From Patescibacteria group bacterium (GTDB taxonomy: Bacteria; Patescibacteriota; Minisyncoccia; Phycocordibacterales; JBBUBG01): a stretch of 37,498 nucleotides of DNA. The translations under genes and the position numbers were made by a program. Location: the NCBI GenBank assembly GCA_040384765.1, contig JAZKIQ010000001.1, positions 122,627 to 160,124 of the forward strand, given 5' to 3'. Below the pieces are notes generated by a model. That model had not been told where the DNA came from, searched no databases, and saw nothing but the letters and a program-made list of their open reading frames with translations. This document shows positions 1 through 37,498 of the stretch, piece after piece. Position 1 is the first letter of the stretch; every line of letters begins with the position of its first letter.

Positions 1-1569
1 GAGGAGGACCATCGGTTCCTGAGCAACCCCGAAGGTGAGATCACCCGAGTGTTCGGCAAGGCGGGTGTCCACGAGACTGAGATGGAGGCTATTTTGTATG
101 AATCTGGAATCGACGAGGCGTTCCCTCCAGATGTAGAGGCCGAGGCAGAATCGATCCCTCGCGTCATCACGGAAGCAGATATTTCATATCGCCGAGACTT
201 TCGTGGTGTACCCACCTGTACAATCGACCCGGTAGATGCCAAAGATTTTGATGACGCACTCTCTTTCCAGGAGATCAAAAGTGAGGACGGAAAGAAGATG
301 TACGAAATAGGCGTACATATCGCAGACGCCTCGCACTATGTTACGGAGGACTCCGCACTCGACCGCGAAGCAATGCGCCGTGCTACGTCGGTCTATATGG
401 TAGACCGCGTAGTTCCGATGCTTCCCGAGGTGCTTTCAAATGGTCTCTGTTCTCTCCGCCCCAACGAAGACAAGCTCACCTTTTCAGCTGTATTTCACCT
501 CGACGAGGATGCAAACGTCGTAAAAGAGTGGTTTGGTAAAACGATCATCCATTCAAACAAGCGCTTTACGTACGAAGAAGCGCAGGAAGTGCTCGACAAA
601 GGCGAAGGACCGATGGCGGGAGAGCTCAAAAAAATGAACGAGCTTGCATACAAGCTCCGTGACAAGAAATTCGCAGCAGGTGCTATCGCATTTGAAGACG
701 AAGAGATTCGCTTTCATCTCGATGAAACCGGCAAGCCAATAGGCGTATACAAGAAGGTGCGCGGCGACACCCATAAAATGATCGAGGACTACATGCTTCT
801 TGCCAACCGCAAGGTAGCAGAGTTCGTCTCACGCAAATTTGAACACAAGCATTTTGTGTATCGCAACCACGATCTGCCAAATATCGATCGCATCGCGCAG
901 CTCTCCTCCTTTATCCAAAACTTTGGCTACTCGCTCAAAATCTCAGGCGGCGTGGTACCTTCGCGCGACATCAACGAGCTGTTGGTACGCATCGACGGAG
1001 AGCCGGAGGCAAAGCTGATCCAGACATCGATCCTCCGCTCCATGGCAAAGGCTGTCTACTCCACAAAAAATATTGGCCACTACGGCCTCGCCTTCGACCA
1101 TTACACTCACTTCACCTCACCTATTCGCCGCTACCCAGACATCATGGTGCATCGCCTCCTCCACGCATATCTCTCCGGCAAAGAGACCAAGGACCAGGCA
1201 CACTATGAGCGGCTCTGTGCCCACTCGGGTGAGATGGAGGTAAAAGCAGTAGAGGCGGAGCGCGCTAGCCAGAAATATAAGCAGGTAGAGTATATTAAAG
1301 AGCGAATCGGCCAGGAGTTTGATGGCGTGATCAACGGCGTCACCAAATGGGGAATGTTCGTCGAGACAGTCAACGAAAAGTGTGAAGGGATGATCCGTCT
1401 TGCGGATATGAATGACGACTTCTACACCCTCGACGAAGGCACCTATTCACTGGTAGGGCAAAACACCGGCAAGCGTCTCCGCCTCGGCGACCAGATACGT
1501 GTGCGCGTAAAAGGCGCAGACCTCGAGAAAAAAATGATCGACTTCCAGTTAATAGAAAAGAAAAGCTAG
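1..1569 (+). CDS. rnr: Ribonuclease R (5'-partial)
   Basis: RNB motif TIDPVDAKDFDDALS, HFTSPIRRYPD, C-terminal S1 domain; frame open from base 1. Confidence 0.95.
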   Translation, partial: EEDHRFLSNPEGEITRVFGKAGVHETEMEAILYESGIDEAFPPDVEAEAESIPRVITEADISYRRDFRGVPTCTIDPVDAKDFDDALSFQEIKSEDGKKMYEIGVHIADASHYVTEDSALDREAMRRATSVYMVDRVVPMLPEVLSNGLCSLRPNEDKLTFSAVFHLDEDANVVKEWFGKTIIHSNKRFTYEEAQEVLDKGEGPMAGELKKMNELAYKLRDKKFAAGAIAFEDEEIRFHLDETGKPIGVYKKVRGDTHKMIEDYMLLANRKVAEFVSRKFEHKHFVYRNHDLPNIDRIAQLSSFIQNFGYSLKISGGVVPSRDINELLVRIDGEPEAKLIQTSILRSMAKAVYSTKNIGHYGLAFDHYTHFTSPIRRYPDIMVHRLLHAYLSGKETKDQAHYERLCAHSGEMEVKAVEAERASQKYKQVEYIKERIGQEFDGVINGVTKWGMFVETVNEKCEGMIRLADMNDDFYTLDEGTYSLVGQNTGKRLRLGDQIRVRVKGADLEKKMIDFQLIEKKS

Positions 1570-1580
1570 CTGTCCAACCT

Positions 1581-1617
1581 AAAAGAAAAACCGCCAGACT
1601 GTGGCGGTTTTTCTTTT
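1581..1617. terminator. Bidirectional intrinsic terminator
   Basis: AAAAGAAAAACCGCCA-gactg-TGGCGGTTTTTCTTTT between convergent genes. Confidence 0.85.
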
Positions 1618-1624
1618 AACAACA

Positions 1625-2752
1625 CTATCTATTCGCGATAACCCCGACCCAGTGGTCGACGACAGCATAATCCTCGGGATGTTCCTCCTTAAACTTTTCT
1701 TTATCCTTAAAGTACTCCTTTTGGATCTCAGCCCAATACTCTCCTGTTTTTATCTCAAAAAGTATCTGCTTTTTTTCCTCTTCCGAAAGCTCCTTTTCCT
1801 TACTCCCTGGATGATAGAGGCCGAGTTCTTTTATCGTAATGTTTTCGACATACTTAGAACGAAAACGATCTTCTGCCAATAGTCTGCCGATGACATCGGT
1901 AAGCATATCGATTCGCTCAAAATTGGTGAGCGATGCACTGTTTGACCAGTCGTTTGGATGCCCCATCTCATGCATGAGTGTCGCAAGAAACGCCGCCTTG
2001 TCGTACCCCTTGCGAACATCATAAATAGTGATCGGCGCTCGTTTCACTTTTTCCTGTTCCTTTTCATACTTCACATATCGTGTCGAGTAGTCGTATATAT
2101 ACCCTTTCACTCCGTCTTTTCGATACTCCGCAATAAACTCAATGCCAGCCACAGAGCTGAAGATATATTTCTTCGGATATGTATCGTGCATGAAGTCCGT
2201 AAACGCTTCGGGTGCGAGGCCTTCTATCTTGTCTACGTTTTTAACGGTAAAGGTATCAATCGGCTGGTCGCGGGGAGTCCACCGCTCCTTGAAATGCTTG
2301 CATAGACTCTCCTCGAGTTCTACCTCGTCTCTATGTGCCGGATCTTTCCGAGCCTCTTCGAGAAGATGCAGCTCTTTCAAGTCATTTTTTATGCCTCGAA
2401 AAAGAAGGAACGGCTCGATAGCCTTACCGCACACGTCACGTATCAGGGCCACCTTTGCCCGTGTCTTATGCTCTTTGAGCTCTTTATCAAACTCACGCAG
2501 CTTCTCCTGCCTTGCCTCCCAGGCGGCGTCGTGCACCACCTCGACAGTCGTCTTCTTCTCCGGCGTAGCCTCTTTTGTTTCGGCGAATGCGACGGGGGCC
2601 GCTTCGGCCGCCATACCCACGGCAAGCGCAAGAGCGATCGCTTTGACATGGCCCTCCCACCACTCGGGCGACGGCTCACCTTCGCGCGCGGCTTCGACGA
2701 GCGTACCCTTACTCTTCTCTTTTTCTCGATGTCCGGTCCATTTTTCCATCAT
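1625..2752 (-). CDS. Membrane-anchored/secreted protein with zincin-like HExxH motif
   Basis: Hydrophobic segment (IALALAVGMAA), MHEMGH and downstream EYWAE; -10 TAGACT 7 nt before ATG. Confidence 0.7.
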   Translation of the reverse strand: MMEKWTGHREKEKSKGTLVEAAREGEPSPEWWEGHVKAIALALAVGMAAEAAPVAFAETKEATPEKKTTVEVVHDAAWEARQEKLREFDKELKEHKTRAKVALIRDVCGKAIEPFLLFRGIKNDLKELHLLEEARKDPAHRDEVELEESLCKHFKERWTPRDQPIDTFTVKNVDKIEGLAPEAFTDFMHDTYPKKYIFSSVAGIEFIAEYRKDGVKGYIYDYSTRYVKYEKEQEKVKRAPITIYDVRKGYDKAAFLATLMHEMGHPNDWSNSASLTNFERIDMLTDVIGRLLAEDRFRSKYVENITIKELGLYHPGSKEKELSEEEKKQILFEIKTGEYWAEIQKEYFKDKEKFKEEHPEDYAVVDHWVGVIANR

Positions 2753-2776
2753 AAAAGTAAGTCTAAATGCTCTTTA

Positions 2777-4756
2777 CTATTTTTCGAACTGCACCGAAAG
2801 TACCCGAGAGGTTCCATCCCCAGCCATGGTCACGCCATAAAGCAGGTGCGCACGCGCCATAGTCTCGCGATTGTGCGTTATGACGATAAGCTGAGAGCGG
2901 CCAGAGAGGCGGTCGAGCATATCTCCATAGCGGCGGGAGTTGGACTCATCGAGCGCGGCATCGGTCTCATCGAGCACTAAAAAGGGTGGCGGGTTCACCT
3001 GAGACATGGCAAAGAGAAGCGCAATAGAGGCGAGCGATCGCTCGCCTCCCGAAAGAAGCTGGAGCGATTTTACCCTTTTGTGGGGAAGGGAGACCGCTAC
3101 ATCGAGCCCATACTCTTCGGCTTCGCCCTCATCTGAAATAAGGACTCGCGAAAGCGCCGCCTCTCCACCACCGAAGAGTACTCCAAAAAATTCGCCAAAC
3201 TGTCCATTGATCTTTTGGATACCCTCTTCAAACTCGCGCTCGATACGCATTGAAAGCTCACTCATAATTCCCCCGAGCGCCTTTTCTGAATTTTTGAGAT
3301 CCTCAATCTGAGATGACAGATGCAGATCTCGCCGTGCAAGCTCTGCATGCTCGGCACGTATCGACTCATCGATCGAGCCGAGCTCCTCAAAGCGGATTGC
3401 CAGCCGCTCAAGCTCGCGGCGACGAGTAGCAAGGTCGAGTCCACTCTCCTCCGCAGTGATATTTTCATATGCAAGTACGGGGCGCCCAACACGAGTGATA
3501 GCATCCCGAAGATCTGCATGAAACTGCTCCTCTCGAAGCACCAGGCCGCGCTTCTCCTCCTCGAGCCGAGCCACGGCACGAGAAAGCTCCGAGCGACGTG
3601 CTATGCGCTCGCGAAGCAGCCCCTCTTCTGCACGGGCTGCCACGAGGGCTGCCTCCATGCCAGCAAGCCGAGACTCGAGTTCGTTTTTTTCTCCAGAAAG
3701 CGCTTCGATATCAAAAATGGCTCTGCCTTCTTCTCTCAAAACTGGAGGTTGGTCAGAAGTATGCCCTAGGGCTTCGGGCAGTAACTGACCACACGTGCGA
3801 CACAGGGTAGTTTGCCCAGAGACTGACTGTTCGTGTATGAACTGATCAGCAGTTATCGCCTCATCCTCCATGCTTTTCGCCGCGGCAATGACACCCTCGA
3901 TCCTTCCAAGAGACCTCACCAGCTGCTCTTTCTCAAAAAGAAGTGCCCGCGTCTGTTCGCGGCCTGCTTCAAAATTAACCTCCGGATACTCAAGCTGTTT
4001 CTCAGCAAAAAAAATCTCTTGCCGGTCAAGATCAGTCCGCATCGCCGAAAGTGCATCGCGCTCAAGCGCAAAGTAGCTCACATAGGAGCTCGTGAGCTCA
4101 TCGCGCACAGCATAAAATCGCTCGAGCTTTTCAATCTCCGCAGCAAGGTAGCGCAGCTGAGGGAGAAGCTCGCGGCGAAGCATAACAGCCTCTTTGAGAT
4201 TCTTCTCTACGAGCAGCCGCTTCCCTACCGTTTCCTTTATTTTGTACTGATAGATGTTAAGACCGAGAGCCTCCTCGATCATCTCGCGACGCATATCTGG
4301 CTTTGCCATAAGCAGCCGGTCAGCTTCGCCTTGCGAAATAATATGGTAGCTTGTGCCGCCAATCCCAATCGAAGAAAGCAACTCAAGAATATCTTTAAGG
4401 CGAACCACCGATCCATTTACGAGATATCGATTGGTGCCATCACGGTACACTTCGCGCGAAACAATAACATCATCGAATTCAATAGGAATTCGCCGAGCAC
4501 GGTTGTCGAAGGTCAGGCTGACAGCCGCGCGATTTTGTCGAGGGATTGTTTTTGACCCGTTGAAAATGAGATCTTCGCCACGTTTGCCACGCACCGACTT
4601 CATAGATTGCTCGCCAAGCACCCACCGGAGAGCCTCCGCCACGTTTGATTTGCCGGAGCCATTCGGGCCTACAATGGCAGAAACCCGAGCGCCAAGGTCG
4701 AGCTTTGTTTTCCTGTCGAATGATTTAAAACCGTGTAGTTCGAGGCCTTTCAGCAT
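2777..4756 (-). CDS. smc: SMC-family ATPase, short (659 aa), central CxxC
   Basis: GFKSF, Walker A GPNGSGKSN, signature LSGGE, Walker B/D-loop LDETDAALD, ITHN, coiled coils; -10 TATACT 6 nt before ATG. Confidence 0.9.
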   Translation of the reverse strand: MLKGLELHGFKSFDRKTKLDLGARVSAIVGPNGSGKSNVAEALRWVLGEQSMKSVRGKRGEDLIFNGSKTIPRQNRAAVSLTFDNRARRIPIEFDDVIVSREVYRDGTNRYLVNGSVVRLKDILELLSSIGIGGTSYHIISQGEADRLLMAKPDMRREMIEEALGLNIYQYKIKETVGKRLLVEKNLKEAVMLRRELLPQLRYLAAEIEKLERFYAVRDELTSSYVSYFALERDALSAMRTDLDRQEIFFAEKQLEYPEVNFEAGREQTRALLFEKEQLVRSLGRIEGVIAAAKSMEDEAITADQFIHEQSVSGQTTLCRTCGQLLPEALGHTSDQPPVLREEGRAIFDIEALSGEKNELESRLAGMEAALVAARAEEGLLRERIARRSELSRAVARLEEEKRGLVLREEQFHADLRDAITRVGRPVLAYENITAEESGLDLATRRRELERLAIRFEELGSIDESIRAEHAELARRDLHLSSQIEDLKNSEKALGGIMSELSMRIEREFEEGIQKINGQFGEFFGVLFGGGEAALSRVLISDEGEAEEYGLDVAVSLPHKRVKSLQLLSGGERSLASIALLFAMSQVNPPPFLVLDETDAALDESNSRRYGDMLDRLSGRSQLIVITHNRETMARAHLLYGVTMAGDGTSRVLSVQFEK

Positions 4757-4896
4757 GCATCTAGTATACAGAAAAGTTGCCCTTTCCCTTAGAGTCCGCT
4801 CAAGATCTCGAACGGACTCTCATAGCCTGCTCCTCCGGGTCGTGCTAGCATTTTTGAAGAACCCGAGTCCCCAAAACGCGCACAGCAAGGAGCGCC

Positions 4897-5391
4897 ATGC
4901 ACCACACCCACGCGGACGAGCCAGTAGTGCCGTTCGTAGACCGACCGTTCTGGATCGTCGCAGGATCGACCACCAAGCTCAGGCCTGGTACGTTTATGAC
5001 GCCGGTTGGCCCGCCGGGCGAGATCGAGAAGATCGAACGCTGGATCCAGGCGGCGAGCAGCTGTCTGCAGACGTTCCTGCGAAATGACCGGAGGCTGCTT
5101 GCGTCGCTTGTGTACAAGATGACGCTCTCCTATCCCGAGCCGCTTCTCGTGCTCGAGGAGAGGGTGCCTCATCCGTTTGGGCACACCTGGAGGCTCATCA
5201 TCCCGTCGATCCCGTGTGCACACCGGCAGGTCGAGTACCTCCTCTTCCGCGCGAGCGACAACAACGACACCAGCTCCCCCGAGCATGCACTGCATCTCGA
5301 TCCTCCCACGCGGATGTTCAACCTGATCAGGACGCTCTCGGACGAGAACGCCTCGAAGCCCGAGATCATGAGGCGTATCTTCGATCAGTAA
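4897..5391 (+). CDS. Hypothetical orphan protein
   Basis: 164 aa ORF, SD AAGGAG, followed by hairpin terminator. Confidence 0.7.
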   Translation: MHHTHADEPVVPFVDRPFWIVAGSTTKLRPGTFMTPVGPPGEIEKIERWIQAASSCLQTFLRNDRRLLASLVYKMTLSYPEPLLVLEERVPHPFGHTWRLIIPSIPCAHRQVEYLLFRASDNNDTSSPEHALHLDPPTRMFNLIRTLSDENASKPEIMRRIFDQ

Positions 5392-5403
5392 CTGGAAGCC
5401 CCG

Positions 5404-5429
5404 ACGGCCATGCAGCAATGCATGGCCGT
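5404..5429. terminator. Hairpin terminator (11-bp stem, GCAA loop)
   Basis: ACGGCCATGCA-GCAA-TGCATGGCCGT between convergent genes. Confidence 0.75.
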
Positions 5430-5449
5430 TATCTATTTAAACAGGCCTA

Positions 5450-5983
5450 CTAGAGGGATGCCATCACCCGATCTAATCGATCCTTGCCAACCGCCCTCTC
5501 AGCTTTCTTCAAAAATTCAAAAAGTACCAGCGCATCGTCGAGAGCGCGATGTCTCCGATCTACCGCAATCCCCCATCTTTCAATTATCGTATCAAGGTTG
5601 TGTCGCTCCTGCTCAGGAAAAAGCTTGCGCGAAAGCCTCACCGTACAGAGACAATCCGCCGAAAAAGGGATAGCCGAGCGGTTGAACTCACTTTTCAAAA
5701 AACCGTAATCAAAGCGCGCATTATGCGCAACAAAAACAGATCCATCGAGTTTCGAAGAGAGCTCGTCCGCGATATCTTCAAAAGGGGGTGCGCCTCGGAG
5801 GTCAGCATTGGTGATCCCTGTGATACTGGATATAAAAGCAGGCACCGGCCCGCGCGGATAGATGAGCTGCTCGTATTGCTCCACGATCGCACCATCTTCC
5901 ACAATAAGCACGCCTACCTCAATAACGCGATGATAGATCGCACTTCCCCCTGTAGTCTCAACATCCACAATCGCCATTCGCAT
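5450..5983 (-). CDS. DEDDh 3'-5' exonuclease (DnaQ/epsilon-like), stand-alone
   Basis: VDVETTG, AHNARFD, HRALDDA motifs; -10 TACAAT 7 nt before ATG. Confidence 0.92.
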   Translation of the reverse strand: MRMAIVDVETTGGSAIYHRVIEVGVLIVEDGAIVEQYEQLIYPRGPVPAFISSITGITNADLRGAPPFEDIADELSSKLDGSVFVAHNARFDYGFLKSEFNRSAIPFSADCLCTVRLSRKLFPEQERHNLDTIIERWGIAVDRRHRALDDALVLFEFLKKAERAVGKDRLDRVMASL

Positions 5984-6028
5984 AAAGCGTATTGTACGCG
6001 AGCGCGAATGGGAAAGAAAACTTAGTAT

Positions 6029-6461
6029 AAAATAGAAAGCCGCGACAAGTTGAGGGTGAAGATATCACCAAACAACGAGACGCGGCTATAGTCATCCGAG
6101 ACGGATGAAAGAACAGGTGGTCCATCGCTATGCAGGATGTCCTGCGCAGCGCGACCGGCGAAATCATGAGTCGAAGAAAGTACCGCGGCTCTCCTTGGCT
6201 GGCTGCCAAGTGAACCACGGTATCGACGACCGGAGGATGTGTGAACTCGAACACGGTAACCGACAGGAGCTCGAGAAATTCACCGGCAGAGCGCGCTCTG
6301 CGACTCTGCTTTTCTTTCCGTGACCCTTTAGCATCTCCACGGCACCGTCGGCGCGGCGGGATGGGGTCTTCACGACTTTTTCAAGGAACACTCACGTACG
6401 AAACCCGGGTAGAACAGCACGAGGTGTCCAGCTGGGTGCACAGACGGTGGCCTACCGTCAT
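6029..6461 (-). ncRNA. Candidate structured non-coding transcript A (~430 nt)
   Basis: Between sigma70 promoter at 6468-6495 and terminator-like stem with U-tract at 6029-6087; many hairpins; no convincing ORF. Confidence 0.4.
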
Positions 6462-6467
6462 AAATCC

Positions 6468-6495
6468 AGTATACCACCTATATAGAAAGTGTCAA
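6468..6495 (-). promoter_or_regulatory. sigma70 promoter TTGACA-N16-TATACT with TG extension
   Basis: Direct consensus match on minus strand. Confidence 0.75.
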
Positions 6496-6543
6496 TACCC
6501 CTTTCCACACGGGGATAAACCGCAGCGATGGTATCCTTATCTC

Positions 6544-6999
6544 ATGGGAATCTATCGAACAGTGCTGCGTTTTTTTGACAAGCTCGAAGATCACATCCGC
6601 ATCTCGCTATCGCACTATCCAATCGCCTACTCAATTATTGGCGGCATCGGTGTGGTGCTCTTCTGGCGCGGCATATGGATGCTTGCCGACGAGCAGGGGC
6701 TCGGCAGCATCGAGTCACTCGTTGTATCGTTCTCGATCCTCCTCATGACGGGCCTCTTCGTATCGTTCTTTATTGGCGACAACATTATTATCACTGGCAT
6801 GCGCCATGAAAAGAAAGTTATCGACAAAACAGAGGATGAGATCGAGTTTGAGCTAGGCAGACTCACCCGAATCGAGGAAAAACTGAACAAAATAGAAAAA
6901 GAGCTCCGCAAAGAACGTACAGAGAAAAAACCTAAAAAAGAAGTTAGCCCACTAAGCGAGTCAATGCAGCCAGAGCTACGAACGCCCACGCAAGGTTAG
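6544..6999 (+). CDS. Membrane protein, 2 TM plus C-terminal coiled coil
   Basis: Start reassigned to ATG 6544 (TGgTATCCT 6 nt upstream); motif GGIGVVLFWRGIW. Confidence 0.8.
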   Translation: MGIYRTVLRFFDKLEDHIRISLSHYPIAYSIIGGIGVVLFWRGIWMLADEQGLGSIESLVVSFSILLMTGLFVSFFIGDNIIITGMRHEKKVIDKTEDEIEFELGRLTRIEEKLNKIEKELRKERTEKKPKKEVSPLSESMQPELRTPTQG

Positions 7000-7183
7000 G
7001 AATCGCTGGCTGGTACGCGCGCTTTTTCCACGACACCAGCGTCACTCCAAGGGCGCCTACAAAATTGAGAAGCTGAAAGGAAAGAGATCCCGAGCCTATT
7101 TTGCCCATGCTTACGAGCGCATACGCTCCCAAAATACACATTGCTCCTATCCACCCAAACGTTTCAATAGTTCGAGAGTTCAT
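6944..7183 (-). CDS. CBU_0592-like small membrane protein
   Basis: GWIGAMCILGAY...FQLLNFVGA...AYQPAIPN pattern, 3 TM. Confidence 0.75.
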   Translation of the reverse strand: MNSRTIETFGWIGAMCILGAYALVSMGKIGSGSLSFQLLNFVGALGVTLVSWKKRAYQPAIPNLAWAFVALAALTRLVG

Positions 7184-7443
7184 ATATAGAGATCAGGATA
7201 TTGTCGCTTCCTACTACCAAGCGTAAAGGCCGCTAAGGTAAATAGACCGAGAATCCACCATACGCTTGATTCTTGAGTACTTCCAAGCAGAGAGTGCAGT
7301 GATCCTGCCATAATCCAATAAAGTGTCTCGAGCGTACTCTTTGTATTTTCTCCGAGTTCGCGTCCGAATGGAAGTGGTATAGGCTTTCTGTATAAAAAGA
7401 GAGCTGCCCCGAGAACCAAAAGGGACATTTCTAAGATACTCAT
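7180..7443 (-). CDS. Small hypothetical membrane protein
   Basis: 87 aa hydrophobic ORF, ATGA overlap with next gene, TATAAT 6 nt before ATG. Confidence 0.7.
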   Translation of the reverse strand: MSILEMSLLVLGAALFLYRKPIPLPFGRELGENTKSTLETLYWIMAGSLHSLLGSTQESSVWWILGLFTLAAFTLGSRKRQYPDLYI

Positions 7444-7472
7444 TTTTTAATTATATAACAAACCGCCCTGTA

Positions 7473-7549
7473 GCGAGGAAGAGCTGAGCATCGAGAAGGG
7501 CTGTACTTAGAGGTACTGCCCTTCGAGTAGGCGGAAGCTCTGACAAAGC
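7473..7549. repeat. Interrupted-hairpin element (CGAGGA...GACAAAG family)
   Basis: GCGAGGAAGAGC...GTAC-ttagag-GTAC...GCTCTGACAAAGC; shares motif with 22720 and 34271 copies. Confidence 0.6.
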
Positions 7550-7567
7550 AAATCGAGATTTTAACCG

Positions 7568-8263
7568 CTACCGCCACTTCTTCACCACGAGACCTTGTCG
7601 AGCGGCCTCCTGCTCCGCTTCTTGCTTCGAAGGCCCCTTCGCCTCAACCACCAGCTCATTGCCGATATACAGACCGACAGTAAACGTTTTTGCATGATCT
7701 GGTCCCGACTCTGAAAGTACTTTATACGAGGGGGTGACGCCCGCTTTCTCCTGAGCTTTTTCCTGGAAAAAGCTTTTCGGGTCGTGCATGAGATTTCCCT
7801 CGAGGATCTCCTCTGTTTTTGGAATCAGATTTTTTGCAATAAAAAGCTGCGCGGCATCGTACCCCTGATCGAGGTAGATCGAACCGATAACCGACTCGAA
7901 CGTATTTGCGAGAATAAACTGGCGCGCGCGGCCTGTATCTTTTGCTTCACCCTTTGAAAGCAACAGATACTCATTGAGGCCAAGCGTCTGTGCAACGAGC
8001 GAAAGGGAGTTCGTATTCACGAGCGCACTACGGAGGCTTGTGAGCTCTCCCTCTGTCTTTTTAGGATACGAACGATACAGATGGTCAGTGATCACAAGCT
8101 CGAGTACTGCGTCCCCGAGAAACTCAAGCCGCTCATTATGAGCAAGCTTCACCTCGGGATGCTCGTTCAAATACGAACGATGAATAAACGCCTGTACAAG
8201 CGTATCTTTGTCCTTAAACACCACCCCCACGCAGGCCTCTATTTTTTCAAAATCTAGTGTCAT
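7568..8263 (-). CDS. rnc: Ribonuclease III
   Basis: HNERLEFLGDAVLEL signature, C-terminal dsRBD. Confidence 0.98.
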   Translation of the reverse strand: MTLDFEKIEACVGVVFKDKDTLVQAFIHRSYLNEHPEVKLAHNERLEFLGDAVLELVITDHLYRSYPKKTEGELTSLRSALVNTNSLSLVAQTLGLNEYLLLSKGEAKDTGRARQFILANTFESVIGSIYLDQGYDAAQLFIAKNLIPKTEEILEGNLMHDPKSFFQEKAQEKAGVTPSYKVLSESGPDHAKTFTVGLYIGNELVVEAKGPSKQEAEQEAARQGLVVKKWR

Positions 8264-8282
8264 ATCTGAATAGTGAAGATTA

Positions 8283-8465
8283 TTTTTGCGAGGCTCGACG
8301 GAACCCGATCTACAAAGCCTTACGGAAGCGTGGAGGCGCTGAGTAGAGAAAAATTCAGCGACCTAATTTTCTTAACGGTACTCCGTTTTAGAAAATGGAA
8401 GTACTCTTGTGGTGCAGAATTTTATCGTGCTTTGTAGATCGGGTTCTGGAGTCCCGCAGCAAAAA
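8283..8465. repeat. Long inverted-repeat element in nusB-rnc spacer
   Basis: Perfect 18-bp IR GAACCCGATCTACAAAGC (8301-8318 / 8429-8446) with imperfect outer extension. Confidence 0.8.
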
Positions 8466-9374
8466 TCATTTTTTTGAGATGATGCCAATTGCCTTTGCAA
8501 CAAGTGGCCGCACATCATCATACATGTCGAGATCCGCCACCTCCATCATCGGAAACCAGCGTGCATCATCGAGGCCGCCCGACTCCTTCAGATTCACCTC
8601 CTGCTTCGGGGAGTGAGCCACGAAGTACGATACTCGCTTACGAATCTTTCCCTTCTCCGGATCCGACGCGATATATTCGTTTACTCCGATAGACTCCTGT
8701 ACTTCTACAGGAAGCCCGATCTCCTCTTCTACCTCTTTGGCAGTACCCGCCTCGTCGGACATACCACCTTCTATGTGACCCTTGGGAAGAGTCCAGTAGC
8801 CGAAGATGTCGTGCACAAGCGCAATATACGTCTCCCCCCCGTCTCTCGCATACACAACAGCACCACCGAGCTTTTCAAGAGGAAGCTTTTCGCGCTCCTC
8901 GGGCGTGAGGTCATTCTTCTTCTTTTTCTTCTTGGTCGTCTCTTCCTTGCCTGGCTCGCCAATCTCTTTGTAGATAGTACCAAGCACGCCGTTTACAAAC
9001 TTTCCGGAAGTCTCGCCGCCGAACGTTTTTGCAAGCTCGATCGCCTCATTGATCGCCACTTTTGCTGGCACCTCGTTGCGGTCAGTGAAAAGAAGCTCGA
9101 AAAGCCCAATACGGAGGATGGTGCGGTCTACCGGCGCTATCTGAGCGATAGGCCACTCGGGAGCAGCTTTTACAATAATCTCATCAAGCTGAGGAACCTT
9201 CTCAAGAACATTCTGAGCAAGCGTTTCGATAAAGGTGCGGTCGGTTATGCCAGGGGCAAACTCTTCCGCAGTCCGAAACAGGATCTCGTGCAACCGCTCT
9301 TTGGTGTATCCATGAAAGTCGAGCTCAAAGAGCGACTGCATCACGATACTCCGTGAGAGATGTCTATTTGCCAT
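8466..9374 (-). CDS. nusB: NusB antitermination factor fused to C-terminal Nudix domain
   Basis: NusB motifs [29 protein letters not shown]; then WTLPKGHIE...KEVEEEIGL Nudix box. Confidence 0.92.
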
Positions 9375-9434
9375 TGAATATTCTCAAAAAAAGATCTAGG
9401 TTCCTTGCTTTTACCACCTTCCCCTCCTTCCTCC

Positions 9435-9662
9435 TTATTTGTGATCGTGACCTTTGTGGTCCTCTTTTGTTTGCTTCTTTGCTGACTTCGCAACCATATT
9501 CACCACCTCTCGGCCCTTGTAGGTACCACAGTTTGAACATACGACGTGTGGACGCTTTGGTGTACCACATTTTGCACACAGGGAAAGACCCGGGCTTTTG
9601 AGAGCATGGTGAGATCGTCTGTTCGCGGTATGAGCCCGCGTGTGCCGCATATGTACAACCAT
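9435..9662 (-). CDS. rpmF: 50S ribosomal protein L32 (Zn-binding form)
   Basis: [20 protein letters not shown]...CSNC; start ATG 9662 with TGgTACTGT 7 nt upstream. Confidence 0.95.
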
Positions 9663-9705
9663 GTCGAACACAGTACCAAAAAACTGTTACGGACACAAGG
9701 GCAAA

Positions 9706-9836
9706 CCCGGAACTAGATTTTGGCATTGTCTTTGCGGTTACGTACAGATACAAAGAAAGGTCTCCTGAGCTTATATGCGCCTGAGGTTCTCCAACTCACA
9801 AAAAGACTATCGCGATGCCAAAATTCAGTAACCGGG
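9706..9836. mobile_element. Degenerate MITE-like IR element
   Basis: CCCGGAACTAGATTTTGGCATTG ... CGATGCCAAAATTCAGTAACCGGG, flanked by GCAAAC/GCAAAA direct repeat. Confidence 0.55.
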
Positions 9837-9837
9837 C

Positions 9838-9889
9838 AAAAGAAAAGGGACCGGAAGGGCGCTCGTTTGCGCACTCTTTCCGGTCCCTT
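9838..9889 (-). terminator. Intrinsic terminator of orphan 9911-10429
   Basis: AAGGGACCGGAA / TTCCGGTCCCTT stem followed by U-tract on minus strand. Confidence 0.75.
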
Positions 9890-9910
9890 AGGACAGCAGC
9901 TCCTCTTCCC

Positions 9911-10429
9911 TTAGTGGAGCTGCACTTTCTCCATGATAGCGAACTGTTCCTGGACCATCTGCCCGAACTCCTCGTCCTCCACCTCAGTAAGCACTTCGAG
10001 GACAAGGGTCTCTCCAGCCTGGAGAGCGGGAACTTCATACAGCTCCCCAAACTGCTTGCGGGCGGCCAACCCAGCTTCGTGTTCGGTTGCCTTCTTGATC
10101 CTGCGTAGGAGACACTCTCGCATCTCGCCGAGCGCAGCTTTCATCGAAGCGACCAGGCTCTCGTGGTAAGCGTAATGCTCATTCAAGAGATACCCCATGT
10201 ACGGATCTGCGAGGATATCTTCAGACTTCTCGAGAAAGCGCCGCAGCTGCGCCAGGATCACGATCCGCCTAATCGGATGGTACGGATCCTCCGGAATGTC
10301 CCTGCTTCCCGCATACATGTTGTGCAGAAGCCTATTCTGGAGCAGGAAGCGCGCGAGCAGTACTGCGCCGAAAAATCGGCCCATCCCTCTCATCTGCACC
10401 TGGTTGTGAACCGTGAGCGACAGTGACAT
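9911..10429 (-). CDS. Hypothetical orphan protein (helical)
   Basis: 172 aa ORF, SD GGAGG at 10434-10438, TTGACG -35 at 10499-10504, own terminator. Confidence 0.75.
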   Translation of the reverse strand: MSLSLTVHNQVQMRGMGRFFGAVLLARFLLQNRLLHNMYAGSRDIPEDPYHPIRRIVILAQLRRFLEKSEDILADPYMGYLLNEHYAYHESLVASMKAALGEMRECLLRRIKKATEHEAGLAARKQFGELYEVPALQAGETLVLEVLTEVEDEEFGQMVQEQFAIMEKVQLH

Positions 10430-10505
10430 CGAACCTCCCGATCTATTCCGCCTGGAACCGTAGTAGTCCGATGCAACTAAAACACATTAGGTAAAAATCG
10501 TCAAC

Positions 10506-10576
10506 CCCGTTAGAACACGCCCTGCCGGAGCACCGGCACGGCTTCGGCCGCCTTGGGGCGGCCTTGCTCTAACGGG
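10506..10576. mobile_element. MITE, TIR CCCGTTAGA
   Basis: CCCGTTAGA...TCTAACGGG, flanks GTCAAC/GTCAAA, internal GC hairpins; same TIR at 25843. Confidence 0.75.
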
Positions 10577-10577
10577 G

Positions 10578-11168
10578 TCAAATCCTCACAAACTCTTTCA
10601 AAAACGACCTCCGGTGACATGGCAAGAGGCCATGCGTACGAATAGCCTCGTAGTGGCGCGCGGTACCGTACCCCTTGTGCTTTTCAAACCCATACTCGGG
10701 GTGAGCTTTTCCGAGCTCGTTCAACCGTCGATCGCGAAGCACCTTGGCAGCGATCGAGGCCATTGCAATGACCGACTCCTTTGCATCGCCACCAATGATA
10801 GTTCGCTGGCGCAGATACTCTCTCGGCACAAAAAGTCCGCCATCAAGAAGCACTTCTGTGCTCGCAGGATCTACATGGAGCCGCTCTATGGCCGTATGCA
10901 CCGCACGGAGTGTGGCTTGTCTTATATTAATCCGGTCGATCACCTCTTCGCTCTGAAACGAGACGGTGAAGCGTAGTGTTTTTCGCTCGCACTCCTTTTC
11001 GATAAGCGAAAACCATTTCTCTCTTCCCTTCTCGGTAAGCTGTTTTGATTCCTTTACCCCTTCAAAAATCTTCATTGCCTCAGGATCCAAACAGGCAAGC
11101 GCGCACGCCGCCACCGGCCCCGCTATCGGCCCCCGACCTACTTCGTCTATTCCGACGAGAATACTCAT
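10578..11168 (-). CDS. rnhB: Ribonuclease HII
   Basis: GIDEVGRGPIAGPV, LLDG, ASIAAKVLRD, HKGYGT, HRRSF; TACAAT 6 nt before ATG. Confidence 0.97.
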   Translation of the reverse strand: MSILVGIDEVGRGPIAGPVAACALACLDPEAMKIFEGVKESKQLTEKGREKWFSLIEKECERKTLRFTVSFQSEEVIDRINIRQATLRAVHTAIERLHVDPASTEVLLDGGLFVPREYLRQRTIIGGDAKESVIAMASIAAKVLRDRRLNELGKAHPEYGFEKHKGYGTARHYEAIRTHGLLPCHRRSFLKEFVRI

Positions 11169-11182
11169 ATCGAGATTGTACC

Positions 11183-11223
11183 AAAAGAAAACTCCCGACC
11201 GCCTTCAGAGGGCGACCGGGAGT
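11183..11223 (-). terminator. Intrinsic terminator
   Basis: ACTCCCGGTCGCC-ctctgaa-GGCGGTCGGGAGT-TTTCTTTT on minus strand. Confidence 0.8.
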
Positions 11224-11671
11224 GGGCACTAGGAACTATGAGCCGTTGACACGACAGCTGTCAGGCTGCACTCGTGGAGTCGGCTCGGACTCGTAAAACT
11301 GGCTGCGCGTACCTACCCAGTGATCAACGCCGGATCAGCAAGCCGGAGGACTTGCATTACGACAATGGCCTTTGGCACAGCAGAGGCGGCAAACACCAGC
11401 AGGAAAGCAATCGCTCTCCACATGACGGAATTTCTAGCCCCGTTTAGGTCGAGCGTGCAGAGCTCGGAGCCTGCACAGCTTTCAGAGAGACCTTTCGGCC
11501 TCATGAGCGCAAATGCGACAACGAACCGTAGCGGGTTAGACCGCGCCTGGACCATTGCGCAACCCATACAAACACCAAGGAGGTGGTGGGCAGGGCATGC
11601 CATGTCGATCGAGGCTCTCCTCAGATTAAGGAACTCGTCGAGTATGACACCGACCTTTCCACTGCATGAGC
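11183..11671 (-). other. Candidate structured transcript C, possibly encoding a 36-aa hydrophobic peptide (11313-11423)
   Basis: TGcTATCTT extended -10 at 11678-11686, hairpins (GAGGCC-GAAA-GGTCTC; GTGCAG..CTGCAC), terminator at 11183. Confidence 0.35.
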
Positions 11672-11742
11672 AGAAGTAAGATAGCACGAATCCGGCAAAA
11701 AAGTGATGCTCCAACATTTCAGTCGCCAAATAGGGTCTAATT

Positions 11743-11777
11743 AAAAAGAGAACCCCAGACCGTTGCCGGTCTGGGGT
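11743..11777 (-). terminator. Intrinsic terminator (GCAA tetraloop)
   Basis: ACCCCAGACCG-GCAA-CGGTCTGGGGT-TCTCTTTTT on minus strand. Confidence 0.85.
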
Positions 11778-12122
11778 AGGTGTGTTAACGCGTCCAGCAC
11801 GCAGCTGGTACAGCGGGGCCCCACCGGGTGCCCTTGCAGGAATCCATCGCCCACCATCAGCCGAAGCGTCAGGGGGCATTGGGAATCAGGGGCTAATGCC
11901 CCTAATATTTACAAATTGGCTTAGGAGGAGTTCGCCTCCCTCGCCGGGTGGATGTTCAGCGCCAGCGAGGGAAGCAAGGGGTTTGCGAAGACATCAAAGA
12001 GAATGATATTCCGCAGGACCCCAGCGACCCCTCTGGTCGCTCTTTCCACGTTCCATACCTTCCTTTCACCAGCACCGCACCGCCCGCCTGTTGAGACGAA
12101 GCTTCTAGCGGCCAAGCTGATA
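11743..12122 (-). ncRNA. Candidate structured non-coding transcript B (~380 nt)
   Basis: Bounded by consensus-like promoter and terminator; successive hairpins; no convincing ORF (only a 20-codon SD-led one). Confidence 0.45.
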
Positions 12123-12128
12123 AAGTTT

Positions 12129-12156
12129 ATTTTAGCATGAATCAAATTTATGTCAA
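12129..12156 (-). promoter_or_regulatory. sigma70 promoter TTGACA-N16-TAAAAT with TG extension
   Basis: Direct match on minus strand in an AT-rich patch. Confidence 0.75.
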
Positions 12157-12204
12157 TAGCTTCGAAAAACCTTGTTTCCTGTCCACCTCCCCACAACCAC
12201 TAGT

Positions 12205-12315
12205 CCCCGAACGCCGTGCTCTTTTTAAAAGACTAGGGAGCGCGACTGGCGCGAGCTCGAGGAATTTTTTAGTAAAAAAATATCCGTACTTTTAAAAAGA
12301 GCACGGCGTTCGGGG
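12205..12315. mobile_element. MITE-like element with perfect 27-bp TIRs
   Basis: CCCCGAACGCCGTGCTCTTTTTAAAAG (12205-12231) and exact reverse complement (12289-12315). Confidence 0.75.
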
Positions 12316-12337
12316 CTTTGCTATAATCCCTCCATCT

Positions 12338-15300
12338 ATGGCCGACAAAGCACCTGAAATTCCAAAGGGACCGACCAAGCCAGGCTCAGATGGGCGCCTC
12401 CCCTTTGTCCACCTGCATACTCACTCGCACTACTCCCTTCTCGACGGACTTTCAAAAGTCGACGAGATGGTGAAGCTCGCCAAAAAATACGAGATGCCGG
12501 CCCTCGCGATTACCGACCACGGCAACATGTACGGCGCCGTCGAGTTTTATCAATACGCAAAAAAAGTAGGCATAAAGCCGATCATCGGCGTCGAGACATA
12601 CATAGCCAACCGCACCCGCTTCGATAAGCAGCCGGGCATCGACAACCAACGCTACCATCTCACCCTTCTTGCCAAAAACTTCACTGGCTACCAAAACCTC
12701 ATAAAAATGGTGACGGCTGCAAACCTCGAGGGCTACTACTATAAGCCGCGCATGGACAAGCAGCTCCTTCGCGACAATCACGAAGGGATTATTGCCCTCT
12801 CAGGCTGTCTCGGAGGTGAATTTTGCGACGCCCTCCGCAACAACGATGAAGAGAAAGCAAAGCAGGTAGCCCGCGAACACCAAGAGATCTTTGGGAAAGA
12901 GAACTACTTTCTCGAGATCATGCATCACCCAAACATCGAGGGGTTCAATGACGTAAAAGCAAAGATCATCAAGATGTCGAAAGAGCTCGACATACCGCTC
13001 GTAGCGACCCAAGATTCGCACTATCTCCACAAGGACGACGCGCGCGCCCAAGATGCGATGCTCTCGATCCAGACCAACAGCGACCTCACCCAGGTCGACC
13101 GCTTCACGATGTCCGACGAGGACTACCATTTCATCAACACCGATACTGCCTACAAGCATTTTGCTGAGTGCCCGGAAGCGGTCGAGCAGACCTCAAAGAT
13201 CGCCGATATGTGCGATGTCGAGATCCCCCTCGGCAAATGGTATTTCCCTGATCTGCGAACTGAGGATGGAAAAACCTTTGACGAGAAGCTTCGTGAGATC
13301 ACCTATGCAGGTATCGAAAAGCGAAAACTCGATCCAACCGACAAAGTGCTGCTCGACCGCATCGAGTACGAGCTTAAGATCATTCAGGACAAAGGGTACT
13401 CTCCGTATTTCCTCGTAGTGGCCGACCTCCTGCGGTACGCCGCCGAAAGCGGTATCTACACCAACATTCGAGGTTCTGTTGCAGGCTCTGTGGTTACTTA
13501 TCTCACCGGTATCACAAAAGTGCATCCGATCGAGTACAAGCTCCCGTTTGAGCGCTTTCTCAACCCCGAGCGTCCTTCCGCGCCTGATATCGATATGGAC
13601 TATGCGGACAACCGCCGAGACGAGATGCTCGACTATGTGCGCAACAAATACGGCGCGGACAAAGTAGCCCAGCTCGGCACCTTTGGTACCATGATGGCCC
13701 GCGGCGCTGTGCGCGATGTGGCGCGAGCTCTTGGGCACCCGTACGCAATTGGCGACCGCATCTCAAAGATGATCCCTATGGGCTCCCAGGGCTTTCCTAT
13801 GACAATCGACCACGCAATGGAGCTTATGCCTGAGCTCCGAGATGCGTACGAAAAAGAGGCCGACACCAAAGAGATCATAGACCTCGCCAAAAAAGTCGAG
13901 GGGTGCGTGCGGCACGTATCGGTGCACGCAGCGGGCGTTGTTATTTCGCCAACCCCCCTTACCGACTTCACCCCAACACAGCTCGATCCAAAGGGAGGCA
14001 AAGTGATCACCCAGTACGACATGTATGTCATCGAAGATGTCGGCCTTCTGAAGTACGATTTTCTTGGCATTCGAAACCTCGCAATTTTGCGTGACGCAGT
14101 GCGCATTGTAAAAAGAACCCACGACGTTGATATCGACATCGAGGATATTCCACTCGATGACAAGAAAACGTTCGGCATGCTCGCACGCGGCGAAACAATG
14201 GGCCTCTTTCAGCTCAACGGTTCGGGGATGACGAAATATTTGAAGGAGCTCAAGCCAACCACGATCCACGACATCAACGCTATGGTGGCGCTCTACCGCC
14301 CGGGACCGATCGAAATGATCCCGGAGTATATCAAGCGCAAACACAATCCAAAGCTGATCTCATACCTCGATCCGCGCCTCGAGCCGATCCTTGATGCCTC
14401 GTTCGGAGTGATCACGTACCAAGACGATGTTATGTTGACCGCTATTCACCTTGCAGGATACTCATGGCTCGAGGCAGACAAGCTGCGCAAGGCGATGGGA
14501 AAGAAAATTCCCGAGGAGATGGAGGCGCAAAAAACAAAGCTCCTCGAAGGCTTCGAAAAGAATGGGCTTTCAAAAGAGAAGTCTATGGAGCTTTGGACCT
14601 TGATCGAGCCGTTTGCAGCGTACGGATTCAACAAGGCACATGCTGCCTCCTATGGCCGCGTCGCCTACCAGACGGCGTACATGAAGGCGAACTATCCTGG
14701 TGAATATATGACCGCAGTACTCTCGGCAGAAGCAGGAGACGTAGAGGAGGTGTCTGCCGTGGTGGAGGAGTGCAAGCGCATGCAGATCCCCGTACTCCCC
14801 CCAGATATCAACGAATCGTATAGCGACTTCACGGTGATCAAAGCAACCACCGGCGCCATAGAAGGGACTCCAGAAAACGTGGATCGCATCCGGTTCGGTC
14901 TTTATACAATTAAGAACTTCGGCGCAGATATTGGAGACGCAATCATCAAGGAGCGTACCGAAAGTGGAAAATTTACCTCATATTCAAATCTACTGGAGCG
15001 TATTCACCATAAGGGCCTTAACAAAAAATCTCTTGAGGCCCTGATCAAGACAGGAGCCCTCGATGCTTTTGGAGAGCGCGGAGCCTTTCTCGCCAATATG
15101 GATGAAGCGCTCGCGTATCATAAAGATGCGATTGCAGAAAAATCACAAGATTCACTTTTTAGCCTCTTCGGCGAGGCGGATACGAAAGCACTTCCCGGCC
15201 TCAAGCTCAAACCCGCAGAACCCGCTGCAATGATGGAAAAGCTCACTTGGGAGAAGGAGCTGCTTGGCCTGTACGTTTCGGGCCATCCACTCGATCGCTA

Positions 15301-15601
15301 TCGAGATAAATTCAAAGAGGAGAACAGTATTAAAGCGGCCAAAGAGCTTGGCAATGGCCGACCAGCTATTATCGCAGGGCTGGTGACAGAAATACGTCCT
15401 ATTATTACCAAAAAGGGCGACCAGATGGCGTTTGTGAAGATCGCAGACTTTACGGATATGATAGAGGTCGTCCTTTTTCCTCGCACCTATGCAGAGTGCA
15501 AGGCCACCCTTGTCCCTGAAGCGTGCGTCGCAATACGCGGCTCTATCTCAAATCGCAACGATGAGATGTCGCTGATCGGCGAAGCAATAAAGATCCTGTA
15601 G
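12338..15601 (+). CDS. dnaE: DNA polymerase III alpha subunit
   Basis: PHP HLHTHSHYSLLDG, FERFLNPER, PDIDMD, YGFNKAHAASY, C-terminal OB fold; TGcTATAAT upstream. Confidence 0.98.
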   Translation: MADKAPEIPKGPTKPGSDGRLPFVHLHTHSHYSLLDGLSKVDEMVKLAKKYEMPALAITDHGNMYGAVEFYQYAKKVGIKPIIGVETYIANRTRFDKQPGIDNQRYHLTLLAKNFTGYQNLIKMVTAANLEGYYYKPRMDKQLLRDNHEGIIALSGCLGGEFCDALRNNDEEKAKQVAREHQEIFGKENYFLEIMHHPNIEGFNDVKAKIIKMSKELDIPLVATQDSHYLHKDDARAQDAMLSIQTNSDLTQVDRFTMSDEDYHFINTDTAYKHFAECPEAVEQTSKIADMCDVEIPLGKWYFPDLRTEDGKTFDEKLREITYAGIEKRKLDPTDKVLLDRIEYELKIIQDKGYSPYFLVVADLLRYAAESGIYTNIRGSVAGSVVTYLTGITKVHPIEYKLPFERFLNPERPSAPDIDMDYADNRRDEMLDYVRNKYGADKVAQLGTFGTMMARGAVRDVARALGHPYAIGDRISKMIPMGSQGFPMTIDHAMELMPELRDAYEKEADTKEIIDLAKKVEGCVRHVSVHAAGVVISPTPLTDFTPTQLDPKGGKVITQYDMYVIEDVGLLKYDFLGIRNLAILRDAVRIVKRTHDVDIDIEDIPLDDKKTFGMLARGETMGLFQLNGSGMTKYLKELKPTTIHDINAMVALYRPGPIEMIPEYIKRKHNPKLISYLDPRLEPILDASFGVITYQDDVMLTAIHLAGYSWLEADKLRKAMGKKIPEEMEAQKTKLLEGFEKNGLSKEKSMELWTLIEPFAAYGFNKAHAASYGRVAYQTAYMKANYPGEYMTAVLSAEAGDVEEVSAVVEECKRMQIPVLPPDINESYSDFTVIKATTGAIEGTPENVDRIRFGLYTIKNFGADIGDAIIKERTESGKFTSYSNLLERIHHKGLNKKSLEALIKTGALDAFGERGAFLANMDEALAYHKDAIAEKSQDSLFSLFGEADTKALPGLKLKPAEPAAMMEKLTWEKELLGLYVSGHPLDRYRDKFKEENSIKAAKELGNGRPAIIAGLVTEIRPIITKKGDQMAFVKIADFTDMIEVVLFPRTYAECKATLVPEACVAIRGSISNRNDEMSLIGEAIKIL

Positions 15602-15651
15602 CTCTTTCGGCCTTACCTACCGTTGCTCTCTCAAGCCGAAAGAGCTATGCT
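15599..15651 (+). promoter_or_regulatory. Hairpin overlapping dnaE stop with embedded promoter TTGCTC-N17-TATGCT
   Basis: 13-bp IR TAGCTCTTTCGGC / GCCGAAAGAGCTA; -35 at 15623, -10 at 15646. Confidence 0.5.
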
Positions 15652-15689
15652 CATGGCAGACATACACTTGACGAAGGGGGATAGGTATT

Positions 15690-16232
15690 ATGAGCTTTTT
15701 GGGTGTCATCATTCGGGATCTGAAAAATCAGTACCCCGAACTCGAGGAACAGGAACTGTTTCTGCTGGCGGATGTGATTCACAAGACGAACGAGAAGATC
15801 TATCACAAGGACTTCCCCGCCGTACTCGAGGATATCGACAACGAAGCAACCTTCACCCGCCGCGAGCGAGAAAAACTGGCAATCATTCTGGTCGAGTACT
15901 ACAGCTGCGGTGGCTGGGACGTCCACGCTGAAGTGAGAGGCGGAGAGAACGACCCTCTCTACTTCCGGCTATCGCCAAAGAGGAGCGGTAAACCGGCAAA
16001 CGACGGCGAAGTGTGGCAATTCATCAAGGAGGATACCCACTCCGATCTTCCTATCACCTGTTACCGCGGGTATCGTCCGAAGACACGCGCCGAGCTGACT
16101 GAACGCTTCAGTGAGTTCATCAAGGTACCCCGCAAGAGCGTGCTTACGCCGGAGATGGATTCATGGCTCAAGAAGATCATGGGCCGTCTCGATACGAAGG
16201 TCCCTAAGCGGGGAAAAGCGAAGAAGAAGTAG
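15690..16232 (+). CDS. Hypothetical orphan protein
   Basis: 180 aa ORF, G-rich SD-like AAGGGGG upstream, basic C-terminal tail. Confidence 0.75.
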   Translation: MSFLGVIIRDLKNQYPELEEQELFLLADVIHKTNEKIYHKDFPAVLEDIDNEATFTRREREKLAIILVEYYSCGGWDVHAEVRGGENDPLYFRLSPKRSGKPANDGEVWQFIKEDTHSDLPITCYRGYRPKTRAELTERFSEFIKVPRKSVLTPEMDSWLKKIMGRLDTKVPKRGKAKKK

Positions 16233-16233
16233 T

Positions 16234-16392
16234 ATGGAAAGACCACGCTGCCCGCAGTGCCAGAGAATCGCACCATGCCTATGGCATAGCCCTCGCAGAT
16301 GGTGCAGGGAGTTCGCAATCATAATCGGGCTCCTTGGTCTGTGGGCCCTCTTTATCTGTCTCATCCGCTACCTTCGGGGAGAGTGGCGCTGA
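16234..16392 (+). CDS. Small membrane protein with CxxC motif (52 aa)
   Basis: MERPRCPQCQRIAPCLWH followed by a TM helix; starts 1 nt after previous stop and ends before a terminator. Confidence 0.55.
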   Translation: MERPRCPQCQRIAPCLWHSPRRWCREFAIIIGLLGLWALFICLIRYLRGEWR

Positions 16393-16408
16393 AACCGGAA
16401 AGCGCGTC

Positions 16409-16448
16409 AACTGCCGCTCAAATGAAAATGAGCGGCAGTTTCTTTTTT
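16409..16448 (+). terminator. Intrinsic terminator
   Basis: AACTGCCGCTCA-loop-TGAGCGGCAGTT-TCTTTTTT. Confidence 0.85.
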
Positions 16449-16610
16449 AGAGGGTGTCCAAAAACCTCATTCCGGCTCTGCGGACTCTGGTTTTGGGCTG
16501 CGACACTTCGTCTCAACCTCACCATATCTCGATATGCTTCGGTCTCCGACTCGTGTCTCGCCGTCAAAACCAGAATCCTCGGCACGAAAGCAGATTTCTG
16601 GACACCCTCT
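16449..16610. mobile_element. MITE-like element with interrupted-hairpin interior
   Basis: TIR AGAGGGTGTCCA / TGGACACCCTCT, inner CTGGTTTTG / CAAAACCAG, GAG/GAA internal loops on minus strand. Confidence 0.7.
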
Positions 16611-16634
16611 GGAGCAGCTTGTACTATGAACTTT

Positions 16635-18383
16635 ATGCAACCAAACGAAAAACTCTCAGCAACTCGACACTCTCTTGCTCACCTCTTGGCAGCAGCGGTC
16701 CTCGACCTCTGGCCAGAAGCAAAAAATACTATCGGCCCTGCCATCGAAACCGGCTTCTACTACGACTTTGAGTTTCCTTTTCCAATCTCAGAAAAAGATT
16801 TCGCGCGAATTGAAAACAAAATGCGCGAGATCCTCAAAACATGGGATCATTTTTCACACAAAGAGGTCACTCCCGAAGAGGCGCGGGTACAGTTTCGCGC
16901 AAACCCATACAAGCTTGAGCTCATAGATGAAATCGTAGCAAAAGGCGAACAGATCACCCTCTACACCTCCGGCACCTTTACCGACCTCTGTCGTGGAGGC
17001 CATGTGGAGTCTGCTGACGAAATTCGTGCCGCGGGATGGGAACTTTCAAAACTTGCTGGGGCCTACTGGCGTGGAGACGAAAAAAATACGCAACTTACGC
17101 GCATCTATGGACTTGCATTTGCATCCAAGGATGACCTAGCGGCCTATAAAGCAATGATGGTTGAGGCGGAGAAGCGAGATCATCGCAAACTCGGCAAAGA
17201 ACTCGATCTTTTTACCTTCGATGATGAAGTTGGGGCAGGTCTCCCCTTGTGGATGCCCAATGGTGCTGTCCTTGTTGAGCAGCTCGAAAAACTGGCAATG
17301 GACGCTGAGTTTAAGATGGGATATAGCCGTGTTCGTACTCCGCATATTGCAAAAGAGACCTTATATAAAACAAGTGGTCACCTTCCTTACTACGAAGACA
17401 GCATGTATCCTCCCATGGAGTACGAAGGGGGCAAATACTATCTGAAAGCGATGAACTGTCCGCATCATCACAAAATATTTGCTGCGCGACCTCATAGCTA
17501 CAAAGAACTTCCTATTCGATACGCAGAATATGGGACGGTCTACCGACAAGAAAAGTCAGGAGAGCTTTTTGGCCTCATGCGTGTTCGGATGCTCACTCAG
17601 AATGATGCGCATATTTACTGTACGGAAGCACAGTTTGCTGATGAATTTAAAAAAGTAAACGATCTCTACCTCCAGTATTTTAAGATTTTCGGTATCGATA
17701 AATACGTGATGCGCTTTTCAACGCACAGCAAAGAAGGGCTCGGAAAGAAATATGTCAACGAACCGGAATTGTGGCTCAAAACAGAAAAAATGGTACGTGA
17801 TGTGCTGATTGAGTCAAAGATCAACTATGTAGAAGTTGAAAACGAGGCGGCATTTTACGGTCCAAAGATCGACGTGCAGGTCTGGAGCGCGATAGGACGA
17901 GAGTTTACGCTCGCCACAAACCAGGTCGACTTTGCGGTTCCAAAACGATTCGATCTTACCTATACAACAGCAGAAGGTACCAAAGAAACACCGCTCTGTA
18001 TCCATCGTGCACCCCTTGGCACTCATGAGCGTTTTATAGGGTTCCTTATTGAGCACTACGCGGGCAATTTTCCGACATGGCTTGCCCCAACTCAGGTAGC
18101 AATCGTACCTATTCGCGCAGAGCATACTGCCTTTGCCCAGGAGGTAAACGAAAGCCTCCGCAATGAAATGTTCCGTACAAAATTCTACTCAGAAGACGAC
18201 GGGCTTGGTAAGAAAATCCGAGCAGCAAAGACAGCGCGAACGCCGTACACGCTCGTAATCGGAGACGAGGAGCTTGCTTCAAGAACGGTCACCGTTGAAT
18301 CTCGCGACAAGGGCAAGATCGGCCAGATGCAGATCGCGGAGTTCCTGCAGCATATCGAAGAGGAGACGAAACTAAAGAGATAG
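16635..18383 (+). CDS. thrS: Threonine--tRNA ligase (no N-terminal TGS domain)
   Basis: RHSLAHLL, DLCRGGH, RDHRKLG, KAMNCPHH, IHRAPLGTHERF; start ATG 16635 with TACTAT 7 nt upstream. Confidence 0.97.
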   Translation: MQPNEKLSATRHSLAHLLAAAVLDLWPEAKNTIGPAIETGFYYDFEFPFPISEKDFARIENKMREILKTWDHFSHKEVTPEEARVQFRANPYKLELIDEIVAKGEQITLYTSGTFTDLCRGGHVESADEIRAAGWELSKLAGAYWRGDEKNTQLTRIYGLAFASKDDLAAYKAMMVEAEKRDHRKLGKELDLFTFDDEVGAGLPLWMPNGAVLVEQLEKLAMDAEFKMGYSRVRTPHIAKETLYKTSGHLPYYEDSMYPPMEYEGGKYYLKAMNCPHHHKIFAARPHSYKELPIRYAEYGTVYRQEKSGELFGLMRVRMLTQNDAHIYCTEAQFADEFKKVNDLYLQYFKIFGIDKYVMRFSTHSKEGLGKKYVNEPELWLKTEKMVRDVLIESKINYVEVENEAAFYGPKIDVQVWSAIGREFTLATNQVDFAVPKRFDLTYTTAEGTKETPLCIHRAPLGTHERFIGFLIEHYAGNFPTWLAPTQVAIVPIRAEHTAFAQEVNESLRNEMFRTKFYSEDDGLGKKIRAAKTARTPYTLVIGDEELASRTVTVESRDKGKIGQMQIAEFLQHIEEETKLKR

Positions 18384-18458
18384 CTTTCCTAGACAATAAA
18401 TAGCGCTCTTGCTTAAATCAGCAAGGCGCCATTTTCGTACCAACAAAAGGAGGCTAGA

Positions 18459-18860
18459 ATGCGACTGATTGTGACGATTACCCTCGAACTGCCCTGTGAC
18501 AAGAACGCACCCATACTGACCGACCGAAAACTGCTTGAGAAAGCAGTGCGGGATCAGGTAAGAGGGGGTGCGGGTTCAATCAGGACCACCTTACTGCCAT
18601 CCTGGGGAGGAGAGGAACCTCCAGATCAATATGAAGGCAAGGCGGTACTAAAGTGCATCCAGCTGAGGAGCACCGCGCTGGGTATGCACAAGCAGGGGCG
18701 CGGCTTCATAATTCCGACAGGAACGTCCCTTGAATGTGGCGGCAAGGACTGCGACGTCGAGCACCGTAAGAACTTGCCTGAGGGCACACTCCTCTGGGGA
18801 CCAAGCGGCTTTCAACCGCCGAGAGAAGAGGACTGGGAAGGCTGGCTGCCAAGTAAGTAG
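18459..18860 (+). CDS. Hypothetical orphan protein
   Basis: 133 aa ORF, SD AAGGAGG, CxxxxCxxxH cluster, terminator at 18880-18913. Confidence 0.7.
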   Translation: MRLIVTITLELPCDKNAPILTDRKLLEKAVRDQVRGGAGSIRTTLLPSWGGEEPPDQYEGKAVLKCIQLRSTALGMHKQGRGFIIPTGTSLECGGKDCDVEHRKNLPEGTLLWGPSGFQPPREEDWEGWLPSK

Positions 18861-18879
18861 CATGAAAAGAACCTCGTCC

Positions 18880-18960
18880 GAAGGCGCTCACCGATCGAGC
18901 GCCTTTCTATTTTCAAGTGCGCTGAAAAGAGAACCCCCGGAAGCTGTCTTCCGGGGGTTT
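18880..18960. terminator. Two terminators for the convergent genes
   Basis: AAGGCGCTC/GAGCGCCTT+T-rich tail (plus) and AACCCCCGGAAG/CTTCCGGGGGTT with A-tract (minus). Confidence 0.75.
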
Positions 18961-18968
18961 GCTGCCGA

Positions 18969-19307
18969 TCAGCGAGCGATAGGGACGCTCTTCGCATCTA
19001 CCTGATAGCCTGCCTTTCGCGAAGCGTTTATGATAGCCGAGGCGGTTGCCTCTTCATCGTTCGTATACACAAAGATCTCCTGGTGTGCATTGTCCCCTCG
19101 CACGGAAATGCGCAGCACTCCTGGAGAGGTCCTGGTGATCTTCACCTTTTTGCGACCGCCAGACGATCCGCTCTGAGCACTGATCAGGCCAAGAATGACC
19201 TTTTTGACTTCAGGCTGCTTGTTGGCTGCATCTGCCGGAATCTCCGCAGACTGGATGAGTGTCGAATGCGAGCCGGAGAACTTACCGCCCGCTCTGTGCT
19301 TTGGCAA
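18969..19307 (-). CDS. DUF2103-like protein
   Basis: KHRAGGKFSGSHSTLI...VRGDNAHQEIFVYT; TTG start after SD GGGAGGTG. Confidence 0.75.
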   Translation of the reverse strand: MPKHRAGGKFSGSHSTLIQSAEIPADAANKQPEVKKVILGLISAQSGSSGGRKKVKITRTSPGVLRISVRGDNAHQEIFVYTNDEEATASAIINASRKAGYQVDAKSVPIAR

Positions 19308-19326
19308 TGTATTCACCTCCCAATGC

Positions 19327-19355
19327 ACAATAAAACAAAATCTACTCTATGTCAA
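19327..19355 (-). promoter_or_regulatory. sigma70 promoter TTGACA-N17-TATTGT
   Basis: Direct match upstream of the SD and TTG start. Confidence 0.7.
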
Positions 19356-19371
19356 CTATCCCTCGATAAGC

Positions 19372-20229
19372 CTAGTACTCATCTTTGTGTATTTCATACT
19401 CCCATAGCTTTGCGTCAAAGGGTGCGCGGTCCTCGGCTGGAAGACGAACCTTTTTTAAGAGCATATGCATCCAGTCGAGATGAACTTCGCTAAAAATATA
19501 GAGACCATCTGAGTCTTCTACCAGATCTCCGATAAGGGCATAGTGCGCCTTCTGAAGCTCACGCAAAATTTCCGCAGCCACAAATGGAGGCGTTACGGGT
19601 ACGCGCAGGGCAATAAGTCGGATAAGCTCACAAAAACCAGCGATCATCTCCCCTGCACAAAAAGCGCGATCGTATGCTGGATGTCCTGCCCAGCGTGTAA
19701 TCTCCTTCACGGCCTTTTTCACATCGGCGATCACAAGCGGCAGCTTCGCCTCTCGGGCGAAGCGGGGCGAGAGCGGGAGGCGCGCATGAGCCTTTGACCA
19801 CACGCCCGACTCAGAAGCCATGAGGCGAAGCACCTCGAGGTCGGCATGGAGCGGATCGGTATAGGCGTCATCGATATCCTTGTATGAAATAAAAGGAGGG
19901 GTGATTGTCTTCGAGTCGATCTCGTCGCGAGTCGGTGGTGCGATATCACGCGAGGCGTCCCATACGATCGCCAGCGCTGCGAGATGCTTGCAGGCTACCG
20001 TACGAGAGGCCAGCTTGTTGTAAGGGCAGGTACAGCGACGTGCAAGCCCGGCCCCAGAAAATGCGAGAGCTACAAAGTAGTCTTGAGTACCTGAAACCAT
20101 CCCCCTCACCTCATGTTTGTCGGATTTGGTAATCTTCACCCGCCCCTTCGCTGCATATGCAGCTCCGCGGTACCATACATCCTCGTATGTTTTAGAAAGA
20201 AGAAGCGCTGCGGCAGATTTTAATCTCAT
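19372..20229 (-). CDS. SWIM zinc-finger protein
   Basis: RGAAYA...VSGTQDY...CTCP...CKHLAA; TATAAT 7 nt before ATG. Confidence 0.85.
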   Translation of the reverse strand: MRLKSAAALLLSKTYEDVWYRGAAYAAKGRVKITKSDKHEVRGMVSGTQDYFVALAFSGAGLARRCTCPYNKLASRTVACKHLAALAIVWDASRDIAPPTRDEIDSKTITPPFISYKDIDDAYTDPLHADLEVLRLMASESGVWSKAHARLPLSPRFAREAKLPLVIADVKKAVKEITRWAGHPAYDRAFCAGEMIAGFCELIRLIALRVPVTPPFVAAEILRELQKAHYALIGDLVEDSDGLYIFSEVHLDWMHMLLKKVRLPAEDRAPFDAKLWEYEIHKDEY

Positions 20230-20280
20230 GTCAGAGATTATACGCGGGCTACACGTTCTGAAAAGAGTTGCCTAGATATC

Positions 20281-20907
20281 CTAAATACGGGGTCTTGCGC
20301 GGCGTTCATGCGCCTTTCGTTCATCCTTTTTAACAGTAATAAACAAAATCTTAGAAAGAATCTGGGTGATGATGATAAATGCGAGAATTCCGATCAGAAG
20401 CCCTACTTCAGCGTACTTTATGTAGCGTGCAGCATTTTCGAGCGACTCAGAAAGAGCATACCCCGCACCTCCAATAACAAAAAGCCATGTGACGACAGCA
20501 AGAATATCGGCCTCTAGAAATTTTGTAACTCCCATACCACTGACTCCAGCACGAGCAAGAGTGGTTCGGTTTAATCCATAGATAAACTTGGAGACAATGA
20601 AGGTGTGAATCGGACGTATGGCAAGCTGGTCATCGATAAGACGCGTGACGCGCTCGAGAAATGCTCGAGCGCGAGAAAATCGAGGATGATTGTGCAAAAA
20701 CGCACCGAAGCGATACCAGAAAAAGTCGCTCGCAAATATCCCTACTACAAGCACAAGGCCAATGTTTTGGTACGAAAAGTAACCGATATTTGCAAGGTAG
20801 AGTGCTGTAAACAGCACGAGCTCACCTTCGATCGCCATACCCAAAAAAACAAGTAGGTACCCGAGCGCTACCGAATGAGGCAAATAAGCAAGCAGGAGAG
20901 ATTCCAT
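20281..20907 (-). CDS. DedA family membrane protein
   Basis: EGELVL, SDFFWYRFG, SKFIYGL, AGVSGM; TATACT 8 nt before ATG. Confidence 0.88.
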   Translation of the reverse strand: MESLLLAYLPHSVALGYLLVFLGMAIEGELVLFTALYLANIGYFSYQNIGLVLVVGIFASDFFWYRFGAFLHNHPRFSRARAFLERVTRLIDDQLAIRPIHTFIVSKFIYGLNRTTLARAGVSGMGVTKFLEADILAVVTWLFVIGGAGYALSESLENAARYIKYAEVGLLIGILAFIIITQILSKILFITVKKDERKAHERRARPRI

Positions 20908-20930
20908 GCCCCTTTAGTATACCGCTGCTA

Positions 20931-20965
20931 GAGCCTCTCTCCAATATGCGAGATTAGAGAGGCTC
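20931..20965. terminator. Hairpin after uppP
   Basis: GAGCCTCTCT / AGAGAGGCTC inverted repeat. Confidence 0.55.
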
Positions 20966-21736
20966 CTACAAAAAGGCTACAAAGAAAACGATCGCCACCA
21001 AAATACGATACACCCCATACACCTCGAAGGTGCTCTGCTTAATATGGGAAAGCAAAAAGCGAACAGAGGCGAGCGCGACCACAAACGATACTAAAAAGCC
21101 GACAACAAGGAGCTCAAGCTGCTCGACCCGAAAAAGATGTGCCGAGTGAAAAAGCTCAAAGCCGGTGGCGGCAAGCATGGTAGGGACGGCGAGCAAAAAC
21201 GAAAACTCAACCACAGCCGCTCGCGGGAGGCCAAGAAGCATACCTCCTACTGCCGTCGCGGCCGAGCGCGATACACCAGGGATAAGCGCTACCGCTTGCG
21301 CAGCACCCAGGAGAGCAGCCTCCCTATGCGAAAGCTCCTCCATGGCAGCCTTTGTCACATGATGAGGCTTGTGCCATTTTTCAAAGGCAATGAGGATAAC
21401 TCCACCAATAAAAAGCGCTGCCACCACCACATATTCGTTGCCGAGCACGTACTCTCTGAGAAGCGGATACGCCAGGAGGCCGATAACGCCCGTCGGCCCA
21501 AAAGCTGCCGCAACACGACTCATCACATGAAATTTGGAAAAGAGCGTTTTGCGATAGAGAAAAATAACCGCCGAAATAGCTCCCAGCTGAATGATGATCT
21601 CAAAGGTTTTAAGAAACTCCGTTTGAGCGAGGCCAAGGAGCTTGGACACCAAGATGAGGTGGCCTGTTGAAGAGACAGGAAGAAACTCGGTAATACCCTC
21701 CACCACGCCAAGGATAAGCGCATCGATAAATGTCAT
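20966..21736 (-). CDS. uppP: Undecaprenyl-diphosphate phosphatase (BacA)
   Basis: VEGITEFLPVSSTGH, PGVSRS, EFSFLLAVP; TGgTAGTAT 6 nt before ATG. Confidence 0.97.
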   Translation of the reverse strand: MTFIDALILGVVEGITEFLPVSSTGHLILVSKLLGLAQTEFLKTFEIIIQLGAISAVIFLYRKTLFSKFHVMSRVAAAFGPTGVIGLLAYPLLREYVLGNEYVVVAALFIGGVILIAFEKWHKPHHVTKAAMEELSHREAALLGAAQAVALIPGVSRSAATAVGGMLLGLPRAAVVEFSFLLAVPTMLAATGFELFHSAHLFRVEQLELLVVGFLVSFVVALASVRFLLSHIKQSTFEVYGVYRILVAIVFFVAFL

Positions 21737-21818
21737 ATGCTCATACTACCATTCAGGCCCCTGGTGATCGAAAGCTCGTCGCGAGAAACGAGAACGCACT
21801 CTCAGCGTCTGTAGAGAT

Positions 21819-22136
21819 ATGACAACTGATTCACGAAATAAAATAGCAGCGGGTGTAGGTCTTGGGCTTCTCACCCTTGGGGCAGTGGGTGGGTATTATC
21901 TGTATGCAGCCGAAGGAGCAACAAAACGGCGACGAAAGCTTCGTGCCTGGATCGCGGAGACACAAGAAGATCTTGCGGACGGCCTTGAAAAGGCGAACGA
22001 GCTTACCAAAAGCACCTACAAAGGCGCGAGAGAGAAAGCGGTAGAAGCGTACGAGGGTATCCAGGAGTTTGAGCTCAAAGACCTTGTCGTGATCGCGGCA
22101 CTTGCGAAAGGTCTTTGGAACAAAATCCGCTCCTAA
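21819..22136 (+). CDS. Small membrane-anchored protein (YtxH-like architecture)
   Basis: Gly/Ala-rich TM, GYYLY, then a charged helical region. Confidence 0.7.
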   Translation: MTTDSRNKIAAGVGLGLLTLGAVGGYYLYAAEGATKRRRKLRAWIAETQEDLADGLEKANELTKSTYKGAREKAVEAYEGIQEFELKDLVVIAALAKGLWNKIRS

Positions 22137-22543
22137 GCGATAGTGCTCGGCACGGGGACGTGCCGAATCGTCTGGAGCTCCTTGCGACGTGCTTTCCAGT
22201 CAGGAATAGCGTGTTCGACGAGTGCCCAAAAACCACTTCCGTGGTTAAACTCCCCCAGATGTGCAAGCTCGTGCACTACCACATAATCAAACAGCTCCTC
22301 TCGAATGAAGATGAGCCTGTAGTTGAAGTTGAGGTTGCCTTTTAGGGAGCAGCTTCCCCATCTGCTACGAGAATTGCGTATCGCGATACGGCCAACCGAA
22401 AACCCATACAGGCTATTCCAGATTGCCACTTTTTCCTCTACTTTTTTTCGTGCAGCCTCCTTGTGGAGGAGGTACAACTTTTGCGAACTGGCGTTCGTCC
22501 TCCGCTTTACTCTTTTTTTAAAAAATCTGATACGAAATCTCAT
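22133..22543 (-). CDS. YgjP/DUF45-like M48-type metallopeptidase
   Basis: SRWGSCS, DYVVVHELAHL, NHGSGFW. Confidence 0.9.
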   Translation of the reverse strand: MRFRIRFFKKRVKRRTNASSQKLYLLHKEAARKKVEEKVAIWNSLYGFSVGRIAIRNSRSRWGSCSLKGNLNFNYRLIFIREELFDYVVVHELAHLGEFNHGSGFWALVEHAIPDWKARRKELQTIRHVPVPSTIA

Positions 22544-22713
22544 GGACGGCCATACTTTTCAAAAGCGGCCTGCAATACGAAAGAGATCGGGAGCAGATAT
22601 ACGAGAACAATGATCCCTATCAGTACAACTCCCCGCTCGCCATCGCCCCAAATAAGGCCAGCTGAGCCGACAACGAAGGAAATTGCACTAAATGTTTTGA
22701 GTTCGTCTGACAT
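22540..22713 (-). CDS. Small membrane protein (57 aa, below ORF-track cutoff)
   Basis: MSDELKTFSAISFVVGSAGLIWGDGERGVVLIGIIVLVYLLPISFVLQAAFEKYGRP; stop overlaps the next ATG (ATGA). Confidence 0.6.
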   Translation of the reverse strand: MSDELKTFSAISFVVGSAGLIWGDGERGVVLIGIIVLVYLLPISFVLQAAFEKYGRP

Positions 22714-22719
22714 GAAGAT

Positions 22720-22844
22720 TAAAGAATGCTTAGGAAGCCCAGATCCGAGGCGACGAGGAAGGAAAAGCTGAGACGTACATCGGGTACGTTGAAGTTTTTC
22801 CTGACGAAGGCAACAAAGGAGGTGGGCTTCCTGGGCATTCTTTA
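22720..22844. repeat. Interrupted-hairpin element
   Basis: TAAAGAATGC..GGAAGCCCA-GATCCGAGGCGACGAGGA...ACGTAC-loop-GTACGT...GACGAAGGCAACAAAGGAGG-TGGGCTTCC..GCATTCTTTA. Confidence 0.75.
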
Positions 22845-23669
22845 AAGGACGTACATATCCTGGTTATATTCCCCCACCCCCACAAACTCAGCTTCACCAG
22901 ACAGAATAGCCTCAAATGGCCGACATGCAAAGCAGCGCTCCGCTCCACGCGGGCAGTCAAAGCTTTTTGTCTCTCGTGCGGCTTTCACGCGCCGCGCTGC
23001 ATCCAAAACCCGTTTTTCGGCATCCACAAGCGACGGCAGCTCTTTTTCGATCAGACCATCATCACGATCAAGGTACCAGTAGCTCGCTTTTGAGATAGCA
23101 CGCTTTTGTGAGTTTCGTACAAGAAGATGGTACATGGGAAGTTGGAGCGAGTCGGCATTCTCTTCATTCTTTCCCGTCTTGAAATCAATAATATGCACTG
23201 AGTCATCTTCGGGCATATATTCCAGCCAATCCACCTTACCGCAAAGAATAATATTCTCTGCAGCCGAGAGATAGTAGTGCGGAAGATCGCCCGGAATGCG
23301 CACTGTCTTATTTATAAGTGGGCCCGGGTTTGCCTCAACTCGCGCGAGCATACCGAGCGCGCGCTCTTTAGTCGCAACTTCCTCATCAAGGCTCTTGAAT
23401 CCTCCCTTTTTCCCCGCATACTTTTTCCAGTTTTTCTCGAGCCGTAGCGCAAGAGGCTCTTTCATCCGCTCCTCCGCCTTATACTCGACAAGACCTTCGA
23501 GCACTTCATGCACCGCCTGCCCCAGAGCGAGAGGCGGATTAATGACGTTTATTTTGCGCCCAGTTTTAGGATCTTTGTACACATTGTGCAGATAGTATGC
23601 ACGCGCACATTTCAAAAAATCCCCAACCGAGGAGTGAGACACCCATGTTGCTGAATATTTGTCACTCAT
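22842..23669 (-). CDS. PD-(D/E)XK nuclease, RecB/AddB/Cas4-like
   Basis: SHSS..FLKC, GQAVH, GKVD, IIDFKTG, QLPMY, C-terminal C..C..C. Confidence 0.88.
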   Translation of the reverse strand: MSDKYSATWVSHSSVGDFLKCARAYYLHNVYKDPKTGRKINVINPPLALGQAVHEVLEGLVEYKAEERMKEPLALRLEKNWKKYAGKKGGFKSLDEEVATKERALGMLARVEANPGPLINKTVRIPGDLPHYYLSAAENIILCGKVDWLEYMPEDDSVHIIDFKTGKNEENADSLQLPMYHLLVRNSQKRAISKASYWYLDRDDGLIEKELPSLVDAEKRVLDAARRVKAARETKSFDCPRGAERCFACRPFEAILSGEAEFVGVGEYNQDMYVL

Positions 23670-23670
23670 C

Positions 23671-23716
23671 CAGAGTTTAGAGATTAGAGTTCAGAGTTCA
23701 GAGCTCAGAGCTCAGA
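23671..23716. repeat. Degenerate heptamer tandem repeat (YAGAGYT)
   Basis: cagagtt tagagat tagagtt cagagtt cagagct cagagct caga. Confidence 0.8.
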
Positions 23717-23795
23717 AAAAGAATACAAGGATGCAGATGCGCGGCGCAAGTGAGGAGCGAAGCAACAAAGCAGATGCACCTTTTATTCTTTTTCT
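23714..23795. repeat. Short interrupted-hairpin element
   Basis: AGAAAAAGAATA..TGCAGATGCGCGGCG...GCAACAAAGCAGATGCA..TATTCTTTTTCT. Confidence 0.6.
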
Positions 23796-24247
23796 TGCCA
23801 GAACCAGCCAATAGTGAAGGGAACTCCGCGAATCACCTCGATCTGGATCTTACCAAGATACCTTCCGTCCGAAAGGCGGACAATCTCGTCGTACGCAAAG
23901 AAACGTAGGTACCATGGATTTTCCGGGCGGTTATAGTCGATCTTTATTACTGAGAGCGCCTCGTCTCGTGCCCCTTTGGTGACATGCATCGTAAAGGGAT
24001 ACTCAAGATTGCGAGAACCTCCGCGAGTGAACACATTGAAACCAGTTTTTTCCTCAGCCTTAAACTCCTTGCCAAGCCAGTTTCCTACAGAAAACGATGG
24101 GCTTGTGCCTTTATAGAAACCATCAGGTAGAGGATCTGCTGTACCGGTGAGAAAATCCTTCTGCAACGGATCGCGCTCTACTTTATCGCGGATAAAAAAG
24201 AGGATAAGGAGCGCCAAAACCAGAACAATAAAAAGTGTGCGTATCAT
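23783..24247 (-). CDS. Membrane-anchored hypothetical protein
   Basis: N-terminal TM, WLGKEF, IDYNRPENP, DEIV...YLGK; TATCAT 6 nt before ATG 24247. Confidence 0.8.
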   Translation of the reverse strand: MIRTLFIVLVLALLILFFIRDKVERDPLQKDFLTGTADPLPDGFYKGTSPSFSVGNWLGKEFKAEEKTGFNVFTRGGSRNLEYPFTMHVTKGARDEALSVIKIDYNRPENPWYLRFFAYDEIVRLSDGRYLGKIQIEVIRGVPFTIGWFWQEKE

Positions 24248-24275
24248 AGCCATATGATACATCAAGAGGGATTAA

Positions 24276-24304
24276 TTGACAAAATGCAAAAACCATGCTA
24301 CAAA
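24276..24304 (+). promoter_or_regulatory. sigma70 promoter TTGACA-N17-TACAAA with TG extension
   Basis: Direct match upstream of SD AGGAGG (24336-24341). Confidence 0.65.
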
Positions 24305-24350
24305 TAACCTGGCCGTCGCTTATTTTGTACACAACAGGAGGTTTGGCGTC

Positions 24351-24728
24351 GTGGATAATGTGCTGATCGAAAAAGCTCTGCTCGTCATCTGCATCGTGAT
24401 CGCTCTCGCCCTCATCGGCGCACTCGAACGGGTGCGTACGATGGCGAGCAAGCGAGCCGAACAGCAACTTGCTCACTGGAAAGCAACCCATCCGGGAGCA
24501 ACGCTCGAGTGGGACGAGCCGCAGGCCATCCTTCTCAAGCTGATCCGCGCTCGGGCCAAGGAGCTCACTCACAAAGAGATTGTGCACCGAGAAATTGCGA
24601 GCAGCGCGGGGTGGGAACTCCTGTGCAGCGAGCTCGCGATGCTTGTTCCGAGGAACAAGAACCTCATCCTTTCCGAACTTCGCGCCACGTTGCCCCCGAG
24701 CCTCTCCGGGCAACTTCCTGGCTTGTAG
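24351..24728 (+). CDS. Hypothetical orphan membrane-anchored protein
   Basis: GTG start after SD AGGAGG, N-terminal TM, own terminator. Confidence 0.75.
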   Translation: MDNVLIEKALLVICIVIALALIGALERVRTMASKRAEQQLAHWKATHPGATLEWDEPQAILLKLIRARAKELTHKEIVHREIASSAGWELLCSELAMLVPRNKNLILSELRATLPPSLSGQLPGL

Positions 24729-24737
24729 GGAAGGAAA

Positions 24738-24779
24738 ATAAGAAGGGCCTCTCCGCCGCGGAGAGGCCCTTATTCTTAT
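24738..24779. terminator. Bidirectional terminator
   Basis: AAGGGCCTCTCCG-ccg-CGGAGAGGCCCTT between convergent genes. Confidence 0.85.
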
Positions 24780-24795
24780 GTTTTGAAACCAAACT

Positions 24796-25272
24796 CTACA
24801 GCTTCTGCTCGCCTGGGCCAGGAGCCTTTGAGTCTGAATGAAATCGCATGATCACTGGGATGGCGGGATCTCCGGAAATTACCGGAAGATCATACTGCGG
24901 ATCAAACTTTTGGTCCCCATCGTCGCGGTGGAGCATCGCGTAGAGCAGCTCACCATCGCGTGTCATTCGGGAAAGCTTTACTGGTACTCCCGTTTTCATT
25001 CCCGCCGCAAGATATGCCGAAGCTCCGAGGATAGCACCCGGAACGCCCTGCGCATCCTCATGGATTACCACAAACCCTCCATGAGCGAGAGTCACTGAGT
25101 CTACTGATACCACGTCTGATGGGCGCGCATCGGACGCCACGAGATCATTTTGCTCTTGTACCGCCACCTCATCTTCAGGAACAGCGGTTTTCTGAGCGCT
25201 CCACAGAGCGAGCCCACCTACGACAAGCACCAAGCCAGCGAGCGCTGCTATCGCATATTTTTTATTTTCCAT
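24796..25272 (-). CDS. Secreted beta-sandwich protein (DUF7282-like)
   Basis: Signal/TM, VSVDSVTLAHGGFVVIH, LYAMLHRDDGD; TATACT 6 nt before ATG. Confidence 0.75.
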   Translation of the reverse strand: MENKKYAIAALAGLVLVVGGLALWSAQKTAVPEDEVAVQEQNDLVASDARPSDVVSVDSVTLAHGGFVVIHEDAQGVPGAILGASAYLAAGMKTGVPVKLSRMTRDGELLYAMLHRDDGDQKFDPQYDLPVISGDPAIPVIMRFHSDSKAPGPGEQKL

Positions 25273-25284
25273 GGCGACAGTATA

Positions 25285-25842
25285 TCAGGTTACATTAATA
25301 AGAGATGCCTTTGCCCTCCACCTCGCGAGCAGTGCATAGACAAGGAGCAGGGTGCTGTAGTTGAGAAGCACAAACCACCACTGTGCCCATGAAATCCCAT
25401 GAGCGAAAGTGACCGAGGAGAGGGGCCACAAAAGAGGGGTCGGGAAAAAGTGTGCCGTATGGGTAGGAATATCCATCAAAATGTGGAGAGGCCACCCAAG
25501 GAGCACTTTGGGGAATCTCCCCAACAGATACCACGCGAGAAGCGCAACAAGTCCGAACACAAAAAGACTGTGGCTGATGTTGTACAACGAGAGGGCAAGG
25601 GCGTACATCGCGCCCTCTCCTGCGGGCGGTTCAGTCTTATCCGGCGTAGGGAGCTCTGTCCCCTGCGTGAACACGGTATACATAGTCCAGACGAATGGGA
25701 CCGTAAAAGCAAACAGATCTGGAAATATTCCCCAGAAAAATGCCTGCCACCAAGGCAGCCGTGTAGCCTCTTCTGGTTCACCTTTTTTCGTCTGCGCTTT
25801 TGCAAGGACGCCTGCCCAAAGGCCATGTGAAAGGATATCCAT
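25285..25842 (-). CDS. Membrane-bound metal-dependent hydrolase (YdjM-like)
   Basis: MDILSHG, FPDL, SHSL, HILMDIPTH, LLWPLS. Confidence 0.85.
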   Translation of the reverse strand: MDILSHGLWAGVLAKAQTKKGEPEEATRLPWWQAFFWGIFPDLFAFTVPFVWTMYTVFTQGTELPTPDKTEPPAGEGAMYALALSLYNISHSLFVFGLVALLAWYLLGRFPKVLLGWPLHILMDIPTHTAHFFPTPLLWPLSSVTFAHGISWAQWWFVLLNYSTLLLVYALLARWRAKASLINVT

Positions 25843-25942
25843 CCCGTTAGAAGCTCCCGTTGTTTAAGCCCCTCATTAAACAAGGGCCTTGACTGGCGGC
25901 CATTGTAAATGAGCTTTCCATAAGACTGTAGCTTCTAACGGG
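25843..25942. mobile_element. MITE (100 bp), TIR CCCGTTAGAAGCT, 6-bp TSD ATCCAT
   Basis: Perfect 13-bp TIRs; ATCCAT at 25837-25842 and 25943-25948. Confidence 0.85.
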
Positions 25943-25991
25943 ATCCATATCCCTAGTGTAACGCATCTGGAAAGAGAGCGTCTTAGACGGC

Positions 25992-26369
25992 ATGAGCCAA
26001 CAACCCTATCTCCTGCCGGTCGTTGTGTTTCTTGCCATCATCGCACTCGCGTTTGTGCCCGCAAACGGAGTTCGTGTACAGACACCACTTCTCCCCCAAA
26101 CAGGTGGAGGGGTGGCCTCGCCTCGCATAGTCGGCACTGTTCGCTTTGCTGATGGTTCGCCCTACCAGGGTCCTGTTGTAGTTTCAGGCACTGCGCAAGC
26201 GGTCACCCTGGAGACGAATCAAAGTGGCATTTTTTCGATCGTAGGTTTGCCAGGCATGTACACCGTTACTATCCCACTGGGCCCCCGCACAACGACCGAA
26301 GTACAAGCAACGGTGAACCTCGAGGCTCTTCAAGATACTCACGTAACAATCACCATCAACACATTCTAG
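25992..26369 (+). CDS. Secreted protein, carboxypeptidase-regulatory-like beta domain
   Basis: Signal/TM, IVGTVRFADGSP, TNQSGIFSIVGLPGMYTVT. Confidence 0.75.
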   Translation: MSQQPYLLPVVVFLAIIALAFVPANGVRVQTPLLPQTGGGVASPRIVGTVRFADGSPYQGPVVVSGTAQAVTLETNQSGIFSIVGLPGMYTVTIPLGPRTTTEVQATVNLEALQDTHVTITINTF

Positions 26370-27013
26370 TTACCGAGATCGATGGGCTTTGTGAGAGACG
26401 TACGAAACAGATCATACTCCGCCGGGAAAAAGCGCTTGGCCATTTCGTGGATGCCGTATGTGATGAAAAATGCAGCAAACACGTCAATGGAATAGTGTAG
26501 GTGGCCAAGAAGTACCGTCGCCCCAAACCCAAGAGAGGAGAAGAGGAACAGATAGCGCAGAAGTGACTCTTTCCAATACATGAGTGCCATTAAAAATGGT
26601 ATCCCGGTATGTCCTGAGAAGAACAGGTCCCCTCCAAACGTAAATGTCGAGACAACCAGGTTGTACGGATCGCGAATCGGAAGATGCGGCACTGGGCCAA
26701 GATGCGTAAGCGTAATAAACAACGAACGCACCACAATAAAGAGCGAGAGCGCTTTGAGGAAAAAGGGCACCTCCTTCGGCCTTCGCAGAAGCACCAGGCC
26801 AAGCACAGCCCAGAAAAACAGTGTGCCGTACACGAATACGAGACTGACATCAAATACCGGAAGAATATCGAGGATAAGATCGTCGACATACATTCCGCCA
26901 CGGCTGGTCGCATACGTGCCTGCGTAGAAGTTTGCAACAAGTGCCAGCGCGAGAAGCAGTGAGCCAGAGAGAATCATCCCCCAGTACTCGCGCGTAAAAA
27001 GGGATCTGTTCAT
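26366..27013 (-). CDS. Sphingomyelin-synthase-like PAP2 family membrane enzyme
   Basis: DLFFSGHT and HYSIDV motifs, about 6 TM. Confidence 0.85.
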   Translation of the reverse strand: MNRSLFTREYWGMILSGSLLLALALVANFYAGTYATSRGGMYVDDLILDILPVFDVSLVFVYGTLFFWAVLGLVLLRRPKEVPFFLKALSLFIVVRSLFITLTHLGPVPHLPIRDPYNLVVSTFTFGGDLFFSGHTGIPFLMALMYWKESLLRYLFLFSSLGFGATVLLGHLHYSIDVFAAFFITYGIHEMAKRFFPAEYDLFRTSLTKPIDLGN

Positions 27014-27029
27014 GAGAGTTCGAAGAGAG

Positions 27030-27521
27030 CTACGGTGTTACAACCACGGCACCGAGATCGCGCTCGTTGTTGAGATTTTTGTATCCCCAAGCACCCTTCA
27101 TACCAAAGTTGAACGTCCACGACTGCCCTTTTGCGATAGACTTACCCGTATCAAAGCCAGGATAAAATTGGTCCTTTGCTGTTGGATGACCGTACGAGGT
27201 AACCCAGAGAGCACGTGAGCTTCCGTTTACAAATTTTACCGACTCACCAAGCTTTACCTCTACGAGAAACGGAGTAAAACCTTTGTCGGTGTACGTAACC
27301 GTAACAACGCCCTTTGCATCTCGGCCGGTTTTGCTATACGAGCTCTGGAGAAGAGGCTTCTTTGGAGCAGTAGCGGTAACAGGTGCGCCATCTTCTGTGG
27401 TAGTAGCACCAAGAGAAGATTCATCGCTAGGCATCATGTTCGCTTCATTCCCTTTCCACAGAGCAAACGCTGCGATTACGATAACGAGGACGCCGAGTCC
27501 AAAGAGCCAATTTTTTTTCAT
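27030..27521 (-). CDS. Membrane-anchored cupredoxin-fold protein
   Basis: VTYTDKGFTP, GESVKFVN, WTFNFGMKGAWGYKN; classic Cu-ligand Cys absent. Confidence 0.75.
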   Translation of the reverse strand: MKKNWLFGLGVLVIVIAAFALWKGNEANMMPSDESSLGATTTEDGAPVTATAPKKPLLQSSYSKTGRDAKGVVTVTYTDKGFTPFLVEVKLGESVKFVNGSSRALWVTSYGHPTAKDQFYPGFDTGKSIAKGQSWTFNFGMKGAWGYKNLNNERDLGAVVVTP

Positions 27522-27620
27522 GTACACAAATAGTTAAAGATTCAGATCGATACCTCTATTAAAACGCACTCCCGAGATCTGGTCAATGGAAAACTATCGT
27601 GTGCGCGGCGTTTGCTCACC

Positions 27621-27920
27621 CTATTTTGGGAGATCAAGACGATCGAGCCGCAAAAGTCGAAACCCCAGATACACAACAAGTGCAATAATAAAAAAATCGA
27701 TCATCCGAGAAACAAAATCTCCCCATTTTATTGTTGCTGTTCCAACAGTCCACACAGCGAGCGATAGGTCACCTGCTTTTCCAAGAGCGAGACCCACGAG
27801 AGGGTTGACGATATCTTCAACGAGCGCTGACACAAGCTTTTGCACAGCGCCACCAAGGACAAAACCGATCGCGAGACCCACAACTCCCTGTTTTCGTACA
27901 AACTCGATAAAGCCGGTCAT
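27621..27920 (-). CDS. mscL: Large-conductance mechanosensitive channel
   Basis: FIEFVRKQGVVGLAIGFVLGGA, LVEDIVNPLVG, WGDFVSRMIDF. Confidence 0.92.
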   Translation of the reverse strand: MTGFIEFVRKQGVVGLAIGFVLGGAVQKLVSALVEDIVNPLVGLALGKAGDLSLAVWTVGTATIKWGDFVSRMIDFFIIALVVYLGFRLLRLDRLDLPK

Positions 27921-27956
27921 GAGGAAAAATGAATGTGAATGATATGCAAAATTATA

Positions 27957-28319
27957 CTACGGCTCGAGATAGCACGAGAAGCGGGCCTCATCGCATACCG
28001 GGCGATACCCTGGCACACTCGAAGGCTTGTACAGCCTAGGATCGCCATCTTGTGCGTAGCTCTCGATCGGAAAGGCACCCGTGCCGTATGTTTCGAGGGG
28101 CCCATATACCGAGGCTTCGTTTGGATACGCACCTTCGCGCGCATATTCAGTCTGATACTCAAAGCCAGGAGGTGGTGTGTATCGTATTCCCACAACAGGA
28201 AGATCATCCCTTGGAATGAGGGGAGCAAGCTTAAAATCAAGAAACCAGAAAGCGAGTACGGCAAAGACGACTATTCCCAACGGATCGCTCTCGCCTTTTT
28301 GGAAAAATCCTCTGTTCAT
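27957..28319 (-). CDS. Hypothetical membrane-anchored protein
   Basis: N-terminal TM, terminal C..C pair; TAGAAT 8 nt before ATG. Confidence 0.65.
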   Translation of the reverse strand: MNRGFFQKGESDPLGIVVFAVLAFWFLDFKLAPLIPRDDLPVVGIRYTPPPGFEYQTEYAREGAYPNEASVYGPLETYGTGAFPIESYAQDGDPRLYKPSSVPGYRPVCDEARFSCYLEP

Positions 28320-28391
28320 GGGCGACCATTCTACCCCACTATGGAGTGCATCCGGAAGACGACAAAACCAAAAAAGTATTGTGCCGTTGGC

Positions 28392-28793
28392 CTACCCCTC
28401 CTTTTTGAGGTCGAGGCATGCAGAGTTGATACAGTAGCGCTTGCCAGACTCTCCCGGGCCATCATCAAACACGTGTCCCAGATGGGAGCCGCATCGCGCA
28501 CAATTTACTTCGGTGCGAGACATACCATGACTCGTATCAGAATGAAGGGTCACCCCGCCACTCTTTGATACATCGGTAAATGAAGGCCAGCCAGTACCTG
28601 AATCAAATTTGGTATCCGAAGAGAAGAGCTCGTTGCCGCATACAGCACAGGTGTACATACCACTCTCGTGAGAGTTGTAATATTTACCGGTAAATGGCGC
28701 CTCGGTGCCTTTCTCGCGCAAAATATGATACTGGTCAGGTGTGAGCTTCTTTTTAAGCTCCTCCTCGCTTGGCATTTTAAAATTGTCGTCCAT
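28392..28793 (-). CDS. msrB: Peptide methionine-R-sulfoxide reductase
   Basis: [35 protein letters not shown]; start 28793 with TACTAT 6 nt upstream. Confidence 0.97.
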
Positions 28794-28807
28794 GGGACAA
28801 TAGTACA

Positions 28808-28917
28808 AGAGTTTAGAGCCCAGAGTCCAGAGCTTAGTCAAAATAAAAAGCAATGCGCCTCTTCGAGGCGCATTGCGTCTAATCTCTGAACTCTGACAAC
28901 TGAGCTCTCTGCTGCTA
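28808..28917. repeat. Hairpin flanked by inverted heptamer tracts
   Basis: agagttt agagccc agagtcc agagctt ... GCAATGCGCCTC-ttc-GAGGCGCATTGC ... ctctgaa ctctgac aactgag ctctctg. Confidence 0.7.
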
Positions 28918-29961
28918 GAGTCCCAAAAACTTAGTCTTAAAAAGAGTCCATGCACCTCCAAACACCGTTGCTGCAGCGCTTGTCTCTGCTTCGATAAAAG
29001 AGGTTGGGGATACCTTTGGAGAGTTTCCACGCACACTCTGCATTTTGGCAAGAAGATCCTGGAGCTTATCGGCAAAAAGATCTACGTCGTCAAGGGAAGG
29101 ATTCGCAAGCGCAGCATATGCCGACTGAGCCTCACCGAAGAGAGTCCTCACTTCTGTCAGATCCATCTTGTTCGTCCGAGCAAGCGAAGCAATCTCGCGC
29201 TTGATCCTTGGCAGCGTTGTCGCTGCAGCCGTTATTTGAGTTACCGCACGATCACATTCGCCAAGCTGTAACATGACATCACTAATATCAGACTGGTCGA
29301 TATCTTCTACGGTTTCCGCATTAGCAGCCCTGAGAGATAGTGTGAGCGCTGAAGCCATTTCAAGCATCTCGGTGCATTCAGAAGGCATTCCGATTGACTT
29401 CGGCAGCTTTGTAGCTTTTTTCTTAAATGCCGCAACCTTTTTATCAAGGGCTGTCGCATTTTTCTTAGCTGCGATAAGCATCTGTGCGGAAGAAGGAGCT
29501 TTCGAAGGGCCAAAATGATCCTGGAGCTCTTTTTCTATTCGATCAGCAACATTCGGGTTCTGCGCACTAGCGCTCACGGATGTCTGTGCGCCAGTCGTAT
29601 TCTGGGCTGGAAACGTTTTAGGAAGTGGGAGCGGTGGCTTCGAGAGAGCAGGCGGGGCAACAATCGGCGCACTACCCGGCGTGATCGCCTGAATAGCCTG
29701 AAGCTCTCGTATCTGCTCAGGCGACATGCGGCGAAGATCTTCTACTGTCGGAGGGTCAGTCCGGAGATGCTCCTGCAACTCGAGGAGTTGTTCTGGCGAG
29801 AGGTTGCTGAACGATCGCACCACCGGAGGTGGAGGAGGCGGAGGAGGAAAAGACCCTGCTGTCTGGGCAACCAAAGCTTGCGGTGGCGGCACTGCAGGCA
29901 ACGCATCTCGTACAGGATTAAGAGGCGCAAGCAAAGCGGCTACAATATGTAAGAAGTCCAT
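28915..29961 (-). CDS. Pro-rich, helical hypothetical protein with C-terminal hydrophobic tail
   Basis: 348 aa ORF, poly-Pro, repeated (L/M)SPEQ; TACTAT 6 nt before ATG. Confidence 0.75.
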
Positions 29962-30063
29962 TGCGTCATAGTAACACCGAAGACCCCGATCAGTTCATAC
30001 AACTCTGTGGAAAAAAGATCTCCCCAGGCAAATATCTCAGATATACGATACGATAGAGACAGC

Positions 30064-31491
30064 ATGACTCCTCTCCAAAAGCCTCTTCACGTCCACTCCC
30101 TTCGCGGCGCGCTCTTTTTTCTGATCCTCTCTCTCCTCGCACCACCCTATGTAAAGGTGAGCGCCGAAGCGCCGACGATCACCTCGTTCGTCGCAACCAA
30201 CAACACCATTCTCATGCGTTTTGCATGGGAGATATCAAATGGCGGCGGCCACTCTTTTTCGGTACCCTGCATCCCAAATATTCGCTACTACAAAACAGAC
30301 TTTTCGAGCTTTGCATGCGGTACTCCAACATCCATAAGCACCAGCGCCTCCGCCGCTTTTGAGCTGTTTGCTGCCAACTATTCAGGTGGACCAACTCTCG
30401 TGACAGCCTACCTTACCCCGCTCGATGGGTCTGGGACTCCCTTTTCTGAAGCAGCTCGAGCGGTATCACTGACAATCCCGAGTATCACCTACCCCATCGA
30501 CACGTTCGACCTTTCCACTACCACCATAAGCTCAGCCTATCCGACACTCACCCTTTCTTGGTCAACCGACAAATGGGTACCGGGCGCAAACTTCATTTTT
30601 GAGTGCAGACCTTCTATCACCATATACGAAGGCACCACCCTCGATGGGCGACCACTTCCCTGCGGAACAATAGCTTACAGCACCGCCCTTCCCACGACAG
30701 GTGGACGACAGTTTACCTTCAAAAACAGCGGCACTGATGCAGATACTGTTTCAATCTCGATAATCCCTTCTCTTGACGACGGCTTCGACCAGACCCACCC
30801 CACAACAAAGTCGGTGGTGGTGCGCGCCACAAAAGAAGAAACTCCTTCGATCACCGTAACCCCCGAAGAGGTTATGCTCCTAAGCAAAGCCACCACCACC
30901 ATCTCCTGGGTCGCCAAAAACTCTCCAGGTGTGCGCATCGCTCTCGCCTGTGCAAACAACAGCACCATTCTGCTCGGCGACCCCTCAATTACCTGTACCC
31001 GAAATACGGAAAAGCAGTTCCCTCCCACAGGATCGATCACGATCGTAGGCGAATCAAAAGATGGCGGAAGGACGAGCGCAACTCTCGAGATCTTTCCAGC
31101 CGCAAAAGATGGAACATACGTTCTTGGACTTTCAAAAAAAGCGCACATTATCATTGGCCCAATCTCACAACCGCTTCCACAAAAAGAGGTTACCCCAATC
31201 TCCCCATCAGTTACCCTAGTACCTGTGCCCACAAAAACGGTATCGCCCACGCCAGCCTTTCGCTTCACAAAAACAATCAGGCGAGGCTCCGAGAACAACG
31301 ATGTTACCGAACTGCAAAAACTCCTCTCCCGTTTTCCCGCCATCTACCCTGAAAAAATAGTACTCGGCTATTTTGGAGCCGCGACAGAGAGAGCTGTTGC
31401 TCGCCTTAAAGTGAAATACAAGATAGTGGGTGATCCTGTAGGTGTTGTTGGTCCGAAGACTCGAGCAGTTCTCAACTCGCTCAGCAAATAG
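30064..31491 (+). CDS. Secreted Ig-like repeat protein with C-terminal peptidoglycan-binding domain
   Basis: Signal peptide, three Thr-rich repeats with W and paired Cys, IRRGSENNDVTELQKLL...GVVGPKTRAVLN. Confidence 0.85.
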   Translation: MTPLQKPLHVHSLRGALFFLILSLLAPPYVKVSAEAPTITSFVATNNTILMRFAWEISNGGGHSFSVPCIPNIRYYKTDFSSFACGTPTSISTSASAAFELFAANYSGGPTLVTAYLTPLDGSGTPFSEAARAVSLTIPSITYPIDTFDLSTTTISSAYPTLTLSWSTDKWVPGANFIFECRPSITIYEGTTLDGRPLPCGTIAYSTALPTTGGRQFTFKNSGTDADTVSISIIPSLDDGFDQTHPTTKSVVVRATKEETPSITVTPEEVMLLSKATTTISWVAKNSPGVRIALACANNSTILLGDPSITCTRNTEKQFPPTGSITIVGESKDGGRTSATLEIFPAAKDGTYVLGLSKKAHIIIGPISQPLPQKEVTPISPSVTLVPVPTKTVSPTPAFRFTKTIRRGSENNDVTELQKLLSRFPAIYPEKIVLGYFGAATERAVARLKVKYKIVGDPVGVVGPKTRAVLNSLSK

Positions 31492-31577
31492 GTTGATAGA
31501 GCGCGACCGTAATGGGGAGAGCTCCGGCTCGTCTTTTGTGGTGAGTCTGAAAAGCTTAGCCACATCACATAACGATC

Positions 31578-32492
31578 ATGTTCATCGCCCGTAGCGCACT
31601 GCTAGCAGCGGGAGTTGCGATCCTTGCCTCCTCTGCTCATTTTGCCGTAGCAGCCGATACCTTAGAGAGGCCATTTCTCATTAGTGGCCTAGAACAGAGT
31701 GAGATTCTCGCCTGGAGGACAGAGGCATCCACTATTGCCCTCGAAGCTGGAGCTCCTCCCAAGGAAGCCCAGGCTCCTTCGGGAATTACCCTCGTCACAA
31801 GCTCTCAGCTCAAGGAGACGATCCTGCCGGTAGAGTCCAACGCATTTGTTGCCACCTTTCAAAACACCGGCCTCGCAACAACCGGCCTCATCAACCTTGA
31901 ACTCAAAGATTCCGAAGGAAAGAAATGGAAGCAGGCGTATTGGGACAACCTCATGCTTGGTCCGGGAGCGTACCGCACGGGAGTCCTCGAAACTGGCTTT
32001 TTGCCTGTCGGCACCTACTCGTGGAGCGCTGGAGTGTTTGATCCAAGCTGGGGAGCCACCCGCGAATGGCACGACTCACTCCTCTCTTTTACGGTGAGCA
32101 CCAGCACAAGCGCCACCACAACCGCTACGAAGAGTACCGGTTTTCCGATCGGCCCTTCAGTACGTGGGGCAGACTGGAATGGAAATATTATGGTTACGCA
32201 CATCGAGAAGCCAGAGAAGGGCCGCGATGTAACGCTGTACCTTATCTCCACCGGAAGTGACGCATACGGAGTGACGACGCATCTTCTCCTCAAGAACCCA
32301 CATACCGGTGAAGTCGTCCTCGATGTAACAACCCGTGAAAAAGATATCTCTTCAAGCGAACCGCAGGCATATGGCCTGACGGTGCCACCAAGCTTCCCCG
32401 GGGGCACCTATGGACTCGCCGTGCAGGTGTACAACAAGAACTATTCACTCAATAGTGTGTTTGCTGACCTCGGAACGGTAGAGGTGCAATAA
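31578..32492 (+). CDS. Secreted beta-rich hypothetical protein
   Basis: Signal peptide ending AVAA, two Ig-like domains with G-x-Y motifs and a Thr linker. Confidence 0.8.
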   Translation: MFIARSALLAAGVAILASSAHFAVAADTLERPFLISGLEQSEILAWRTEASTIALEAGAPPKEAQAPSGITLVTSSQLKETILPVESNAFVATFQNTGLATTGLINLELKDSEGKKWKQAYWDNLMLGPGAYRTGVLETGFLPVGTYSWSAGVFDPSWGATREWHDSLLSFTVSTSTSATTTATKSTGFPIGPSVRGADWNGNIMVTHIEKPEKGRDVTLYLISTGSDAYGVTTHLLLKNPHTGEVVLDVTTREKDISSSEPQAYGLTVPPSFPGGTYGLAVQVYNKNYSLNSVFADLGTVEVQ

Positions 32493-32493
32493 A

Positions 32494-32608
32494 GCAAAGG
32501 GACAAGGGATTAGGGACGAGGGACAAGTCTGCAGAAAATAAAGAGCGTCGCCCTTTGAGCGACTCTCTTTATTTGAATTTACTTGTCCCTTGTCCCTGTT
32601 CCCTGATA
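32494..32608. repeat. Terminator hairpin flanked by inverted heptamer tracts (AGGGACA / TGTCCCT)
   Basis: agggaca agggatt agggacg agggaca ... AAATAAAGAG..GTCGC/GCGAC..CTCTTTTATTT ... tgtccct tgtccct gttccct. Confidence 0.8.
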
Positions 32609-32609
32609 C

Positions 32610-33320
32610 CTACGCAACTCTTTCCGCAAACACCACCAGCCGCTCTGCATAGGTGTTCTCGCCTGGCAGCCACTCCCCATGGCACGTGATCAGGTTGAGA
32701 TGAGCCTTGCCGTCAGATGAGAGGAACACATCGGAGGTGTTTGGCTCACTGCGATCGTATACATGCGTACGAGTCACGCGAAAGGTAACGGTCGTCCCAT
32801 CGGCTCGCAGAAACTGAAATGTATCACCCACAGCAAGCGACGAGAGATGCTTGAATACTCCGGGAGTTGATCCGCCGTTGTCGACGTGAGCTCCAAGCAC
32901 AGCCGTGCCAACCTCGCCAGGCAACGCACCACCATTCCACCAACCAATATCTACAAAGTTGTTCGGTACGGCCATCTTGCCGTTTTTCTCAAGGCCCATC
33001 GAGAGAACCTGCGCATCTACGCCAATCTCCGGAATCTGGAGAAGTCCAATCGAGTTTTTCTTCTGCGGAGCTGGAGTAGCCACAGGCCGAGCAATACTCA
33101 CCGGAACTGCTGCGACTGTTTTTTCTTCGATCAATGGAGGGCTTACTAGCGTGACGGGCTCCACCACAGTTGGTGCCGGCGACTCTTTTACCACAACAAT
33201 CGGATTAGGTGATGAAGCAACAGAGAGCGGGGCGGCATAGGCAGCTTTTATCGCCGTTCCGAGAAGTGCAACGCCGATCATAATAAAGATGAGACGAAAA
33301 AGTCGATATGAAAGATCCAT
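32610..33320 (-). CDS. Class F sortase
   Basis: LQIPEIGVDA, PGEVGTAVLGAHVD, LNLITC, ERLVVFA; start 33320 with TACACT 6 nt upstream. Confidence 0.92.
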   Translation of the reverse strand: MDLSYRLFRLIFIMIGVALLGTAIKAAYAAPLSVASSPNPIVVVKESPAPTVVEPVTLVSPPLIEEKTVAAVPVSIARPVATPAPQKKNSIGLLQIPEIGVDAQVLSMGLEKNGKMAVPNNFVDIGWWNGGALPGEVGTAVLGAHVDNGGSTPGVFKHLSSLAVGDTFQFLRADGTTVTFRVTRTHVYDRSEPNTSDVFLSSDGKAHLNLITCHGEWLPGENTYAERLVVFAERVA

Positions 33321-33340
33321 TGATTGAGTGTATAGGTTAG

Positions 33341-33502
33341 TGCCGTGCTTTTTGGGCAGAAGAAAGGGCGCTCCCTTTATAGAGTGCCCGGCTTTCGTCA
33401 CAGATATCCGCTTACTAGCGGATTCCGCGACCCCGCCTCAGTCGCCTTCGCTCCCTCCGGCCGATGACAGCTTATCTGTTCTCTGTCATCCAACACACGG
33501 TA
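33341..33502. repeat. Multi-hairpin REP-like intergenic element
   Basis: CCGTG..CACGG enclosing GGGCGCTC/GAGTGCCC, TCCGCT/AGCGGA, GATGACAG/CTGTCATC. Confidence 0.5.
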
Positions 33503-33570
33503 GCGTAAGTATATCGGCCCTCTACGGGAACACAAGCACAGCAATAGTGTCAAAAAAGTTCCGGAACAGC

Positions 33571-33739
33571 CCTCCTCTTAAAACGGCTTCAAAATCTAAA
33601 AGGGAATAGTCAGATCAGGAATTCCAAAATGCCTCATCGGCACGTGGTTCCCGTGCTCACTTTGTGTAGCACGACCACTATTTTGGTTTCCTGTCCTTCC
33701 TTTCCCTTAAGAGCTTTTTGCAGATGTTTTAAGAAGAGG
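33571..33739. repeat. Long imperfect inverted repeat (degenerate MITE-like)
   Basis: CCTCCTCTTAAAAC/GTTTTAAGAAGAGG outer arms, AAGGGAA/TTCCCTT, CAGGAA..CCAAAAT/ATTTTGG..TTCCTG inner arms. Confidence 0.6.
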
Positions 33740-33767
33740 TCAGATTCCTCCACAGACCGCGAAAGAT

Positions 33768-34175
33768 TCAGATCTTTTCCATCACGGTTTGCTCACCGAA
33801 CTCTTCATCGGCTAGATCCGCCTGCGCTTCTGCTTTGGTTTTGTGGATACGGCCATCGATGTGGTTTGGGGGTGCGTAAACGGTGTACACCTTGAGCGAT
33901 GTACTGCCAGTATTGAGAAAGTTGTGCTTCGTGCCTGGAGTGACCACCACCACGTCGCCCGCACCTATCGTATACTCCTCCCCTCCTACAAAGGCCTTCC
34001 CCTCACCCTCGAGAAAAAAGAGTGTCTGTTCAACATGGGCATGCACCTCAGCTCCAATATCCTCTCCTGGCTTAATGTCCATCACCACGAGCTGGGAAAG
34101 CTCGCCCGTAAAAAGCGTGGTGCGAAAATTCGTGTTGTTTTTTGCCTCTTCCAAAATACGTGTATGATATGACAT
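33768..34175 (-). CDS. Cupin domain protein
   Basis: SQLVVMDI, GAEVHAHVEQ, TPGTKHNFLN, VYAPPNH. Confidence 0.92.
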   Translation of the reverse strand: MSYHTRILEEAKNNTNFRTTLFTGELSQLVVMDIKPGEDIGAEVHAHVEQTLFFLEGEGKAFVGGEEYTIGAGDVVVVTPGTKHNFLNTGSTSLKVYTVYAPPNHIDGRIHKTKAEAQADLADEEFGEQTVMEKI

Positions 34176-34250
34176 ATGAATCACAAAGCTTCTAAAGTTG
34201 TTGTAGTGCTTCTCGTGCTGGTAGGCATTATCTACTTCCTCGCCAATTAA
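34176..34250 (+). CDS. Putative 24-aa membrane peptide
   Basis: MNHKASKVVVVLLVLVGIIYFLAN; TATGAT 7 nt before ATG, matching the window's leaderless pattern. Confidence 0.45.
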   Translation: MNHKASKVVVVLLVLVGIIYFLAN

Positions 34251-34270
34251 CCCCTGCTTCTTAAATCTTT

Positions 34271-34377
34271 CTACAAATCCCCAGATCCGAGGCGTCGAGG
34301 AGAGACAAAGCAGAGTTGTAGATTAGCTACTACGAGGCTTTTCTCGACAAAGACAACGAAGGAGGTGGGGATTTTAG
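34271..34377. repeat. Interrupted-hairpin element
   Basis: AAATCCCCA-GATCCGAGGCGTCGAGGA...GTAG-attag-CTAC...GACAAAGACAACGAAGGAGG-TGGGGATTT. Confidence 0.75.
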
Positions 34378-34913
34378 GAATGATTTAGCAACTCGGCGAA
34401 TTTCTTTTGGACCTTTTCTAGCTTAGGGTTGATCACCACCTGGCAGTACATATTTTGTGGATTTCGCGCAAAATAGTCCTGGTGATACTCCTCGGCTGGA
34501 TAAAACGTATCGAGTGGCGATACCTCCGTAACAATCTTTCCACCCATCTCGCTTGAGCTGTTTAGGTCGGCAATAAACTTCTCTGCGGCGCCTTTTTGCT
34601 CAGGTGTTGTGTAAAAAATTGCAGAGCGATACTGAGTACCTACATCCGCACCTTGGCGATTGAGCTGTGAAGGATCGTGCGTGGCGAAGAACACCGTCAT
34701 GAGCGTCTCAAAAGTGACTAGGCTCGGATCGTATTCAATCTGGATCACCTCGGCATGACCCGTCGTGCCTGTACACACCTGTTCATAGGTAGGGTTTAGC
34801 ACGGCGCCGCCTGCGTACCCAGGCATAATCCCCTTTACCCCTTTCAACATCTTAAACACCGCCTCGGTACACCAGAAGCAACCCCCACCAAAGACTGCTT
34901 TTTCCGTATTCAT
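34374..34913 (-). CDS. msrA: Peptide methionine-S-sulfoxide reductase
   Basis: GGCFWC, GHAEV, QGADVGTQYRS, AEEYHQDY; TATACT 6 nt before ATG. Confidence 0.98.
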   Translation of the reverse strand: MNTEKAVFGGGCFWCTEAVFKMLKGVKGIMPGYAGGAVLNPTYEQVCTGTTGHAEVIQIEYDPSLVTFETLMTVFFATHDPSQLNRQGADVGTQYRSAIFYTTPEQKGAAEKFIADLNSSSEMGGKIVTEVSPLDTFYPAEEYHQDYFARNPQNMYCQVVINPKLEKVQKKFAELLNHS

Positions 34914-34921
34914 GCCCGCAG

Positions 34922-34966
34922 TATAACAAAAAGCACAGTTCCATAGGAACTGTGCTTTTTGTTATA
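34922..34966 (-). terminator. Intrinsic terminator, perfect 21-bp IR
   Basis: TATAACAAAAAGCACAGTTCC-ata-GGAACTGTGCTTTTTGTTATA after the helicase gene. Confidence 0.88.
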
Positions 34967-34979
34967 GGAACGCTAATAC

Positions 34980-36170
34980 TTAGTCGACGAAAGTGAGGGC
35001 CTTGCCGGTCTTGCCCGCCCGGCCGGTGCGGCCGATACGGTGAATATAATCCTCATATGTTGCCGGAAGATCAAAGTTGATCACGTGCGACACGTTTGGA
35101 ATATCAAGGCCGCGAGCAGCAACGTCTGTTGCCACAAGCGCCTTTACCTCGTTGTGCTTAAACTGGTTGAGGGCACGCACACGATGAGACTGCGTCTTGT
35201 CGCCATGAATCGAAGCAGATTTGATACCGCGACGCTCAAGATGCTGCGAAAGGCGCTCTACGCCATGCTTGGTTCGCCCGAAGATAAGCACTTTTTCAAA
35301 CTCATCTTTTGAGAGCATGTCATGCAGCACGTCGAGCTTGTCTGCGCCTGGCGCAATACGCACGACGTCCTGGTCCACTGCCTTTGATGTATCCCGAGTC
35401 TTCACTGAAATACGGACAGGATCATTAAGAAACTCGCCGACAAGCTTCTCGATCTCGCGCGAAAACGTCGCAGAGAAAAAGAGGGTCTGACGCGGAGTAG
35501 GCATGAGCTCTGCGAGATAGCGCATGTCGCCAATGAATCCCATATCAAGCATGCGATCTGCCTCGTCCATTACAAGCGTGTTGAAATAGCTGAGGTTGAG
35601 AACACCCTGCTCAATAAGATCCTTCAAGCGACCAGGGGTACCGATCACAAAGTTGTTGCGATACTGGAGTGCGCGAATCTGGCGGCCCATCGGCGCGCCA
35701 CCAACGCACGAGACAGAATGAATACCCATGCCTACTGCAAGCAAGCGAAGCTCGTCCTCGATCTGAAGCGCAAGCTCGCGAGTAGGTACGACCACGAGCA
35801 CACTCTCCTTCTTGTTCATCAGAATCTTCTGGAGAAGTGGTAGGAGAAATGCAGCCGTCTTGCCGGTGCCGGTATTGGCAATACCAACAACATCTTTGCC
35901 CATAAGAACCTGTGGAATCGCAGCGTCCTGGATCGGGCTTGGGTTTACATATCCACGACCAGCGACAGAACGCTTGATCCTTTCGTCAATAGGAAAATCA
36001 GCGAAAGAGTGTTTTGGAATAAACTCCTCTACGATAGAGGCCGACGGATCGGCGCGATTAATAAATTTTGATACGTCGCTAAACGAGCTTCGGCCTTTTG
36101 GGCCGCGGCTGCCGCTAAAACGACGGTTGGGGCCGCCCTGAGGGCGACCACGAAATGAGTTGCGATACAT
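34980..36170 (-). CDS. DEAD-box RNA helicase (RhlE-like)
   Basis: Q motif PSPIQ, TGTGKT, PTRELA, DEAD, SAT, ARGLD, HRIGRTGR; start ATG 36170 or GTG 36176. Confidence 0.96.
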   Translation of the reverse strand: MYRNSFRGRPQGGPNRRFSGSRGPKGRSSFSDVSKFINRADPSASIVEEFIPKHSFADFPIDERIKRSVAGRGYVNPSPIQDAAIPQVLMGKDVVGIANTGTGKTAAFLLPLLQKILMNKKESVLVVVPTRELALQIEDELRLLAVGMGIHSVSCVGGAPMGRQIRALQYRNNFVIGTPGRLKDLIEQGVLNLSYFNTLVMDEADRMLDMGFIGDMRYLAELMPTPRQTLFFSATFSREIEKLVGEFLNDPVRISVKTRDTSKAVDQDVVRIAPGADKLDVLHDMLSKDEFEKVLIFGRTKHGVERLSQHLERRGIKSASIHGDKTQSHRVRALNQFKHNEVKALVATDVAARGLDIPNVSHVINFDLPATYEDYIHRIGRTGRAGKTGKALTFVD

Positions 36171-36290
36171 ACACAAACGGCCTAAAGCCGCAGGTAGTCT
36201 TTATATTGAAAAGCAAGGCGACTACGATTCTCGGCGTCAGTCAGAAGGGCGAAACGCCTGAAAACTGAGGAGAAAACTTACTTAAATATA

Positions 36291-36319
36291 AGTATATACT
36301 ACTTTTTACCTATTGTCAA
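36291..36319 (-). promoter_or_regulatory. sigma70 promoter TTGACA-N17-TATACT for the helicase
   Basis: Near-perfect consensus about 115 nt upstream of the start. Confidence 0.8.
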
Positions 36320-36757
36320 TCACTCAAGGTGAAGTGGGCGTACCGGTGCGAGCACGGCTTTTGGGTTCGTCTTCCACTCATCGGAGATGTCTCGGTAGAG
36401 CTCAAGCTCATTGCCATCTGGGTCGAGAATATAGATGCTATGCGTCATTCCATGGTCAGCTGTACCCACGATCTGTACCCCATTTTTCTTGAGTTCGCGC
36501 CACGCCTGCGCGAGCTCATCCTCGGTGTCAGCAATTTTAAAACCAATATGGTAGAGACCAGGCTCCTGCCCCTTTGCTCGGGCAATGCCGCCCACCTCAA
36601 TCAGCAACAGCTCATGGTGAGTTCTACCGGAGCTAAACATTGCCATCGGACCCTGCCGCACAATCTCATGAAAGCCGAGTATGTCGCGATAAAAATCGGC
36701 AAGCTTTTTAACATCCGTAACGTAGAGCACTATGTGCCCAAGCTCTTTGATCGTCAT
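36320..36757 (-). CDS. VOC/glyoxalase family protein
   Basis: LGHIVLYV, FYRDILGF, GLYHIGF, YILDPDGNELE. Confidence 0.93.
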   Translation of the reverse strand: MTIKELGHIVLYVTDVKKLADFYRDILGFHEIVRQGPMAMFSSGRTHHELLLIEVGGIARAKGQEPGLYHIGFKIADTEDELAQAWRELKKNGVQIVGTADHGMTHSIYILDPDGNELELYRDISDEWKTNPKAVLAPVRPLHLE

Positions 36758-37329
36758 TCGATAAGAAGCGAAAGTGAATAATCGAACGCCTCGTCTGCCG
36801 TTTCAAACGTTTTCAAACCAAAGCGCTCTGCTTCAGCCTCGTATCGGGGCCGATCGTCCTCAAAAAACCCCTTTGCCTCAATACGCTGAAGCTCCTCCGT
36901 AGTGCCCCACCGAGGATCCTTCTTGTTACGCAAAAACACCTCCTCAAATGAGCGACCTACGAGCACCACCATCGGCATATCCAGATCTTGCCGAACAAGA
37001 TGTGGCAACAGATTTACGCTTTCAAAAATGACAGGCCTCGGCTCATTTTCATACGATCGTATTTTTGCAAGAAATGCTGGCCAAAACCCTTCTGACTGTC
37101 GGACGAGATCGTTCCACTGCTCCTCTTCCGAAGTTTCTGCATAGTACTGGGCCTCATCCTTCTCCCAGAAAAACTGCGTCCACAATCGATACGCCGGATC
37201 CTTTGAGAGCTCTTCGCGCAGGTCATCAAGATGCACGGCAACACCTCCGGTAGCAGCCGCAAGCTTCCGAGCAAGGTACGACTTCCCACCAGTGGGGATG
37301 CCCGTAATACAAAGACGTTTATAGGGCAT
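36754..37329 (-). CDS. P-loop kinase-like protein
   Basis: ITGIPTGGKSYLA, HLDDLR, IFES; start reassigned to ATG 37329. Confidence 0.85.
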   Translation of the reverse strand: MPYKRLCITGIPTGGKSYLARKLAAATGGVAVHLDDLREELSKDPAYRLWTQFFWEKDEAQYYAETSEEEQWNDLVRQSEGFWPAFLAKIRSYENEPRPVIFESVNLLPHLVRQDLDMPMVVLVGRSFEEVFLRNKKDPRWGTTEELQRIEAKGFFEDDRPRYEAEAERFGLKTFETADEAFDYSLSLLIE

Positions 37330-37498
37330 TGCGATACTGTTCGATATATTGGAGAAACTCTTCTCGCCCTGAAAGGAGCTTGGCCTCCACAAGCACCGGT
37401 GCAAACGCCTTTTCAATCTCCCTCCGCTCCTCTTCTGTCACCTCTGCAACAACTTTTGTTTCAAGAGGCACGTCGATACGCCAAACCAAGATGTATCC
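37319..37498 (-). CDS. Hypothetical protein, 3' end only
   Basis: Open frame GYILVWRIDVPLETKVVAEVTEEERREIEKAFAPVLVEAKLLSGREEFLQYIEQYRNAL*, overlapping the next start. Confidence 0.65.
   Translation of the reverse strand, partial: GYILVWRIDVPLETKVVAEVTEEERREIEKAFAPVLVEAKLLSGREEFLQYIEQYRNAL

What the first reader, a model, noticed from the sequence alone, without database searches (positions are those of the whole stretch)
11743..12156. Candidate new structured ncRNA B between rnhB and dnaE
Seen: TTGACA-N16-TAAAAT, then about 380 nt of back-to-back stems, then a textbook GCAA-loop terminator. The stems are AGCGACC/GGTCGCT, GGGGT..TGCG..ATCA/TGAT..CGCA..ACCCC, GCTTCCCTCGCTGG/CCGGCGAGGGAGGC, GGGGCATT/AATGCCCC and CCAGC/GCTGG. 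Several use G-U pairs that work on this strand only. The only SD-led ORF is 20 codons (from 12056). In a gene-dense genome, about 1 kb lacking proteins but holding two tandem terminated units suggests functional RNAs. Together with unit A, these could be an undescribed CPR ncRNA class.
Basis: partly seen in the sequence, partly recalled or inferred. Interest (0 to 1): 0.75.

Follow-up and report, generated by a model that had tools for sequence, protein, structure and literature searches.

The report
Orphan structured RNA gene candidate
A 380-base stretch between two housekeeping genes of a very small bacterial genome looks like a self-contained gene for a tightly folded RNA, but apart from one closely related strain nothing like it was found anywhere, so it is a plausible yet unproven lineage-specific RNA of unknown role.

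Summary
On the minus strand there is a near-consensus promoter (12156-12129), about 378 nt of very stable predicted structure, and a strong GCAA-loop terminator (11777-11752). The fold is stronger than 100 of 100 shuffles (z -6.05) and than 99.6% of 498 GC-corrected windows from the same genome.

No Rfam family matches. RNase P RNA and tmRNA lie elsewhere in the genome, and their genes have the same promoter/terminator layout as unit B. No ORF in the unit has a credible homologue or native codon usage.

A related strain in one metagenome run keeps the unit at 4.4% divergence. Neighbouring pieces diverge by 9-11%, and rnhB differences fall at third codon positions, which suggests constraint on unit B.

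The "new CPR ncRNA class" is not supported. BLASTN over 400 genomes of the order, a covariance model over 150, nhmmer over 145 syntenic or related loci, and phage, plasmid and pattern scans found no homologue. No RNA run was available, and covariation could not be tested.

Best reading (about 0.5): a stand-alone, lineage-restricted structured ncRNA sitting in a variable rnhB-dnaE hotspot. Rivals are a small-protein mRNA, an inert insert, or a leader.

The neighbouring 85-nt hairpin repeat is the stronger lead. It shows covariation and occurs in 71 of 151 order genomes.

The parts
12129..12156 (-). Promoter of unit B: -35 TTGACA (12156-12151), 16-nt spacer with TG at 12137-12136, -10 TAAAAT (12134-12129)
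   Evidence: 11 of 12 matches, TG present. It is one of only 8 such sites in the genome, with 0 in the reversed null. The RNase P RNA and tmRNA genes of this genome have the same -35/N16/-10 layout.
11745..12122 (-). Predicted unit B transcript, about 378 nt. The start is inferred 7-8 nt after the -10 and the end in the T tail. Neither end was mapped.
   Evidence: The ends are inference only, because no RNA data exist.
12065..12124 (-). 5' hairpin (RNA 2-61)
   Evidence: MFE helices with pair probabilities 0.81-0.98.
12047..12060 (-). 5' strand of the long-range closing stem (RNA 66-79). It holds AGGU-AUG and the GTG at 12049, and pairs with 11792-11778 just upstream of the terminator.
   Evidence: probabilities 0.87-0.92. 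ORF starts.
11932..12041 (-). Three adjacent hairpins (RNA 85-103, 104-148, 149-194), including a 16-bp G+C-rich stem
   Evidence: probabilities 0.98-0.99. This stretch was used for covariance model R1.
11907..11931 (-). Longest predicted single-stranded stretch (RNA 195-219), CU-rich (contains CUCCUCC)
   Evidence: Unpaired in both the MFE and the centroid fold. A role in pairing is inferred.
11794..11906 (-). 3' hairpin set (RNA 220-332), including a C-G-closed UUCG tetraloop at 11865-11862
11743..11777 (-). Intrinsic terminator of unit B: 11-bp stem, GCAA loop, T-rich tail
   Evidence: Pair probability 0.98.
11181..11686 (-). Unit A: possible extended -10 (TGCTATCTT, 11686-11678; read by eye), about 490 nt, terminator 11223-11191. 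It contains an ORF that a gene caller called as 134 aa, with no homologues.
   Evidence: Terminator. Fold z -2.78. Only the window's own protein was found among 5.8 billion. Codon-usage likelihood ratio is 0.03. A 2-nt deletion at 11543 in the related strain breaks that frame.
12202..12317 (.). Copy of a repeated 85-nt three-way-junction hairpin element with 27-bp perfect arms. It lies between the unit B promoter and the dnaE promoter.
10578..11168 (-). rnhB (RNase HII). Its extended -10 (TGGTACAAT, 11183-11175) ends 6 nt before the ATG, so the mRNA is probably leaderless.
   Evidence: Pfam PF01351, E 7.3e-38. The promoter was read from the sequence. The motif class is enriched 4-12 nt before starts (41 of 435 against 3 in the control window).
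12338..15601 (+). dnaE (DNA polymerase III alpha). Its extended -10 (TGCTATAAT, 12319-12327) lies directly after the hairpin element.
   Evidence: Pfam PF07733, PF02811 and PF17657. Sequence.

Best explanation
Unit B is an independent gene for a structured non-coding RNA of about 378 nt, restricted to this organism and its near relatives. It lies in a variable insertion hotspot between the divergent rnhB and dnaE genes.

Shown:
- A near-consensus sigma-70-type promoter and a strong intrinsic terminator bracket the unit.
- The predicted fold is unusually stable and specific to this strand.
- There is no credible coding frame and no known RNA family match.
- The one related strain seen diverges less here than in flanking DNA.

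Inferred:
- The RNA is made from about 12122 to about 11745.
- It folds into a 5' hairpin plus a closed multi-helix domain.
- It acts as RNA in trans. The most likely routes are its exposed 25-nt CU-rich linker and loops (base pairing) or service as a protein-binding scaffold.

The specific target or partner is unknown.
For: - Promoter: 11 of 12 matches with TG, one of 8 such sites in 822,710 bases against 0 in the null. The other 7 precede real genes such as ClpB and a cold-shock protein.
- The two confirmed stable-RNA genes of this genome, RNase P RNA and tmRNA, have the same -35/N16/-10 plus terminator layout.
- Many protein genes here instead have an extended -10 4-12 nt before the start codon (41 of 435 against 3).
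- Fold: z -6.05 against shuffles. GC-corrected residual z -3.27, with 0.4% of 498 genomic windows as low. Helix probabilities are mostly 0.9-0.99. There is a C-G-closed UUCG loop and a GNRA loop, and 14 G-U pairs favour this strand.
- GC is 0.585 against 0.517 for the genome and 0.494 for ORF-free gaps.
- Coding: 0 Pfam families for 8 ORFs. No homologue for the 91-, 188- or 42-aa ORFs among 5.8 billion proteins. Codon-usage likelihood ratios are 0.03-0.32. There is no AUG at the predicted 5' end.
- Related strain in run X2: 23 substitutions in 518 nt (11740-12257). The same contig shows 20 in 201 nt (11494-11694; Fisher p 0.008), and the rnhB-containing pieces show 38 in 382 (p 0.0018).
- 10 of the 11 listed rnhB differences fall at third codon positions (my count). 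Near-neutral sites have therefore diverged by 20% or more.
- Indels of +1, +1 and +2 nt lie inside the unit. A 45-nt deletion removes only the spacer after its terminator.
Against: - No expression data: no RNA run holds the stretch (this is a blank, not evidence).
- No homologue beyond one strain, so no covariation test. A predicted fold of a single sequence is not proof of a functional structure.
- The conservation signal rests on one low-depth contig (3.6x). It includes the promoter and half of the hairpin element, and the positions of its 23 substitutions were not displayed.
- Low divergence could also come from recent exchange of this segment between strains.
- Two of the three indels (+2 after 11993, +1 after 11977) sum to 3 and lie inside the 42/64-codon frame. 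The third lies after its stop. A small protein is therefore not excluded.
- The insert sits in a hotspot where 5 of 26 syntenic relatives carry unrelated 777-901-bp inserts. This would also fit junk or mobile DNA.
Confidence: 0.5

Rival explanations
1. Unit B is the mRNA of a small protein: 42 aa from GTG 12049 (or 64 aa from TTG 12115, or 20 aa from ATG 12056), with a structured 3' part. The start region is paired with the 3' end of the RNA, as in fold-back-inhibited type I toxin mRNAs.
For: - The purine-rich AAGGAAGG lies 8 nt before GTG 12049.
- In the MFE the start region (RNA 66-79) pairs with RNA 334-348, just before the terminator.
- The related strain's indels inside this frame sum to +3, and the third indel lies after its stop.
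- The peptide has a moderately hydrophobic middle.
- Low divergence would fit this reading too.
Against: - Codon-usage likelihood ratio (coding over non-coding) is 0.32 for 42 aa, 0.03 for 64 aa and 0.91 for 20 aa.
- SD-like motifs are not enriched before start codons in this genome (52 against 46 of 435), so the motif carries little weight.
- There is no AUG at the 5' end for leaderless translation.
- No homologue was found, and the frame was not called in any assembly searched.
- The paired indels would replace 6 residues of the hydrophobic core with 7 different ones (my reading).
- No plus-strand promoter for an antisense RNA was found.
- The six hits of the exhaustive protein search are giant repeat proteins. 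Each repeat scores only 25-28 bits, and Pfam found no HYR domain in the ORF.
Confidence: 0.12
2. The 1.17-kb gap is decaying or selfish inserted DNA in an insertion hotspot. The promoter, terminator and stems are leftovers or chance, and the RNA, if made, has no function.
For: - Among 27 loci with both genes, 21 have gaps of 0-272 bp and 5 have 777-901-bp gaps with mutually unrelated ORFs, one of them a PaaX/Cas2-like protein.
- A mobile-looking hairpin repeat sits in the same gap.
- Units A and B have no homologues anywhere.
- GC is atypical for the genome.
Against: - Neutral DNA should have diverged like the third codon positions of rnhB (10 or more of about 50). The unit B region shows 4.4%.
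- A chance combination of one of 8 consensus promoters, a top-0.4% fold and a strong terminator, all in the right order and on one strand, is unlikely.
- No similarity to phage or plasmid records.
Confidence: 0.18
3. Unit B is a long cis-acting leader or attenuator. Its terminator controls read-through into unit A and rnhB.
For: - It is on the same strand as, and directly upstream of, unit A and rnhB.
- CUGGGGU at RNA 99-105 could pair with the 5' arm of the terminator as an alternative structure (my reading).
Against: - No riboswitch, T-box or leader family matched at E up to 10.
- rnhB has its own extended -10 6 nt before its ATG, kept in the related strain, and a second terminator lies in between.
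- In 21 of 26 syntenic relatives rnhB has at most 272 bp upstream.
- Unit A has no credible gene to regulate.
Confidence: 0.07

Closest known systems
Housekeeping stable-RNA genes of the same genome (RNase P RNA, RF00010; tmRNA, RF00023)
   Same: Similar size (338-395 nt). Same gene layout: -35, 16-nt spacer, -10, then a strong intrinsic terminator right after the RNA. G+C-rich, stable fold.
   Different: No covariance-model match in the window. The genuine copies lie on other contigs. Unit B is not conserved in other genomes, whereas those RNAs are universal.
Large structured bacterial ncRNAs of unknown or recently found function (OLE, GOLLD, ROOL, raiA; names recalled, and I take them to be among the Rfam families searched)
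   Same: Several hundred nucleotides, multi-helix, own promoter and terminator, no coding role, function not obvious from context.
   Different: Those classes are defined by covariation over many genomes. Unit B has one near-identical relative and no hit to any of 4227 Rfam models at the gathering score, nor to any at E up to 10 within its body.
Trans-acting base-pairing sRNAs with C/U-rich seed regions (general class; recalled)
   Same: Stand-alone intergenic gene, terminator hairpin, exposed CU-rich stretch (11931-11907).
   Different: Unit B is three to four times longer than typical sRNAs. SD-like motifs are not enriched before start codons here, which weakens an anti-SD mode. No target was tested.
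Type I toxin mRNAs with fold-back inhibition (hok-like; recalled)
   Same: In the MFE, long-range pairing of the start region with the 3' end. A short ORF with a partly hydrophobic product.
   Different: No antisense promoter was found. The peptide is not clearly a membrane helix. Codon usage and SD statistics do not support translation.

Membership tests
RNase P RNA (RF00010) | Match to the covariance model with conserved core helices | tested here: not met
   No match in the window at the gathering score, nor at E up to 10 in 11100-12400. The genome's copy is at C3:24776-25113, 114.9 bits.
tmRNA (RF00023) | tRNA-like domain plus tag reading frame | tested here: not met
   ARAGORN found 0 in the window. 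Rfam found no match. The genome's copy is at C6:10733-11127, 119.6 bits.
6S RNA (RF00013) | About 180-200 nt rod with a large central bubble; covariance-model match | tested here: not met
   No match in the whole genome at E up to 10. The unit B fold is multi-branched and twice as long.
SRP RNA (RF00169, RF01854) | Helix 8 motif; covariance-model match | tested here: not met
   No match in the window or in the genome. Unit B is not conserved in relatives, as an SRP RNA would be.
Stand-alone bacterial ncRNA gene (generic kind) | Own promoter and own terminator on one strand | tested here: met
   (consensus matches; not mapped experimentally).
Stand-alone bacterial ncRNA gene (generic kind) | No protein-coding function | tested here: inconclusive
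   No homologues or domains and poor codon usage. However, the indels in the related strain are compatible with the 42-codon frame.
Stand-alone bacterial ncRNA gene (generic kind) | Transcript detected with defined ends | not testable with these tools
   No RNA run holds the stretch. The runs laid are DNA contigs.
Structured RNA class (Rfam-type family) | Homologues in several genomes with covarying base pairs | tested here: not met
   No homologue in 40 relatives, 3 family genomes, 400 order genomes (BLASTN), 150 order genomes (covariance model R1) or 145 loci (nhmmer). Covariation is therefore untestable.
Type I toxin-antitoxin | Small hydrophobic toxin ORF plus an overlapping or adjacent antisense RNA | tested here: not met
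   No plus-strand promoter-like site in 10900-12500. The ORF has weak support.
Riboswitch / T-box / ribosomal-protein leader | Known aptamer or leader model, with a regulated gene directly downstream | tested here: not met
   No such Rfam match at E up to 10. The downstream unit A has no credible gene, and rnhB has its own promoter.

The most novel reading that the evidence does not exclude
Unit B is a large accessory RNA gene: a folded RNA of about 380 nt carried as cargo in a variable hotspot of an ultra-small, host-dependent bacterium. Relatives carry small accessory proteins, including a Cas2-like one, at the same place. It would act in strain-specific functions such as defence or host interaction, and would be the first member of an RNA family that current genome sampling is too thin to reveal.
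Probability: 0.1. Interest if true: 0.6.

Novelty: new member of a known kind. Interest (0 to 1): 0.35.

Why it matters
If real, unit B would be one of very few candidate regulatory or structural RNAs proposed for ultra-small bacteria with reduced genomes, where every retained kilobase is expected to matter. It would also show that RNA genes, not only protein genes, occupy variable hotspots.

On present evidence it is a single-lineage candidate without expression or covariation support. Its value is as a target for metatranscriptomics, not as a new class.

The work also turned up an order-wide, covariation-supported 85-nt repeat element next to it. That element is a better-founded lead for a new structured element.

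Tried and rejected
Known RNA families:
- Rfam at the gathering score over the whole window gave 0 matches.
- At E up to 10 over 11100-12400 there were 4 matches. Two are microRNA models on the hairpin element, one is a viral 3'UTR model on the terminator, and one is NsiR4 in unit A at 13.4 bits against a cut-off of 40. All were rejected.
- tRNA/tmRNA scan of the window: 0.

Homologues by DNA:
- Own genome and 40 relatives: only the hairpin recurs.
- Family: 3 other genomes, best E 0.4.
- Order: 400 genomes. 8 gave matches of 24-41 nt. I fetched 5 of these 8. All lie in long open frames of 98-400 aa on differing strands and frames, so they are chance matches. The other 3 match the promoter part and were not fetched.
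- Phage and plasmid collections: no match.
- Exact-pattern scans of genome contigs (2) and viral contigs (1): 0 matches. Records of the own genome may be left out there.
- Metagenome loci fetched through RnhB: 80 loci, best 54% identity, none with unit B by nhmmer.
- Covariance model R1 was built from the window's sequence alone, so its sensitivity is low. It found the own genome only among 151.

Proteins:
- Pfam gave 0 families for 8 ORFs. PHROGs gave two weak rows (E 0.17 and 0.018), rejected.
- Three searches of 5.8 billion proteins found only the window's own 134-aa call.
- The exhaustive search with the 64-aa frame gave 6 hits, all proteins of 776-2920 aa with 4-22 matched stretches. For the best hit, each repeat aligns at 25-28 bits (15-17 identities per 39-53-column alignment) to an HYR-like repeat. 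I read this as score summed over near-identical repeats, not homology.

Other checks:
- Unit B against unit A duplex gave -249.4 kcal/mol against a shuffled mean of -253.6, so no signal. The method is ill-suited to long RNAs, and the script hit its time limit after printing.
- I looked for a similar unit next to another hairpin copy (C3:7700-8900). A 267-aa ORF fills that space, so there is no parallel.
- No RNA holder was listed for the stretch.
- Literature: five searches found nothing on such RNAs or repeats in these bacteria. I saw search listings only, plus one passage of PMC8321541, which was irrelevant. Supplementary files were not consulted.

Full report
**What is there**

The window's 1169-bp gap (11169-12337) lies between two divergent genes. 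rnhB (10578-11168, minus strand) matches Pfam RNase_HII at E 7.3e-38. dnaE (12338-15601, plus strand) matches DNA_pol3_alpha, PHP and the finger domain.

On the minus strand the consensus scan finds TTGACA-16-TAAAAT with TG before the -10 (12156->12129; 11 of 12 matches). It also finds two intrinsic terminators, at 11777->11752 (11 pairs, GCAA loop, T tail) and at 11223->11191. Unit B is the stretch from the promoter to the first terminator. Unit A is the stretch from there to the second.

**Is it more than chance?**

The 383-nt minus strand folds to -183.3 kcal/mol against -146.5 +/- 6.1 for 100 dinucleotide shuffles (z -6.05; none as low). The plus strand gives -157.0 (z -3.48).

Against a harder null of 498 random 383-nt windows from the same genome, regressed on GC, the residual z is -3.27 and 0.4% of windows are as low. 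The genome's own RNase P RNA and tmRNA score -1.71 and -1.54.

The fifth is an alternative that costs 11.2 kcal/mol. 14 of the 125 pairs are G-U. One hairpin has a C-G-closed UUCG loop, and the terminator has a GNRA loop.

The promoter is unusual for this genome. Only 8 sites of the form TTGACA-N16-18-TAnAAT exist in 822,710 bases, and none in the reversed sequence. The other seven sit 50-155 nt upstream of protein ORFs. These include a ClpB-type ATPase, a cold-shock protein and a transglycosylase.

The RNase P RNA and tmRNA genes have the same -35/16-nt/-10 layout, followed by a strong terminator. Many protein genes instead carry an extended -10 that ends 4-12 nt before the start codon (41 of 435, against 3 in a control window). 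They show no enrichment of SD-like motifs (52 against 46 of 435). In its gene layout, unit B therefore resembles this genome's stable-RNA genes.

**What it is not**

No Rfam family reaches its gathering score anywhere in the window. At E up to 10 nothing matches the body of unit B. ARAGORN finds nothing in the window.

RNase P RNA and tmRNA are on other contigs. 6S and SRP RNA models match nothing in the genome.

Eight ORFs of the gap have no Pfam family at E up to 1. Searches of 5.8 billion proteins with the 91-, 188- and 42-aa frames found only the window's own 134-aa call in unit A.

The exhaustive search with the 64-aa frame returned six giant repeat proteins. Their scores come from summing many repeats, which in the best hit score 25-28 bits each, and I reject them.

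Codon usage gives likelihood ratios (coding over stop-free non-coding frames) of 0.32 for 42 aa, 0.03 for 64 aa and 0.03 for the 134-aa call.

**Relatives**

The divergent rnhB-dnaE pair is kept in 27 of 30 loci examined, own genome included. Twenty-one have gaps of 0-272 bp. Five have gaps of 777-901 bp with mutually unrelated ORFs, one of them a PaaX/Cas2-like protein. The own gap is the longest. The site is therefore a variable hotspot.

Units A and B were not found anywhere else:
- BLASTN of 40 relatives
- the 3 other genomes of the family
- 400 genomes of the order, with only 24-41-nt chance matches in 8; 5 were inspected and all lie in unrelated ORFs
- a single-sequence covariance model over 150 order genomes
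- nhmmer over 145 loci
- phage and plasmid records
- pattern scans

The closest RnhB in the JGI/ENA metagenome contigs is 54% identical. The lineage is simply poorly sampled.

**The one related strain**

Two DNA runs of one study hold the stretch. X1 carries it without differences and may be the source sample.

X2 carries a relative. One 722-base contig covers 11494-11694 with 20 substitutions and a 2-nt deletion. It also covers 11740-12257 with 23 substitutions and three insertions (+1, +1, +2). It skips 11695-11739.

The unit B part is thus 4.4% diverged. The unit A part of the same contig is 10.0% diverged (Fisher p 0.008). The two rnhB-containing pieces are 9.9% diverged (p 0.0018).

Ten of the 11 listed rnhB differences fall at third codon positions (my count). 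Near-neutral sites are therefore at least 20% diverged.

This is the best evidence that unit B is under constraint. It is one low-depth contig, and the positions of its substitutions inside unit B were not shown.

The indels cut both ways. They rule out long frames across the unit, and the 2-nt deletion breaks the unit A ORF. But the +2 and +1 insertions, 16 nt apart, sum to 3 inside the 42/64-codon frame, and the third lies beyond its stop.

**Mechanism**

I commit to an independently transcribed, trans-acting structured RNA at about 0.5. Its predicted architecture has four parts:
- a 5' hairpin
- a multi-helix domain closed by pairing of RNA 66-79 with 334-348
- a 25-nt exposed CU-rich linker
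- the terminator

Whether it pairs with other RNAs or binds a protein is inference only.

The rivals are a small-protein mRNA (0.12), inert inserted DNA (0.18) and a cis leader (0.07).

**Comparison and novelty**

Unit B works like, and is built like, a stable-RNA gene, but it belongs to no known family. Without a second lineage it cannot be called a class. I file it as a new, unvalidated member of the general kind "stand-alone bacterial ncRNA gene".

**By-products**

The hairpin at 12202-12317 is one of 17 copies in this genome of an 85-nt element. It consists of a conserved centre of about 57 nt (two small hairpins, one with tandem G.A pairs and one with a bulged A) on a long outer stem. That stem is near-perfectly paired within each copy, and its outer part differs in sequence between copies.

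On 19 copies from 7 genomes, 94.6% of cells pair against 72.8% in shuffles. 24 of the 33 pairs change on both sides, and 0 of 500 shuffles reach the covariation score.

A covariance model finds the element in 71 of 151 genomes of the order (up to 29 copies), but in only 5 of 151 in a phylum-wide sample, own genome included in both counts. Rfam has nothing for it.

All 13 own copies checked are intergenic. One copy in another genome lies among 23S rRNA pieces and group I intron matches.

Templated repair of quasi-palindromes could keep the arms perfect without selection. The conserved mismatches argue for a recognised structure.

Separately, no SRP54-type GTPase, Ffh M domain or SRP RNA was found in the genome. 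None was found above the cut-off in 60 phylum genomes either. That result is so sweeping that I suspect a blind spot of the search.

Noticed in passing
window 12202-12317; own genome copies e.g. C6:33931-34015, C4:96267-96351, C3:7887-7971; loci L002-L025: A repeated 85-nt three-way-junction hairpin element. The centre is conserved, and the long outer stem is near-perfectly paired within each copy, its outer part differing in sequence between copies. Covariation is strong (94.6% of cells paired against 72.8% shuffled; 24 of 33 pairs change on both sides; 0 of 500 shuffles reach the score). There are 17 copies in this genome. It was found in 71 of 151 genomes of the order and 5 of 151 phylum-wide (own genome included in both counts). 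No Rfam match. It could be a mobile element or a new structured RNA or DNA motif.
   Followed up: partly
whole genome G000 and 80 sampled genomes of its order and phylum: No SRP RNA (RF00169, RF01854), no SRP54 GTPase domain (PF00448) and no Ffh M domain (PF02978) in the own genome. The only DTAGR motif is in a short L31-like frame (identified by eye). RF00169 was found in 1 of 20 relatives. PF00448 was over its cut-off in at most 1 of 20 relatives (a 41-position P-loop match) and in 0 of 60 phylum genomes. Either this is a blind spot of the search in these genomes or a remarkable loss; I suspect the former.
   Followed up: partly
genome-wide; examples at window 11175-11183 (rnhB) and 12319-12327 (dnaE): Extended -10 motifs (TGnTAnnnT) end 4-12 nt before the start codon in 41 of 435 long ORFs, against 3 in a control window. 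SD-like motifs are not enriched (52 against 46). Leaderless or near-leaderless mRNAs seem common.
   Followed up: partly
rnhB-dnaE gaps in L043, L046, L050, L057, L064: The rnhB-dnaE intergenic site is a variable hotspot. Five of 26 syntenic relatives hold 777-901-bp inserts with unrelated ORFs, one of them a PaaX central Cas2-like domain protein. G022 also has a hairpin-element copy right next to its dnaE start.
   Followed up: partly
window 11181-11742 (minus strand): Unit A: a second terminated unit with a gene-caller ORF of 134 aa that has no homologue. Codon-usage likelihood ratio is 0.03. A frame-breaking 2-nt deletion is present in the related strain. The fold is modest (z -2.78) and divergence is 5.6-10%.
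   Followed up: partly
L015 (G018:C5:1-2656): A 23S rRNA gene in pieces, with two group I intron matches below the gathering score (38.3 and 22.7 bits) and a hairpin-element copy at 1095-1179 between them. 5S rRNA lies downstream.
   Followed up: no
window 8466-9374 (minus strand): One 302-aa ORF combines a NusB domain (residues 7-136) and a NUDIX domain (173-293). An RNase III gene lies next to it at 7568-8263.
   Followed up: no
G000:C1:122617-122626 and 160125-160167: The window is bounded on both sides by runs of N (10 and 43). The assembly has 18 such runs. No SSU rRNA match was found in the assembly.
   Followed up: no
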